Source of the DNA: Promethearchaeota archaeon
GTDB taxonomy: Archaea > Asgardarchaeota > Heimdallarchaeia > Hodarchaeales > Hodarchaeaceae
DNA length: 64,000 bases
Assembly: GCA_048938105.1 (NCBI GenBank)
Contig: JBHLMN010000010.1
Location: 64,001-128,000 of the forward strand
Direction of reading: 5' to 3'
The first letter of the stretch is position 1. The number at the start of each line of letters is the position of its first letter. The notes beneath the pieces were generated by a model. That model was not told the origin of the DNA. It did not search any database and worked only from the letters and a program-made list of their open reading frames with translations. Shown here one piece after another: positions 1 to 64,000 of this stretch. The position numbers were made by a program, and so were the translations under genes.

Positions 1-1457
1 CCAATACTAAGCTGATATGATAATGGAATACTAAAAGGTGTGATTCTTTCCACTGGAATAACTGTAACATCATCTCGATCCTCTAAAGGTGTGTCTATTA
101 TCATTAGCTTGATCACCCGAATATAGTAGAAGATTGAGATGGCACTATTAATGATTCCAATTATAGCTAACCAAACAAGGTTTGCATATATAGCTGCAAA
201 AAATAGTAATACCTTAGAAACAAAACCAGCTAACGGGGGAATGCCCAAAAGGCTTAACAATGCGATTGTTAAACCAAAAGTTAACCATGGGTGTTTTTTT
301 CTTAAACCTACATAATCTTCGATCTTCTCACTATGAATAGAAAACGTAATAACAATCACTGCTGTAAAAGCAACGATTTTCATCAATGCATGAGTGAGGA
401 TATGCATCTCAGCGGCAGCAATAGAAAATTCTGCAACAGAAAAGTCTAGATTTCCAATAACTGAAGAGATTGGGCTACTGGTCGCTGCAGCTAATGCAAT
501 GAGAATATACCCTGCGTGGGCAATACTAGAATAAGCTAACATTCTTTTAATATTCTCTTGGACTAAAGCGACTACATTTCCTAAAGTCATTGTGAGAATT
601 GCAAGTAATGCAAACAAATAACCCCAAATAACATCTATTTCAGTCAGACCAGCAACAATAATACGGAATACAGCTACAAAACCTAGAGCTTTGGATCCTG
701 CTGCTAAAAAGGTTGTAATGGTTGTAGGTGTTCCCTGATATACATCAACAGCCCATGCATGAAATGGAACAACAGCCATCTTGTATCCAAAACCAACTAA
801 TAAGAACATCAAAGCAAGAAGGTGAAATGGGGAGTAGTCTGAAGTATCTGCAAACTTCATAATGACCCGATCAATGCTTGTTGAACCCACAATCCCATAA
901 ACTAATGAGATACCAAACAGTATAAAGGCTGAAGACATGGCACCAATTAGAAATAATTTCAAGGCACTCTCACCGGTTTCTGGTCGGCTTTTCTGAAAAG
1001 CTGCTAAAGCATATACAGGAAGACTTCCCAATTCCCATGCAACAAACAAGATTAATAGATCATTTGCTGCAGCAACCAACAACATTCCAATCGTTGCAAA
1101 TATCAAAAGAATATAATATATTCCTACATTCTTTTCGGAATTCATATAATCAATACTCGATGTTGAAACAAATAGCAACACTATAAGAAAGATAATGGCA
1201 AAAAAACGAGAGAAATTATCTATAACAAAAAGACCTGTTGTACTTGAAATGTCAAAGAGGTTAGCTGCATTCCCAAATACATAAACGATACCAGTATCTA
1301 TCCCGATAATTATGTAATATAAGGAAAAAAGACTTCCTATTATGGTAACAGGTGCAAAAATTCTGTGATCCATATCGAAAGCTTCTAGGACTATACAAAT
1401 AATGATAGTTCCAATTAACGATAAAAAAGGAAAAAATATAACCAGGGGATCACTCAT
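1..1457 (-). CDS. nuoN: NADH:quinone oxidoreductase-like subunit N (antiporter-like); 3' end runs off the window
   Basis: Not in the ORF track. Translated by hand from ATG at 1457: MSDPLVIFFPFLSL...LILFVAWELGSLPVYALAAF...ESALKLFLIGAMSSAFILFGISLVYG...GYKMAVVPFHAWAVDVYQGTPT...NIKRMLAYSSIAHAGY. It follows nuoM and has GGTGA upstream. Confidence 0.93.
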   Translation of the reverse strand, partial: MSDPLVIFFPFLSLIGTIIICIVLEAFDMDHRIFAPVTIIGSLFSLYYIIIGIDTGIVYVFGNAANLFDISSTTGLFVIDNFSRFFAIIFLIVLLFVSTSSIDYMNSEKNVGIYYILLIFATIGMLLVAAANDLLILFVAWELGSLPVYALAAFQKSRPETGESALKLFLIGAMSSAFILFGISLVYGIVGSTSIDRVIMKFADTSDYSPFHLLALMFLLVGFGYKMAVVPFHAWAVDVYQGTPTTITTFLAAGSKALGFVAVFRIIVAGLTEIDVIWGYLFALLAILTMTLGNVVALVQENIKRMLAYSSIAHAGYILIALAAATSSPISSVIGNLDFSVAEFSIAAAEMHILTHALMKIVAFTAVIVITFSIHSEKIEDYVGLRKKHPWLTFGLTIALLSLLGIPPLAGFVSKVLLFFAAIYANLVWLAIIGIINSAISIFYYIRVIKLMIIDTPLEDRDDVTVIPVERITPFSIPLSYQLSI

Positions 1458-1493
1458 GGATTCAATTCACCTTGATTTTTCACTTTTTATATT

Positions 1494-3011
1494 TCAGATT
1501 GGCCAATTTGCAGTTGCCATTAAATCCAATAAAAGTGCTGGAAATACTCCAAGTAGTAATGTAAAGAAACATAGAAATCCAAAGACGGCATATTGAGACC
1601 AGTGTGATATATCGTGCACATGTTCTAATTCAGGATTGACATCACCAAATACTGTCCTTTGTAACAACCATAAATAATATGCTGCGGTAAAAATAATCCC
1701 GAGGACTCCAATGAAAGCTAATCCTCTGCCAAATTCACCCCAATTGAACAAAGCAACAAAAGCAAGCAATTCAGACCAAAATCCAGCTAAACCTGGTAAG
1801 CCAGCACTAGCAAACGATCCATAAACCATGACTCCCGCAGTCACAGGCATATTCTTAGCTATCCCTTTAAGTTTGGGTATATCTCGAGTGTGTGCAGCAT
1901 GTCCAATAGTACCAGCAACAAAGAACATTAGGGGAGAGATGATTCCATGGGCAATTTGCATGTACATTGCACCAGCGAATCCTATAGGGGATTGAGTTGC
2001 ACATCCAAGAAGAACAATTCCCATGTGGCCAACTGACGAATAAGCAACAAGACTTTTCATATCAACTTGACGAAGAGCTACCCAAGCCCCATATAATAAT
2101 GAAATCAATCCAATAATAGCAACTAACCAGGCAAACTCTGATAAAGCATCAGGTAAGAACCAACCACCCATTCTCAACAGGCCATAACCACCCATTTTCA
2201 GGAGTAATCCAGCAAGAATCATTGAACCTGGTGTTGGAGCTTCAACGTGAGCTAAGGGTAACCAAGTATGGAATGGAACGCTGGGTACTTTCACTATAAA
2301 ACCAAATAATAAGGCTAGAAAGATCAATAGAACAAATGGCTCTGCTCCAAATTGGTCAGCCATATTAGTTAACTCAGTAAATGAAAAAGTGCCAATACCT
2401 GTTCCAGTATATTTTGATGATTCTAACCAAAGACCTATTATACCTAAAATCATGACTAAAGACGCAACATGTGTATAAATAAAGAAGTATAATGCTGCAT
2501 ATTCCTTTTTAGGACCACCCCAAATCCCGATGAGGAAAAACATTGGAACCAAGACTAATTCCCAAGCAACATAAAATATGATGAAATCTGTTGCAAGAAA
2601 TGTTCCAATGAGGCCTGTTTCAAGAAGCATTATCATTGCATAATATGCGGGTTCTCTCTCATGAATTTCTTTGAATGAAGCCAGGACTGCTACTAAGAAT
2701 ACAAACCCACTTAATAAAACCAATGGTAAGCTTAATCCATCAACTCCTAGCGAATAACTCATTCCAATAGCTTCAATCCAAGGAATTTCTTCTATTAAAT
2801 CCCAACTACCAGTAGGAGGTTGTTCATACATCATTAAGGCTATAATGGCTAAAACCATGACAACAGCACTGATGATAAATGCAAACCACTTTGAAAGCTC
2901 ATTACGGACACGTCCTACTAACCATGTTGGAAATGCTGCCAAAATTGGAAGTAAGAAGATCAGAGATAGTATTCCGATATTGAGATCACCAAAACTTAAT
3001 TGTGTCAACAT
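1494..3011 (-). CDS. nuoM: Complex I-like subunit M
   Basis: LGVDGLS, FYVAWELVLVPMFFLIGIWGG, VKVPSVPFHTWLPLAHVEAPT, LLKMGGYG, AYSSVGHMG motifs. Confidence 0.96.
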   Translation of the reverse strand: MLTQLSFGDLNIGILSLIFLLPILAAFPTWLVGRVRNELSKWFAFIISAVVMVLAIIALMMYEQPPTGSWDLIEEIPWIEAIGMSYSLGVDGLSLPLVLLSGFVFLVAVLASFKEIHEREPAYYAMIMLLETGLIGTFLATDFIIFYVAWELVLVPMFFLIGIWGGPKKEYAALYFFIYTHVASLVMILGIIGLWLESSKYTGTGIGTFSFTELTNMADQFGAEPFVLLIFLALLFGFIVKVPSVPFHTWLPLAHVEAPTPGSMILAGLLLKMGGYGLLRMGGWFLPDALSEFAWLVAIIGLISLLYGAWVALRQVDMKSLVAYSSVGHMGIVLLGCATQSPIGFAGAMYMQIAHGIISPLMFFVAGTIGHAAHTRDIPKLKGIAKNMPVTAGVMVYGSFASAGLPGLAGFWSELLAFVALFNWGEFGRGLAFIGVLGIIFTAAYYLWLLQRTVFGDVNPELEHVHDISHWSQYAVFGFLCFFTLLLGVFPALLLDLMATANWPI

Positions 3012-3044
3012 TTGTCTTCAACCTTTATTCTTTTTTTCCTTCTT

Positions 3045-3266
3045 TTAGAGGGGTATCACCCCTGCTACAATAATCGCAATTAATATAAGAGAAACCGCCC
3101 CTAATAGAGTATAGAGAGCATAATTTTCTACTACTCCTGTTTGTATTCGACGTAAATAACCCCCTGTTTTCATAACTCCTTTAGCTGAGTTTCGAATAAT
3201 ACCATGATCAATTACTTTTTCTAGAATTCGTTGAATACCTCTAGCAAATATTGTTGATTCAGACAT
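3045..3266 (-). CDS. Stand-alone NuoL C-terminal segment (end of lateral amphipathic helix plus terminal TM helix)
   Basis: IDHGII...GGYLRRIQTGVVENYALYTLLGAVSLIL matches the NuoL C-terminal pattern (D.ivng....g..l...QtG....Y). It occupies the nuoL position between nuoK and nuoM and has its own ATG and purine-rich leader. Confidence 0.8.
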   Translation of the reverse strand: MSESTIFARGIQRILEKVIDHGIIRNSAKGVMKTGGYLRRIQTGVVENYALYTLLGAVSLILIAIIVAGVIPL

Positions 3267-3281
3267 GAGTAATTCTTCCTT

Positions 3282-3596
3282 CTAACCTTTAAGTTCAACA
3301 AAATCTGTAGCATCTATTGTCCCGTGTGTTCGAAAGATCGATAAAATTATCCCAAGGCCAACGGCTGCCTCCGCTGCTGCCAATGCAATGCTGATAATAA
3401 CAGCCACATGCCCAGTGACAAAAGTAACATCATTATATAATGCAAAAATGGCAAAATTAATGTTAGCAGAGTTTATCATAATTTCAATTGATATCAACAT
3501 TCGTACTGCTGATTGAGACTTAATGAACCCTGCGAAACCAATCAAGAATAAAATAAGGGCAATTCCAACAAAAATCCAAGCATCTAAGTCAATCAT
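3282..3596 (-). CDS. nuoK: Complex I-like subunit K
   Basis: MLISIEIMINSANINF and ALAAAEAAVGLGI motifs. Confidence 0.95.
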   Translation of the reverse strand: MIDLDAWIFVGIALILFLIGFAGFIKSQSAVRMLISIEIMINSANINFAIFALYNDVTFVTGHVAVIISIALAAAEAAVGLGIILSIFRTHGTIDATDFVELKG

Positions 3597-4156
3597 ATAT
3601 CTTCTACCTCTTTTTTAACTAGATAAACACTACCAAGCATTGCTGCAAGTAAAAGGAATCCTAACACTAATATTGTCCCCCCATGAACCGTGAATAACAT
3701 CTCAGCCACATCTCCTATTAGATCTATTTCACTAGGTTTGTTGGTCGGATTTTGCCTCAGGTTTTGCCAAAATATAGGACTGACTTGTGAAAGTACAAAA
3801 AGTGCGATGATAAGTAGAATAAATCCCCCCGCAAAACTTAATCGCCAATCTAATAATTTCAAACCTTTTTGTTCCTCGTACATGGCTTCTTTTCCCGAAA
3901 GAGTAATCGCAAAAACAATTAACACAGTGATTCCTCCAGCATATACAATCATCTGAATAACTAAGAGAAGAGATGACTCAGCATATAGCAAAAAAATCAT
4001 GGCAACCCCCAATAAGGTGAATACTAGCCAGAGTACTGCATGGTAGACACTTTTAACTGTAACGGCTAAGAATGCAGAACCTATAGTATATCCAATTAAT
4101 ATAAAGAAAAATAATAATTCTAGAGTTTGAAATAACTCGTTAGGAATTAAAGTCAT
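3593..4156 (-). CDS. nuoJ: Complex I-like subunit J
   Basis: QMIVYAGGITVLIVFAITL motif; position in operon. Confidence 0.93.
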   Translation of the reverse strand: MTLIPNELFQTLELLFFFILIGYTIGSAFLAVTVKSVYHAVLWLVFTLLGVAMIFLLYAESSLLLVIQMIVYAGGITVLIVFAITLSGKEAMYEEQKGLKLLDWRLSFAGGFILLIIALFVLSQVSPIFWQNLRQNPTNKPSEIDLIGDVAEMLFTVHGGTILVLGFLLLAAMLGSVYLVKKEVEDI

Positions 4157-4785
4157 TTTAAATCATCCTCTTCCTTATTCTTAGAAGTTAAAAACTCCCC
4201 AATTGATTTTCCATATGTTTCTACATACTCTTGTTGTTGTAATTCATGTTCTTTGGGGTAATATAACTTATAAACATCGTATAAATCTAAATAAGTGTAA
4301 TATAATTCTTCTTTATTTGAAGTAGCCCCATCAAATCCAGCTGAATGATGTAAAGCTTCATACCTACACGCTTCGACACAAAAGCCACAATACATACATC
4401 GTCCGATAAATATCTGAGGAGATTCTAATGGCCTCTTCTTTTCCCAGTGAGGTGGTTGAGGATCTAGTAGCTTCATTTCTATGCATTTATTGGGACAAGC
4501 TCTTTCACAGGCTTTACAACCAGTGCAATTCATAAGATTTAAAGCTATTAATCCACGAAAATTAGGCGAAATATGGGGAGTGTGACTGAAAACGTCCGAA
4601 AGGGATAGATCTCTATCTAAAACTGTTTGTCCTTTTTTAGCGAGTTCTTTTGGAAAATAAATTGTATTTTTGTTTCTACGGTCACCATCAGGTATAGTAA
4701 TTGGTTTTTTTAAGAAGACATGTCGGAAGATATAAGCCAACGGACGCGTAATAAATAAATTTGGGATATAACGAAAATTTACCAT
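4153..4785 (-). CDS. nuoI: Complex I-like subunit I (2x[4Fe-4S])
   Basis: FRG, CTGCKACERACP, GRCMYCGFCVEAC. Confidence 0.93.
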   Translation of the reverse strand: MVNFRYIPNLFITRPLAYIFRHVFLKKPITIPDGDRRNKNTIYFPKELAKKGQTVLDRDLSLSDVFSHTPHISPNFRGLIALNLMNCTGCKACERACPNKCIEMKLLDPQPPHWEKKRPLESPQIFIGRCMYCGFCVEACRYEALHHSAGFDGATSNKEELYYTYLDLYDVYKLYYPKEHELQQQEYVETYGKSIGEFLTSKNKEEDDLK

Positions 4786-5955
4786 TTAAGAAATCGCTCC
4801 GAAAAATTGGGGATAGTACAGCATAACGAATACAATATAGACTATATTTAGAATTGCTAGCGGAATTAATCCCTTCCATCCAATATCTAGTAACTGGTCT
4901 GGTCTTACCCTTGGTAATGAAGCACGTACCCAGATATACAAGAAAGCGAATACCCACAACTTCACTAAAATAATCATAAAAGCAAGAAGATGAATTGTCT
5001 CAATTTCAGACTTAAAGAGATTAAAAGGTAAATAAGGCCCTCCCCAAAAGAGAAAGACCCCTATAAATGCCCCGATCAAGAGGATAAAATATTCAGTCGC
5101 CATAGACATCATATATCGAAAACCAGTAAGTTCAGTTCGCCAACCCATAACTAATTCTGCCTCAGCTTCAGGAATATCAAATGGAACTCTCTCTGTTTCT
5201 GCTGTTAATGCAGCCATGAAGACAAAAAATCCTATAGGCATCAGAATAGCAAAAGGAAAAAGTAGATCAGATTGTTGTTTAGAAATTTCAATAAATGAGA
5301 AAGAGTTGGTCACTAATACGACAGATGCAATAGAGAGCATCAGTGGAATCTCGTAACTAATCATTTGAACAGCTGATCGAAATCCTCCTATGAGAGAATA
5401 TTTATTGTTTGAAGACCATCCTGTGATAAGTACACCAACAGGATATAAAGAAAAAAGAGCAAATATGAGTAAGAAACCTACAGCAGGATCAGCAACTACC
5501 AAAGATGCCCCTAAGGGTAGTAATGCCCCTAGTATGAATGGAGGAGCTACTATGAATGCAAAAAACCCAACATTAAAAGGAAATTTGTCTGCTTTTTCGG
5601 GTACAATATCTTCCTTGGAGAAAAATTTCAGGAACTCGGCAATATTCTGTAATAATCCAAATTTCCATGTTCTGCCGAAGATATGACCATAGTTAAAATC
5701 GATAAAGACTGGTCCTCGTGCTGTCCAAGCCCTTCCTGACGAAATCTTTCTTTCTAACCAGATTAACATAATTGTATTGACAATTAAAAATACAAGGATA
5801 GTTGTCATTTCCAGTGAATCGATTAAAAATGATCTTATTGGGCCTACCTGTTCGTCGGGAATAAGTCCGAAATCAAGTAAAATTGGTACGATCCCTGGCC
5901 AGAAATCCAAGCCATCAACAAGCCAATCATATAAACCATAACCCATAATCTTCAC
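4786..5955 (-). CDS. nuoH: Complex I-like subunit H (start probably ATG 5946)
   Basis: WLERK, GWSSNNKYSLIGGFRSAVQMISYE, ETERVPFDIPEAEAELV, RASLPRVRPDQL. Confidence 0.96.
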   Translation of the reverse strand: MKIMGYGLYDWLVDGLDFWPGIVPILLDFGLIPDEQVGPIRSFLIDSLEMTTILVFLIVNTIMLIWLERKISSGRAWTARGPVFIDFNYGHIFGRTWKFGLLQNIAEFLKFFSKEDIVPEKADKFPFNVGFFAFIVAPPFILGALLPLGASLVVADPAVGFLLIFALFSLYPVGVLITGWSSNNKYSLIGGFRSAVQMISYEIPLMLSIASVVLVTNSFSFIEISKQQSDLLFPFAILMPIGFFVFMAALTAETERVPFDIPEAEAELVMGWRTELTGFRYMMSMATEYFILLIGAFIGVFLFWGGPYLPFNLFKSEIETIHLLAFMIILVKLWVFAFLYIWVRASLPRVRPDQLLDIGWKGLIPLAILNIVYIVFVMLYYPQFFGAIS

Positions 5956-7062
5956 CTATCGGTCTATTTCTCCCATGCAAAGGTCTATACTTGCAACAGT
6001 AGGAGCTATATCTGCCACTTTAGCCCCTTTAAGAATATAATTACATATTGCTAAATTGGAATAAGCAGGAGATTTTATCTTCACGCGATAAGGAACTTGA
6101 TCGTCATTCCCAATAATGTAAAAAGCACCTTCTCCACGGGGATCTTCTGTTCGAAAGTAAACATCCCCGTTAGGTAACTTTCGAGGAGGTTTTTGGTATA
6201 TTTCCCCTTCCGAAGGTATTTGATCGAGTGCCTGCCGAATTATCCTAATAGATTGAAACATCTCTTCCATTCGAATCTCATATCGAGCATAGCAATCTCC
6301 AGCAGTACGCACCGGAATATCAAATTCAAGTTCATCATATACTAAATATGGTTCAATCTTCCGTATATCAGCCTGAATTCCTGAAGCACGTAAAACAGGA
6401 CCAGTAACACCAAGATTTAACGCGTCATTTTTAGTTATGATTCCCACTTTCTCACTCCGGAGCATAAACACCTTTGAGTCATCCAAGATAGCCCGATATT
6501 CCTTTAATCGTTCTTCAAGATAATGAGTGAGATTGTAACAGTCTTCTTTGAATCCATGTGGTAGATCACCACGTAATCCCCCTGCAGTGAAGTAATTATA
6601 CATCATTCGGGAACCAGTAACATGTTCTAAGAGATCTAATACGTATTCTCTTTCCCGATATGCGATAACTAACATGGTTACTACTCCGACATCAGTAGAA
6701 TAAGCTGAAAGCCAGGTCAAGTGAGAAGCAATTCGTTGAAGTTCTAACATGATTGTACGAATATATTGAGCCCGTTTACTCACCACAACTCCCATTAACT
6801 TCTCAACAGCCATAGTATAACTAGCCTCCCAACTCATCGCTGAAACGTAACAGAGGCGGTTTGTTAAGGGTTGAAAAGCATTATAGGGACGTGACTCGGC
6901 AATTTTTTCAATCATCCTAAAAACATAACCAATTAACACCTCTGCATCAATTACAAGTTCACCTGCAGTCTTTACTTTCAAAGTCCACAAGCCATGATTT
7001 ACTGGGTGCTGAGGGCCCATATGGATGTACATCTGTTCACTCATGATAATTATAACTCCCAT
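5956..7062 (-). CDS. nuoD: Complex I-like subunit D (start probably the internal Met of MSEQ)
   Basis: MGPQHP..HG, ELQRIASHL, GDCYARY..RMEEM.QS, EDPRGE, C-terminal DLCMGEIDR. No CxxC pairs, so not a NiFe hydrogenase. Confidence 0.95.
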   Translation of the reverse strand: MGVIIIMSEQMYIHMGPQHPVNHGLWTLKVKTAGELVIDAEVLIGYVFRMIEKIAESRPYNAFQPLTNRLCYVSAMSWEASYTMAVEKLMGVVVSKRAQYIRTIMLELQRIASHLTWLSAYSTDVGVVTMLVIAYREREYVLDLLEHVTGSRMMYNYFTAGGLRGDLPHGFKEDCYNLTHYLEERLKEYRAILDDSKVFMLRSEKVGIITKNDALNLGVTGPVLRASGIQADIRKIEPYLVYDELEFDIPVRTAGDCYARYEIRMEEMFQSIRIIRQALDQIPSEGEIYQKPPRKLPNGDVYFRTEDPRGEGAFYIIGNDDQVPYRVKIKSPAYSNLAICNYILKGAKVADIAPTVASIDLCMGEIDR

Positions 7063-7571
7063 TATTTAGGATGAGGTTTGAAAGAAAAAGGTTTTTCAGG
7101 TAATTGATAATTACGGCGCATGGGATGCAGTTCTGAAATGTGTTTATGCTCATAATCATCCCATTCTTCAGGAAGAAGTAACCGTTTTAAATTCGGATGA
7201 TTTTTTATGTTTATTCCAAAAAGATCAAACAGTTCTCGTTCGTGCCAATTTGCAGATTCCCATATAGGAGTTATTGTTGGGATGGCTGGGTTTTCTCGGT
7301 CACTAACCTTGACATGAACTTGTAAAACTGTTGGATCACCATCCCATCTATCAATATGGTAGACTACCTCAAAATATGTTTCATAATCTACTCCTGAAAT
7401 CGCTTCTAAGGATGTAAATTTTAACTCTGAAGCAATATATCTCATAATATCTACCAAATCATCTACAGGGATTTGTAACCGAATACGATGAGACTCAGAT
7501 ATTTCTGCTATTGATAATTTTGTATCAAATCTCTCTTTCAATTGTTTTAGATGATTCTCTGTAACAGACAT
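7062..7571 (-). CDS. nuoC: Complex I-like subunit C
   Basis: ANWHERELFDLFGI...HPNLKRLLLP...HPMRR. Confidence 0.95.
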   Translation of the reverse strand: MSVTENHLKQLKERFDTKLSIAEISESHRIRLQIPVDDLVDIMRYIASELKFTSLEAISGVDYETYFEVVYHIDRWDGDPTVLQVHVKVSDRENPAIPTITPIWESANWHERELFDLFGINIKNHPNLKRLLLPEEWDDYEHKHISELHPMRRNYQLPEKPFSFKPHPK

Positions 7572-8269
7572 TATTTTGCCTCTTTTAATAGCTTTTTACG
7601 ACGTAATCGTAAATCAATCATTGGGGGATCCCGTTCATAAAATTCTCTAGGCTCCTCAAGCAATGGTTCAGGTATGAAAACTCCGTCTGATCTTATTTTT
7701 TCTTGGAGGCGATGTATCCCAGCCCACATGGCCTCTGGACGAGGAGGACATCCAGGAACATATACATCTACTGGAATTACCTGATCTGCACCTTCTAGAA
7801 TGGTCGGTGCCTGCCAGAATGGTCCTCCAGAAATTGCGCATTCACCAGTCGCTAAAACCCATTTAGGAGCTGGCATTTGATCGTAGACATCCCGAAGGCG
7901 GGGAATGAATTTTATACTTACAGGACCATTAAGCCATAATAGATCACAATGCCTAGGGCTAGCTCGAGCTAAAATTCCAATCCGTTGAGTATCATAGCGA
8001 CTAGCCATTGTTGCACCCATTTCTATGGCACAACATTTCATTCCAATATATACAGGATAAAGGCTACATCTCTGAGCCCAATTACGAAGCCAATTGATCA
8101 TAACAGTTACAAAATTTCGTGAATGTGCTAAGACTACATTAGGCATTGGTTCATAAATCTCTAATTCTCCCAGCTCTTCACATTCCTTCTTGATTCCCCA
8201 GGTTTTTTGACGTGATGTATGGAAATATGATTTTAATCGATCCATTTTCGACATAATTCTTACACCCAC
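7571..8269 (-). CDS. nuoB: Complex I-like subunit B
   Basis: CCAIE tandem Cys, RASPRHCD, QMPAPKWV...GECA..GG, PVDVYVPGCPPRPE. Confidence 0.96.
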   Translation of the reverse strand: MGVRIMSKMDRLKSYFHTSRQKTWGIKKECEELGELEIYEPMPNVVLAHSRNFVTVMINWLRNWAQRCSLYPVYIGMKCCAIEMGATMASRYDTQRIGILARASPRHCDLLWLNGPVSIKFIPRLRDVYDQMPAPKWVLATGECAISGGPFWQAPTILEGADQVIPVDVYVPGCPPRPEAMWAGIHRLQEKIRSDGVFIPEPLLEEPREFYERDPPMIDLRLRRKKLLKEAK

Positions 8270-8721
8270 TTCATTGTTCCTTTTTTCATCCAGAAGAACA
8301 ACCCAATTAAGATAAATGAGGCAAATACAGCCATAATAAAAATTACAGAATATAATATTTGAATAGAATATTCTTCTTTAATGATTTGGAAAGCATAAGC
8401 CCAGAGGAGAAAGAAAATGGTTAAGATATCAAAAAGCACAAATACGACTGCAAAGGTAAAGAATTGAGCATTGAATCGAACTTGGGCATCTCCAATTGGT
8501 TTCTCTCCGCACTCATAAGTCGTAGTTGCCGCTTTTAAGCGTGGAATATTGGGTGCCAAAAGATATTGTACAATCTTAATGACAATAGGACTTGCGAGCC
8601 CTGCTACAAGAAAGATTCCAAAATGAGTTAGTTGAAGATCAATCATGTGATATCCCATCATTGAATATGTTTTTCTTTCAGGTTGGAGTACATCGGGGCA
8701 CTGAATTATGATAATCCGCAA
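8260..8721 (-). CDS. nuoA: Complex I-like subunit A (true start likely a downstream Met)
   Basis: TYECGEKPIG, FFTFAVVFVLFDI, C-terminal KKGTMKW. Confidence 0.93.
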   Translation of the reverse strand: MRIIIIQCPDVLQPERKTYSMMGYHMIDLQLTHFGIFLVAGLASPIVIKIVQYLLAPNIPRLKAATTTYECGEKPIGDAQVRFNAQFFTFAVVFVLFDILTIFFLLWAYAFQIIKEEYSIQILYSVIFIMAVFASFILIGLFFWMKKGTMKWV

Positions 8722-8795
8722 AAAGTGGTGGTTATTTATAATTTTGTCTTACTTACCCATCAAACGTAAACATTGTAGACATTCATTTATTAATC

Positions 8796-10268
8796 TTGAT
8801 AAAAAAGCCTGTTGTGGTTTTAAGGGTGAAGATTCTATTCCTTGTTCCACCTACAAAACAAAAGGAAGTAACAAAGTATCAACTTGCCTTTTTAAATTTT
8901 ACAGCACCACCTTTAGGGTTGGGATATATTGCTGCTGTGTTAGAAGAAAATGGTTTTTCTAAAGTTCGAATATTAGATTGCTCCGTCTTAGAGTATTCAC
9001 CTCAAACCTATCGTAAGTATTTGAAGCAATATAATCCAGATATCGTTGGAATTCAAACACTTACACCTAATCTTTACAATGCTCTAAACTCAGCTCAAAT
9101 TGCAAAAAAAGAGGGTGTTCCAATCGTCGCTCTGGGAGGATATCATCCTACAGCAATGCCAACGGAAAGTTTACAATTATCTCATGGTAATGTTGATGTT
9201 GTTTTCAGGGGAGAAGCTGAATACTCTATGTTAGAATTTGTCCAAAATATTGACAAAGGTCGTGATTGGACACAAATCAAAGGTATTTCCTATTTTAACA
9301 AAGACAATCAAGTTATTCACAATAAACCAGCTCCTCCCATAAAAAACCTAGATGACCTTCCGTTACCAGCGCGTCATCTACTTCCAATGGACAAGTACCG
9401 AATTTTTGGATCATCTTTTCCAGCAACTTCGGTTATAACTAGCCGAGGGTGCCCTTTCTCTTGTGATTTTTGCAGTGTTTCAGCATTCTATGGGGCTAAG
9501 TGGCGCCCTCGCTCACCCGAGAAAATTGCTGAAGAAATCCGCTTTTTACGAGAAACTATGGATATAAAAGCAACAGCGTTCGTAGATGACTTATTTTTTA
9601 TCTCAAAAAAAAGAGTAAGAAGATTAGTTAGTGCACTCTCAAAAATCAAAGATATCTATTGGGGTGCAACGACTCGTGCTGATGTAGGGGAACTTGAATT
9701 ACTCACCCTAATGAGAAAAGCAGGCTGTCGCTTAGTTTTTGTAGGTGTCGAATCTGGGAGTCAAACAATTTTAGACCAAATACGAAAACGGACCACTATC
9801 AATCAAGTGGAACGATATTTTGATAACGCTAAGAAAGCACATATGGACACATTGGCTTCATTATCATTTGGATTTCCTGGTGAAACTAAACAAACGATCA
9901 TCAATACAGTTACTTGGGTTATTAATCGGTTAGATCCTGAATTGGCATTATTCACTCTAGCAACCCCTTATCCTGGCACAGAATTCTATCAAAAGATGTT
10001 AAACAAAGGTATGATAAAAGAACATGATTATAGCAAATATAATCTCTTTCATCCTATTACTGAAATTACCGGTATATCACGAGAAGAAATGAAAATCATG
10101 ACGAAATGGGCATATAAACAATTCTATCTACGGCCAAACAAAATTATCCAAAATACATTAAGGGAATTAAGATATTCTATGGAGAGTTATGGTTTCAGGC
10201 AATTTCTTTACAATAGTAGTGTATTTGCGAAAGGAATTATCAATATGAGGATTTTAACTTCAATGTAA
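8796..10268 (+). CDS. Cobalamin-binding radical SAM protein (class B-like); start probably GTG 8826
   Basis: PPLGLGYIAA and GGYHPT B12-binding domain; SRGCPFSCDFC motif; GVESG; ATPYPGT. Confidence 0.9.
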   Translation: MIKKPVVVLRVKILFLVPPTKQKEVTKYQLAFLNFTAPPLGLGYIAAVLEENGFSKVRILDCSVLEYSPQTYRKYLKQYNPDIVGIQTLTPNLYNALNSAQIAKKEGVPIVALGGYHPTAMPTESLQLSHGNVDVVFRGEAEYSMLEFVQNIDKGRDWTQIKGISYFNKDNQVIHNKPAPPIKNLDDLPLPARHLLPMDKYRIFGSSFPATSVITSRGCPFSCDFCSVSAFYGAKWRPRSPEKIAEEIRFLRETMDIKATAFVDDLFFISKKRVRRLVSALSKIKDIYWGATTRADVGELELLTLMRKAGCRLVFVGVESGSQTILDQIRKRTTINQVERYFDNAKKAHMDTLASLSFGFPGETKQTIINTVTWVINRLDPELALFTLATPYPGTEFYQKMLNKGMIKEHDYSKYNLFHPITEITGISREEMKIMTKWAYKQFYLRPNKIIQNTLRELRYSMESYGFRQFLYNSSVFAKGIINMRILTSM

Positions 10269-10283
10269 GTCTGATAACGAATT

Positions 10284-10529
10284 TTATATCAAATTTCTAC
10301 CTTTTTCTGTAATTCCAAAGGTTTCAGGGTTACTCGGGAGACGTCTGATATATTCTTTCTTCTCTAATCCCGATATACTTTCCTCAAATAGATTTTTGTT
10401 AAATGATTGACCGGTAATATTACTCATCTGTTTTATTTGTGCCATGATATTTAAATAATGTATGTCTCTATGTTGTGATATTATTTCTAAAATTGTTAAT
10501 TCTATGTTTGATATCTTTTCCTCTGACAT
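10284..10529 (-). CDS. Small winged-helix protein
   Basis: ILEIIS...ISGLEKKEYI...FGITEKGRNLI wing pattern. Confidence 0.6.
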   Translation of the reverse strand: MSEEKISNIELTILEIISQHRDIHYLNIMAQIKQMSNITGQSFNKNLFEESISGLEKKEYIRRLPSNPETFGITEKGRNLI

Positions 10530-10831
10530 TTCTTTCCTGTCCTATCTGACTTTTGTATTTAAAGAAATCTGGCTTTTTTATTTATTTCTCTATTAATTTC
10601 TATATATTATGGAAAATATATACACAAGTATGATTTTGGCTCTTCCAATCCATTCTATGTCTATACTAAAGATAAGTTGTATCAGCAGCATAATTCTGAA
10701 ATTATTCCGAATAAAATATAAAATGAGAAAAAGAAGAAAAAGATAAATAATTGAAAGTGAACAAATAATTGATATTATACGATATCACTCATTCTCAAAA
10801 AATACAAACCTGTTATTAGAGGGTACCACCA

Positions 10832-11419
10832 ATGGAGGAACTACAGGAACGTATCATCAAAGCTAAGGCATTAAGGAAGAGGGAAAAAATTAAAGAAGCT
10901 ATAAATGTTCTAAATGAAGGACATGACATAGGTGTTAAGAATAACGCAGTTGAGGATTTGGTCGACATTCACAACCAGCTTATCTTATTACATTATCAAA
11001 ATAACGACCCTGTAATGTTTGAGAAATCGTATAATTTTGCTAGAACCTTGGCAGCGCGGATTAATTATAATAAAGGACTTGTAGAAACGTTTATGAATAA
11101 AGCATGGGTTGAAACAGATAACAGGAATTTTCTTGAAGCAATAACCGAGGCAACTCAAGCTCTTTCCATTGATGATATCCTAGATAATGCCTCTGCTTTT
11201 ACTACAGCCTTGTATATTATTTCAGAAGCCAATTATAGCGTTGGAGATATAGAAAAGGGAGATAAATATAAGGAATTATATCAGAAAAAACTCATGAAAC
11301 TTACTGAGGGTGAGGAAAAAATGTTGAGAAGCATTGAAGGATTGAGCGTAGGAATGACCAAGGAGGAGGATATAGATGCGCGGGTCAGACAAGCTCTAGA
11401 TGAACTCGATTCATTTTAG
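10832..11419 (+). CDS. TPR-like helical repeat protein
   Basis: All-helical with A/L/Y periodicity typical of TPRs; GAGGG upstream. Confidence 0.6.
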   Translation: MEELQERIIKAKALRKREKIKEAINVLNEGHDIGVKNNAVEDLVDIHNQLILLHYQNNDPVMFEKSYNFARTLAARINYNKGLVETFMNKAWVETDNRNFLEAITEATQALSIDDILDNASAFTTALYIISEANYSVGDIEKGDKYKELYQKKLMKLTEGEEKMLRSIEGLSVGMTKEEDIDARVRQALDELDSF

Positions 11420-11499
11420 ATCCCTATCTTTTTTCATAATACTTTTATAATATCGTATCTTTTGTATCGTTTCCCATTCATCATCTTGGAGCATAAATC

Positions 11500-12693
11500 A
11501 TGTCTAAAAGCTATTCCAAGATACCTCGTTCTGAAATTGAGTCTCGAATTACGAAGTTAAGGCATCAATTAAAAAAAGACAATATTGACGGAGCAATTCT
11601 GTTATCAACTCCCGAACTTTATTATTATTCAGGTGTAGGGTACGATGGGGCAGTGTATATACCAACAGAAGGGGGAGAACCTGTTCATCTCGTCAAGCGA
11701 AATGTTTCTCTGGCACAAGCTTTTTCTCAAATACCTTTAATCCAACATTTTGGTAGAAAATCAAAATTGTTTGAAACATTAGATATTAAACGACCAGCTG
11801 CCATCGCTATAGAGAAAGACATCTTATCTTATTCATTCGTGCAATTTTTGCAGTCCAAAGCGAAAAAAATTAAGTTGATCAATTATAGCTCAATTTTCAG
11901 GCAACTTCGTTCTATAAAGTCAAAATACGAAATTAATCAAATAGAACGTGCAGCGAAGTTGGTAGATCTATCATATGAATATTGTACAAAGATTGCTACT
12001 CCAGAAATGACAGAGATCGACTTAGCTTTGCAATTGGAAGGTTGGTTACTTGAAAATGGGCATGATGGCTTCATTACGACATATGCCTTTAACTCAGAGT
12101 TATTACATTACGCTTACGTTATTTCAAGTAGTTCAGCCATTCTAAACATTTATTTCACTCCTATCTCTGGCCGAGGACTCACTTTAAAATATCCCTATGG
12201 TCCTTCTCGCCAGAAATTAAAGAAGAATACCCCTTTCATTGTAGACACTTGTGGAAACAGTCAGGGGTATATTTCAGACACAACACGAACGTTCATCTGT
12301 GGACAGTTTGATGAAGAGACTCGTAATCAGCTAGAATCTCTCCAACAACTAAAACAATTTCTCCAGCGAAATTTAAAACCAGGTATAAACCTAGGAAACC
12401 TATACAATGATGTTATGGAATTAAGTAAAGAGCTGAAAATAAATGATTACTTCATGGGTACTAGTTCCGACAGAGTTGCCTTTATTGGGCATGGAGTAGG
12501 ACTTGAACTCGATGAACTCCCTGTGTTTTATCCAAAAGGGCCTAATCTTGTCAGTGGAAATGTTCTAGCATGTGAACCAAAGTTCTTTATCCAAGGTAAA
12601 AAAGTGCTTGGGATTGAGGACACATATGCTATTACTGATTCTGGAAACATAATTTTGTCAAATTCTCTAAATAGTTTTGAGATTTCAACGTAA
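11500..12693 (+). CDS. Xaa-Pro aminopeptidase family (M24B)
   Basis: LRSIKS..E, D...GYISDTTRT, GHGVGLELDE.P, EP, GIEDT. Confidence 0.9.
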   Translation: MSKSYSKIPRSEIESRITKLRHQLKKDNIDGAILLSTPELYYYSGVGYDGAVYIPTEGGEPVHLVKRNVSLAQAFSQIPLIQHFGRKSKLFETLDIKRPAAIAIEKDILSYSFVQFLQSKAKKIKLINYSSIFRQLRSIKSKYEINQIERAAKLVDLSYEYCTKIATPEMTEIDLALQLEGWLLENGHDGFITTYAFNSELLHYAYVISSSSAILNIYFTPISGRGLTLKYPYGPSRQKLKKNTPFIVDTCGNSQGYISDTTRTFICGQFDEETRNQLESLQQLKQFLQRNLKPGINLGNLYNDVMELSKELKINDYFMGTSSDRVAFIGHGVGLELDELPVFYPKGPNLVSGNVLACEPKFFIQGKKVLGIEDTYAITDSGNIILSNSLNSFEIST

Positions 12694-12710
12694 TATCAAC
12701 GTGATTATCT

Positions 12711-13973
12711 ATGGATCGCTCAATAACATCCCCTAGATCTTTTATTTTTGATTTATATTTACGGCCGTCTCTTTTAATCTTAGTACTTTATCAAATTATC
12801 GTTACAGTTACTTTCACTGCTCAACAAATGTTACTAGCTGCATATTTGGACGAATTAGGCTTTATTGTAATTAGTGGTGTAATTATTGCAGCTTATTTCC
12901 TGTTTTGGTTTGTCTTTGGCCCTATCTTTGGTACTTTAAGCGATCTACATGGTAGAAAGTTCCTATTAGTTTTAGCGAATTGTGTTTCTTTCGTGGGTTT
13001 TTTTGGATTGGTTTTAGCTCCAGACCCTCTGCTTTTATTTATTATGAATGCACTTTTAGGATTCGGAGCTGCAATACGTGTTGGATCCGTAATCGCATTA
13101 TGGGTACAACATAGTCCTCAAGATCGCATTGGAGAATCTCTTGGCTATAACAGCATTCTACTCACTATAGGTGGAGTTGGAGGCGCTTTGATAGGAGTTT
13201 TTATGTGGACTACAATTCAAGCACACTCTTTCATCATTTTAGGGATTCTCTTGCTTGTTTCAGCCATCCCAATTATTTTTATTAGTGATTCAGGTAATTA
13301 TATCCCATTTTCATTTGAGACCTTATTAAATGTTGTTCGTGAAAAGTCCAATCAAAAAGTTTTCATCTCTATACCAATTATTCAAGTCAGTATCCATTGG
13401 TTAGCATTTTCAACTATTGTTTCTTTTTCTACCTTTATAATTCCCATCATTGAACGACTATCGGAGGAATTTCCAACTGGAATTGAACTTCAAATCCCTT
13501 TCCAGCTTTCTCTATTTATCTCGCTAGCTTTAATAATATCGTGTGTTGGAGGATTAATAATTTGGGGGAGAATCTCTGATTTATGGGCAAGAAAGCCCGT
13601 ATTGATCATTGGCTATGCTGGAACATTATTATTGGTTTTTTTAGGTATGACATTCTTCTTATTTGATTGGCTACCATTATTAATTGATGGATTAAATAGC
13701 AACGATTCCCTTAGTATAATGATCATAGGATTTCTCTTACCAATAATAGTTTTCACTGCGATCTCCTTAGTCACTACCCCAACTGCATGGATATCTGACA
13801 TTGTTGGTCAAGATGATTTAGCTAAAGCAATGTCCCTTAGACAAGTTCTGATTGGAATGGGGACTGTGATGGGAGTATTAGTTGGGGGTTATGTAATTGG
13901 AACGTATGGTATCAGTGGCTTACTCCTCATAATCCTCATTTTACTAGTAGTTTCTGCTGTTATTCTCCTCTGA
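12711..13973 (+). CDS. MFS transporter
   Basis: GTLSDLHGRK and GRISDLWARK motif A copies; about 12 TM segments. Confidence 0.85.
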   Translation: MDRSITSPRSFIFDLYLRPSLLILVLYQIIVTVTFTAQQMLLAAYLDELGFIVISGVIIAAYFLFWFVFGPIFGTLSDLHGRKFLLVLANCVSFVGFFGLVLAPDPLLLFIMNALLGFGAAIRVGSVIALWVQHSPQDRIGESLGYNSILLTIGGVGGALIGVFMWTTIQAHSFIILGILLLVSAIPIIFISDSGNYIPFSFETLLNVVREKSNQKVFISIPIIQVSIHWLAFSTIVSFSTFIIPIIERLSEEFPTGIELQIPFQLSLFISLALIISCVGGLIIWGRISDLWARKPVLIIGYAGTLLLVFLGMTFFLFDWLPLLIDGLNSNDSLSIMIIGFLLPIIVFTAISLVTTPTAWISDIVGQDDLAKAMSLRQVLIGMGTVMGVLVGGYVIGTYGISGLLLIILILLVVSAVILL

Positions 13974-14230
13974 CCCTCACAATCGAAATCAAAATAAAGA
14001 GAGATTAAATGGCCTAAATTTACCCCCACTCCATCAATTGGGGTTTTAATAATAATATCTCCCAAAGAGATGAAGATCTAACTTTACATTAAAGAAATTC
14101 CAGAAAATTTTTTGATATCAAGTAAGTCTTCACAATAGAAATCTACTTATTTAAAGTGAATCTTTATAGAAACATTAGCTATTGCACATAACTATAATTT
14201 GCCTAGCTCCATCAAGGTTGTGCGTCATTA

Positions 14231-15616
14231 TTGCCTCGTTGGTTTGGTAGTTCTGGAATCCGTGGATTATATAGTATAATATCCCCATATTTTAGTTTGA
14301 ATCTTGGAATGGCTGTTGGTAAAACATTTCAAACCTCTAAACCAGCATATATTGCTTCTGATGTGAGATTCACCTCAGATTTACTTAAGATGTGTTTTAT
14401 AAGTGGATTTACTTATTATTCAGGATCAATGATTGATATTGGTTTAACACCAACTCCAGTTATTTCGTACATTACATCAGTTAAGTATGATACATTAGGA
14501 ATAATGGTGACTGCTTCCCATAACCCACCGTCAAACAACGGATTCAAATTTTTTTTAAATGGAAGGGAATGTGGAGAGAATTTTGAATCGAAAGTGGAAA
14601 AAAACCTCCTATATGAATTTGAAAGGTTTAATGCAAATAAGATATCTCCACATTCATGGAAGAACGTTGGAACCTCGAAATATGATAATAATAAAATCTA
14701 CATAGATGGTTATGTCAATCATTTATTCAACAGTGTTAAAATAAAGAATCAAGATGTAAAAGTTATTCTAGATTGTGCTAATAATGTTCCCAACCTTGTT
14801 TCACCATATGTCTTTAAGCATCTTGGCCTTGAAATAGTCACAATAAATGACACGCTTGACGCTGCATTTCCTGGGCGTTCTAGTGAACCAACATCGAACA
14901 ATCTAACTACACTAAAACGAGAGGTGATTGAAGAAGATGCTGATATTGGTATAGCCCATGATGGGGACGGAGATAGATTTGCTATCATTGATGAACAAGG
15001 AAACTTTGTTAATCCCACAACTATTATCAATTTTTTTCTCGATCATATAGACTATTCAAATATAGAACGTAGAAAAATTGTTTTGACTAGCGATTGTTCA
15101 AACCAAGCATTTGAAATAGCTGAAAAACATCATGCTGAGATTATTACAAGCCGAATCGGGAGAAACCGCGAATATGTGAATGATGAAGGTATCTTATTCT
15201 TAGGAGAACCTAATAAATTATTATTCCCAGAATTTGGTAAGTGGATTGATGGATTATATCCAATTTTGAAGTTGATTGAAATTACTAAATCAAATAAAAT
15301 ATCAAATCTCTTAGCGCCATATGATAGACGAAAAATCCTTAGAAAGGCCTTTAAGATAGCTGAAAAAGAAAGACCTCGCGTGAACAGAATAATAAAAAAT
15401 CTTCCCCAGTTGTGGGAAAGTATAATATCTAAGGCGCAATTTTTTGATGGCTTAAAACTATTTTTCAAAGATAAATCCAGTATTTTGATCAGGATTTCTG
15501 GGACTGAACCAAAAATTAAATTTTATATAGAATCTTATTCAATTAAGCAGAACTGGGACATATTAGACCAGTTAAAAACTGAATTTAAGCTCAAGACAGA
15601 GGGAATTGACTGTTAA
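14231..15616 (+). CDS. Alpha-D-phosphohexomutase (PGM/PMM/GlmM/phosphopentomutase family)
   Basis: FGSSGIRG, TASHNP, HDGDGDR, RISGTEPKIK. Confidence 0.9.
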   Translation: MPRWFGSSGIRGLYSIISPYFSLNLGMAVGKTFQTSKPAYIASDVRFTSDLLKMCFISGFTYYSGSMIDIGLTPTPVISYITSVKYDTLGIMVTASHNPPSNNGFKFFLNGRECGENFESKVEKNLLYEFERFNANKISPHSWKNVGTSKYDNNKIYIDGYVNHLFNSVKIKNQDVKVILDCANNVPNLVSPYVFKHLGLEIVTINDTLDAAFPGRSSEPTSNNLTTLKREVIEEDADIGIAHDGDGDRFAIIDEQGNFVNPTTIINFFLDHIDYSNIERRKIVLTSDCSNQAFEIAEKHHAEIITSRIGRNREYVNDEGILFLGEPNKLLFPEFGKWIDGLYPILKLIEITKSNKISNLLAPYDRRKILRKAFKIAEKERPRVNRIIKNLPQLWESIISKAQFFDGLKLFFKDKSSILIRISGTEPKIKFYIESYSIKQNWDILDQLKTEFKLKTEGIDC

Positions 15617-15689
15617 AGTAAGCATTATTTCTATTAATTGTTATTTCATTTTTTTTATCAGAAGGAAAAATCGTTTGAAAGTGTTTTAA

Positions 15690-16697
15690 TTGAAAGCAGC
15701 GGTATTTAATGGAGAAAAAATCGTTTTAAAAGAAGTACCAAAACCGTTTCCCAAAGAAAATCAGGTATTGATTCATGTACGAACTGTTGGAATCTGTGGA
15801 ACTGATTTAGCAATCGTGAAAAGAAAAATCAAGACACCTATTCCAATTATACCTGGTCATGAATTTGCAGGAGAAGTGGTGGTTGATAAAACAGACTCTG
15901 TTAATCCTTGGATTGGTCAGAGGGTCACTGCAGAAATAAATACAAATACATGTGGTCAGTGTTATTTTTGCAAAAAGGGCATTAAAACACAATGTCTTGA
16001 ACGGAAAGCATTAGGAATACACATTAATGGAGCAATGGCTGAATATCTCGTAATTGACGCTAATCTTCTTCATAGAATCCCCGATTCAGTTTCATACGAA
16101 GAGGCAACTTCCATAGAACCACTGGCAGCTGCTTATCAGACTTTTGAAATGATGCCTATAGATAATGATGACCATATAATTGCTATTTTTGGGATGGGAA
16201 AATTAGGATTACTCCTTTTACAAATTGCGAAAAAGAAAGGGCTAGAAACAATAGTAGTGGACGGCTCAGAGAATAAATTGGAACTTGCACAACAATTAGG
16301 TGCTGATCATCTAATAAACCGTCATGAGAACTCTAATATATCTCGGATTATAACAAATATGAGTGATAATGGCGCCGATATCATTGTAGATGCATCAGGA
16401 AGTCCACAGGCGTTAGAAGATATTATATCATCATGTCGAAGTAGGGGAAAAATACATATTAAAAGCACCCATGGAGAACCCACTTTTATCAATTTGACAG
16501 AGATGGTACAAAGGGAAATTACTCTCTATACAAGTCGTTGTGGGCCTTTTAAGAAAGCCATTGATGCTCTTAAATCGAAAAATGTCAGTGTTGAAAAATT
16601 AAATACTCATATTTACTCATTAGAGCAAGTTGAACAAGTATTTAATTCATATGGAAGTAATAAAGATCATATTCGTACTATTTTGACTAATTATTGA
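15690..16697 (+). CDS. Zn-dependent medium-chain alcohol dehydrogenase
   Basis: GICGTD, GHE, CGQCYFC...C, GMGKLG, SRCGPF. Confidence 0.9.
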   Translation: MKAAVFNGEKIVLKEVPKPFPKENQVLIHVRTVGICGTDLAIVKRKIKTPIPIIPGHEFAGEVVVDKTDSVNPWIGQRVTAEINTNTCGQCYFCKKGIKTQCLERKALGIHINGAMAEYLVIDANLLHRIPDSVSYEEATSIEPLAAAYQTFEMMPIDNDDHIIAIFGMGKLGLLLLQIAKKKGLETIVVDGSENKLELAQQLGADHLINRHENSNISRIITNMSDNGADIIVDASGSPQALEDIISSCRSRGKIHIKSTHGEPTFINLTEMVQREITLYTSRCGPFKKAIDALKSKNVSVEKLNTHIYSLEQVEQVFNSYGSNKDHIRTILTNY

Positions 16698-16875
16698 ATA
16701 TATAAAAATCAACTCAACTATTTTGTTTTATAACTGAATTTATTGCATTATTAAGACTTAATGTAATATATTTCATTCTGCGTATCAATAATGCAATACA
16801 AAAGAATTTAAGGACAAAAATCTACTAGAACACGACTTTCCAAAATTCCCATTGAAAGTTTTAGGTGAAGAAAAA

Positions 16876-17892
16876 ATGCAAAAATATAGAGTAATACTCC
16901 TAATTGGAGCATTATTGTTTTCTATTTTTATATTCTCGGGGTGTACACAGCCAGAAAAACAGATAAACATCGCTCTCATCACTGGTACTGGAGGATTAGG
17001 TGATAAATCCTTCAATGATGGGGCTTATGCGGGATTGGTTAAAGCTCGAGATGAGTTAGAAGTTAATATTAGTGTCACAGAACCAAAAGAGATTGCTGAT
17101 TATGAACCCTCAATAGAAGCTTATGCCTCAGAAGGTATATATGACTTGATTATTTCTATCGGATTTGACCAAATGGATGCCCTTGCAAAGGTCGCCAATA
17201 AAAGCGAGTACAAGGATCAAAATTTTGCGTTGGTCGATGAAGCAATCTTGAATCAAAAATATGACAACATTGCTAACATCAACTTCTATGAACATGAGGG
17301 ATCGTTTTTAGTTGGGTACGTCGCAGCAAATGTATCAGCTACTAAAAAACTTGGTTTCGTTGGTGGTATGGATATTCCACTTATTCGGAGGTTTGCTGCT
17401 GGTTATCAAGCTGGAGCAGAATATTTCGATGATAGTGCAACTGTAAGCATCAAATATGTCGGTGGCTGGGGCGACACAGCAACAGGTAAAACATTAGCAG
17501 AAGAGCAAATTGAAGCTGACGCAGATGTTATCTTTATAGCGGCAGGAAAATCAGGTTTGGGCTCAATGACTGCTGTCAATGAATCAGCAGGAGTTTATGC
17601 CATTGGAGTAGATGTAGATCAGGATGAAACATTGCCTGAATATAAGGATAAAATTCTATGTTCTATGCTCAAACGTGTGGACAATGCAGTATTCGACCAG
17701 ATTAATAGAACTGTTGAAGGAACTTTTGAGGGCGGAAAATCATATTATTATGGTTTAGCCGAAGATGGTGTTGAAGTAAGCGACGATCCGACAATGAAAA
17801 AGATCTTGGGAACAGGAATCACTGCAATTCTAGAGGATCTCAAAACAGCAATAATAAATGGTACTATCAAGGTCCCAGATGATTTGACCTAA
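16876..17892 (+). CDS. BMP/PnrA-family nucleoside ABC transporter substrate-binding lipoprotein
   Basis: GGLGDKSFN, EHEGSFLVG, GVDVDQ, SMLKRVD. Signal peptide ends in lipobox FSGC; AGGTGA precedes ATG 16876. Confidence 0.92.
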   Translation: MQKYRVILLIGALLFSIFIFSGCTQPEKQINIALITGTGGLGDKSFNDGAYAGLVKARDELEVNISVTEPKEIADYEPSIEAYASEGIYDLIISIGFDQMDALAKVANKSEYKDQNFALVDEAILNQKYDNIANINFYEHEGSFLVGYVAANVSATKKLGFVGGMDIPLIRRFAAGYQAGAEYFDDSATVSIKYVGGWGDTATGKTLAEEQIEADADVIFIAAGKSGLGSMTAVNESAGVYAIGVDVDQDETLPEYKDKILCSMLKRVDNAVFDQINRTVEGTFEGGKSYYYGLAEDGVEVSDDPTMKKILGTGITAILEDLKTAIINGTIKVPDDLT

Positions 17893-17895
17893 ATA

Positions 17896-17939
17896 CTAAT
17901 AAGAAGAATCTAACAAGTTCTTCTCCCTTTTTTTATTAG
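17896..17939 (+). terminator. Stem-loop with T-tract after the BMP gene (terminator or mRNA stabiliser)
   Basis: ctaataa-gaagaa ... ttcttc-(tcccttttt)-ttattag imperfect inverted repeat containing a T7 run. Confidence 0.45.
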
Positions 17940-18151
17940 AAATTCCTAATAGGAAGCATTAGAAAGAAATGACTCTATTATTATTTATTAGTAGGCCTTA
18001 ATCTTTGATGAATTTTGAAAAATCTCATTTGAGGTCAAAAGGACACTTGAAGAGAATTGGATTTAATTCAGTTAACAAGATAAATATAAATCGCTCTGAT
18101 AGTTTTCAATCTACAATCGATCACCATTGATTAAACCTGGGAAAAGAAATT

Positions 18152-19729
18152 TTGGAAAGAGTAAGAATGTCAGAAATTGCTGTGGAATTTATAGATGTCT
18201 CTAAAAGTTTTCCTGGTGTACTAGCCAATGATCGTATAAGTCTGCAAATTAAATCAGGTGAGATTCATGGACTTCTCGGAGAAAATGGGGCTGGAAAAAC
18301 AACACTAATGAATCTCCTGTATGGATTATATGCAGTTGATAAAGGATCTATTCTTGTACGAGAAAAAGAAGTGGATATTTCCGAACCAAATGATGCAATT
18401 AATTTGGGTATAGGAATGATCCATCAACATTTTATGCTCGTAGAGACCTTAACTGTTGCGGAAAACGTGATGCTTGGATTGGAGCATACTAAGAATTTTT
18501 TAACTAAGATTTCCTCTCTCTTAAAAAATATCTCTCCACTAGATCATAACAAAGCAATTGAAGAGGTGGAGGATCTTTCTGGAAAATATGGTTTAAAGGT
18601 GGATCCCAAGGCATTGATTTCTGATATCAGTGTTGGTGTCCAACAAAGAGTAGAAATATTAAAAGTTCTTAAACGAGGAGCTAATATTTTAATCCTAGAC
18701 GAACCCACAGCAGTTCTCACACCCCAAGAGAGCGATGATTTATTCAATACTCTTAATGCATTAAAAAGACAAGGAAATACAATCATCTTCATTTCTCATA
18801 AACTAGAAGAAACAATGAAAATCTGCGACCGAGTCACTGTTCTTCGAAGGGGAAAATTAGTGGGAACAATATCGATCGAAGGAGCAACACCAATCAAATT
18901 AGCGAAAATGATGGTAGGAAGAGATGTTGTTTTACACGTAGAAAAATCTGAAGTGAGTATTGGAAAACCAGTACTTGAAGTGATAAATTTAGTAGTGAAA
19001 GATGACAGGAAATTAACAGCTGTGAATGAGGCGCAGTTTGAAGTCAATTCAAGTGAGATTTTAGGAATCGCTGGTGTACAAGGAAATGGACAAACTGAAT
19101 TGGTTGAGGCAATTACAGGGATTCGAAAAATAGAGAATGGAGAGATCAAATTTTGTGGCAAAGATATTACTAACTTAAATTCAAAAAAAGTAAGAGAATT
19201 AGGAATTACGCATATTCCAGAGGATAGGCGAAAACATGGATTGGTAATGGATTTTACGATTGCAGACAATTTAATCCTTGGTAGTCACTATATGAAACCG
19301 TTTCTTCAGAAAGGTTTTCGTGATGAAAGAGAAATAGAGAAATATGCTACAAGATTGATAGAAGAATTTGATATTAGAACTCCAAGTGCTTTTACTAAAG
19401 TAAGAAATCTTTCTGGTGGGAATCAACAGAAAGTTATTGTTGCAAGAGAATTATCAAGAGATTTTCAATTTGTTGTAGCGGCACAGCCAACGCGCGGTCT
19501 CGATATTGGGGTAATTGAATATATTCATAAGCAGCTGATAAATATTAAAGATCAAGGAAAAGCTGTTTTATTGGTTTCTTCCGAATTAGAGGAAATCTTT
19601 GCTCTCAGTGACCGTATCGCTGTTATCTACGAGGGGAAAATTGTAGCTGTTGGAAAAGCCACCGAATTCTCTGAAGAACAACTGGGTCTATTAATGGCTG
19701 GGAAACAGTTGGTCGCAATGGAAGGATAA
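18152..19729 (+). CDS. Nucleoside/sugar ABC transporter ATPase (CUT2, two ABC domains)
   Basis: GENGAGKT, ILDEPT, LSGGNQQK, QPTRGLD. Confidence 0.95.
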   Translation: MERVRMSEIAVEFIDVSKSFPGVLANDRISLQIKSGEIHGLLGENGAGKTTLMNLLYGLYAVDKGSILVREKEVDISEPNDAINLGIGMIHQHFMLVETLTVAENVMLGLEHTKNFLTKISSLLKNISPLDHNKAIEEVEDLSGKYGLKVDPKALISDISVGVQQRVEILKVLKRGANILILDEPTAVLTPQESDDLFNTLNALKRQGNTIIFISHKLEETMKICDRVTVLRRGKLVGTISIEGATPIKLAKMMVGRDVVLHVEKSEVSIGKPVLEVINLVVKDDRKLTAVNEAQFEVNSSEILGIAGVQGNGQTELVEAITGIRKIENGEIKFCGKDITNLNSKKVRELGITHIPEDRRKHGLVMDFTIADNLILGSHYMKPFLQKGFRDEREIEKYATRLIEEFDIRTPSAFTKVRNLSGGNQQKVIVARELSRDFQFVVAAQPTRGLDIGVIEYIHKQLINIKDQGKAVLLVSSELEEIFALSDRIAVIYEGKIVAVGKATEFSEEQLGLLMAGKQLVAMEG

Positions 19730-19732
19730 TCA

Positions 19733-21205
19733 ATGTCCCGTAAAAACTTCAATTACAAAAAATTTGTTGGTCTTTTTCTAATATCCATTTCATTATTGAT
19801 TCTATTTATCAGAGAGGCTTGGTTACGAGCCTCTTTAATACCTATGAATTTAATTATTCTATTTCCATATGTTACTCTCATTGATCTTGTGTTACTTCTC
19901 CGCTTGTCAATTGCCTTAATCTTATTTGGAGCTGGTTTAAGCATTTTAACTATCAATTTTAGAGGTGAAAAGAAGACTGAAGGTTTAGATTTAATTTCTT
20001 TGGGTATAGCTGCCATCAGTTTATCTATTTTAGTTGGCGCTATCTTGATGATTATTGTAAATCAAGATCCAATAATGGGATATTATCTAATGTTACGAGG
20101 TGCTCTCGGAAACGAAAACAGATTAGCTACAACGATAACAAAAGTAACTCCATTAATTTTAACTGGATTATCAGTAGCAATTGCTTTTAGATGTGGATTA
20201 TTTAACATAGGGGCTGAAGGACAGTTAGTTCTTGGTGCGTTTACTGCTGCATTAGCTGGAGTTTATATAACTGGCCTCCCGTGGTTTTTACACCTCCCTA
20301 TATGTTTATTTGCTGGAGCAATAGCAGGAGCAGCTGCTGCGTTTATACCAGCTTATCTTAAAGCAAAAGTAGGGGCTCATGAGGTTGTTACTACAATAAT
20401 GATGAATGGAATAATCGGTGCAGTCACAGCGTGGTTTGTTTCAAGTGAAATGCTTCTAAAAGATCCAGACACGATGGCATCACAAACATATCATATCTCC
20501 GATTCAGCCCAGATACCATTAATCTGGGAAAAAACTCCTTTTGAAGGAATTGAGTTCCCAATTGAATTTCTTTCTTTTCCATTTAAAGGGACAACTTTTC
20601 ATTATGGATTATTAATTGCAATTGGTTTAGCCATAATTGTTTATATAATTGTTTGGAAAACAAGTCTCGGTTATGAACTTCGGACTGTTGGACTAAACCC
20701 AGATGCAGCAAATTACGGAGGTATAAGTGCAAAAAGAAGTATTATCATCACAATGCTAATTTCTGGTGCCCTTGCAGGTATTGGTGGTTCAATAGAAATA
20801 CTTGCAATTCATTATCGCTTTATAGCTTATTTTTCACCTGGTTACGGTTTTGATGGAATCGCAGTTGCAGTTCTAGGACAAAATACCGCGATTGGTTCAT
20901 TAATTTCTGCTTTTCTATTCGGAGGATTGGCTTCTGGAGGAATTTATATCGATATCTTTTCTGATATTCCTAAAGAAATTGTATGGGTATTACAAGCTCT
21001 AGTGGTTCTTTTTGTTTCTGCTCCCATGATAATTCAACGAATAAAAATACCAAAAATCATTGGTAGACGTAAAGAAGTGTTACCATCATCTACGAGGGAA
21101 ATCTCAAATCCTGAAAAAGCAGAATTTAGCCAGAACAAAAAAATAGATATTCAGAAAGAAAAGTCAAATATAATTTTTGAAGGAGATTCAAACAATGGCA
21201 ATTGA
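19733..21205 (+). CDS. Nucleoside ABC transporter permease 1
   Basis: GLFNIGAEGQ, HEVVTTIMMN, GYGFDGIAVA. Confidence 0.92.
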   Translation: MSRKNFNYKKFVGLFLISISLLILFIREAWLRASLIPMNLIILFPYVTLIDLVLLLRLSIALILFGAGLSILTINFRGEKKTEGLDLISLGIAAISLSILVGAILMIIVNQDPIMGYYLMLRGALGNENRLATTITKVTPLILTGLSVAIAFRCGLFNIGAEGQLVLGAFTAALAGVYITGLPWFLHLPICLFAGAIAGAAAAFIPAYLKAKVGAHEVVTTIMMNGIIGAVTAWFVSSEMLLKDPDTMASQTYHISDSAQIPLIWEKTPFEGIEFPIEFLSFPFKGTTFHYGLLIAIGLAIIVYIIVWKTSLGYELRTVGLNPDAANYGGISAKRSIIITMLISGALAGIGGSIEILAIHYRFIAYFSPGYGFDGIAVAVLGQNTAIGSLISAFLFGGLASGGIYIDIFSDIPKEIVWVLQALVVLFVSAPMIIQRIKIPKIIGRRKEVLPSSTREISNPEKAEFSQNKKIDIQKEKSNIIFEGDSNNGN

Positions 21206-22418
21206 TTTATTAGATCCTGTAACAGTTCGTTTTATGATAATAAGTACGATTCCTATTATTCTAGCTGCTTTGGGGGGTGTTTTTTCGGAGAGAAGTGGCG
21301 TTATAAATATTGCTCTTGAAGGAATTATGTTAACAGGAGCTTGGGCTGCAGTATGGTTTTCAGAATTAGGAACTGATGTTTTTGGCTTAAGAGATATGTC
21401 TCCTTGGTTAGGGTTCGTTGCTGCAGCTATCTTCGGTATGGCAATGGCAGCAATTCACGCAATCCTCTCCATTGAATTTGAGGCCAATCAAGTTGTATCA
21501 GGAGTAGCGATCAACCTACTTGGGCTTGGATTTACCACTTTAATGACTGTAATTATTTGGGGAAGCTCTGGAGCAAGTGATGTTGTTCGTTCAATGAAAA
21601 ATTTATCTTTTCCTGTTGAACTCCGAATAATTTTTCTTATTCTCTTTCTATTCTTCTATATTGCCATATTCTCGAAATATTTGTCAAAGAAAATCCCTGC
21701 ACCAAGAGTATTGACTACTAGCTATTCAGTTGACAGATTTTCACAAAGAAGAATATCTATTTTTGAAATTATTATCCTAGTATTTGTATCAATAAGTGCC
21801 TTAATTCTATATCCCATATTCTATCCTTATTTTTATGATATTTTTAATTCAATTTCTATATTTGCAATTCTAGCTGCAATTCTAGTGGTAATCTCTCATT
21901 ATGTGCTATTTCACACCCCATTCGGATTAAGGGTGCGTTCAGTTGGAGAACACCCACGAGCTGCTGCTACACTTGGAATAAATGTAAAAAGAACCCGTTA
22001 CATATGCGTAATTGCTAGTGGATTCTTTGCAGGAATTGGAGGAGCATTTCTTTCAATTGGCTATACAAGTTTATTCACACAAAATATGACCACTGGGAGA
22101 GGTTTCATTGCTTTAGCTGCGGTTATCTTTGGTAAATGGACACCAATTGGAGCATTATCAGCTTCATTATTATTTGGTCTAGCACAAGCCCTTCAACTTC
22201 GTTTACAGGGAGCTACGGCGATTGAATTATTTGGGTTAACCTATGAGATTCCAGAAATGTCTTTTTCCTTTTGGGAAATCAATTTTTCTATTCCTCCCAT
22301 TCCTAATCAGTTCTTTCTAGCTTTTCCATACCTAGTTGTTATTATCATTGTAGCAATAGCCGTAAAGCGATCCACTCCTCCAAAAGCAATAGGACAACCG
22401 TATAAGAGAGAAGGATAA
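21177..22418 (+). CDS. Nucleoside ABC transporter permease 2
   Basis: SERSGVINIALEGIM, GLRVRSVGEHP, GRGFIALAAVIFGKW, PKAIGQPY. Confidence 0.92.
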   Translation: MKEIQTMAIDLLDPVTVRFMIISTIPIILAALGGVFSERSGVINIALEGIMLTGAWAAVWFSELGTDVFGLRDMSPWLGFVAAAIFGMAMAAIHAILSIEFEANQVVSGVAINLLGLGFTTLMTVIIWGSSGASDVVRSMKNLSFPVELRIIFLILFLFFYIAIFSKYLSKKIPAPRVLTTSYSVDRFSQRRISIFEIIILVFVSISALILYPIFYPYFYDIFNSISIFAILAAILVVISHYVLFHTPFGLRVRSVGEHPRAAATLGINVKRTRYICVIASGFFAGIGGAFLSIGYTSLFTQNMTTGRGFIALAAVIFGKWTPIGALSASLLFGLAQALQLRLQGATAIELFGLTYEIPEMSFSFWEINFSIPPIPNQFFLAFPYLVVIIIVAIAVKRSTPPKAIGQPYKREG

Positions 22419-22510
22419 AGAAATTTCGGAAAAAGGAACTGAATTGTTAATGAATTTCATAGGTTATCATATCCAAGACACCTATATAGAAAATTAAGCA
22501 ATACTATAGA

Positions 22511-23254
22511 TCATTTGGTATTAATACTTTCAATTGCATCAATTGCACACAAAATTGCATTCTGAACTCCATATTTAAACTTATTATCACTTTCACCTAA
22601 AGTTTGATCACTTTTTTGCGTACTTTCAGCTAGATTTCCATCAATTACTAGAATTGATCCAGTTTTCACTCTTTTAACAGATCCAAAAATGAAGATTAAT
22701 GCTGATTCCATTTCAACTGAATTTGCACCACATCTAGCCCATTTTTTATACTCTTCTTGGTTTGTTGAGTAATAAACATCAGTTGTCCATACAATCCCTG
22801 AATAATATTTAATATTCAATTTCTCTGCGGATTCACATAGTCTCTGATAGATTTCTGGTGAAGCAGCTGCAGGAAACTCTATTGGAGTATAATTTAAGGA
22901 GGTATGTTCATCACGTATAGATGCATAAGGAATAACAATACCACCGACCATCATTCCGTTTTGCAAGGCGCCACAAGATCCTATTCGGATGAAAACTCTC
23001 CCTCCAGCTCGAAATGCTTCCTCTAGAATAATTGCAGCACTTGGACAGCCCATTCCTGTTGTTAATACTGAAACAGGAATGTTTTTATTAGGTGTTCTTC
23101 CGTTAAAAGCTACTAATCCACGATATTCTGCAATTTGTTCTTTAAAATTTAGTGATTCAGCTATTTTTGGAACCCGATCTGGATTGCCACTTAAAAGGCA
23201 AAATTTATGTACTTGCGATAATTGGAGGTGGGGTTGTATTTTGGTTTCCTTCAT
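22511..23254 (-). CDS. Nucleoside phosphorylase (PNP/UDP family 1)
   Basis: QPHL, GNPDRV, GMGCPSAAI..EE, RIGSCG, VEMESA. Confidence 0.9.
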   Translation of the reverse strand: MKETKIQPHLQLSQVHKFCLLSGNPDRVPKIAESLNFKEQIAEYRGLVAFNGRTPNKNIPVSVLTTGMGCPSAAIILEEAFRAGGRVFIRIGSCGALQNGMMVGGIVIPYASIRDEHTSLNYTPIEFPAAASPEIYQRLCESAEKLNIKYYSGIVWTTDVYYSTNQEEYKKWARCGANSVEMESALIFIFGSVKRVKTGSILVIDGNLAESTQKSDQTLGESDNKFKYGVQNAILCAIDAIESINTK

Positions 23255-23500
23255 TGATTCAACCTTGTTTTGTCTAGTATGTACTTCTTATAGAATTAAA
23301 AATTGTTATATCTAAGAAAAAAAAAATAGTTTTTTAGTTTACAGCTAAAATTTACAAACGTATTTGTTAATCTTGTGAAAACAATCCAATTTCTAATCTA
23401 GAGCAACAGTTTGATATTAGTATGAAAGAAATTGCTGTATTCAGGCTATATAAATCGAAGATTAATATTTTGAACAGAATCCAACATTGAGGTGGTATAA

Positions 23501-24859
23501 ATGAGTGATATAATCATCAAGAACGCACAAGCTATTATACCAATGAGAGGAGATATAAATGAACCCAAAATCCTCAGAGATCAATCAATTCTTATCTCAG
23601 GTTCACAGATAGTGGAAATCGGGAGTAATATCTCAGTTCCACAAGGTACTGAAAAAATTGATGGGAATGGGAAAGTGGTCTTACCAGGTTTAATTAATAG
23701 TCACACGCATTTAGCTATGAATCTACTTAAAGGTTATGCTGATGATATGAAATTACAGGTGTGGTTAGAGAAAAAAATCTGGCCTTTTGAATCAAAAATG
23801 ACACTGGAAGACATTGAATTCGGTGCACGACTGGGAGCTCTTGAAGCTTTAGCATCAGGAACCACAACTCTTAATAGTATGTACCATCACAGTGAGCTTG
23901 AGGTTAAGGCTCTAACTGAAATTGGATTGCGAGCTGTTGTGGGTCATGTCTGTTTTTCTTGGAGAAAAGAGGAAGACTATCGTGCAACTCAAGATGTCAT
24001 CAAGAAATTCCACACATCTAACAATGACCGTATTCATTGTTCTGTAGATCCTCATGCCGCTTATACTGTTGATTATGACTTTTTACAAGAATTACTTGAG
24101 CTAAAGAATAGCTATCAAGAAAAATATGACCATCCACCATTTATACATACTCATGCTGCTGAAACTAAATATGAAACCCAACAAACTCAGGATTATTTGA
24201 AAGAATCGGGTTTTCAATCACTTGCTGAAAAGGTAGAATCCCCTATTCAATATTTTCATGACTGTGGGATTTTGAAAGACGCATGTATAGCCCATGGGGT
24301 CTGGGTATCAGAAAAGGACATAGGATTATTGAAGAAAGATGATGCTCGCGTTGCTAGTTGCCCAGTTAGCAATTTAAAGCTATCATCTGGAATTGCTCCC
24401 ATTAATACTCTGATTCAATCGGATGTTACAGTAGGGTTTGGTACTGACAGCAGTAGCTCGAATAATACTCTGGATATGTTTGAAACTGTGAAAATTGGGT
24501 CCTTATTACAAAAAGTCCATGATGGATTTAATCCACAAGCCTTACCAGCGTATCAAGCTTTATGGGTTGGTACTAAGGGTTCTGCTAGAGCAATTCATTG
24601 GAATGATTCAATTGGGTCTTTGGAAGTAGGTAAGAAAGCGGATATTATTTTGGTAGACTTTCGCTCACCTCATTTAATTCCCACTTGGAATGAGGTTTCC
24701 CAATTGGTTTACTCGACAAAAGGAACAGACGTTTCAGAAGTTATTATTGATGGGGAATTAGTGTTTTGTGATAAGAAATTTAAAAGAATAGATTTCAGTC
24801 AATTTTACAGAGAAGCTAGTGATTATATTCAAAAGCTTAAAGTTCGCATTGATCAGTAG
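23501..24859 (+). CDS. mtaD: Amidohydrolase, MTA/SAH/5'-deoxyadenosine deaminase-like
   Basis: PGLINSHTH, PHAAYT, HTHAAET, AHGV, SNLKLSSG, GTDSSSSNN. Confidence 0.8.
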   Translation: MSDIIIKNAQAIIPMRGDINEPKILRDQSILISGSQIVEIGSNISVPQGTEKIDGNGKVVLPGLINSHTHLAMNLLKGYADDMKLQVWLEKKIWPFESKMTLEDIEFGARLGALEALASGTTTLNSMYHHSELEVKALTEIGLRAVVGHVCFSWRKEEDYRATQDVIKKFHTSNNDRIHCSVDPHAAYTVDYDFLQELLELKNSYQEKYDHPPFIHTHAAETKYETQQTQDYLKESGFQSLAEKVESPIQYFHDCGILKDACIAHGVWVSEKDIGLLKKDDARVASCPVSNLKLSSGIAPINTLIQSDVTVGFGTDSSSSNNTLDMFETVKIGSLLQKVHDGFNPQALPAYQALWVGTKGSARAIHWNDSIGSLEVGKKADIILVDFRSPHLIPTWNEVSQLVYSTKGTDVSEVIIDGELVFCDKKFKRIDFSQFYREASDYIQKLKVRIDQ

Positions 24860-24928
24860 TTACGAAAGAAATGGAGAAGACCAATTATTCAGTCTCAATC
24901 TCTAATGGGAAAATCTGAACTCACTTAG

Positions 24929-25951
24929 TTAAAGTCTATCATTTAATATTCCCTCTTCTCTCATCCACTTTACAGTTTTTTCAACACCAAATTCATAATC
25001 TACAGTTGGATTGAAACCTAGTATTTTTTTTGCTTTGGTATTTGCATAGTTTCGGCTAGTTTGTATTTTTTTTATTGCAATGGAAACATATGGATACCCT
25101 AATCCTTTTCGTTTATAGTATTTCACTATTAGGGGCCAAAAGATTCTAGCTATAATCATTGGAAAATGAGGGATAAATCGTGGGGGTTTATTACCTAGCT
25201 TAACAGCTATTACCTCGAATAATTCTCTCCAAATCTGTGGTTTATCAGATGCTAAGATAAAAATTTCCCCAATAGTTTTATTTGGATTATCTATGATTTT
25301 GACAAATCCTTGAACTATATCATCAATGAAAGTAAAGTGAATAGTGCCTTTAGGTGAACCAGGAAATATTCTCTTTATTATGCTTTTCTCCATTGACTCA
25401 ATTATTTCTGTAAATACGTAGTAATCGCCAGGGCCATAGACACCACTTGGTCTAACTATAGTGAGGGGAAGGTTATGTTCATTTTGTAAATCAAGCAATA
25501 TTTTTTCTGCTTCCATCTTACTACGTCCATAAACCTCATCAGGATTGTAGATGGATTCTTCTATGCCATTTACGACAACGCCTAGTGCCTCAGTGGAAGA
25601 ACAATATACAAAATGCTTTACATTAGCTTCTAAACAAGCTTCTGCAAGCTTTTTTGTAGAAATAACATTTTGCTCAAAAAGAGATTCTTCAGAGGCCTCA
25701 AAATTATAATTCGCTGCAAAATGAATAACGATGTCTTTCCCCTTAACAGCATGACTAAAAGTTGTGTGATCAGTCAAATCAAAATAAACAAATTTAACAT
25801 CTAATTCTTCTAAATCCTCTTTTTTAGAAGTTTTTCGAACAGCACAATAGATCTCATATTGCCTCTGTTCAGCAATTAGTGTCCGAATAAATGCCTTACC
25901 AATAAATCCAGTGGCTCCTGTAACAAGAATTTTCATTAGAATCGAAACCAA
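24929..25951 (-). CDS. NAD-dependent epimerase/dehydratase (extended SDR)
   Basis: TGATGFIG, YGRSK, RPSGVYGPG. Confidence 0.88.
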   Translation of the reverse strand: MVSILMKILVTGATGFIGKAFIRTLIAEQRQYEIYCAVRKTSKKEDLEELDVKFVYFDLTDHTTFSHAVKGKDIVIHFAANYNFEASEESLFEQNVISTKKLAEACLEANVKHFVYCSSTEALGVVVNGIEESIYNPDEVYGRSKMEAEKILLDLQNEHNLPLTIVRPSGVYGPGDYYVFTEIIESMEKSIIKRIFPGSPKGTIHFTFIDDIVQGFVKIIDNPNKTIGEIFILASDKPQIWRELFEVIAVKLGNKPPRFIPHFPMIIARIFWPLIVKYYKRKGLGYPYVSIAIKKIQTSRNYANTKAKKILGFNPTVDYEFGVEKTVKWMREEGILNDRL

Positions 25952-26129
25952 ATCTTATGTATAACATCAATTTAATTCAGGCTTGATTGCTTCTCCTTAG
26001 TATAAGTTATCACAATAAATCAGAACAGAAGCTAGTCTGTTAATTCAGGAGATTCAAATCTCTATTCCAATTATATTGGTTTTATTAAAATATTAATCTA
26101 TAGAGAAATCCTTTACTGGAAAAAATGGA

Positions 26130-26816
26130 TTAGATTTCAATATTTTTGAGTACTGTTTCAATATCAACTGGAAGAGAAAAAGTCTGAATGTGTCTTAGTT
26201 CATCTTGAGCCGCGACTTGACTTGACACTCGCATTTGATTGTATATATCTTCAATTTCTTCCAATCGTCCTCTTGTTTCAGGATATTTTGGATTAATGCT
26301 ACAACAACCTCCTGGTAGGATCGAAAGGTCATAAAAACCCCATTTTTTGGAGAGTAGGACAACTTCTTCTTTATTATATCCTAGTAATGGTCTCAACGCA
26401 GGTATCTTAATTTTAGAAACAACAATAGGTAAATTATCTAATGTTTGACTTGCTTGTTCACCTAGAATTTCACCCGTGACAATAACATCAGCTTTTATCT
26501 GTTGAGCGTACATTTCAGCTTTTAAAAACATCTGTATTCGACAAAATAGGCATATCTGGCGAAGTTTTCTCCCCTCAAGATTATTCAAAATTACTTCTTG
26601 CGTTTTTCCATGAGAGATTATAGCTAAAGAAATGAAAACATTTGAATTACGCTCTGCAATTTTATTACTAATAGTTACAACTTTTTCTATGGTACCAAGA
26701 GAGTGAAACGGAAAATTATGGTAATGCAGCAGAAATGGCTGAAATCCATTTAAGATGGTAATTTGGGCTGCAACTGGACTATCTATACCACCAGAAATAA
26801 GACATACCGCTTTCAT
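26130..26816 (-). CDS. ThiI-family PP-loop sulfurtransferase, catalytic domain only
   Basis: SGGIDSPVA, CLFCR, TGEILGEQASQTLDN, RPLLGYNKEE, CC. No N-terminal NFLD/THUMP domain. Confidence 0.85.
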   Translation of the reverse strand: MKAVCLISGGIDSPVAAQITILNGFQPFLLHYHNFPFHSLGTIEKVVTISNKIAERNSNVFISLAIISHGKTQEVILNNLEGRKLRQICLFCRIQMFLKAEMYAQQIKADVIVTGEILGEQASQTLDNLPIVVSKIKIPALRPLLGYNKEEVVLLSKKWGFYDLSILPGGCCSINPKYPETRGRLEEIEDIYNQMRVSSQVAAQDELRHIQTFSLPVDIETVLKNIEI

Positions 26817-27057
26817 GTTGAAACCTTATCCAGGTAGGATCTTGTTACTCGACTATTAATGCTTAATAACAGCAAATGACTCATACATAAGGCATTTATG
26901 CTTTGAAAACTGAAAAATAGGTTGAGATACATTTTTGACAGTTTCATGAAAACAGGCAATTTGTAGAACATCATAAGGTAAACTAGTAAAGAATGGCATT
27001 ATACTTCTAAAGATTATCGCAAAATTCTTCGGGGGATTTTTCAATTGAGGAAAAATC

Positions 27058-27375
27058 ATGACCGCACTTAATTTTTCAGTTAATCGCTGTTCCAATAATC
27101 CACAACGTTGGAATGTTTATTTTAATAATTTAAAACCTTTTCACATACATTCAATTCGCGAAATATTAGAAAAAAAACAATATCAAATACTAGCTGCCAC
27201 TCCTAATGTAACTGTCTTTCGATCTAAAGAAGTTCGTCTCATATTGCATTCTGAAGGGCTTATTCAAGTTGATTTATATGACTCCTCGAAAAAAGGAGTG
27301 AAGGATATCGAACATCTTATTAAAGATATTTTTGATTTTAATTCAATTAATTTTTCTGGTGATTTATTTGGGTGA
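27058..27375 (+). CDS. Hypothetical protein (possible TBP-like alpha/beta fold)
   Basis: Clean 105-aa ORF directly upstream of the GcvH-like gene; fold guessed from the strand pattern. Confidence 0.55.
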   Translation: MTALNFSVNRCSNNPQRWNVYFNNLKPFHIHSIREILEKKQYQILAATPNVTVFRSKEVRLILHSEGLIQVDLYDSSKKGVKDIEHLIKDIFDFNSINFSGDLFG

Positions 27376-27922
27376 AAATCAGTTAGAAATTACTACAACG
27401 AAGTTTGACAAAGAAACACAACAGGAAATCACAGTCATGTATTTTTTCCCGCTAGACCGTTATTATTACGCTGGTGACCCAGGCCATATTTGGTTCAAAC
27501 CCATTAACTCTATCTTTGAGGTCGGATTCGATTCTTTTGGTCAAGAACAAGCAGGACCCCTTCTTCACATACGAACTCGTCCCCTTGGAAGGGAGTTCCC
27601 TCAGGGAGCTGCTTTTGGAACTGTTGAAAGTGATAAATGGATTGGTCCACTCCGCTTACCATTATCTGCTGTCCTCATTGAAGCAAATACAGCTGTTCTA
27701 GATAACCCTAAGTTAATAAATGAAAATTGCTACAATGCTTGGGTGATCCAAATCGAACCAACAAAATTCAATGAAGAAATAAACTCTACTGATATTATCA
27801 TTAAGGGGGATCTTCAAAAATTGAAACAATACTCTTTTTCTGATCTAGAAAAATACGAAGAGCATATCATCAAATGTAGAATTACCGATCTTGAAACTGG
27901 AGAAGAACTTGATGAATGTTGA
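27332..27922 (+). CDS. gcvH: GcvH/LbpA-like lipoyl-carrier protein (start uncertain)
   Basis: FP..RYY, H.W, VGFDSFGQ..AG, GTVESDKW (lipoyl-Lys), N..VLDNP.LIN..CY..W. Confidence 0.8.
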   Translation: MILIQLIFLVIYLGENQLEITTTKFDKETQQEITVMYFFPLDRYYYAGDPGHIWFKPINSIFEVGFDSFGQEQAGPLLHIRTRPLGREFPQGAAFGTVESDKWIGPLRLPLSAVLIEANTAVLDNPKLINENCYNAWVIQIEPTKFNEEINSTDIIIKGDLQKLKQYSFSDLEKYEEHIIKCRITDLETGEELDEC

Positions 27923-28290
27923 ACTCCTAGCAAATTATTTTTGAAGTGTTTTTAAATATATTCAACGTTTAAATATAATAAGTCACCAGGAAGTTATAAA
28001 TGTCACTAGGAAAAGGAAGTTTGAAATTAGCGTCAGTATATACACGAATATGCAAGAAAAATTTAATAATATTGTAATGATCCACAAATTTTCTGTTTTT
28101 CTCACTCCAGAGTAATTTAAATGTTTGGACAAGCATTATTGAAGATTCAAAAGAATATGGTCAATACAGAACACACCTCAGAAAAGATTGTATTGAGAAT
28201 TATTCTAGTAAATCTTATATATATTGAAAACAAATTTCTCAACAGAAAGAATTTAACCATGCAAATCTCTTTTTCAGGGGAATATACCAT

Positions 28291-28416
28291 ATGGATCTTA
28301 TAACAATTATACTAACTTTATTAAGTTTAGGGCTTTTAGTTTTATTGGGAGGGGGCCTACTTATCGGAATCCTTGTTATATTATATTTAGTTGTTACAGG
28401 AAGACGATGGGACTGA
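28291..28416 (+). CDS. Small hydrophobic membrane protein, 41 aa
   Basis: Hand translation MDLITIILTLLSLGLLVLLGGGLLIGILVILYLVVTGRRWD*; CAGGGG upstream; below the ORF-track cutoff. Confidence 0.6.
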   Translation: MDLITIILTLLSLGLLVLLGGGLLIGILVILYLVVTGRRWD

Positions 28417-28424
28417 TAATGGCC

Positions 28425-28925
28425 TTATGATTCATTTATAGGAGCAGAATATTTAGCTTGATTCCCCAAATTTTCTGTTATAATGATATCTAGAATAGAG
28501 ATCAAATCAGGACTGATTTTCTGTAACCAAGTACTAATTCTTTTATGTAAATAAATAGCTAAATTTTCTGCTGTAATCTGTTCTATTCCATTCAATATTA
28601 AAACATCTTGTTTGGGAAAAGAATACATTTTATTATTCACAGTAACTTGCCAATTCCTCCCTTTCAATACCGTTTGAATCCTTATTTCTGGTGATTCTTC
28701 AGGAAGAAGTATTTTTTGATCTAATAGCTGTAGTTCATGTTTAATAGCGTCATTTACTGTTCTGAAATCTAAGAACCTCTGTTTTTTATATTTGATTTTA
28801 ACGGTTAGAGAATAATTATGACCATGTAAACGTTCACATTTGCCATATCCAACCAAGAAGTGGTTTGCAGAAAATGAATTCTTGACTTGTGAGAATATCT
28901 GTTCTTGAGAAGGCAAAATTAGCAA
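28425..28925 (-). CDS. queD: 6-carboxytetrahydropterin synthase / PTPS family
   Basis: FSANH, CERLHGHNY, DF, TAENLA. Confidence 0.85.
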   Translation of the reverse strand: MLILPSQEQIFSQVKNSFSANHFLVGYGKCERLHGHNYSLTVKIKYKKQRFLDFRTVNDAIKHELQLLDQKILLPEESPEIRIQTVLKGRNWQVTVNNKMYSFPKQDVLILNGIEQITAENLAIYLHKRISTWLQKISPDLISILDIIITENLGNQAKYSAPINES

Positions 28926-29097
28926 CCGACCATTTTGTAGTCGCTTATAGCTGATGATAATGTACTCAAATCATTTCCATATCAAATTGCATTCTTTTAT
29001 TAAAAGACATGTTCGTGTTTATGTATCATTATCATCATATTATCGCAATATCATGTTTTCTTTAATTCTTTGCCTACAATTATTGAAGTAACTATAC

Positions 29098-29643
29098 ATG
29101 ATTGTAGGAGAAAGCTCATTGGCCGTTCAAGATTTTACTGCAAAATTAGTCCTTTTAGGAGATGGGAGGGTGGGGAAAACTTCCTTATGTTCTCATTTAT
29201 GTACCCAAAGTATCCCAGGAACTTATGATCTTACTGTTGGCCTTAATATTGAGGTTCATGAAACTGACATAAAAGGGACATCTGTAAAACTTGTTTTATG
29301 GGATTTGGCTGGGCAACAACGCTTTGGATGTGTTCGTCCAGGATTTTATTATGGGGCACGGGTCGCTTTAATCGTATTTGACCTTCAAAATCGTGGTTCC
29401 TTCTTCGATGTTAAACATTGGATTCGAGAGTTAAAACGTCACAGCCCCAGCACACCATTCATTCTTGTAGGCAATAAAGCTGACCTTTTAAAACGGGAAG
29501 TCTCTAAAGAAGAAGCAATAAGACTCGCTAGGGAGTTTTCAGTTCCCTATTTTGAAACAAGTGCCTTAAAAGGTAAAAATGTTGAAGAATTGTTCCAGTT
29601 GGCTACTCGAATGGCTATTCAAGGAACAGTTGTTGCGTACTAA
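29098..29643 (+). CDS. Rab-like small GTPase (Ras superfamily)
   Basis: G1 GDGRVGKT, G2 T(VG), G3 WDLAGQ, G4 GNKAD, G5 ETSAL. Confidence 0.95.
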   Translation: MIVGESSLAVQDFTAKLVLLGDGRVGKTSLCSHLCTQSIPGTYDLTVGLNIEVHETDIKGTSVKLVLWDLAGQQRFGCVRPGFYYGARVALIVFDLQNRGSFFDVKHWIRELKRHSPSTPFILVGNKADLLKREVSKEEAIRLAREFSVPYFETSALKGKNVEELFQLATRMAIQGTVVAY

Positions 29644-29671
29644 TTTCATATTCTTTTAAAATAAGAGTAAA

Positions 29672-29713
29672 TTACCACCTTTTTCCATAATGGGGGAGGT
29701 GTAATATTTTTTT
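29672..29713 (+). terminator. Hairpin plus T-tract downstream of the Rab-like gene
   Basis: ttaccacctttttcc-ataat-gggggaggtgtaa (G-U-containing stem) followed by a T7 run. Confidence 0.45.
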
Positions 29714-29882
29714 CTCTATAGAAATACCAGATAATCAGAGTATTTGAAAGAGTTTGTTCTCGAAAATTACTAAAATTGAATCGTAAGTAGGATGAATGGT
29801 TGCAAAACTGTATCTATTGGGATTTTATTTATTGTTAATGTCTCTAGTGTGAGGAAAATCCTCCTGATTTGGTGAAATATTA

Positions 29883-30554
29883 ATGATTCGGAATATAACA
29901 ATACAACGACATGGAGTAGCTGTTTTAATTCTAATATTAGGTATATTGTGCAGCTCTACCATCCAATCTAACAGCCATCCTTCAGGAGCAGCTGTTGATG
30001 TTCTTCAGGTTCATCAAGTAGTGAATACTCTTACAGCATATCAAGCTGATCAATTCACCGTGAGTCTTACGATTATCAACATATATAGTTTCAAAGATGT
30101 ATTGGATGTTTCAATGAGAATGAAAATCCCTAAAGAGGTTGAGTTTTTATCTAGTTCAGAACTGGATTTAGAAATTAAAAATGATTCAGAAGAATTCAAC
30201 TATAATTTTGGTACACTTAAAATTGATAAAAGTATTCATTTTTCAATTACATATAATGTTACTTCTGCTGAGACAAAGTCTGTAACCATTGAGGCAGTAA
30301 ATGTTTCTTATCGACTGGAAAATGGAATCATAGGATGGATTTTATCAAACACAGATAGTATTGGTTTACGAGGTAAAAAAGAAACTACAACAACAGAATC
30401 ACTACTTCCTATTCCAAAGGGAAAAATAAATGAAATAGACTTTGGTATATTTAAAATCCCAACAATACCGTTTCTTTCAGTTATTGGCTACATACTTCCC
30501 TTAGTATTTTTTAGCATAAGTATTTTCGTTTTAAGACGCATTCGGTACTTGTAG
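29883..30554 (+). CDS. Exported Ig-like (DUF11/TRAP-beta-like) protein with C-terminal membrane anchor
   Basis: N-terminal signal peptide, beta-rich core (FTVSLTIIN...ITYNV), Thr-rich linker, C-terminal TM followed by RRIR. Confidence 0.65.
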   Translation: MIRNITIQRHGVAVLILILGILCSSTIQSNSHPSGAAVDVLQVHQVVNTLTAYQADQFTVSLTIINIYSFKDVLDVSMRMKIPKEVEFLSSSELDLEIKNDSEEFNYNFGTLKIDKSIHFSITYNVTSAETKSVTIEAVNVSYRLENGIIGWILSNTDSIGLRGKKETTTTESLLPIPKGKINEIDFGIFKIPTIPFLSVIGYILPLVFFSISIFVLRRIRYL

Positions 30555-30801
30555 GCCTGAATCTAAAAAGATTCGTATTCTTAATTCTAGAAATTTTACT
30601 ATAGAGGTAAATATAAATTATAAAAATGGCTATTCTGGTAGGATTTTTTCTATTTTTGGATTATGGAATAAAATTAAGATTCCTAATTCACTATACCCCT
30701 CCTTATTATGGAATTGATGGCTAAATTCGACCCATCTGCCGAATAGTTTAAAACAGGGAAGGTACTAGTTCATTGTTGTATAAAAACAATGTCAGTAGAA
30801 G

Positions 30802-32229
30802 ATGAAAATTCCTATGACATCCTCCCAACGTTTTATTCATCCTTATTTGCCCCAGACTGAAACTCAAATTGAAGAAATGCTCGAATCAATAGGTGTTTCG
30901 ACGATTAACGAATTATTTTCAGGCATTCCGAAAGAATTACGCTTAACAAAAAAACTGAATCTTCCCTCTACTCATTCCGAGCAAGACACACTATCTACTG
31001 TTAAGAAGACACTTGGGAAAAACAAGACTGTAGATGAAATCTCTTCATTTCTAGGAGCAGGAATTTATCAGCATTTCATTCCCGCCATCATTCCATTTCT
31101 CTTGAATCGCTCAGAATTCTATACAGCCTACACACCATATGCTCCTGAAGTCTCTCAAGGAATGCTTCAAGCATTATGGGAATATCAATCAATGATAGCG
31201 GAAATCACAAGATTGGATCTTGTAAACTCGTCTATGTATGACATGGCTACAGCTTTAGGTGAAGCAGCTTTAATGTGCACTCGAGTTACAAAAAAAGAGA
31301 TCTTTCTTGTCCCCTCTTACCTTCAACCTGAAAAATTTCAGACTCTACGAACTTATACTCAAGGACCAGGCATCTCTATTAAGACATACCCTTTTGATAA
31401 AGAGACTGGAAAAGCTGATTTATATGCATTGTCAGAACTGACTAAATCTCATAAAAATCAAATATCTGGTATATATGTTGAAAATCCTAATTTTTGGGGA
31501 ATTATAGAAGAAGAGGTTAAAGAAATTGGGAATATTACTCATGATATAGAGGGGACTTTTGTAGTTGGTATTGATCCAATTTCTCTTGGAATTTTTAAGT
31601 CACCTGGGGATTATGGAGCTGATATCGCTATTGGAGAAGGACAATCTATTGGATTACCTATGAATTTTGGAGGTCCTTTGCTAGGTATTTTTGCGGTGAA
31701 AAATGATCGAACTCTTTCACGGGCCATGCCTGGCAGGATTATTGGCCTTACTACAGAAGTGAATTCCTCAAATAGAGCATTTACCATGACACTTCAAACG
31801 CGAGAACAACATATTCGTCGTGAAAAAGCTACTTCCAACATTTGCACAAACAATGCTCTCTGTGCACTAGCTTCGACAATATATTTGAGTTTGCTTGGAT
31901 CAAAAGGATTAGAACAACTGGCAGAGCTCTGTATGTCTCGCACAACATACCTAATAGAGGAATTAAGCTCTATCGATGGTATTAAATCCCCATATTTTTC
32001 AGGAATACCTTTCAAGGAATTTATTTTTCAACTAGATTCAAAATATCCTTCAAATGAACTTGACATTTTCCTTCTAAATAACAATATTCAAGGAGGTTTG
32101 TCATTACACCCATATTTTCCAGAATTAAAACAATGTTATCTAACAGCAGTCACAGAGATGACAGATATTGTTGATATTGATCAATTCACTCAAAAAGTTC
32201 GAGAATTCATCCTAGAACATAGAGGGTAA
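30802..32229 (+). CDS. gcvPA: Glycine dehydrogenase (decarboxylating) subunit 1
   Basis: FLGAG.Y.H, EFYTAYTPY.PE.SQG.LQ, TLQTREQHIRREKATSNICTN. Confidence 0.97.
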   Translation: MKIPMTSSQRFIHPYLPQTETQIEEMLESIGVSTINELFSGIPKELRLTKKLNLPSTHSEQDTLSTVKKTLGKNKTVDEISSFLGAGIYQHFIPAIIPFLLNRSEFYTAYTPYAPEVSQGMLQALWEYQSMIAEITRLDLVNSSMYDMATALGEAALMCTRVTKKEIFLVPSYLQPEKFQTLRTYTQGPGISIKTYPFDKETGKADLYALSELTKSHKNQISGIYVENPNFWGIIEEEVKEIGNITHDIEGTFVVGIDPISLGIFKSPGDYGADIAIGEGQSIGLPMNFGGPLLGIFAVKNDRTLSRAMPGRIIGLTTEVNSSNRAFTMTLQTREQHIRREKATSNICTNNALCALASTIYLSLLGSKGLEQLAELCMSRTTYLIEELSSIDGIKSPYFSGIPFKEFIFQLDSKYPSNELDIFLLNNNIQGGLSLHPYFPELKQCYLTAVTEMTDIVDIDQFTQKVREFILEHRG

Positions 32230-32233
32230 CAAA

Positions 32234-33766
32234 ATGTTCAAACAAACGGCATGGGAAAAGTCCTTGATCTTTGATCTATCGATTCCAGGAAGAATAGGAT
32301 ATCAGGTGGGTGAATTATCTGATATAGAAAAACCATTACTCACTAAGTCAAAACAAAGAATTTCTTCACGGATTATACGTAAAGAACGACTAAATCTTCC
32401 AGAAGTTAGTGAACTCTCTGTGGTTCGACATTTTACAAGGCTTTCTCAAATGAATTATGGTGTTGATACAGGATTTTATCCCTTAGGCAGTTGTACAATG
32501 AAATATAATCCTAAGATCTGTGATCTTGTTACCACCTTCCCAGAGGCTCAAAATATTCATCCATATCAAGATCCAAGTACAGTGCAAGGATCACTCCAAA
32601 TTATGTTCCAATTAGCAAAATGGTTGGCTGAACTCTCTGGAATGAGCAAAGTAACCCTCCAACCAGCCGCAGGAGCCCATGGAGAATATACTGGTATGAT
32701 GATAGTCCGTAAATACCATGAGTCAAAGGGAAATTTCAACAAAAAAACAGAAATAATTATTCCAGACAGTGCACATGGAACAAATCCAGCTACAGCCACA
32801 ATGTGTGGCTTCAAAACAGTAGTTATACCGTCTAATGAAGATGGTTGTGTTGACCTAGAAGCATTACGATCAGCTGTTTCTGATAGAACAGCAGGTATGA
32901 TGCTTACCAATCCCAATACCCTAGGTATCTTTGAACAGCATATTGAGGATATTCTCAAAGTTATCCATGATGTTGATGGTCTCGCATACTATGATGGGGC
33001 AAACTTTAACGCTATAATGGGTAAAGTGAGACCAGGAGATATGGGATTTGATATTGTGCATTTTAACCTCCATAAAACTTTTGCCACTCCACATGGAGGT
33101 GGTGGTCCAGGTGCGGGGCCTGTTGGAGTCATACAACGATTAGAACCTTATCTACCTGTTCCAACAATAGATTTTGATCCTAAAACTCATACATATTTCT
33201 ACCAATATGATCATCCTTTATCGATTGGTAAAGTTCGGAGTTATTTTGGTAATTTTTCCATCATACTCAGAGCTTTCACATATATTCTAAGATTAGGTTC
33301 TGAAGGGTTAAAAGCAGTCTCTGAAATGGCAGTTTTAAACGCAAACTATATGAAAGCTCTGTGTAAATCAATAAAAGGGTTTTCAGTTCCCTATGGTAAA
33401 GATTCTATTTGTATGCATGAATTTGTATTGTCATCGAAACAGATTCTTAAAGATATAGGCATTTCAGCTATTGATATTTCAAAATTCATTATTGATAGGG
33501 GTTTTCATCCACCAACTGTATATTTTCCTCTAATTGTGTCAGAAGCCTTAATGATTGAACCAACTGAAACAGAACCAAAAAAGATGCTAGATGGTTATAT
33601 AGAAATTTTGAAGGATGTTTCCAGATTAGCGTATTCAAACCAAGAGAATCAGCAAAAACAGATCCTAGAAGCCCCTTTTAACGCTTCAGTAAAGCGTATT
33701 GATGACGTGAAAGCAGCTAGGAACCCAATATTGAGCTATCGAATGTTAAAACAACAGGAAGGATGA
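32234..33766 (+). CDS. gcvPB: Glycine dehydrogenase (decarboxylating) subunit 2
   Basis: YPLGSCTMKYNP, QPAAGAHGE, SAHGTNPA, NLHKTFATPHGGGGPG. Confidence 0.97.
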   Translation: MFKQTAWEKSLIFDLSIPGRIGYQVGELSDIEKPLLTKSKQRISSRIIRKERLNLPEVSELSVVRHFTRLSQMNYGVDTGFYPLGSCTMKYNPKICDLVTTFPEAQNIHPYQDPSTVQGSLQIMFQLAKWLAELSGMSKVTLQPAAGAHGEYTGMMIVRKYHESKGNFNKKTEIIIPDSAHGTNPATATMCGFKTVVIPSNEDGCVDLEALRSAVSDRTAGMMLTNPNTLGIFEQHIEDILKVIHDVDGLAYYDGANFNAIMGKVRPGDMGFDIVHFNLHKTFATPHGGGGPGAGPVGVIQRLEPYLPVPTIDFDPKTHTYFYQYDHPLSIGKVRSYFGNFSIILRAFTYILRLGSEGLKAVSEMAVLNANYMKALCKSIKGFSVPYGKDSICMHEFVLSSKQILKDIGISAIDISKFIIDRGFHPPTVYFPLIVSEALMIEPTETEPKKMLDGYIEILKDVSRLAYSNQENQQKQILEAPFNASVKRIDDVKAARNPILSYRMLKQQEG

Positions 33767-33796
33767 TTCCTTACCGAAAAATGGCTAGAGAAAATA

Positions 33797-34450
33797 TTAT
33801 CCACTATCTTTATGGTTATTACGCTGTAAATGGGTCTTTAACATCTTATCAAATGCTTTTACAAGATCTAATCTGTCAAGAGAGAGTACCACATCCCCTC
33901 GTGTTTTTTCTGTAATGTTTCGAGCGAAATCAGTCTTTTTTCTTAGATTATATGTTAATCTATCTGGATAATCTAAAGTAATTAAAAACGAATATAGGTC
34001 ATCCATCATGTCAAGTGCTTTAATTGCTGTCTCATTCTCTTTCTTTCTAAGTGAATCAAGAGCCACTCTACGTAGTTCACCAATAAAATCAGGAATGCCA
34101 TGAAGGTAAGCTAAATAGGGTATTTTAAGATCGAAATAACTAGGGAAAGGTTGATTTTGAAGAAAAGAGCTAAGAAAAACAGCTTCAGCATACTCCTGAT
34201 TACAAGATAAAATCATACCAAATGGTGACGGATTCATATCTTGAGCTAGATCATTAATTCTAGCAATCAAAATACTATTTTCTTCAATTATTTTTACTGC
34301 TGCCTCGATTTCTTTCCGATGCAAATGTCGGATGGCAATTGATGAATTACGAATGGAAAGACGGCCTAATTTTATCAATTCTTCACGAGCTTCATTGTCA
34401 AGTTCTATCTTATTCCTTATTTCTGAAAACAATTCTTCCATTTCAGCCAT
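33797..34450 (-). CDS. Translin/TRAX-family (C3PO-like) RNase
   Basis: REELIK..R, QEYAEA, YLHGIPDFIGELRR, LRKK.D..R. Confidence 0.88.
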   Translation of the reverse strand: MAEMEELFSEIRNKIELDNEAREELIKLGRLSIRNSSIAIRHLHRKEIEAAVKIIEENSILIARINDLAQDMNPSPFGMILSCNQEYAEAVFLSSFLQNQPFPSYFDLKIPYLAYLHGIPDFIGELRRVALDSLRKKENETAIKALDMMDDLYSFLITLDYPDRLTYNLRKKTDFARNITEKTRGDVVLSLDRLDLVKAFDKMLKTHLQRNNHKDSG

Positions 34451-34569
34451 TTGTATTACCTGATTTCATTAATGTCCTCTCCCATGGATTGAATATACCT
34501 ATAATTACTATAAGACCATATATGACATGAATCTATATTCCACGGATTTCATTATCTTTTTTATATATA

Positions 34570-34706
34570 TGCGGGGGGTGAGATTTGAACTCACGAACGC
34601 CTATGCGACTGGATCCTAAGTCCAGCTCCTTTTGCCAGTATTTCATAATAACTAATCATTGTTTTCGCTTTTATCCATACCTTTGACCTGGCTGGGAAAC
34701 CCCCGC
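34570..34706 (-). tRNA. tRNA-Leu(TAG) with an insertion of about 52 nt (probable intron) in the D-arm
   Basis: Reverse complement: GCGGGGG acceptor stem pairs with CCCCCGC-A; CTGGA-CTTAGGA-TCCAG anticodon arm; long variable arm; GTGAG-TTCAAAT-CTCAC T arm. Removing 34628-34679 gives an 85-nt tRNA. Confidence 0.88.
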
Positions 34707-34714
34707 AATAGATT

Positions 34715-35026
34715 CTATAATTCTAAATTGATACCAACGGCTTGTCGAATTAGTTCAGCCAGGGGGTCTTTAACATCTTTTTGTATTAAAGGTAGCTCCA
34801 TTATAACAGGGAAAGGATTTTTTGTCATAAATTCAGTAATTTCTTGGTGATAACGTTCGGCAATATCAGGAGTAATCAAAATTATACTAATATCTTTCCG
34901 TAACCATAAACTAGATAATATCTCGAAAGGGTCTTCATGCTCTTCCTCTAAAGGGTAAACTTCTCCTATCCCTGCCAATTTAAGCCACTTACATGTTTCA
35001 GGATCACCAATAACAGTTATATAGAT
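34715..35026 (-). CDS. atpF: A/V-type ATP synthase subunit F (extended upstream of the track's TTG)
   Basis: IYITVIGDPETCKWLKLAGIG...DISIILIT...FPVIMELP...LIRQAVGI. Confidence 0.88.
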   Translation of the reverse strand: MYITVIGDPETCKWLKLAGIGEVYPLEEEHEDPFEILSSLWLRKDISIILITPDIAERYHQEITEFMTKNPFPVIMELPLIQKDVKDPLAELIRQAVGINLEL

Positions 35027-35040
35027 TTTCTTTCACCTCA

Positions 35041-35355
35041 TTACTCTTCTAGAATGGAGTGAGTCACCATATCAATAGCTTTTTCCATATTTTTCGAAGC
35101 CTGTTCTTCTAATTCCTTTTTCTGGTTTTCTGTTTGATTTTCAAGCTCCTTAATTTTAGCTTTAAAATCCTCACGGATTTTTTCCATCTGATCAGTTTGA
35201 ACGGCTGATTTTGTTGCACTTGCTTGTTTAAGTATCTTTTTAGCTTCTGAACGCGCCTCATCAATAATCTTTTGAGCCTCAAGAGTCGCTTCATTGATTA
35301 TCCTTTCAGCTTTTTTCTCTGCATCTCGAATGAGATGTAATAAGTCACCAGTCAT
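35041..35355 (-). CDS. atpH: A/V-type ATP synthase subunit H (G-like peripheral stalk)
   Basis: IRDAEKKAERIINEA...A..II.EA coiled-coil pattern; directly upstream of atpF. Confidence 0.75.
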   Translation of the reverse strand: MTGDLLHLIRDAEKKAERIINEATLEAQKIIDEARSEAKKILKQASATKSAVQTDQMEKIREDFKAKIKELENQTENQKKELEEQASKNMEKAIDMVTHSILEE

Positions 35356-35386
35356 TGTTAAGAACTCATGTAAAGGTTAGTGTAAA

Positions 35387-35461
35387 TGGGTCGGAGCAGA
35401 TTTGAACTGCTGACTTCTTGGGTGTAAGCCAAGTGTCATAACCAGGCTAGACCACCGACCC
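35387..35461 (-). tRNA. tRNA-Val(TAC)
   Basis: Reverse complement GGGTCGGTGGTCTAGCCTGGTTATGACACTTGGCTTACACCCAAGAAGTCAGCAGTTCAAATCTGCTCCGACCCA folds as a full cloverleaf; CCA not encoded. Confidence 0.95.
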
Positions 35462-35647
35462 TTTCTATGGTTATTGGTGGCTTTCTGTTGTTGATTGTAG
35501 GATTTATTTCTGTTCTAGTCTACATTACCTTGCTAGGAAAAGGAATTTATAATTTATTGCTTTTTGTAAATTGCACTTCACACTATTAAGAAGAAGTATT
35601 TTGCTTTAAGTGACTTCAATAATTGAAGAAATAAGGATCCTTGTGAA

Positions 35648-36682
35648 ATGGGCACCCAAATTGGAAAATTATTATCCAAATGTCGTGTTGAAATTGAATA
35701 TTCTGATTTATATGGAAAAAAGATCGGAATTGACGCTTATAATATGATCTATGCCTTCTTGGCACCAATTCGATATCGTCAGACTGGAGGAGGATATCTT
35801 ACTGATTCGGATGGTAATGTTACTAGTCATCTTTCGGGGCTTTTTTATAAGTTAACAAACTTATTACCCAATAATATCCGTCCTGTTTTCATTTTTGACG
35901 GCAAACCTCCCAAATTTAAGGAGACAGAAATTAAAATGCGTCAAGAAAAGAAGAAAGAAGCTGCAATAAGACGTGAAGAAGCTCTTGCTAAAGGAGATCT
36001 TGAGAGTGCAATGAAATATGCTGCAGTAACTTCCAAAATTACCCCTCAGATAATTGACGACGCAAAACGCCTTATCAAGTATTTTGGGCTTCCTTCGATT
36101 CAAGCTGCTTCTGAAGCCGAGGCTCAAGGTGCCTATATGGTACAGGAAGGTAAACTCGATGCAATGGCTTCTCAAGATTACGATTCCTTCTTATTTGGAA
36201 GTCCTCAAGTTATCCGTAATTTAACTGTGACAAGAAGGAGGATAGCATCGAAACAAGGAACTTTTGAATTGACACCGGAAAAAGTTAATTTTAATGAGCT
36301 GCTTGATGAATTAAAGTTTACTAATAGAGATCAATTGATTATGTTAGGTCTGCTTGTCGGAACAGACTATAATCCCAAGGGTGTAAGGGGAGTCGGACCT
36401 AAAACAGGACTCCGCTTAGTCCATAAATATATAACTCCCAATTCCCTCTTCGCATATCTAAATGCAAACTATTCCATCAAAGAATGTTTTCCATACCCTC
36501 CTGAAATACTGCTAGATTATTTTAGAACTCCTGAAGTTGATAAGGAATCTAAATTTACTTTCCGTGAACCAGAAATTTCTAAGATTAAGGAATTTCTTAT
36601 TGAGGAGAGGGATTTCAATAAAGATAGAATTGAGAAGCAATTAAGACAAATTATGAGAAAAACTCTCGATAGGTTTTTTTAG
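35648..36682 (+). CDS. fen: Flap endonuclease 1
   Basis: IDAYN..Y.FL..IR, TSHLSG, FDGKPP, SEAEAQ, SQDYDS, GTDYN..GV.GVGPKT. Confidence 0.96.
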   Translation: MGTQIGKLLSKCRVEIEYSDLYGKKIGIDAYNMIYAFLAPIRYRQTGGGYLTDSDGNVTSHLSGLFYKLTNLLPNNIRPVFIFDGKPPKFKETEIKMRQEKKKEAAIRREEALAKGDLESAMKYAAVTSKITPQIIDDAKRLIKYFGLPSIQAASEAEAQGAYMVQEGKLDAMASQDYDSFLFGSPQVIRNLTVTRRRIASKQGTFELTPEKVNFNELLDELKFTNRDQLIMLGLLVGTDYNPKGVRGVGPKTGLRLVHKYITPNSLFAYLNANYSIKECFPYPPEILLDYFRTPEVDKESKFTFREPEISKIKEFLIEERDFNKDRIEKQLRQIMRKTLDRFF

Positions 36683-36693
36683 ATTATTCAGGC

Positions 36694-37362
36694 TTAAACA
36701 CCGTATTTCCCTCTGAGGGGAACAAATGCAACTGATGATAATTTCTCTTTTTTTAATTCATTATCATTAATTTTCCAATATCGAGTCATCTGTTGCCAAA
36801 GTCCTGGCCGTCCCAAAGGCATCACTAAGCATCCATCAATCTTTAATTGATTCTTTAATGGGGGAGGAACGATTGGTCCAGCAGCAGTTAAGATAACTCG
36901 ATCATAAGGAGCTTTATCTTCATATCCTAAGGTTCCATCACCTTCAATGACTGTGACAGAACTATCGAATCCAGCACGAGTAAGGTTCTCCCTGGCAAAC
37001 TCAACTAATTTAGGTACAATTTCTATCGAATATACATGGCCAGGAGCTTCATCAGCTGCTACAATAGCTGCAATCAATGCAGCCTGGTAACCAGAACCTG
37101 CTCCTATTTCAAGGATTCTTTGGCCAGGAGCTAATTCAAGGTAATCCAAAATCATAATAGTCATGTGTGGAGCAGAAATAGTCTGTCCTGTATTCATCAA
37201 TGGTAATGGATGGTCTACATATGCGGAGGAAGCCATTTGTGTGGGAATAAACTTCTCCCGTGGAACTCGTCTGAAGGCATCAAAAGCTTTCTCGTCTTTA
37301 ACGTATCCTCTTCGCCGGTAATGATTAATTAATTGTTCTTTTACCACTGTATAGTCTGTCAT
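36694..37362 (-). CDS. pcm: Protein-L-isoaspartate O-methyltransferase
   Basis: VPREKF, GQTISAPHM, LEIGAGSGY, APYDR, FVPL. Confidence 0.95.
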   Translation of the reverse strand: MTDYTVVKEQLINHYRRRGYVKDEKAFDAFRRVPREKFIPTQMASSAYVDHPLPLMNTGQTISAPHMTIMILDYLELAPGQRILEIGAGSGYQAALIAAIVAADEAPGHVYSIEIVPKLVEFARENLTRAGFDSSVTVIEGDGTLGYEDKAPYDRVILTAAGPIVPPPLKNQLKIDGCLVMPLGRPGLWQQMTRYWKINDNELKKEKLSSVAFVPLRGKYGV

Positions 37363-37407
37363 CCTAATTTCCCTTATAATTATGTAAAATCCACTTAAGA
37401 ACTTCTT

Positions 37408-38460
37408 TTAAACCAGCTGTAAATCTACATTTACTTGAACTCGAGAGGGGGAGACCTCTCTGCCTACTTTAATATATAGTTCTTTATAAGAATTAATGTT
37501 TCCTAGCTTTCTGGAGATCATATTATGAATCTGTACTTTAGGTTTCTCAAATTTTGAAATAAATTGGTAAAAAGTAATTATTCCTCCTTTTTTCAGTAAT
37601 TTTGCGGCATAAGGAAGATAATTCACTGACTCGTATGGGAGATTTATTATTATTCGATCAAAATAACCTTGAAATCTCAAAATATTTCGAGAATCCCCTA
37701 TAATAGGATGAATATTTCCTTGAAGCTTATTTCTCTTAACACTTCTTTTTAATGCATGTATTGCAGAAGGATTGATATCGATCGCGACTATTCTACATTG
37801 AGATTCTTTTGCACAATGCAAAGCAAACGATCCAACACCTGTAAACATATCTAGAATGATTTCACCAGGGTTTACAGACATAGCAACACGATGATGCTCT
37901 TCAGCCAATCGTGGGTTGAAATACGCTCGTTCAAGATCAACAAATATAAATACACCATATTCTTGATGCCAACTTTGCCAGATCTTTTTTCCTGCAAGAT
38001 ATTCTACAGGATATAGTCTTTTAGCTCCCTTAATAATGTCCCTTTTATTCAATACAGCTTTGAGGCGAGAAAATCGAGATAATATTAATTCACCCACTCG
38101 TTGACGAAATGAAAGTGTAGTTAAGGATGGATCAAGCTTCAAAACTGCGATCTCTCCTAATTGGTCGAACTTCAAAGAGATTCCATCCCAATTCAAATTT
38201 GGATATTCTTTTTGAAGACTTTCAACGATCGACTCTTGTTCTGAACGGCTTGGAAATTCCCATTTTTGAAATTTGTAAGAAATATCACCTAATATTTTAG
38301 GGATTTGTGTGGGATCATTGATAGGGAAAAATACACAATCCTGCGACTTAATTGGTTTCTTATTAGAAATAATAAGATTTGATTTAACCAAACGGAGACG
38401 TACTGCTTCAGCATCTTTGAGGGGAACACCAACTCCAAATGTTGATTGCTGACTTGCTAT
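37408..38460 (-). CDS. trm5: tRNA m1G37 methyltransferase Trm5/Taw22 family (reading frame open upstream of the track's TTG 38391)
   Basis: FDQLGEIAV, YFNPRL..EH.RV, DMFTGVGSF, DINP, DRIIINLP. Confidence 0.85.
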   Translation of the reverse strand: MASQQSTFGVGVPLKDAEAVRLRLVKSNLIISNKKPIKSQDCVFFPINDPTQIPKILGDISYKFQKWEFPSRSEQESIVESLQKEYPNLNWDGISLKFDQLGEIAVLKLDPSLTTLSFRQRVGELILSRFSRLKAVLNKRDIIKGAKRLYPVEYLAGKKIWQSWHQEYGVFIFVDLERAYFNPRLAEEHHRVAMSVNPGEIILDMFTGVGSFALHCAKESQCRIVAIDINPSAIHALKRSVKRNKLQGNIHPIIGDSRNILRFQGYFDRIIINLPYESVNYLPYAAKLLKKGGIITFYQFISKFEKPKVQIHNMISRKLGNINSYKELYIKVGREVSPSRVQVNVDLQLV

Positions 38461-38591
38461 TGGCCCGACTCTCCGGATTTATTTACTTGTTTGGAATAAA
38501 CCTACATTTATCTTACTCTTGATCTGATAACCCCAAATAATTTCTTATCTTGAAAGAAAGAAGAGAGAAATACTTAAGAAACGGGCATTAA

Positions 38592-38695
38592 CGGGCGCAG
38601 AGGGACTTGAACCCCCGACCAACGGGTATCTTCAGATTAAATAAGCATAATAACCTTTAAGAGCCCGCCGCTCTACCTTGCTGAGCTATGCGCCC
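38592..38695 (-). tRNA. tRNA-Lys(CTT) with a 30-nt canonical 37/38 intron (38628-38657)
   Basis: Reverse complement GGGCGCATAGCTCAGCAAGGTAGAGCGGCGGGCTCTTA[AAGGTTATTATGCTTATTTAATCTGAAGAT]ACCCGTTGGTCGGGGGTTCAAGTCCCTCTGCGCCCG. Confidence 0.93.
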
Positions 38696-38824
38696 TTTAT
38701 GATGTCATTTTCTTTTTTCAACAGGAGTTATAAAAATAATGGGGTTTATAATTTTATGTGATTTCGCCTTTCTAGAATAAATAAGCGTTTCCATGCTGTA
38801 TTTATGTATAAAAGGTTCTAACAA

Positions 38825-39601
38825 GTGATTACCCTAAAACAAATGAAACATAAATTCATGAGTATAGGGACTATTCGGATGAGTGTCATGGTAGAAAGTG
38901 AGAAAAAAGGTAGTATTGAGATTACTGATTATTTAAATCTATTAATTGCAATAGGTAAGATGGGAGGCACTCGTCGTCCTGTGTTTAGTACAACAAGTGA
39001 ACTAGGGAAAAAAGTAGGAATTTCCCAGCAAAGTGCCTCACGAAAACTAACAAAAATGGAAAATGAACATCTTATTGTTCGTAATTATAAACAGCGAGGA
39101 AATACAATTAAGATCACCCCCAAAGGTATAAAATCACTTGAACGGGTGTTTACAGATCTATGGATGATATTGACTGCTGAGGGACGAGAACTAGCAGAAA
39201 AAATTACAGTAAAAGGAACAGTATGTACAGGAATGGGGGAAGGGGCGTATTACATGAGACAAGGAGGATATAAAAACCAGTTTACTTCACTTCTTGGTTT
39301 TGAACCTTTCATGGGTACTTTGAACTTACAACTACTAGAGGAATCTAGTTTAAGGAACTTTGAGCGTATATTACGGAGCCCATCTCAGTTTATAAAGGAA
39401 TTTACAAAAGATGGACGAAGATTTGGTAAAGTCTTTGTATGGCCAACTTACCTGTTAATAAAAAACCATAAAATACCCTCTGCTTTAATTCATCCTGATC
39501 GAACTCACCATAGCAATCAAATAGAATTAATTGCAGAAGAGAATATTAAAAAAACCTACGGAGTAAAAGATGGGGATGTCCTAGAAATTATCCTGCAATA
39601 A
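38825..39601 (+). CDS. ribK: CTP-dependent riboflavin kinase with N-terminal wHTH (RbkR-type); true start probably downstream
   Basis: SQQSASRKL HTH; G.V.TGMGEGAYY, LGFEPFMGTLN, PDRTHH, ELIA. Confidence 0.92.
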   Translation: MITLKQMKHKFMSIGTIRMSVMVESEKKGSIEITDYLNLLIAIGKMGGTRRPVFSTTSELGKKVGISQQSASRKLTKMENEHLIVRNYKQRGNTIKITPKGIKSLERVFTDLWMILTAEGRELAEKITVKGTVCTGMGEGAYYMRQGGYKNQFTSLLGFEPFMGTLNLQLLEESSLRNFERILRSPSQFIKEFTKDGRRFGKVFVWPTYLLIKNHKIPSALIHPDRTHHSNQIELIAEENIKKTYGVKDGDVLEIILQ

Positions 39602-39628
39602 TTTAAAGAGAGAAAATTCGAGAGTATC

Positions 39629-40300
39629 TTATTCGAAAGAATGTTTATCTAAATTCTTGAATTTCAAAGAGGATTTTTCTTTTGGAATTCTAGCTTTTAA
39701 TTTAACTATCTCGATATTTTGGAGATTGTTGTCACTTAAAAGTTTGGACAACCTAGCTTCTGAAAGAGATTGATCGTAACCCAATGCAATTACATCTGGT
39801 TTGATTTTAATGACTATATCTAGAAACTTTTGGGGATTAGATGTCCCCTTCTCAACAATATCAACAATATCAATATGTTTCAGTAATTCTACACGACTAG
39901 ATTGAGAATTGAGCGGGGGACGCCCTTTATTCGCTTTAACAGTTTCATCAGAAGCTACAACTACAAATAACACATCACCTAGACTTCTTGCTTCTTTCAG
40001 TGTCTTCAAATGGCCTAGATGCACAATATCAAAGACTCCACCCGTTAACACTATCTTTAAGTTGTTAATTCCACCTATTGTAATTTTATAATCTTCAGGA
40101 GGGTCTGAGACTGACTCTACCATGTGAAGGCTTTTCAATACGGATAGAAGCGTCTTTCCTTCATCTTCTGTTCGTCTCAGACTGCTGGAAAAGTCAAAAA
40201 CACTAAAACTCTCCTTCTCACATGTTAACAAGTAAGCTGTCTTTAAAAATTCTTTTAAAAGATCCTGAAACACCTCATTAGATTTTGATTCACTTTTCAT
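39629..40300 (-). CDS. ribL: FAD synthetase (cytidylyltransferase family) with N-terminal extension
   Basis: TGGVFDIVHLGH, VVVASD, KPDVIALGYDQ; convergent with ribK. Confidence 0.85.
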   Translation of the reverse strand: MKSESKSNEVFQDLLKEFLKTAYLLTCEKESFSVFDFSSSLRRTEDEGKTLLSVLKSLHMVESVSDPPEDYKITIGGINNLKIVLTGGVFDIVHLGHLKTLKEARSLGDVLFVVVASDETVKANKGRPPLNSQSSRVELLKHIDIVDIVEKGTSNPQKFLDIVIKIKPDVIALGYDQSLSEARLSKLLSDNNLQNIEIVKLKARIPKEKSSLKFKNLDKHSFE

Positions 40301-40388
40301 CTTGAATAACCAGCAATCGACTGAGTTTTTGAATCTTGTTAAATTTTATCAGTCATAATTTTATTTGCCATATTTTTATCAGTAGGAG

Positions 40389-41201
40389 CTATTCATCTTC
40401 ACCTTGATTCGACAATGGGCCTTTCCATAAAGTATTCACAGTTTCTTCTTCAGCAAAATGCAGTGATTCAGCGCATACTATCAGAGCTTGAGGAGGCCCA
40501 ATTCGTCTCCAATCTAATGTCGCCACTTCATCAGCAGCACCCGCTGAAACAACTTCTTTTTCAGTTCCAATGCGAGCCAAACCAATCACTAGGTCAGTCT
40601 TTGTGAAAATTGCTTCTTTTCTTTTATCCTCTAATTTTAATAGAATAAAAATTGCTTCATTCACTGTGAGGAATTCTCCAGTGCTTAGGTCAATATCTAG
40701 AAGAACTAGGGTATGAGCTCCAATCTGTTTATTTAGATTGATTACTTCATAAGGAAATTCACTTGGATTATGAGGAAAAGGACAAGTTACAGTCCGACCA
40801 AAACGATACGCGGACAAGCCAGAAACAGATGCTGCAGCTGTTATTATAGAAGAATTGTGGATAATCCGACATTTAAAACCTCGTTGGATTGCAGCTATTC
40901 TGAGAGAGTTATGGGTTGTTGCAATAAATGGATCTCCTGGTATTAAAATGGCTATTGATTTCCCTTCAATTCTTTTTAGAAATAACTGGTCATCATCTTC
41001 TAAATCTCTTCGGCTAAGAATTGTCATTTTTGACTTGATTTGTTCTAAGAGAGGGGGGATTTCTTCAGGGATGAAATTAGTATAATTTTCAATAAACACC
41101 TCATCAATTCTTTTTAAAACATCAAGAGTTTCTAGAGTACAACTCTTGAGTCCTGATAATCCCATACCAATGAAAAAGAGCACTGTTTCAGCTTTACGCA
41201 C
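40389..41201 (-). CDS. dph5: Diphthine synthase
   Basis: FIGMGL, ENYT, GDPFIATTH, IHNSSI, GLSAYRFGRT, HTLVLLD, PPQALI, LH..E. Confidence 0.93.
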   Translation of the reverse strand: MRKAETVLFFIGMGLSGLKSCTLETLDVLKRIDEVFIENYTNFIPEEIPPLLEQIKSKMTILSRRDLEDDDQLFLKRIEGKSIAILIPGDPFIATTHNSLRIAAIQRGFKCRIIHNSSIITAAASVSGLSAYRFGRTVTCPFPHNPSEFPYEVINLNKQIGAHTLVLLDIDLSTGEFLTVNEAIFILLKLEDKRKEAIFTKTDLVIGLARIGTEKEVVSAGAADEVATLDWRRIGPPQALIVCAESLHFAEEETVNTLWKGPLSNQGEDE

Positions 41202-41284
41202 TTTTTGTCATCTGTTAAGAAATGTGAATCCATACTGCTATACATTTAGGAATTATTTAACCTTTTTCTGGAAGATAACCATCC

Positions 41285-41782
41285 CTAGAGATTTCCTTCC
41301 CAAATAGAATCACCAAGGTAGTGAATATTATGGATGACCTTTCCTTTTAAGCTAAGTAACTCTGTAGAAGATTTTAAACTCTTTCCAAGTGCCAATACTG
41401 CATCTTGAGGATTAGAAACCACAACAATACTATTGGTTTTGAATTCTTGATTAACAAATGTAATTCCTTGAGCAAAAACGTCTGCACCGTTTAAGATATG
41501 TTGAACTGCTCCCTGATCAACCTTGACTATAGGAAAACCTATATGTGGGTTCTTTCGTATAAACTGTATAGTTGGTAAATACCTATTCTCAAAAAGAAAA
41601 AAACAAACATCGTAGTTTTGATTAAAAAGCAAGCTAGTTAACTTTTCATCATCTTCATAGAGAAATTGTGTGTTTTCTTTCAAGACATCGACTAAGATAT
41701 TTGGTGCGAAAATCGATTTTATAATCTTTTTTCGTAATTTTGATCCAATTTCCTTTTTGATAGGCATGAAATCCCTATCCAA
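41285..41782 (-). CDS. PUA-domain RNA-binding protein (Tma20/MCTS1-like)
   Basis: PTI...VKVDQGAVQHILNGADVFAQGI...KGKVIHNIHYLGD.IW. Confidence 0.85.
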   Translation of the reverse strand: MDRDFMPIKKEIGSKLRKKIIKSIFAPNILVDVLKENTQFLYEDDEKLTSLLFNQNYDVCFFLFENRYLPTIQFIRKNPHIGFPIVKVDQGAVQHILNGADVFAQGITFVNQEFKTNSIVVVSNPQDAVLALGKSLKSSTELLSLKGKVIHNIHYLGDSIWEGNL

Positions 41783-41792
41783 ACGATATCTT

Positions 41793-43727
41793 CTAGTTGA
41801 AACGTATCGTTTCTAAGTTTGATGGTACATCAACTTTGACATGATATCGTTTTGATAAAGCCTGTGCCAATGATTGAGACTTATTTCGTTGACCATGTAT
41901 TAGGACGACCCTTTCAGGCTTAGGGCTTAATTCTCGGAAAAAATTTATCATCTCACCTCTATCAGAATGACCACTAAACCCGTCAATTTGATGGATTTCC
42001 ATTTTAACGGGAAGCATTTTCATCCTACCATCTTCGATACTACGAATTTCTTTTACCCCAGAGGCTATTCGTCTTCCCAAGGTTCCTTCAGCTTGGAATG
42101 ATACAAACACAATGGAATTATGTGGATCAGTAGCCAACTCTTTAAAATACTCTACAGAATTACCTCCTGTTAACATACCAGAAGTAGCTAAAATAACAAC
42201 TGGTTTCCCGTTTACAATCGATTGTCTCTCACTTTGGTTGTCTACCCGGTGAAAAATTTCACTTAAGAAAGGATTGTGCCCTTCATTGAAGATTTGATCT
42301 TGCAAGTATGATGACAAATATTCTGGGTGACAAGAATGGATTGCCGTTGCTTCAGCTATTAAACCATCCAGGTATATAGGAACATCAACTAACTGATGCT
42401 TTCGATAATAATTTGCTAAAACTACCATTAATTCTTGTGGTCGTCCTATAGCTAGGCTAGGGATCAGAATCTTTCCTCCTCGTTTTACTGTTTGATTAAT
42501 GATTTTGACTAGCTGAATTTCAGCATCACCACGTTTAGGCATATTATCCCTAGGCCCAGCATAAGTAGATTCCATGACAATGGCCTCTAAACGGGGGAAC
42601 TTCGTGTTAGCACGATCTAATAACCGAGACCTTTTACCCTTGAAATCGTTGGCAATAGCGATATTATAGCGCCCATCTCCAACGTGCATATGCATAATTG
42701 AGGATCCAAGTATATGTCCCGCAGGGGTCATAGTTAAGCGAATATCATTACTCAAATCAGTCACCTCCCCATAACGACGTGTGATCGTGTGTAAAATCAT
42801 CCTCTTAATGTCTCTTTGACTGTAAGGAACAAGACGTGACTCTCTCCCCGCCACCTCAATATAATCTTTCTGAAGAAGGGTCATAAGAGATAATGTAGCA
42901 TCATTGGCGTAAACAGGCCCTCTATAGCCCCATTTGAACAAATAGGGTAAGACTCCGCAGTGATCTAGATGAGCATGAGTAATCAATACTGCATCTATAT
43001 CGGCTATATCAAATTCAGGAACATTAAAATACGGAAACATCTGGTTTGGTTCTCGTGATCCCACATTTATGCCACAATCAATTAGAATTTTCGTTTCAGC
43101 TGTTTCCAAAAGCATACAGGACCTTCCAACTTCAGAGAAACCACCTAATCCTGTTAATCTAATGTACTCATCCTCAATAACTTTTGGGCGATGTATTCGC
43201 TTACCAATATTTAGTAATGCTTGTTTGCGTATTTCAGATTTATCAGTAAGCGTTTTTCTAATAGAATTGATTAATTGTGATTGAATTGGAGGAGATCTTA
43301 CGACTCTGGGCCTCCACATGGAATCTCGTGCTATTTCTCGTAGTGTAGTCCCACTCCGTCCGATAACGGCTCCCGGTTTTTTTGCTTCGATAATCACTTC
43401 ACCTAGCTCATCATCGAAGATTACATTAGTTATTTCCGCGTTTTCTGGCACAATTTCCATTATCCGTGCTTTAGCCTCATCCTTAGCCCTACGTACCGAC
43501 ACATCTGACCTGATTACGATTCTTTTTCGCAATGATTTTGCTAAACTCTTGACAATGTCCCCATTTTCCATGAGTACTGTAGGATTCAAAGAATAAATAA
43601 CCACAAATGGCCCTTCAAACACTACCTTGGACACTTGAGCGTCGGGTGGTAATTCGCTTATGAGGTCTGCTTTTAATTGTTCAATAGCTAATTCACGACT
43701 GAACTGTTTTTCCTTTTCTTTTACCAT
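41793..43727 (-). CDS. fttA: aCPSF1 KH-domain beta-CASP ribonuclease / transcription termination factor
   Basis: FEGP, KPGAVIGRSG KH motif, GGFSEVGRS, THAHLDH, AGHILGS, MESTY, GFSGHSD. Confidence 0.96.
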   Translation of the reverse strand: MVKEKEKQFSRELAIEQLKADLISELPPDAQVSKVVFEGPFVVIYSLNPTVLMENGDIVKSLAKSLRKRIVIRSDVSVRRAKDEAKARIMEIVPENAEITNVIFDDELGEVIIEAKKPGAVIGRSGTTLREIARDSMWRPRVVRSPPIQSQLINSIRKTLTDKSEIRKQALLNIGKRIHRPKVIEDEYIRLTGLGGFSEVGRSCMLLETAETKILIDCGINVGSREPNQMFPYFNVPEFDIADIDAVLITHAHLDHCGVLPYLFKWGYRGPVYANDATLSLMTLLQKDYIEVAGRESRLVPYSQRDIKRMILHTITRRYGEVTDLSNDIRLTMTPAGHILGSSIMHMHVGDGRYNIAIANDFKGKRSRLLDRANTKFPRLEAIVMESTYAGPRDNMPKRGDAEIQLVKIINQTVKRGGKILIPSLAIGRPQELMVVLANYYRKHQLVDVPIYLDGLIAEATAIHSCHPEYLSSYLQDQIFNEGHNPFLSEIFHRVDNQSERQSIVNGKPVVILATSGMLTGGNSVEYFKELATDPHNSIVFVSFQAEGTLGRRIASGVKEIRSIEDGRMKMLPVKMEIHQIDGFSGHSDRGEMINFFRELSPKPERVVLIHGQRNKSQSLAQALSKRYHVKVDVPSNLETIRFN

Positions 43728-44092
43728 TAATTTATACCTCGATGATAAGTAACCTATTTTTTGGAGAATAGTGAACCCCTATGTGAAAACAGCGGAATTT
43801 ATAGAGTACAACTAATAAGTTGTCTTGAATAGATGTCAATATACCCGTTTATAAATATAATATTGATCTTTTTTCATAATTAGGATATATTCATCTTATT
43901 TTTGCTTTTTAATTGGATTTTTATTAATAAAGGTGTGGAGAGTTGAGTAGATACTTTCATTCTACTCTCACATAAGGGAGTTTTCATATTTCTTTTTACA
44001 GTTTGAAATTAGATACTATAATAATGTAATTTTGTGTAGAGAACATAAATCGGAAGTTTGTTGGGATGTAACGGAAAATATCATAAGAATTA

Positions 44093-45319
44093 GTGCTATT
44101 TAACTTAACTAAATCGAAAGAAGAACTTTTTCTTAGTAAAATTCCCTTGTACACTCCTACACACACAGAGTTTATAAATATTGTGCCAATGTTCCCAAAT
44201 GGGACTGGGTACAAGGACAGCATTGAAATGCCAGGATCAGAAATACTTGAATCGGTAGTACCAAGAACAATTGTAATTGGGAAGTCAACCATTCAGCGTA
44301 TTCCCGATATTATCCAATCACTTGGATTAAAACAGAAAATAATGATTCTTACAGGCCCCCATACTCGGTATGTCGTTGGGGAAGAAATTTATGATGAGGT
44401 AACCAATCAAGGAATGGAAAGTGAGGTCATCATCGTTGAGAACGCAACTGTTGAGGCCGCAAATACATATGCTGATCTTGTGAAACAATATAAACCTAAT
44501 GTTCTAATTTGTGCTGGGGGAGGGAAAAACATTGATGTTGGAAAATATTGTCTCAATAATATTTCTAATAATGTAGAAATGATTTCTGTCCCGACCTCAA
44601 CCTCCCATGATGGTCTTGCTTCTCCTTTCATCTTTTTGAACAATCCTACTGAAACTTTTATTGGTGAATGTCGACCTCCTATTGCTGTGATAGCGGATGT
44701 CGAGAAAATATTAGGTCATCCTGATTTAGTCCGCTATATTGCCGCAGGAGTCGGTGATACAGTTGGGAAAATCACCGCTATCTGGGATTGGAGACATGCT
44801 TGGCGTATAAAATCAGAAAAGTTTTCACGGTTTGTGGGGGGTGTTTTAGAAAATGCGGATACTCTTTTTCAAAGTCAAGTCTCCGAAGCTCTTGTCGACC
44901 CTGAACATGCTATTCAGGTAGTATTAAAAGCCCTTTTAATTGCTGGAGTGTTAATGGGGACATCAAACAACGTTCGAGTTGGTTATGGCTCAGAGCATAT
45001 GTTTTCCGCAGCTTTAGCAGCTCAAACTCCAAATGCTGATATCCTTCATGGAGAACGAATCGCGTTAGGTGCAATCATGATGGCCAAATTACAAGGCCAG
45101 AATCATGAAAAGATAGTGAATATTCTGAAAAATGTTGGTTGTCCAACAAATATTGAAGACTTAAAAGATGATATTCCTCCTGAAGCTATTGTTACAGCAC
45201 TTCACACAGCACATGAAACTAACTCAATGTACACAGTTCTTGGACAATCGGGATTAACGAAAACCGCAGCTTTGAACATTGCTCAAACAACAGGAGTGCT
45301 AAACAAGCTTCATAAGTAA
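44093..45319 (+). CDS. egsA: sn-glycerol-1-phosphate dehydrogenase-like (start probably ATG 44228)
   Basis: GGGKNIDVGK, PTSTSHDGLASP, GVGD..GKITAIWDW, GSEH.FS, LHGE. Confidence 0.82.
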   Translation: MLFNLTKSKEELFLSKIPLYTPTHTEFINIVPMFPNGTGYKDSIEMPGSEILESVVPRTIVIGKSTIQRIPDIIQSLGLKQKIMILTGPHTRYVVGEEIYDEVTNQGMESEVIIVENATVEAANTYADLVKQYKPNVLICAGGGKNIDVGKYCLNNISNNVEMISVPTSTSHDGLASPFIFLNNPTETFIGECRPPIAVIADVEKILGHPDLVRYIAAGVGDTVGKITAIWDWRHAWRIKSEKFSRFVGGVLENADTLFQSQVSEALVDPEHAIQVVLKALLIAGVLMGTSNNVRVGYGSEHMFSAALAAQTPNADILHGERIALGAIMMAKLQGQNHEKIVNILKNVGCPTNIEDLKDDIPPEAIVTALHTAHETNSMYTVLGQSGLTKTAALNIAQTTGVLNKLHK

Positions 45320-45406
45320 CATTTAAAATTGATATTTGAGTAGTCTTTTCTAGTTCCTTTTCTAAATATCAAAAATAAATTCTTCACAAAAAGGATAAGA
45401 ACAAAC

Positions 45407-46144
45407 ATGGAATCCTCCTCTGAAAGCCCTGTAATTGGTATTATTACTAGCAGCTTTACAGATGCAGGTCCACAAGTGATTTTTAACTCCACAAAAGACC
45501 ATATAACGGAAGATCAAGCTCTTAACCTTTCAATTCGGATTATGACAGTCATCGGGGAGGAAATCAGTAAGGATTTATATGGTCCTCTCCCTGTCCCTTC
45601 GAATGATGAACTTTTGTGCCTAGCTTATGTGTTTCGGGTAGAATCGACGTTCACTACAGACCCTAGACTGAAAGAACGACCAACAGTGATCAGTATAATA
45701 TTTAAAAGGTCCTTAAAAAGAGAAATGTCTCGTGCACAAGGGATTATTTTATCCTATCTTTCCCAAATGACATCTAAGGATTTTAAAGACGAGAATGACC
45801 TTAAACCAGTAAAAATGGAAGAAATTCATAACCGTCTTTCTGCATTAATTGCCACAAACCCAGTTCGTATCTATATGGTACAAGATGATCGCATTCAGGA
45901 ACACACAGGAACCCTTGATATGCCCACAGACGCATATGTTATTGCTGATATGCAGACAAATATCTTTTACATTATTTTCGAACCTTACATCTCACCATTA
46001 AGAAAACGGCAGGTTGTAATCCTTGTTGACTCTCTTAATGAAAAAACTTACCGGAGACGATTCAATAAACAGATAGTTGACTCTGAAGAAGAAGCTACTC
46101 GTCTTTTAAACTTCTATGGTTTGAAACACAGAAAGCAGCATTAA
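45407..46144 (+). CDS. Hypothetical protein; putative uDENN/longin-like N-domain plus gelsolin-like C-domain
   Basis: N-terminal IITSSFTDAGPQVIF (F...GP hairpin); C-terminal RIYMV...DAYVIAD...IFYIIF...S..RKR pattern. Confidence 0.5.
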   Translation: MESSSESPVIGIITSSFTDAGPQVIFNSTKDHITEDQALNLSIRIMTVIGEEISKDLYGPLPVPSNDELLCLAYVFRVESTFTTDPRLKERPTVISIIFKRSLKREMSRAQGIILSYLSQMTSKDFKDENDLKPVKMEEIHNRLSALIATNPVRIYMVQDDRIQEHTGTLDMPTDAYVIADMQTNIFYIIFEPYISPLRKRQVVILVDSLNEKTYRRRFNKQIVDSEEEATRLLNFYGLKHRKQH

Positions 46145-46158
46145 TAAAGGGAGAGTAG

Positions 46159-46557
46159 TTGATTTTGAAGCTTGAAAGTGCTTATGGAATCGAACTAGAG
46201 AGTCTTAAAGACCTAGTTCGTCTTGTCTCGAGTTCGAGTCCAGATCGTCCCTCCACTATTTTTAAGTGGGACTCGGATAAAAATTCAGATGTATATTATG
46301 GATCTTTTGCAATATTTCCTGGATACTACGAATTTAAAGCCTTACCTGTTCTTTTCTTCGTTGTTCATAAATCCTCGATTGAAGAACAGAACCAATCCTT
46401 GGTACGTTACGATTTACAGGCCAAAAAAGATCAGATCTCATTTTTAAGTCACATAGAAGAGAGAGATCTGGAAAATGTTCACACAGGTTTAGTCCGTTTT
46501 ATCCCTATTGTAAAACTAAAAAAAGCACCAAAGATCTTTTCTGATATGACATTTTAA
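46159..46557 (+). CDS. Conserved archaeal hypothetical protein (resembles TACK 'cren protein')
   Basis: GIELESLKDLVRL, YYG, GYYEF..LPVLFF; GGGAGAG upstream. Confidence 0.55.
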   Translation: MILKLESAYGIELESLKDLVRLVSSSSPDRPSTIFKWDSDKNSDVYYGSFAIFPGYYEFKALPVLFFVVHKSSIEEQNQSLVRYDLQAKKDQISFLSHIEERDLENVHTGLVRFIPIVKLKKAPKIFSDMTF

Positions 46558-46569
46558 GAAGGTCTTTCT

Positions 46570-47364
46570 GTGCTCAAAGAAGGGGACACTGTACGTATAG
46601 TTGAAATTTCTCAGAGACAATCAAAAGCTTGGATAATATCTCTGGTGCAAGATGCAGAACTCTCGACTCACATTGGTAATATCTTTCATAATGACTGTTT
46701 AGGTAAAAACTTTGGGGACATTCTTTCTCTTACCAAAGGAAAAGTAATTATCTCGAGACCCACTCCTCGAGATTACTTACGTTACTTTCGCTTAAAAACC
46801 CAAATTCTTTATGAAGATGATTGTGCTATTGCTTGTAGTCTTGCAGGGGTTGGTTCGGGTATGAATGTTGGGGAAGCAGGGACTGGTTCAGGAGCATTAA
46901 CGGTATTTCTTGCTCATAATGTCCAACCCACTGGACATGTCTTCTCCTATGATATAAATGCCGATTATCTTGCTAATGCTCGGGAAAATTTGGCAAAAAC
47001 CGATTTATCTGATTATATAACGTTTAAACTCCAAGATATTCGTTCACCACTAGAAGAAGGTCAATTAGACGCCTTTTTTTTGGATTTTTCTTCCCCTTAT
47101 GAAGCCATTGATAATATTGCTCCTGTTTTAAATGGTGGTGGACACTTAATCTGCTTTGTTCCTAACTGGGGGCAAGTGGAACAAACGGTTGCTCAAATTA
47201 GGCAATCCCCATATTTTGTTCACCAAGAAACTTTTGAGATAACACGACGGAATTTCATAGTTAATCCAGATAAACATGTAATGAGGCCTGTCTTCCGTGA
47301 TCTGGTTTATTCGGGGATACTTATCCATGCTATTCGTGTAAACCCTAATAAACGAGATGATTAG
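46570..47364 (+). CDS. trmI: tRNA (adenine-N1) methyltransferase
   Basis: TH.G...H, KTQILYEDD, EAGTGSGALT, FLD...P, F.P...QV. Confidence 0.92.
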   Translation: MLKEGDTVRIVEISQRQSKAWIISLVQDAELSTHIGNIFHNDCLGKNFGDILSLTKGKVIISRPTPRDYLRYFRLKTQILYEDDCAIACSLAGVGSGMNVGEAGTGSGALTVFLAHNVQPTGHVFSYDINADYLANARENLAKTDLSDYITFKLQDIRSPLEEGQLDAFFLDFSSPYEAIDNIAPVLNGGGHLICFVPNWGQVEQTVAQIRQSPYFVHQETFEITRRNFIVNPDKHVMRPVFRDLVYSGILIHAIRVNPNKRDD

Positions 47365-48264
47365 ATGATACGAATCCCTAAACACATCTATGAAAAATTC
47401 TTACGTTTTGCTCTTGAGAATGCCAACCCCTTAGACTCACAAGACTGGAAAGAATGCATCGGATTAGTTTTAGGACGAATCACAGAAGATGAGGTTATTG
47501 TAACAGACATTGTCCCCATCGGATCTGGGACTGCAGTTTTTGTTGACATTACGGATTATGAAAAGGTCTTTTCGTTAATTTCACCTAGTAGGATTAACTC
47601 TGGAGAAGTCATTGTAGGATGGGCACACACTCATCCAGGACTTGGTCTCTTTTTATCAGCCACAGATATACGTACACAGCAGATGTATCAGCAGATGCAT
47701 CCAAAAGCATTTGCTCTTGTATTAGATCCCACAAAAATTTCCAAAAATTTCTCTGGATTCAACATCTATCGTCTTGATGAAGTAGGATCTCATCCCACAT
47801 TAGTAGATTATGATTTTGACGAGTATTTTGATTTTTTTGCCAGTCGAGAAACCCTTACCTCTGAATTATATCTAGTTCCAGTACCTGAAGTTCCAACCAT
47901 TATTTCGGAAAAAGAAATATCTTGGAAGGCTATAAGAATTATGCTCAATGGAGATACAGAGATTCCGGTTAATCAACCCTTTGAAGTAAAATTAGAAATT
48001 AATTTACCCTTTCGTCAATTCATTCGTATAGAATATCAAATAGAGATAGATGATATGACTGAGGATCCGTTCTCAATGCAAATGCTTTATAGTAAGACTA
48101 TTTATAACGAAACAATCACTTCAGGCACCCTTAGCATCTTTACTTTTCGTCCCAAAGAGAGAAAATCCACTTATATTCGTATTAAAGGCTTAATTTTATC
48201 AGATTACCGACAAAAACTTGAAAAAATGCCAGATTTATATTTAAAAACTCAAATTAAAGGATAA
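47365..48264 (+). CDS. JAB1/MPN/Mov34 (JAMM) metalloprotease with C-terminal beta-rich domain
   Basis: ECIGLVLG...VGWAHTHPGLGLFLSATD..TQ..YQ...ALVLDP. Confidence 0.92.
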   Translation: MIRIPKHIYEKFLRFALENANPLDSQDWKECIGLVLGRITEDEVIVTDIVPIGSGTAVFVDITDYEKVFSLISPSRINSGEVIVGWAHTHPGLGLFLSATDIRTQQMYQQMHPKAFALVLDPTKISKNFSGFNIYRLDEVGSHPTLVDYDFDEYFDFFASRETLTSELYLVPVPEVPTIISEKEISWKAIRIMLNGDTEIPVNQPFEVKLEINLPFRQFIRIEYQIEIDDMTEDPFSMQMLYSKTIYNETITSGTLSIFTFRPKERKSTYIRIKGLILSDYRQKLEKMPDLYLKTQIKG

Positions 48265-48273
48265 TGGAGTTAT

Positions 48274-49020
48274 TTATTGGGCAGGTTCACGGTATTTACG
48301 ATCACCATATAATCCGAATATAACTAGTGCTAAGAAAATGAATAAAACACCTATAAATGCATAAATAATTACAACAGGTGGGGTTGGATAGCTTTTTATA
48401 AGGCTGAAAGTTATATTTTGGTGATAAAAACTATCGACTGGTGTTTCATCTCCACGATAAATATGATACTGCACTCGGAACACAAATTTGTAGATCCCAT
48501 ACCTAATTAGATCTAGTGAAGGAACAATTACTACTTCGGATTTAGTAGAATTAGGTTCAAGAATGAATTCAATAAGGTTAAGTTTGGGATCATCTGGATT
48601 ATAATAAAGAGAAAGAACTGCAGTACGATTCAAGGTATCTTTTTCTCCAGAAATCACTCTATAGACATCTACTGCAAAATGGTGGATGACTAGGCTCACT
48701 GAACTTCCAATTACAGTGGAATAGCTAGCATTAATACGAAGGGATGTTTTGTTCACCAATTGTGGTAATGGATATTCCTGAAATTCAGGATTTAATGCCT
48801 CTGAAATTAAATCATCTAGAGGTACAAATCGATTTTGGACCTTTGCTTCGATATTTACCACATCAATAATGAGTAAATCGTTACTAGCATTTACAGTGTT
48901 AGGAGATGATTTAATTGCAACTGGAAAAACAGAGTGTTGTTGACCAAAACCGCTTGAAATGGTAATTATTAACAATAAAATCATAGCTTTTGGAAATAAT
49001 TTTATCATTAGCTGTTTCAA
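48274..49020 (-). CDS. Exported beta-rich protein with C-terminal membrane anchor
   Basis: Signal peptide, beta-strand pattern, C-terminal TM followed by DRKYR. Confidence 0.6.
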   Translation of the reverse strand: MKQLMIKLFPKAMILLLIITISSGFGQQHSVFPVAIKSSPNTVNASNDLLIIDVVNIEAKVQNRFVPLDDLISEALNPEFQEYPLPQLVNKTSLRINASYSTVIGSSVSLVIHHFAVDVYRVISGEKDTLNRTAVLSLYYNPDDPKLNLIEFILEPNSTKSEVVIVPSLDLIRYGIYKFVFRVQYHIYRGDETPVDSFYHQNITFSLIKSYPTPPVVIIYAFIGVLFIFLALVIFGLYGDRKYREPAQ

Positions 49021-49214
49021 CCTTGTACATCTAGCTAAAACGCCCTGTTATAAAAATTGGGCATTTGGACATTTATTTCTTAATCAGATATAAGTGTTGA
49101 AGCTGTGATGATTCTTCAATACCTTTTTTAATATTCAATCCCGACATACACCCTTTAAACCCAGTCACTAAGGATTGGTCAGATAAGAAACTAAAAACAA
49201 ATTTCGAGTAAAAA

Positions 49215-49832
49215 TCAGTCTGTAAAAAGTATAGCATGCACTTTATCGCGAATGAAATCTTCACGACGACTTAATCTTGCCTCAATTGTATTAAATACAC
49301 TTAGGGATTCCTTACAAATTATTGCCCCACCTTCATCTAAATCACTCTCTGTTGTCGTTACTTTAAGTGAGGTTTTATTACCACTAGCTTTCATGATTTT
49401 AGATTGTATATCCTTAATATCGATTAATGATACGTCTTCGGGTGTGAGCTTAACGGTTAACTCTCCTCCCTCAAGAGAAACTCCTCCTTGTACAATAAGA
49501 TCAATCAAAGCGGAGCAATATTCTTCAGATTTTTTATCTTTCCATTCCTGGATTCGTTTGAGGCTATTCGCTAATATTTGTTTCAATAACATCTCTTTTA
49601 CATTATTAATCTCAATTTTACTGATTATCCGAAGTCGAGATAATTCACGTTGAGCTTTTTGCTCTTCCTCTTTCTCTATTTCAACTAAAATCTTCTGTGC
49701 TATTCGTTCTGACTCACTTCGCGCTTGATTGAGGATCTTGGTTGCTTCTTCCTTGGCGTTTTGAACAATCTCTTTAGCCTGCTGATTAGCTTCTAGGATT
49801 ATTTCGTTTTCAAAATAGTCAATTTCCGCCAT
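49215..49832 (-). CDS. atpE: A/V-type ATP synthase subunit E
   Basis: IILEANQQAKEI..A coiled coil, GGAII, NTIEARL, C-terminal ILF. Confidence 0.88.
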   Translation of the reverse strand: MAEIDYFENEIILEANQQAKEIVQNAKEEATKILNQARSESERIAQKILVEIEKEEEQKAQRELSRLRIISKIEINNVKEMLLKQILANSLKRIQEWKDKKSEEYCSALIDLIVQGGVSLEGGELTVKLTPEDVSLIDIKDIQSKIMKASGNKTSLKVTTTESDLDEGGAIICKESLSVFNTIEARLSRREDFIRDKVHAILFTD

Positions 49833-49971
49833 AATCTTTCCTTTCTATTTTCAAGATGGTTTTTTAAAGTGTTCGTTCCTTCTGAAAGCCCCTACAACAT
49901 TATCAACAATTCATCAGTACTGATGGACTTCAAGTGAGAAACTAAATGAATCTTTTTATGTAGTTCTATAT

Positions 49972-51000
49972 TTAATCAAGTTGCATTATTGGATATTCTT
50001 CAGTTAGTAAGCTTTCTATTACTGCTCGAATCGCATTTTGTGCTTCTTTAACTTCTTCAATATTGAAAAATTTACTAATTTCCTTTTCAACAAGATAATC
50101 TGGTTCTTTTTCCCCGTCTTCGGATAGAATAAGGAAGATTTCTTTTTCAAGTACACCACGAGAGAATTTCGTTTTTAATTGATTGAAAATAATCTCATAT
50201 GCAAGCATAATTTCTAATTGGTGATCATTGATTCTATTAATGACCCCCTCACTAAGAATTAGAACTGAAAAAACCTCTTTAACTCGATTAACAGAATTTA
50301 AAGTGAAAATAGGGACAAAAATCGGTTCAAAGCGACTCTCCACATGGAGTTGAAACAGATGAGCATTCACATAAACTCTATATTTATTTACAAGTTGGGA
50401 ATATTCCTTAAGACTAGAATGTATATTAGCTAGGGCACTTTTAGCTTTTTGAAATTCCTTTAAATGCTTCATTCGTTCAGCTTTTACTTTTTCAATAATA
50501 GAAGCAGTAGGGATGACTTTAAGGCCCATTCTAATCTTCATCCTCAACTGAACCTCAATCATTTCTGTGAAATCCTTATAAGGGATAATTTCACGTTTTT
50601 GCCGACGAATAGGATGAAGACGTTTGATATCTTCAAAAGCTTTGATTTCTGCTTCTAAGATAGATTGATTGTTGCACATGATCCACCTTGTTACCGCAGT
50701 AAAATATTGCATTCCTGTTTGAAAAGCTAATGAGTCTAAGGATTGAAATATAGGGATAGAAAATGCAATTAAAAGAAAATCTTCTCCCTCTTGTGATATT
50801 AATTGAAAAAAAAACGGACTAATCTTTTTATTTTCTCGCTGCAATAAACCATTAACACCGAAAAAACGGACACGATCAATCACATCCAATAATTCTTCAT
50901 ATTGGATGGTAACTCTCTCGAATTCCATAGCCATCCACTCTTCAATCACCAAGTGAAACTGAAACCTTTGACCTGGTGGAATATCATCCCGAGAGCTCAT
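49972..51000 (-). CDS. Hypothetical protein with a degenerate M48-like zincin motif
   Basis: Long clean ORF; LILSEGVINRINDHQLEIMLAYEIIF. Confidence 0.55.
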   Translation of the reverse strand: MSSRDDIPPGQRFQFHLVIEEWMAMEFERVTIQYEELLDVIDRVRFFGVNGLLQRENKKISPFFFQLISQEGEDFLLIAFSIPIFQSLDSLAFQTGMQYFTAVTRWIMCNNQSILEAEIKAFEDIKRLHPIRRQKREIIPYKDFTEMIEVQLRMKIRMGLKVIPTASIIEKVKAERMKHLKEFQKAKSALANIHSSLKEYSQLVNKYRVYVNAHLFQLHVESRFEPIFVPIFTLNSVNRVKEVFSVLILSEGVINRINDHQLEIMLAYEIIFNQLKTKFSRGVLEKEIFLILSEDGEKEPDYLVEKEISKFFNIEEVKEAQNAIRAVIESLLTEEYPIMQLD

Positions 51001-51051
51001 AATACCGTTATTACTCCTTTAGTTTAGTAGATAAACCTACTCATAAAAAAG

Positions 51052-52104
51052 TTAATAGCGTTTACCTGCACGTCGATAAGCGACTCCAAAGAGGAACAAG
51101 AAAATCCCAAAAGCTAAGAGAATAGCTGTGGAACGACTAATAACTTCTAAATCTCCAGAAACAAAGTTCACTATCTGAAAAAAGACGAGAGTCAACCAAC
51201 CTATGATACTAGTATCCCTACTTGTTGTGAGTCCTTTCCAATACCTCACAATAAGCATCAAAATTCCTAAAATCACTGCGCCGATATGAAATAATTGGAG
51301 AAAAGCTTCTGTGGGAAAGATATCTTTAGAAACAACTAGGTAAATGAATTCTAAAAATAAAAAGAGTGCAGCTGAAATAAGAGTAATAAGAGGGCCAGGA
51401 ACTCTTACAGTGTGATCAACTTGTTGAGCACCTTCGTAAATTAAGTATAAAATACCTCCAATTGTTGCAGAATCCGCTAATATCAATGCTGAGGTGTAAA
51501 TAACATCTAATTGGGTATTCCAAATATTGAAAAGCTTCAGGAAGAAACCTAGAATACCAGATTGTTCACCAAGCGGATCATAACCAAAATAAAATCCAAT
51601 AATTACCAGTAGTGGTAATGGTAAATAAAGTAGAGTTAGTATTATAGTTTTTCGCTGAGTAGAGATTAATTTTCCTTCTTCACGCCATTTAAAAAGGTAC
51701 ACTGCAATGAAATACCCACCAAGTAATGAAACAATGGGAGTAATCATGGGGAATAGAAAGATTATACCCACAATAAAATTAAAGCCGTAAAATGCTTTAA
51801 CTGTGGTTGGTAATCGCCAAACTTCTTTCCCAAAAGATTCATAAGCATCTCCAATTTGATATCTACTACCATAGGTCCAAAAAAAGAAAGGAACTGACAT
51901 GAAAAGAGGCCCAATTCCATAGATAATAATATCTGACAAGATACGTAAATCTCCCGTGTTTAAAAACCAAATAACCCCCTCTACAAAGACAAAAGATAAT
52001 AAATAAAAGTATACAGGGATAAATATAAATTGTAGAATCACTACCAACCTTCCATAATGAATATAGGTTTCGTAATCACTCAATTGATTTCCTACTCCAA
52101 ACAA
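51052..52104 (-). CDS. Polytopic membrane protein of unknown function
   Basis: About 9-10 hydrophobic segments. Confidence 0.65.
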   Translation of the reverse strand: MFGVGNQLSDYETYIHYGRLVVILQFIFIPVYFYLLSFVFVEGVIWFLNTGDLRILSDIIIYGIGPLFMSVPFFFWTYGSRYQIGDAYESFGKEVWRLPTTVKAFYGFNFIVGIIFLFPMITPIVSLLGGYFIAVYLFKWREEGKLISTQRKTIILTLLYLPLPLLVIIGFYFGYDPLGEQSGILGFFLKLFNIWNTQLDVIYTSALILADSATIGGILYLIYEGAQQVDHTVRVPGPLITLISAALFLFLEFIYLVVSKDIFPTEAFLQLFHIGAVILGILMLIVRYWKGLTTSRDTSIIGWLTLVFFQIVNFVSGDLEVISRSTAILLAFGIFLFLFGVAYRRAGKRY

Positions 52105-52242
52105 TCGTCTGACTTGCTAAAGAGAATACAAGATTCTTTTTAAAAACATACCTCTTGCATTCCTTAAAAATAAATTCCTTGGGTCAATTTTAAGAAGCCA
52201 ACCCTTGGATGCTCCAATTAAGATTTTGGTGAGAATAGCAAG

Positions 52243-52554
52243 ATGAGTAATTCAAAAGAAGAGGAGAAATTTCCCTATAAATCAGAATACTATCATTTGA
52301 TCAAGGGGAAGACTATCTCACGACGGGGCAGGTGGTGGACAGCAGTCCTTCTAGTCCAAAATGCTGAAGATGCCGATAAACGAATTGTCGTCATCCAACG
52401 TTGGCAACAACGCAGAAGAGCTGACCCTAATGCAGAGGGGAAAATGTCAAACTACTGGGCGCCTGCGAAATCTTTTACACTCAACTCTAGTAAACCTTGG
52501 GAAACCCTCAAAGAAACTGTTGAAGAATGGCTTTCAACAAATGACTGGAAGTAA
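52243..52554 (+). CDS. Small basic Trp-rich hypothetical protein (possible PC4-like fold)
   Basis: GGTGAG upstream; beta-strand run followed by a C-terminal helix. Confidence 0.6.
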   Translation: MSNSKEEEKFPYKSEYYHLIKGKTISRRGRWWTAVLLVQNAEDADKRIVVIQRWQQRRRADPNAEGKMSNYWAPAKSFTLNSSKPWETLKETVEEWLSTNDWK

Positions 52555-52636
52555 TTAAGACCTCTTTGATAGTGGTTAAAGCCTAATATTCTAAATAAAA
52601 AGGATTTATGAAAAGACAGAGAATTATTGAGTCCTT

Positions 52637-53968
52637 CTAAGCAATTTTGATATACTCATAAGCCTTCCTAGCTGATTCGAAACCATAATGGATTTTTTGA
52701 TAATCTGTACGGAATTTTGCAACTTCTTTAGCAACCTCAGTTGGATTTTTCTGATCTACAATGACAGCTTTAAAGAATTCTGCGATCTGTTCCATTTCAT
52801 TTTCTTTCATCCCCAATCGAGTAACTTCCTGTGATCCAATACGAATCCCCCCTGGGTTCTTATAGTTACGTTTTTCTATGATGTCCCATGGAAGGAGATT
52901 GCGATTAGCAACAATATTTGCCTTTTCTAATCGTTGTTCGACATCTTTTCCTAATCCAATCGTATCTTGAAAATTACTGATATCAACTAGGAGTGTGTGA
53001 GATTCTGTAAAGCCTTTCTCTGGACAAACTACTTGAAAACCTCTTTCATACAACGCCTGACCCAAAGCTTTGGCATTCGTGATCACTTGTTTGGAATAAG
53101 GTACACCATATTTCTTGAATTCAACAGCAGCAACGGCAAGGGCTGCTACATGCATCAGATGATGATTAGATGTCGTACTAGGGAAAGCTGCTGATTTTAT
53201 CTTTTCCGCGAGTTCTTCTCTAGCTGCTATAACGATCCCTTTTTGAGGCCCTGGAAATGTTTTGTGAGTTGACATTGTCATTGTATCAGTTCCTTCTCGT
53301 AAAGGGTCTTGAAATTGTTTAGCTGCAATCAATCCTGCAACATGAGCAGCATCATAATTTACATGAGCTCCAACCTCATGAGCTATAGGTGCTAATTCTT
53401 TCACTGGATGAGGAAAAAGGAAAACACTGGCACCAAACTGAACGAGTTTCGGTTTTCTTTCTCCAATAGCTTTGATAGCTGCATCAACATCAATATTCAA
53501 GCCATATCGATCAAATGGAATATATTCAACATTTAATCGCGAAACAGCCCCTGCTGTACCGCCTATAAACGCTCCAGTTGAAGCTTTGAGTGGTCCAGAG
53601 CTAATATGACCACCAACAGGTATAGAAATTGCCATCATCTTATCATTGGCCTGGGTAAATGCAGTATAGACGGTCAAATTAGCAACAACACCAGAAATTG
53701 GCCGAGCATCTATAAATGGTGCATCAAAAATCTCTTTTAACAATTTTAAACATAATTCTTCAATTTCATCAAAGTATTGATTCCCTGGATAGACTCGTTC
53801 ACCTATCCAACCTTCTGCATATCGATGTGCAAGATCAGAAATCGCAGCTTCTCGTACTGCAGGACTTGTCACATTTTCACTTGCAATAAGAGGGATTGAA
53901 TTACTCCAGTAATCATGATGCTTTTCCAATATGGATCTAATTTTTATAAAATCAGGATCTAAAGCCAT
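52637..53968 (-). CDS. glyA: Serine hydroxymethyltransferase (archaeal type)
   Basis: LIASEN, RYAEG, GGHIS, YDAAHVAGLIA, STHKTFPGPQ, SNHH. Confidence 0.97.
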   Translation of the reverse strand: MALDPDFIKIRSILEKHHDYWSNSIPLIASENVTSPAVREAAISDLAHRYAEGWIGERVYPGNQYFDEIEELCLKLLKEIFDAPFIDARPISGVVANLTVYTAFTQANDKMMAISIPVGGHISSGPLKASTGAFIGGTAGAVSRLNVEYIPFDRYGLNIDVDAAIKAIGERKPKLVQFGASVFLFPHPVKELAPIAHEVGAHVNYDAAHVAGLIAAKQFQDPLREGTDTMTMSTHKTFPGPQKGIVIAAREELAEKIKSAAFPSTTSNHHLMHVAALAVAAVEFKKYGVPYSKQVITNAKALGQALYERGFQVVCPEKGFTESHTLLVDISNFQDTIGLGKDVEQRLEKANIVANRNLLPWDIIEKRNYKNPGGIRIGSQEVTRLGMKENEMEQIAEFFKAVIVDQKNPTEVAKEVAKFRTDYQKIHYGFESARKAYEYIKIA

Positions 53969-54120
53969 ATACTTCTCACCAATTGTATCCTAGTGGTAGT
54001 TCTTGTAATTTGGATTAACCGATTGTGATAACACATTAACTGCTAAAATTTTAAATAAATTCTCAAGACACTTGCAGATATCTAACTATTTGCTTGATCT
54101 GTTTAAATATTGATTTTTCA

Positions 54121-54160
54121 AACCTCTTTTTGCTTTCAAGAGGTTCATTTCTTTATAATA
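54121..54160. promoter_or_regulatory. Inverted repeat next to a TATA-like box between divergent glyA and gcvT
   Basis: AACCTCTT-N9-AAGAGGTT (54121-54145), then TTTATAATA at about 54152. Confidence 0.4.
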
Positions 54161-54204
54161 AATTATTAAGGGAAACACTAATTGAATTAATGTAGTGATC
54201 ACCT

Positions 54205-55347
54205 GTGAAAACTCAACTTTATAATTGGCATGCAAAGAATGGCGATATAATCGATTTCTCAGGATTCCAGATGCCTGTAATGTATAGATCCATTAAAGAA
54301 GAACATATGGCAGTAAGAAATACTACTGGTCTTTTTGATGTCTCACACATGGGTCGTATGTGGATTGAAGGACATGATGCAGAAAATTTTTTGAATTTAC
54401 TTGTACCCAGAGACCTCACAAAAACCCAAATAGGCAAAGCATCTTACACATTCATGTTGAATGAACAGGGAGGTTTTAGAGACGACATGATTTTCGCAAG
54501 AATCAAGAGAGATAAGTGGTTAATGGTTTGGAATGCAGGAAATCTTACAAAAATTAAATTGTGGATGGAATCTTTCAAAAATACTCTCAATCAATTTGTA
54601 GATTTAGATATTTCATTGATGGATATTTCTCCTACTTCTGCCATGTTTGCCTTACAAGGACCAGAATACCAAGATACATTAATAGCAGCTTTTGAGGGAA
54701 AAATTGAAGCACCACTTCCTTGGAGTATTATAAGAGCAAAATACAATGATATTGAACTCTTATTGTCTGGGACTGGGTATACTGGAGAAAAAGGGTGTGA
54801 AATCATAATCTTAAACACAACGTTTGAAGAGCCAATAAGAGCAAAAAAGATTTGGAGACTCCTTATTGAGGCTGGTAGTAAACCTTGTGGACTTGGAGCG
54901 AGAGACTCTCTTCGTCTCGAAGCAGGACTAGCTCTTTATGGGAATGATATTGACGAAAATATTAATCCTATTGAAGCTGATCTCTTCTTCACTCCTTTTA
55001 TTCACATGGATAAGACCTATTTCATAGGGAAATCTCAACTGGAATATTTCTCTGATCATATGCCCAACCGTACCCGTGTAGGATTTATTGCCCAGAAAAA
55101 AGGGCCTAGCCCAAGAGCTGGGATACATCTGTTAAAAGATGGTCAAGAAATTGGCATTGTAACCTCTGGAGGTTTCTCTCCTCTGTTAAATATTGGAATT
55201 GGAATGGGATATGTGCTTAGAAGCTTGAGTAAAGAAGGAACTTCCATTCAGTATGAAGTTAGAGGAAAATTTCATGAAGCTAAAATCCTAAAATTCCCCT
55301 TATTTGATGCTACTAAGTATGGAAAAACCAGAAAGAGTTTAGATTAA
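54205..55347 (+). CDS. gcvT: Glycine cleavage system aminomethyltransferase T
   Basis: F.G..MP..Y, EH.AVR...GLFDVSHMG, TGYTGE.G.E, GLGARDSLRLEAG. Confidence 0.96.
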   Translation: MKTQLYNWHAKNGDIIDFSGFQMPVMYRSIKEEHMAVRNTTGLFDVSHMGRMWIEGHDAENFLNLLVPRDLTKTQIGKASYTFMLNEQGGFRDDMIFARIKRDKWLMVWNAGNLTKIKLWMESFKNTLNQFVDLDISLMDISPTSAMFALQGPEYQDTLIAAFEGKIEAPLPWSIIRAKYNDIELLLSGTGYTGEKGCEIIILNTTFEEPIRAKKIWRLLIEAGSKPCGLGARDSLRLEAGLALYGNDIDENINPIEADLFFTPFIHMDKTYFIGKSQLEYFSDHMPNRTRVGFIAQKKGPSPRAGIHLLKDGQEIGIVTSGGFSPLLNIGIGMGYVLRSLSKEGTSIQYEVRGKFHEAKILKFPLFDATKYGKTRKSLD

Positions 55348-55361
55348 AACTCTATTCTTGA

Positions 55362-58300
55362 TTATTTCTTCTTCTTTTTACCTTTATCAATCTCCCCTGT
55401 TTCTCCACTAATAGAACCTAATTCAGAGAGAGCATCTGAAAACAAATCAGCTAGATCTGGTATTTTTACTTGGCTTTCTTTGGCTTCTTCAATAGGACTA
55501 ATCTCTTGATAATCTACCTGGGGTACATGAAATATATCTTTTGTTACGGATTCTTCTTCTTTTGTTAAGATATCTTCAATTGAATCAGCGCGACTCTCTG
55601 GTGGAATAATTTCTTGAGGTTCTCCTAGTGCTTTCTCAAAAATCCCCTCTGCTATATCTTCCATAACATCCTTGGCCTCCTCTTCTTGAATTATTTTTTC
55701 AAGAGGAGATAAGTCAGGAGTAGCAATTGCTACATCACTTGGAAGCTCTTCTCTTTCAACTTGTGGCTCCTCTATTGAAGAAGCTAATGTTCCTTTCTTC
55801 CACAATCGTCCAAAACTATCTACCTCCCACTCTTCATCCTCTGGTACCTCTTCTTCTCTCGCAACCATCTCTGGTTGTTCAAATTCTTCCGCCCTTGGAA
55901 TGAAAAGAGATTCTACTTCTTCCTCTGATAGAGCAGCTGGTTTTACTTCTTTTTTGTGGGAAATCTGTTCTATAGCTGGGTGAACTTCCTCAACAGGAGG
56001 AGTAATCTCCTCTGGGGGAAGAACAGCTTCTTTTGAGGGAACCTCCTGAATTGGTGAAGGTTCTGCGGAAAATAAGGTGCTGATTTCTGCATCTGAAAGA
56101 GCTGCTGTTTTTGGTATCTCTGGTGTTTCATGAGGGAGAGGTTTAATAATTTCTTCTGGTTCTTGTTGTGAAACATCAAACTTATCTTCAAAAGGAACTT
56201 CTATACTCGGTTCAACAGGAACCTCATCCGCCATAGGGGAAACTTTCTCTTGATCTGTCATAACTGGAGCTTCTTCGCCGAATTCTTTTATAACGCTTAC
56301 AAATTCTTCGTCAATTTGTTCATCTATCTCTTCTTGAGTAGGTTCAATAGGTGTGGGCACTTCTAGTGTTGGAGGTACAATTACTTTTGTTTCAACAAGC
56401 TCAGGAACTGGTTCAGGTTCTTCTTCAAGTTCAACAGCTTCAATTTTTCCGATTTTCTCCTCTACATGAACCATTCGTTGTTCTGATAACATTGCATACT
56501 CTTTCTTGTATTTCTTAGGTTTTATCCCGAGTTCATCAATGTACTTCTTAACCAATTCTATACGATCGTTATCCTTTACCTCCTCCGCGTGATGTAACAG
56601 AAAGACTAAGGTTCCTCCAATTTCTTCTTTCTTATTTATCATTGAACTTAAGCGAGTCATATAATCAAGATATGTGTAAGCGATCTTGAGATTATCTGCT
56701 TTAATAGCAACCTCAATAAGATTTACCATAACGTTGAATAATTCATCAAGATCCTGAAGCTCCTCGTACTTCTCTAAAGTTTGTTGGAATGATGCAAGAG
56801 CAGCAACATTATTAGTAAAAACTAAATATTCTGTCAAGTGGGAAAGCAATATTGCTTCATATTTATCAGCTTTAAATTTCTTACATATACCTATACCTCT
56901 TTTATAAGCTCTGATAGTTTGTTTAGGAGATGTAATTTGTTCTGCTAGGTTTATATAGACGTCAACAACACCTTCAAAATTATTCAAACTGCGATAGAGA
57001 GTTGAAGCTTGATAGGCATACTCTGATGCCAAATCTGGGTTCTCTGAAGCTACAAAAAGTGCGAATTTTTGAGATATTTTTGCGGCAAGTAATCGTCCTT
57101 CTCCACCAAATCTGTCTTCAGCTGTTTTAATAACACGATCCGTATATTCTCGCGCTCCCTCAAGTAAGGAATTGTTAATAAGCTCTTTAATAAAGTCGAA
57201 AGAAGCTAGTAGAACTTCTGCCATTGGTTTTTCAGTTTTTTCCAACACAATTGCCATCAAACGAGAAGCATGGGAAATTTGTTCAGTGTTTAACATCTTA
57301 TAGGCATACTTATTTGCAATTCGGTCTCCTTCCTCTCCCCATCCCTCATCATAGGCAGAAATTACGAAATTAACTATAGCTTCTGCGTTATTTTCAGAAA
57401 TTTCGTCGGAACTGAGCATGTAATCAAATATCTTTTCTAAAAAAGGAAAAAGATCCTCAAATGGTGGTTTTAAAACTTGTTTCGCGGTGTCAATTAGCTG
57501 AATATCAGGATATTTTTGGAATAAAGGTTCAAGATATTTACGAGCAATTTTCTTGAATTCAGCTTTTTCTCCTCGAATCTTAATAATTCGTTGAAAAACC
57601 TGCATAGCAGATACTAGATCCTCCGCCTCGTAAACAGTATCAAAAATCATTTGCAAAAATTCAAGTGCTTTCTCTGATTGATTCTCCTCTTCTAGAAGAT
57701 TTGCCACTTCTAAACAGAATTTTGCAGAAGTTGCTGTATCTCCTCTATCTAAAGCATTTTTTGAATAATCTTTCATTGCAGAAATTGCCAGTTTGAATTT
57801 CCTATGGCTCTGTCCAAATCTGAGGATCAAGTCTGTCATTCGATTTGCTTCTTCAACTTGCTTATAGTCGAGAAATTTATCTCGAATCTCTTCAAGATAT
57901 TTCATAACCTTAGTAATGTCCCCTAACCGTTCATAATATCGAGCATTCTGAACACTAAAGATATAAGCGTCTTGGAACTTTCCAAGCTCCAATTGTTTGT
58001 CAATTAGGGGTGAAACAATATTAATACAATTCTTATAGTCCTCTTTCTGCTCGATTTCTTTAAGAATCGAATCAGTTATTCGTTGAGCTAGTTCGACTGA
58101 ATATTCAAGGATCTGTTTCTGAAAGGCAATTAATGCTTCAACAGATCCTTCAGGATCGCCCATTTCTTGATAAACTTCAGCTATTCTTTGGATATAATAT
58201 TCAACTAAATCAAATCTTTCAGTATTCTCTAAAAGATAATCAATAAATCGAGTTATGCTATCGATTGCTCGTGTATAATCCTGTTGCTTTTTCTGAAGTA

Positions 58301-60869
58301 TTATTAACTGATTCATAATAAATGCAGCATTATCAAGTTTGTTTACCTGCTGTAAATCCTTAACAAAACCTTGCAATACTTTGTAGTCAATATGATCAGT
58401 TTGGATCATTAGATTTGAGGAATATTTCATGTACTCAAAAACCATATCCAGTTGGTTATATTCTAGTAATTTTGCCATGAATTTCTGACAAAATTTAATA
58501 ACTTCAGCGATCTTATCTCCAGACGATAATAATCGTGAAAGTTCTTGATTGATCATCTCCTGAGCTGATAGAATTGCGTGATTCTCTAATAGATCATTAA
58601 CGTAATTGATAATGATCTTCTCTCGCTTCCTCGCATCACCGATTGTCTGTAATGCAGATTGAATGTATGCTTTTGCTTGGTCTTTCAATCCTAATTTTCC
58701 AAATAAATCGCTAATTATTAATTGTTTTTCAACACGACGTTTTTCATCAGTTTCATAGGCCTTTACAATAAGAGACTCTACAAATCTTATATAATCTCGT
58801 GCTGCGTTCGTTTCTTTTATTTCTACAAGACCCCGGACAATCTCTAAACTAAAATCAATTGCCTCGGGGATTTTATTTAGTTCATAGAATAACTTAATTG
58901 CTCTATTCCCGTATTCACAGGCTTTAATATAATTCTCTGAATCTAACAGAAATTTCGTACTCTCAATAGTAATTTCTAGTGCCTTTTCTTTCTTACCTTG
59001 GGTTTCTAAAGATATTAATAGCTGGTCAGCATATTTTAGATATGTTTCTTTATCATTTACTTCCTTAAGAAGGTTTAGTACAGTCTCAAGAGATTCTAGT
59101 AATTCAAAATGTACTTCTCGCTCTTCCTGTGACTCGAAAGCTTGATCTAATAGGAAATTTATGTCTTCTAGATAAGCAGTTTTCTGTTCGATGGTTACTT
59201 GATCATCATCCATTTTATTCAATTGTCTAATTGTATAACGGGCATAACGAAACGCATTTTCCTCCATAACTGATGGTAACCTTGCATTTTTATAGAAATC
59301 AACTTGTTTTCGTCCGAGCTGGGTAACATACTTCAGAGCTTCGACATTTTCCTCATCGGACAGATATTGATCTAATAATAACCCACAAAGATTAGCTGCA
59401 TTTAAGTAAGATTCTGCGGAAACTAACTTATCTAATGAATCTAAGACGAATTTATGAGCAGCATCAATGTCATTCTCCAATAATTCTTCAACTAAGGAGT
59501 TTCTAAGTTTTACTGCGTTAGTAGTCTTCTTTTGATCCTCGAAATAGCTCAAAAGTTTTAATCCGAATTGAAGAATACCTTTTGTGTTCTTCTCTTTCCT
59601 GAAACGTTCAAGAAGGAGTTCTGTTATTTGTGCTGCTGCTTCAAAATCGCCATCCGCTTCATGTTGTTCAATTATCTGCAGAAAATGACCTACAGCCACA
59701 TTAAGAATGATATCACCCATTGGCCGCTTAGCAAGCTGTTGTATTATCTTAAATAAATTTTCTGAGGCATCATAAAGATAACTAAAGGAAATCTGAGGGA
59801 TCTCTTGGTTTATTAGCCTAGCAAGTTCGTCTTGATCGATCTTGGCTTTAGTTACTTCAGAATACAACCCCTCTTTTGTTTTGAACTGTACAAACCAGGA
59901 ATCTAATTGGCGTAAAATTATGCAAATTACCCCACCTGTATGTTCAATTTCAACTTCTTTAACAGGTAATGGTTGGCCTTCGTTTACAAATGTCGTTACT
60001 TTTGCAATGAATTGATCAAAATCTTCAGCCTTAGTATACTCGGAGACATCTAGCGATGACAAATCAACCATGGTCATTTCATCTTCAGGTTCTTCCGCTT
60101 CTGAAATAGTGACCATTGGCTCTCCAATACCTGCTTTCGTTTCGGCTATTACGATTTCTTTGGCCTTTTCAGTCTCTAAGTAGGCTTCAGGATGTAGGAT
60201 GATCTTTTGAAGCTCCTCTGCTGTATCATAAATAGCGGAAAAAGAAAGAAAATCAATACCAGAATCACTAATCATTGCAACAAGATTGTCTTCATTTACA
60301 GCGTCTTTAGGAAATTTTTTCCGAACAATAAGAGTCTCATTTTGATAGAGAACAACTGCATATTGTCCATCTGGGCAATAATATACTCCTGCAAAACCTG
60401 CTTGAGAATATGGCATCTCGAATTTCTTCAGTAATTTATCATTTGGGTCAATGGAAATCTTTGAATCAGGTTTAGCAGCAACTTGAATAGCAGCTGATTC
60501 TTCTTCCGCAGCTGCTACTGAAATAGTTGCTTCAAGATCATCTGATATAGAAGGGGAGACAACAGCGCTTGGTTTTTCCTCTTCAACAACTAATGGTTGA
60601 AATTCATCATTTATTGTATTTAAAAGGAGTTCAGCTACATCAAAGATAGCTGAAAAACTAAAAAACTCAATTCCAGCGTCACTCAATAAATCAACTATAT
60701 TATCTAGGGTTAATTGTGATCCTGAGACTGAAGAAGATTTGAGTTGACGCTCGTTTTGATAAAAGGTAAAGATATATTCACCACGACTCAAATCATCCCT
60801 TATTTCACATTCAACGCCCGATGTGGAGGGGAGTTCTAATCTAATCTGCTTATGTTCTCGAGTTGCCAT
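55362..60869 (-). CDS. Giant 1835-aa protein: three N-terminal ~75-80 aa repeats, long alpha-solenoid, acidic disordered tail
   Basis: Uninterrupted ORF; repeats visible by eye; helical hairpin periodicity over about aa 390-1460; E/P-rich tail ending GKKKKK. Confidence 0.85.
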   Translation of the reverse strand: MATREHKQIRLELPSTSGVECEIRDDLSRGEYIFTFYQNERQLKSSSVSGSQLTLDNIVDLLSDAGIEFFSFSAIFDVAELLLNTINDEFQPLVVEEEKPSAVVSPSISDDLEATISVAAAEEESAAIQVAAKPDSKISIDPNDKLLKKFEMPYSQAGFAGVYYCPDGQYAVVLYQNETLIVRKKFPKDAVNEDNLVAMISDSGIDFLSFSAIYDTAEELQKIILHPEAYLETEKAKEIVIAETKAGIGEPMVTISEAEEPEDEMTMVDLSSLDVSEYTKAEDFDQFIAKVTTFVNEGQPLPVKEVEIEHTGGVICIILRQLDSWFVQFKTKEGLYSEVTKAKIDQDELARLINQEIPQISFSYLYDASENLFKIIQQLAKRPMGDIILNVAVGHFLQIIEQHEADGDFEAAAQITELLLERFRKEKNTKGILQFGLKLLSYFEDQKKTTNAVKLRNSLVEELLENDIDAAHKFVLDSLDKLVSAESYLNAANLCGLLLDQYLSDEENVEALKYVTQLGRKQVDFYKNARLPSVMEENAFRYARYTIRQLNKMDDDQVTIEQKTAYLEDINFLLDQAFESQEEREVHFELLESLETVLNLLKEVNDKETYLKYADQLLISLETQGKKEKALEITIESTKFLLDSENYIKACEYGNRAIKLFYELNKIPEAIDFSLEIVRGLVEIKETNAARDYIRFVESLIVKAYETDEKRRVEKQLIISDLFGKLGLKDQAKAYIQSALQTIGDARKREKIIINYVNDLLENHAILSAQEMINQELSRLLSSGDKIAEVIKFCQKFMAKLLEYNQLDMVFEYMKYSSNLMIQTDHIDYKVLQGFVKDLQQVNKLDNAAFIMNQLIILQKKQQDYTRAIDSITRFIDYLLENTERFDLVEYYIQRIAEVYQEMGDPEGSVEALIAFQKQILEYSVELAQRITDSILKEIEQKEDYKNCINIVSPLIDKQLELGKFQDAYIFSVQNARYYERLGDITKVMKYLEEIRDKFLDYKQVEEANRMTDLILRFGQSHRKFKLAISAMKDYSKNALDRGDTATSAKFCLEVANLLEEENQSEKALEFLQMIFDTVYEAEDLVSAMQVFQRIIKIRGEKAEFKKIARKYLEPLFQKYPDIQLIDTAKQVLKPPFEDLFPFLEKIFDYMLSSDEISENNAEAIVNFVISAYDEGWGEEGDRIANKYAYKMLNTEQISHASRLMAIVLEKTEKPMAEVLLASFDFIKELINNSLLEGAREYTDRVIKTAEDRFGGEGRLLAAKISQKFALFVASENPDLASEYAYQASTLYRSLNNFEGVVDVYINLAEQITSPKQTIRAYKRGIGICKKFKADKYEAILLSHLTEYLVFTNNVAALASFQQTLEKYEELQDLDELFNVMVNLIEVAIKADNLKIAYTYLDYMTRLSSMINKKEEIGGTLVFLLHHAEEVKDNDRIELVKKYIDELGIKPKKYKKEYAMLSEQRMVHVEEKIGKIEAVELEEEPEPVPELVETKVIVPPTLEVPTPIEPTQEEIDEQIDEEFVSVIKEFGEEAPVMTDQEKVSPMADEVPVEPSIEVPFEDKFDVSQQEPEEIIKPLPHETPEIPKTAALSDAEISTLFSAEPSPIQEVPSKEAVLPPEEITPPVEEVHPAIEQISHKKEVKPAALSEEEVESLFIPRAEEFEQPEMVAREEEVPEDEEWEVDSFGRLWKKGTLASSIEEPQVEREELPSDVAIATPDLSPLEKIIQEEEAKDVMEDIAEGIFEKALGEPQEIIPPESRADSIEDILTKEEESVTKDIFHVPQVDYQEISPIEEAKESQVKIPDLADLFSDALSELGSISGETGEIDKGKKKKK
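59736..60848 (-). repeat. Three intragenic protein-level repeats (aa ~8-87, ~146-225, ~303-378)
   Basis: DAGIEFFSFSAIFDVAE / DSGIDFLSFSAIYDTAE / QEIPQISFSYLYDASE; FYQNE / LYQNE. Confidence 0.8.
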
Positions 60870-61054
60870 CTAATATCCCTTGGCGAGGTTAATCAGTTAC
60901 TAGGTACCAATACAAGTGAAAATACAAAAAGATTCTTCAATGAAGGCTCTTTCTATTCAGTTGTTTAGTAACTTTTCCGTTCTAAAAGTTTTCTAATTTC
61001 AGCAAAAATGATTCAACATGTAAAAAGTGAAATAATTTTAGTGGACGTTGACCT

Positions 61055-62413
61055 CTAGAATTCCTTAGGGGTCATCATTTTTGGCAATATAATCTGAAAT
61101 ATTTTCTTATACAGTATCCGTACAATTGGAACATCAAAAAGTGTTCTTAGTATTCGTAAGCTTATGTTTCGCCTAGATTCAAGGATTTCCCCATCAAGTG
61201 ATATCTTATTAATCCAAAAAGATTTACGAAATAAACTCATAATTAAATGATAATTAATAATAGTAATAAGATCCCAAGCTCTTTTGATATGTTGTTCAGG
61301 ATAATCTATTGTTTCTCCCATACTCAATCGAATGATTTCAATTAAATGATATACATCAATCTTACTACCAAAAAGTTCACGAGAAACCCATAATAAATAA
61401 AGACAGCCTCCACAATATGTTATCATAGCCTCCGCTCCAGTTGATTCTGCTTCCCGAAACTTTTTCTTTGATGTAGCCATTATATCAAATACGATATTCA
61501 GAGGACGTTTCCATGAAGCTCCAGCCCCAAAGCCACAGCAAAGAGAATTTTCCCTGTTATGTCTCATTTCTATGATTTTACAACCTGTATGCTTGAGTAT
61601 GAATCGAGGAGGATCCCAATACCCACTACCAGCTTTTGAGTAACAATTGTCATGAATTGTAACTCTCATTTCTAGCTGGTATGGGAGAAGGATTTCACCA
61701 CTTCTTATTTTATCAAGAAGGAACTTATGGAAATTTATAACTTTATAATCATTCGACACGCCCATTTCTGAAGGATGGACATTGGTCAACATCCAATGGA
61801 CAGCATCAAGAGAAGGAATTATTTTTTTGACATTCCACCTTCGGAAATCTCGCTTACACTTTTCAGCGATGTGTTTAACTACATCTAGATATCCTCCTTG
61901 ATATAAGTACGCACCACACTCCCAATGATCCAATCTATCAATAGGATTAAAATAATTGAGTAATTTGCTATTACCATAGACGAATGGTAAAAGGTGGAGG
62001 TAGTTACTAACAAGGAAGACGTCATCCTTGGGTGTTTGGGTCATCCATCGATTCACCCATGTAAGTTCTTCAGTAGTCATAAAGATACGGAGTATTTGCC
62101 AGATATTATGCTCCATAGTGGGAACCACAAATCGATAAATAGATGGAGCTCCTCTTTGTTTGTAAAGCGCATTCCAACGTTCTAGAATCAATTGATAGGG
62201 CTTACAATCATGTGGACAATAATGGTTGCAGGAAAAACATGAAGTACAGTGCAAAAGAACATATTGGCTTTCATTCCCCTTAATTAAGTTTGTAATCTCC
62301 TGTTGTGCTACCTCTAATGGTAATCTTAACTCAGGGCAGCGATGGAAACACTCTCCACATTTTGTACAAAGAGATTCATTGAACACTGACTCATTCCTGG
62401 CGATTATTTTCAT
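61055..62413 (-). CDS. HdrD/GlpC-like Fe-S oxidoreductase (2x[4Fe-4S] plus CCG domains, first CCG degenerate)
   Basis: CTKCGECFHRCP, CTSCFSCNHYCP, HDNC...CCG.GAG...YCGGC. Confidence 0.88.
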   Translation of the reverse strand: MKIIARNESVFNESLCTKCGECFHRCPELRLPLEVAQQEITNLIKGNESQYVLLHCTSCFSCNHYCPHDCKPYQLILERWNALYKQRGAPSIYRFVVPTMEHNIWQILRIFMTTEELTWVNRWMTQTPKDDVFLVSNYLHLLPFVYGNSKLLNYFNPIDRLDHWECGAYLYQGGYLDVVKHIAEKCKRDFRRWNVKKIIPSLDAVHWMLTNVHPSEMGVSNDYKVINFHKFLLDKIRSGEILLPYQLEMRVTIHDNCYSKAGSGYWDPPRFILKHTGCKIIEMRHNRENSLCCGFGAGASWKRPLNIVFDIMATSKKKFREAESTGAEAMITYCGGCLYLLWVSRELFGSKIDVYHLIEIIRLSMGETIDYPEQHIKRAWDLITIINYHLIMSLFRKSFWINKISLDGEILESRRNISLRILRTLFDVPIVRILYKKIFQIILPKMMTPKEF

Positions 62414-62443
62414 TCACAAGTCACTCCTAGAAAATAAGACATC

Positions 62444-63724
62444 TTAGTAAGTATTCTCTGGTGGATCCTCAGGTATCGGTGGAAGAAAAAATCGTTTTCT
62501 TGAATACAATTTTGGAAATTGTTTCACTATTATCCCACGAAACATTTTAGAAGCAGTTCGATTAATCATTCGCTTTGGTGATTCCCCAATAGCAAGTTGA
62601 AGTAATTCGATAATGTGATAGATATCCATTGGGAATTTTTTGAGATAAAGCTTTTTGGCTACATGATATTGCTGATTGCAACCAGAACAATATACACATA
62701 AAACATCGGCCCCCGTCTTTTTAGCAAAATCAAGATTTTGAACAGTCGATTTACGCATTTGAATGGGAGAATATGCAGAATCCACGCTAAATCCAGCACC
62801 GATACCACAGCATCTCATAGTTTCTCTATTATATGGAAGTTCAGTGATTTTTGCCCCAATTTTTTCTAAAATCTTCCGTGGAAGATCCATATAGTCGTCC
62901 CCGAACATTTTTGCGTAACAAGAGTCTTGGATGGTCACTTTCATGTCTAATTGCTGAGTTATCTCTATTTCCCCATCTTTCAGTCTATTCCATAGCCATT
63001 CAATGTATGGCGTTATTGATTCAAACTCATATTCTAATCCATAGCTTGGTAAAACGTTCTTGAAGACATTTGTACCTGCTGTACATAGTACCATGAGGTT
63101 TTTAGGTTTTAAAATATTGAACCATTTATCTAATCTCTTGGCAATCTGCTTTAATTCATTAATATAGCCTGTTCTAAAAAGGGTCTCCCCACAACAGTAT
63201 TCTAATCTTCCTCGAATGTCACATTCCTCAAACAGGCTAGTACCATGTACTAAGGTTGGTGTTAGTATCACATTACACCCAGGATAAGTTAGAGTATCCC
63301 CTTTCAGAGGATCAAAACTTGCCCATTTCTCAATAATGCTTCTTTCTTCAGGAGTCATTCTTTCCAAGGTATAAGTTCTGAAATTTGGATAATTTGGATA
63401 ATGAGTCAGAAAATACTTCCCCCTAATCTTAAGGCCCTCACTTTCATATTGCTCTCGCCAGCGTTGAAGAATCAAACTTGTCGGATTACACCCCTTCTCA
63501 CAATAGAAATTACATGTGAAACAACTTTGGCAATCATATAATATGCGTGATACTTTTCCAACAATTAAATTCTTCATTTCTTCGATTGCTTTATCCAAAG
63601 ACAATTCCATGATAGGACAAGAAGTGAGGCATTCCCCACATATGTCACATTTTTCGGATTTGAATTCCCCAAAAAAATCACTTGTTACTGGGATTAATGG
63701 TCGAGTCATTCTATCTATATCCAA
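62444..63724 (-). CDS. HdrD/GlpC-like Fe-S oxidoreductase (2x[4Fe-4S] plus two CCG domains)
   Basis: CDICGECLTSCP, CQSCFTCNFYC, YPGC...CCG...C, QDSC...CCG.GAG...YCSGC. Confidence 0.88.
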   Translation of the reverse strand: MDIDRMTRPLIPVTSDFFGEFKSEKCDICGECLTSCPIMELSLDKAIEEMKNLIVGKVSRILYDCQSCFTCNFYCEKGCNPTSLILQRWREQYESEGLKIRGKYFLTHYPNYPNFRTYTLERMTPEERSIIEKWASFDPLKGDTLTYPGCNVILTPTLVHGTSLFEECDIRGRLEYCCGETLFRTGYINELKQIAKRLDKWFNILKPKNLMVLCTAGTNVFKNVLPSYGLEYEFESITPYIEWLWNRLKDGEIEITQQLDMKVTIQDSCYAKMFGDDYMDLPRKILEKIGAKITELPYNRETMRCCGIGAGFSVDSAYSPIQMRKSTVQNLDFAKKTGADVLCVYCSGCNQQYHVAKKLYLKKFPMDIYHIIELLQLAIGESPKRMINRTASKMFRGIIVKQFPKLYSRKRFFLPPIPEDPPENTY

Positions 63725-63754
63725 TAGCTAATCACTATACCTGTAATTGACTCT

Positions 63755-64000
63755 TCAGGTAGATTTTTCAACATAAATTTGGACTAAATTCAAAATTGTT
63801 TCAACTGATTTTTCCATAGCAATAACAGGAACGAATTCTTTTTTACTATGAAAATTTATGCTCCCAGTAAAAATATTGGGGGTAGGAAGACCCATATAGC
63901 TCAATCGTGCTCCATCAGTGCCACCTCGTACTGGTTTACGAATCACCTCAATTCCAGCTCGTTTGATAGCCTCTTCTGCATAAACAACAACATGAGGAAC
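63755..64000 (-). CDS. pepT: Peptidase T (M20B), C-terminal part; start lies outside the window
   Basis: PVRGGTDGARLSYMGLPTPNIFTG..NFHS.KE. Confidence 0.9.
   Translation of the reverse strand, partial: VPHVVVYAEEAIKRAGIEVIRKPVRGGTDGARLSYMGLPTPNIFTGSINFHSKKEFVPVIAMEKSVETILNLVQIYVEKST

Follow-up and report, generated by a model that had tools for sequence, protein, structure and literature searches.

Gene content of the nuoL position

The window, by which we mean the whole 64,000-nucleotide stretch analyzed here (positions 64,001 to 128,000 of contig JBHLMN010000010.1, assembly GCA_048938105.1), begins with a complex I operon on the minus strand. Assignments with Pfam and NCBIfam give the gene order nuoA-B-C-D-H-I-J-K-(73-residue ORF)-M-N, with short or overlapping junctions between the genes. 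At the upstream end, nuoA (8260-8721), nuoB (7571-8269), nuoC (7062-7571) and nuoD (5956-7062) were assigned from their ORFs and translations, and the same order of these four genes (5956-8721) is found, with Pfam labels, in the relative L106. They are followed by nuoH (4786-5955, PF00146), nuoI (4153-4785, 4Fe-4S dicluster domains), nuoJ (3593-4156, PF00499) and nuoK (3282-3596, PF00420 and NF004322). A radical-SAM-like ORF of 490 aa (8796-10268, plus strand) is transcribed divergently from nuoA.

At the downstream end lie nuoM (1494-3011, 505 aa) and nuoN (1-1457), the 3' end of which extends beyond the window start; the complete nuoN ORF, of 516 aa, is found at L016:9907-11457 of the same genome. 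The possibility that one of these two large genes is a hidden NuoL-type pump was ruled out, since they are a true NuoM (TIGR01972, 481 bits against a cut-off of 264) and a true NuoN (TIGR01770, 345 bits). After nuoN follows a gene of the geranylgeranyl reductase family (L016:8628-9974, minus strand), whose position is kept in all congeners.

Between nuoK and nuoM, where nuoL would be expected, there is an ORF of only 73 codons (3045-3266, minus strand, stop codon at 3045-3047). Its own ATG lies 15 nt after the nuoK stop (spacer 3267-3281), and 33 nt (3012-3044) separate its end from the start of nuoM. This layout, and the statement that the product matches the NuoL C terminus only, had been proposed in a first-pass annotation of this DNA, and both were borne out by the ORF listing and the profile matches. 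Against the NuoL family model (TIGR01974/PRK06590) the product scores 23 bits, with a cut-off of 556, and aligns exclusively to positions 552-612 of 615 (PRK06590, E value of 2.6e-5). It also matches positions 612-665 of 669 of FpoL (E value of 3.2e-5) and residues 587-625 of 629 of the solved mycobacterial NuoL (8e9g_L, E value of 0.015). Identity amounts to 87-93% with the NuoL C termini of the closest congeners, and to 78% (E value of 5e-28) and 68% with those of two full-length NuoLs of the same genome, termed L2 and L1 below. Judged by these alignments, the likeness is far beyond chance. The hydropathy profile shows a hydrophilic to amphipathic part (residues 1-47) and a hydrophobic transmembrane (TM) stretch (residues 49-71).

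A Pfam search with the 73-residue product returned no domain, and both PF00361 (Proton_antipo_M) and PF00662 are absent. The product lacks the antiporter core of NuoL with its TM5 Glu, TM7 Lys and TM12 Lys. Because these core domains were tested and found absent, the ORF is, by its sequence, a NuoL fragment and no member of the NuoL family in the functional sense.

The assembly at 3000-3300, which the first-pass annotation had wished to see verified, is sound. The entire ORF and both its neighbors are bridged by Logan contigs from two samples with 0 differences, and a contig from another study, on mangrove, covers both of the deletion junctions described below with 4 differences in 339 nt. These independent contigs rule out a misassembly at this site.

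Origin of the short gene from the resident nuoL

The intact 746-aa nuoL of the sister genome G003 (L056) served as the reference for reconstructing the event. The window aligns to it as three collinear blocks of 89-93% identity, comprising the nuoK end, the spacer and codons 1-3 (93%), 14 codons of the helix just before the lateral helix (90%), and the last 56 codons together with the stop and 9 nt beyond (89% at the nucleotide level). The blocks are separated by two gaps, both in frame. Deletion 1, of 1776 nt or 592 codons, removed codons 4 to about 595, corresponding to the antiporter body with TM1-15 and the linker, whereas deletion 2, of 243 nt or 81 codons, removed three units of about 26 aa each from the lateral helix (HL). 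On this alignment, the 73-codon gene is the organism's own complex I nuoL minus two exact in-frame deletions.

What has been left of the gene can be assigned almost base by base. Positions 3258-3281 hold the native translation start of nuoL, namely the 15-nt spacer with an AGGAAG Shine-Dalgarno-like motif and codons 1-3 (MSE). The 14 pre-helix codons (STIFARGIQRILEK), located between the two deletions at 3216-3257, match bases 1821-1862 of the G003 stretch that begins 35 nt upstream of its nuoL start. The remaining 56 codons (3048-3215) encode the last HL unit of about 26 aa (VIDHG...QTG), TM16 and a tail ending in GVxPL. The first-pass annotation had stated that no remnant of the antiporter body is present, and the reconstruction agrees, as the body is wholly gone and the 56 C-terminal codons are preceded by just 3 start codons and 14 pre-helix codons. 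The GVxPL tail is found in nearly all resident NuoLs and in all intact short genes (it is cut short in G005 and lost in the frameshifted L106), and it is absent from L1 and L2. Unit D of this genome does not deviate from the consensus of the intact genes.

The ends of both deletions show microhomology of 1-5 nt. The 5-nt microhomology GGGTA, which lies in homologous repeat units at both ends, is seen in deletion 2 of this genome alone. The idea that the clustering of 3' junctions reported below is due entirely to a repeat-mediated deletion hotspot was rejected, since repeats occur solely at this deletion. The 5' ends of the other deletion events lie in the N-terminal region.

The nuoL position in related genomes

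The GTDB family of this genome (G000) consists of a single genus with 21 genomes. The first-pass annotation took the reduced NuoL as a feature that intact genes in close relatives would call into question, and such genes are the rule: an uninterrupted resident nuoL encoding 745-775 aa is found at the same position in 15 congeners, with the order nuoK, nuoL, nuoM, nuoN and geranylgeranyl-reductase-like gene. Four more loci (G006, G007, G013 and L017) also have the resident nuoL, in a form broken up by one in-frame stop, by a gap in the scaffold or by the end of a contig. In the 21 genomes, the nuoL slot is occupied by a short ORF only twice, in G000 and G014.

The resident NuoLs of this genus have a lateral helix composed of tandem units of about 26 aa with the pattern x-D/E-E-x-V-I/V-D-G...Y-x-L-C (columns about 690-800 of alignment A2; residues about 613-724 of L2, L014:4352-6601). 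The NuoL profile matches one such unit twice, so the NuoLs of the genus are about two units longer than the canonical NuoL, though the operon encodes only three pumps. An AlphaFold2 model of L2, built from an alignment of 19 rows, had a mean pLDDT of 62 with values below 50 for residues 612-740, and its continuous helix of 84 residues is therefore unusable for measuring the length of the clamp.

In G014 and in the metagenome relative L019, the first 14 nuoL codons are fused to the same C-terminal part. These two share one junction, which differs from the junctions of G000. In a tree of concatenated NuoJ, K, M and N, G000 is the sister of G003 (support of 99) and G014 the sister of G009 (support of 100); G003 and G009 both possess an intact nuoL. 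A clade of G000 and G014 was rejected by the AU test (p of 4.7e-34). Since both the tree and this test separate the two genomes, the sequences indicate that nuoL was reduced at least twice, independently.

A third remnant form is present in GCA_048883125.1 (L106:5359-5721, 120 aa), in which about 66 N-terminal codons are fused at the same 3' point. This assembly is labelled Thorarchaeota, yet its nuo genes are of the Hodarchaeaceae type. The L106 remnant is degenerate: numerous residues that are invariant elsewhere have been replaced, the reading frame has shifted, the TM16 tail is lost and the dN/dS is elevated to 0.3-0.4. Even so, its ORF opens with the native start, and its stop lies some 20 nt short of nuoM. 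The ORFs of G000, G014 and L019 contain neither a frameshift nor a premature stop, all of their deletions being in frame; L106 alone is frameshifted. The 3' junctions of the three remnant forms fall within 9 nt of each other, at the start of the last helix unit.

Several observations concern other nuoL loci of this group. An in-frame TAA is located inside the resident nuoL of G006, on a contig of Ca. Hodarchaeum mangrovi (L070:5205-5207), and of L020 (118-120). The two codons belong to different clades, are one codon apart and immediately precede the ILEKGY motif, where the pump body with its linker borders on the lateral helix. They reflect either a natural split into a body ORF and a helix/TM16 ORF or sequencing errors; L1 and L2 were not found among the contigs searched of G006. 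The breaks in contigs L017 and L018 likewise coincide with this boundary of body and lateral helix. Nucleotide identity between G014 (L059) and L019 is mosaic, with 95-98% for nuoJ and nuoK, 91-94% for the short gene and 73-93%, in blocks, for nuoM and nuoN, a pattern that indicates recombination within the operon among Hodarchaeaceae lineages.

Some candidates for further short or split genes were discarded. The stand-alone calls P0006 (116 aa) and P0005 (78 aa) are contig-edge artefacts of longer genes, and P0066 and P0068, considered as split genes, are N-terminally cut and otherwise intact NuoLs. P0002 is located on a 995-bp ENA scaffold (L104:1-995) that combines a phage capsid gene (PF05065), a piece resembling the N terminus of ThrRS, the 3' end of nuoL and the start of nuoM; the scaffold is probably a chimeric assembly and possibly a rearrangement, and P0002 was left out of the analysis.

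Two complete nuoL genes in an unlinked cassette

The assembly of this genome comprises 5.85 Mb in 65 contigs and is 99% complete with 7.25% contamination. It contains six PF00361 genes, namely nuoM and nuoN of the operon described above, an L-like and an M-like gene on contig C4, and two tandem nuoL genes on contig C50. The C4 genes are part of a second complex I-like operon (L015:5294-13492) with B, a fused CD, H, I, a split J, K, L (656 aa) and an M-like gene (510 aa), preceded by a malic enzyme gene and a NifX/MrpORP-like ORF.

The genes on C50 are L1 (L014:1747-3915, 722 aa) and L2 (L014:4352-6601, 749 aa). They are thus the full-length nuoL genes that the first-pass annotation had said would speak against its reading if a whole-genome search detected them. 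Both proteins score above the TIGR01974 cut-off, and each possesses its own HL and TM16. They share 69% identity, and L1 corresponds to L2 minus exactly one HL unit of 26 residues. The pump motifs FWEIMG, GKSAQFPLHVWLPDAM, NHGxFKALLFL and FFSKDAI are found unchanged in every resident NuoL as well as in L1 and L2. The two genes are preceded by a gene for a P-type H+-ATPase and a 124-aa soluble ORF of no known family, an arrangement, termed here the cassette, that is the same in G000 and G014. In G014, a gene for an ArsR-type regulator lies before the ATPase gene, with a ClC channel gene following.

In the genomes checked, the cassette goes together with the loss of the resident NuoL body. Among the 21 genomes, L1 and L2 are present only in G000 and G014, the same two that carry the short gene. 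The assembly with the third remnant, GCA_048883125.1, holds a gene of the L1 type (L107:1074-3242) that is 86% identical to L1 of G000, with no L2 adjoining. The cassette, represented in the third assembly by the L1-type gene, was found in all three remnant genomes that could be checked. A search of the 17 genomes whose resident nuoL is present, whole or interrupted, did not find it in any.

NuoL phylogeny places L1 and L2 together in one clade (support of 97), nested among the resident NuoLs of the genus, and the duplication is older than the split between the G000 and G014 copies. The cassette DNA of these two genomes is 85-92% identical, as against 78-82% for the genes downstream of it in G000, which lie on another contig in G014. 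The cassette ATPase is missing in G003, G012 and G009. Because the cassette is more alike than the downstream genes and its ATPase is missing in these relatives, the data suggest that it moved horizontally within the genus.

C50 most likely belongs to the same organism as the operon. In GC content and tetranucleotide profile it agrees with the bin, and, with 92% identity to G003, the downstream flank of the cassette resembles the nuo operon. It is highly improbable that the finding is an artefact, be it a misassembled deletion or the co-binning of C50 from another organism. The contamination value mentioned above and a genome larger than those of the congeners would be compatible with an artefact; it is contradicted by the contigs that bridge the ORF or its junctions in two samples and a third study, by the composition and flank of C50, and by the independent combination of remnant and cassette in G014 and GCA_048883125.1.

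The first-pass annotation had proposed a short-arm complex with two antiporter subunits and a lower H+/e- ratio, or else a split NuoL whose body is encoded elsewhere. Of the second proposal, the part that places a pump body elsewhere in the genome holds. The genes found there are complete NuoLs with their own HL and TM16, so the short gene is the remnant of a third, resident copy and not one half of a split gene. The first proposal is unsupported in view of the two intact paralogues and of a cassette that tracks the loss of the body. It would leave NuoM and NuoN as the sole pumps, held by a 73-residue clamp and moving fewer H+ per electron pair, with L1 and L2 serving, for example, the neighboring P-type ATPase or a separate antiporter. 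We consider this improbable. In its favor, L1 and L2 are unlinked to the operon, the short gene is apparently under purifying selection, E. coli complex I without NuoL still works (Steimle et al. 2011, as cited in PMC7447434), and shorter membrane arms occur in complex I-like enzymes of other Heimdallarchaeia (bioRxiv 10.1101/2024.07.04.601786). L1 and L2, however, fall inside the NuoL clade of the genus and have retained HL, TM16 and all pump motifs. There are no genes for MrpB-G or DabA partners beside them, and their strict co-occurrence with the remnant would be unexplained if the two were unrelated. Furthermore, we know of no function for a NuoL-type subunit alone, which also counts against this alternative.

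The sequence data make it most likely that the two full-length copies supply the missing proton pump, and the complex would then not be a short arm with two pumps. Docking of L1 and/or L2 is the simplest reading because the other nuo genes are conserved and intact, the motifs have been kept and the body has been lost only where the cassette is present. Convergent changes in NuoM, NuoN, NuoK and NuoJ of the two cassette genomes, as compared to their sisters, numbered 0, 1, 1 and 2 sites, respectively, as against 0-4 in controls, and are uninformative on this point.

Is the remnant peptide functional?

The odds that the remnant functions as an anchor are about even. Several features argue for a working peptide, namely the in-frame nature of the deletions, the native start, the dN/dS value, the clustering of the 3' junctions and the retention of GVxPL. 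The short genes of G014 and L019, which diverged after the deletion, have a dN/dS of 0.205, a value at odds with neutral evolution (dN/dS of about 1); 10 of their 23 changes are nonsynonymous, as compared to 75% expected (binomial p of 0.0014), although a test on just 23 differences in a region of mosaic divergence has low power. In intact genes the same segment has a dN/dS of 0.05-0.15, so that the value for the short gene (0.2) is two to three times higher.

Structure prediction of the 73-residue product with NuoN, NuoK and NuoJ gave weak support, with a score of 0.60 and 0.00 for the best of 3 controls. Among 80 solved complexes the mark for a pass is reached by 58, and among 110 mismatched pairs by 2; scores up to 0.60 comprise 7 of the 80 solved complexes and both passing mismatches, and passes in this range are more often wrong than right. 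The prediction runs agreed in at least 92% of the contacts, and the pLDDT of the partner was at least 70. This pass may come from the memory of solved complex I structures.

Alternatively, nuoL may have been deleted down after L1 and L2 had taken over, leaving an idle peptide. The remnant would then be a functionless relic, or a spacer for translational coupling, in which efficient translation of nuoM requires that ribosomes which have initiated at the former nuoL start finish near that of nuoM. This explanation appears doubtful, and the evidence on it is divided. In L106 the remnant has been frameshifted, has degenerated and has lost its TM16 tail, and because of this the peptide is dispensable in at least one lineage. 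The native start and the stop shortly before nuoM have nevertheless been kept there, a layout as would be expected if selection acts on translation across the spacer and not on the peptide. Selection for coupling would equally be expected to yield in-frame deletions, and the higher dN/dS of the short gene relative to the intact genes points in the same direction. The G000 deletion may also be recent, the only diverged copy seen differing by about 1%, and in that case its intact short gene says little about selection. Coupling, however, predicts neither the synonymous excess between G014 and L019 nor the clustering of three junctions at the start of the last helix unit, and unit D of G000 equals the consensus sequence of the intact genes.

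Proposed course of events and its relevance

It can be stated with high confidence that the short gene is a remnant of the resident nuoL and that this nuoL has been replaced by L1 and L2. For the whole account, which adds that L1 and L2 act in trans and that the remnant serves as a TM16 anchor peptide, we estimate a probability of roughly 60%. According to this account, two in-frame deletions cut the resident nuoL down to its start, 14 codons, the last helix unit and TM16, and the loss would have been tolerated owing to a separate locus with the intact tandem genes L1 and L2. L1 and/or L2 would dock on NuoM in trans and form the distal proton pump. The remnant is probably still translated from its native signals and, in what is the weakest part of the account, this small membrane peptide would fill the docking site for the resident TM16 and helix end on NuoN. 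The anchors of the cassette NuoLs would have drifted from the resident type: TM16 of L2 is less conserved than the L2 body (64% versus 89%), whereas in the clade of G003, G009 and G011 conservation of the resident TM16 equals or exceeds that of the body. A point against the account is that the TM16 segments of L1 and L2 themselves would compete for the same site.

An extension of this account, which we regard as unlikely, is a modular distal end. The resident TM16 and helix end would then form a plug on NuoN, with L1 and L2 being swapped or stacked on NuoM. The two paralogues, whose lateral helices differ by a single 26-aa unit of about the width of one subunit, would in this way alter the number of pumps. 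Equally tentative is the idea that the in-frame stops of G006 and L020, as independent splits of nuoL between body and helix, would be earlier steps in the separation of the clamp from the pump.

Among archaeal orders, the Hodarchaeales are the one considered nearest to eukaryotes, and their capacity for respiration is a matter of debate. If complex I were annotated solely on the basis of this operon, the genome would be mistaken for one that lacks NuoL or has a short-armed complex. The preferred reading, replacement of the resident nuoL by L1 and L2, would amount to a natural experiment in which, on at least two independent occasions, a nuoL1-nuoL2 cassette that moves horizontally took over from the NuoL pump body, and the clamp end of the former subunit stayed in frame. 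If the remnant peptide is functional, the anchor role of TM16 would be separable from the pump, a question that has so far been addressed only by engineered E. coli truncations. If it is not, the locus would be a clean case of stepwise gene decay after replacement by a paralogue.

Comparison with known systems

The literature searched contained no earlier description of a clamp-end remnant in combination with a NuoL pair encoded in trans. The closest counterpart of the short gene is the C-terminal module of NuoL/ND5/Nqo12, composed of HL and TM16. The 73-residue product is homologous to its last helix unit and TM16, including the QTG...Y motif, and its gene shares with nuoL the slot between nuoK and nuoM. 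Unlike NuoL, it lacks the antiporter body of 14-15 TM segments and three of the four helix units and is encoded as an ORF of its own, and complete NuoL copies are encoded elsewhere in the same genome.

In the MBH of Pyrococcus, a separate small subunit, MbhI, reportedly carries a lateral helix and a TM anchor (Yu et al. 2018). The first-pass annotation had drawn an analogy to this subunit, and it holds as far as a small gene, an amphipathic helix and one TM segment are concerned; the same layout, a small amphipathic helix and one TM segment beside antiporter-like subunits, is seen in the MrpA C-terminal domain/MrpB. The analogy does not extend to the sequence, as a profile search of PDB chains returned NuoL C termini, no match to MbhI and, as other weak hits, two matches to an unrelated RNA 2'-phosphotransferase (E values of 0.09-0.11). 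As far as the sequence search shows, the likeness is one of architecture alone. The short gene further differs from MbhI in that it arose by recent deletion within one genus and is not an ancient separate gene, and in that its helix is one unit long. By analogy, a separately encoded helix and anchor that work in the manner of MbhI are possible.

Two pump genes of the L type that stand in for a single NuoL, as proposed here, are also known from other complexes. [quoted passage not shown] Manganitrophaceae, NuoL is replaced by two MrpD-like subunits, and the 2M complex I of Nitrospira has an HL insertion of 26 aa (PMC9040806). The difference of 26 aa between L1 and L2 equals the HL step length reported for these systems (PMC9040806). 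Their extra subunits are MrpD-like or NuoM-like and encoded in the operon, whereas L1 and L2 are true NuoL paralogues encoded at an unlinked site. Moreover, L1 and L2 would replace the resident gene rather than add to it, and the operon retains a remnant of its former nuoL.

A final parallel is provided by E. coli complex I, which without NuoL or without TM15-16 was reported to translocate 2 H+ per 2 e- (Steimle et al. 2011, as cited in PMC7447434). As summarized there, the enzyme assembles and works without the NuoL body or the clamp, at a lower stoichiometry (PMC7447434). These mutants are laboratory constructs with no replacement paralogues, whereas in the present case nature removed the body of the resident NuoL and left the opposite piece, its clamp end.
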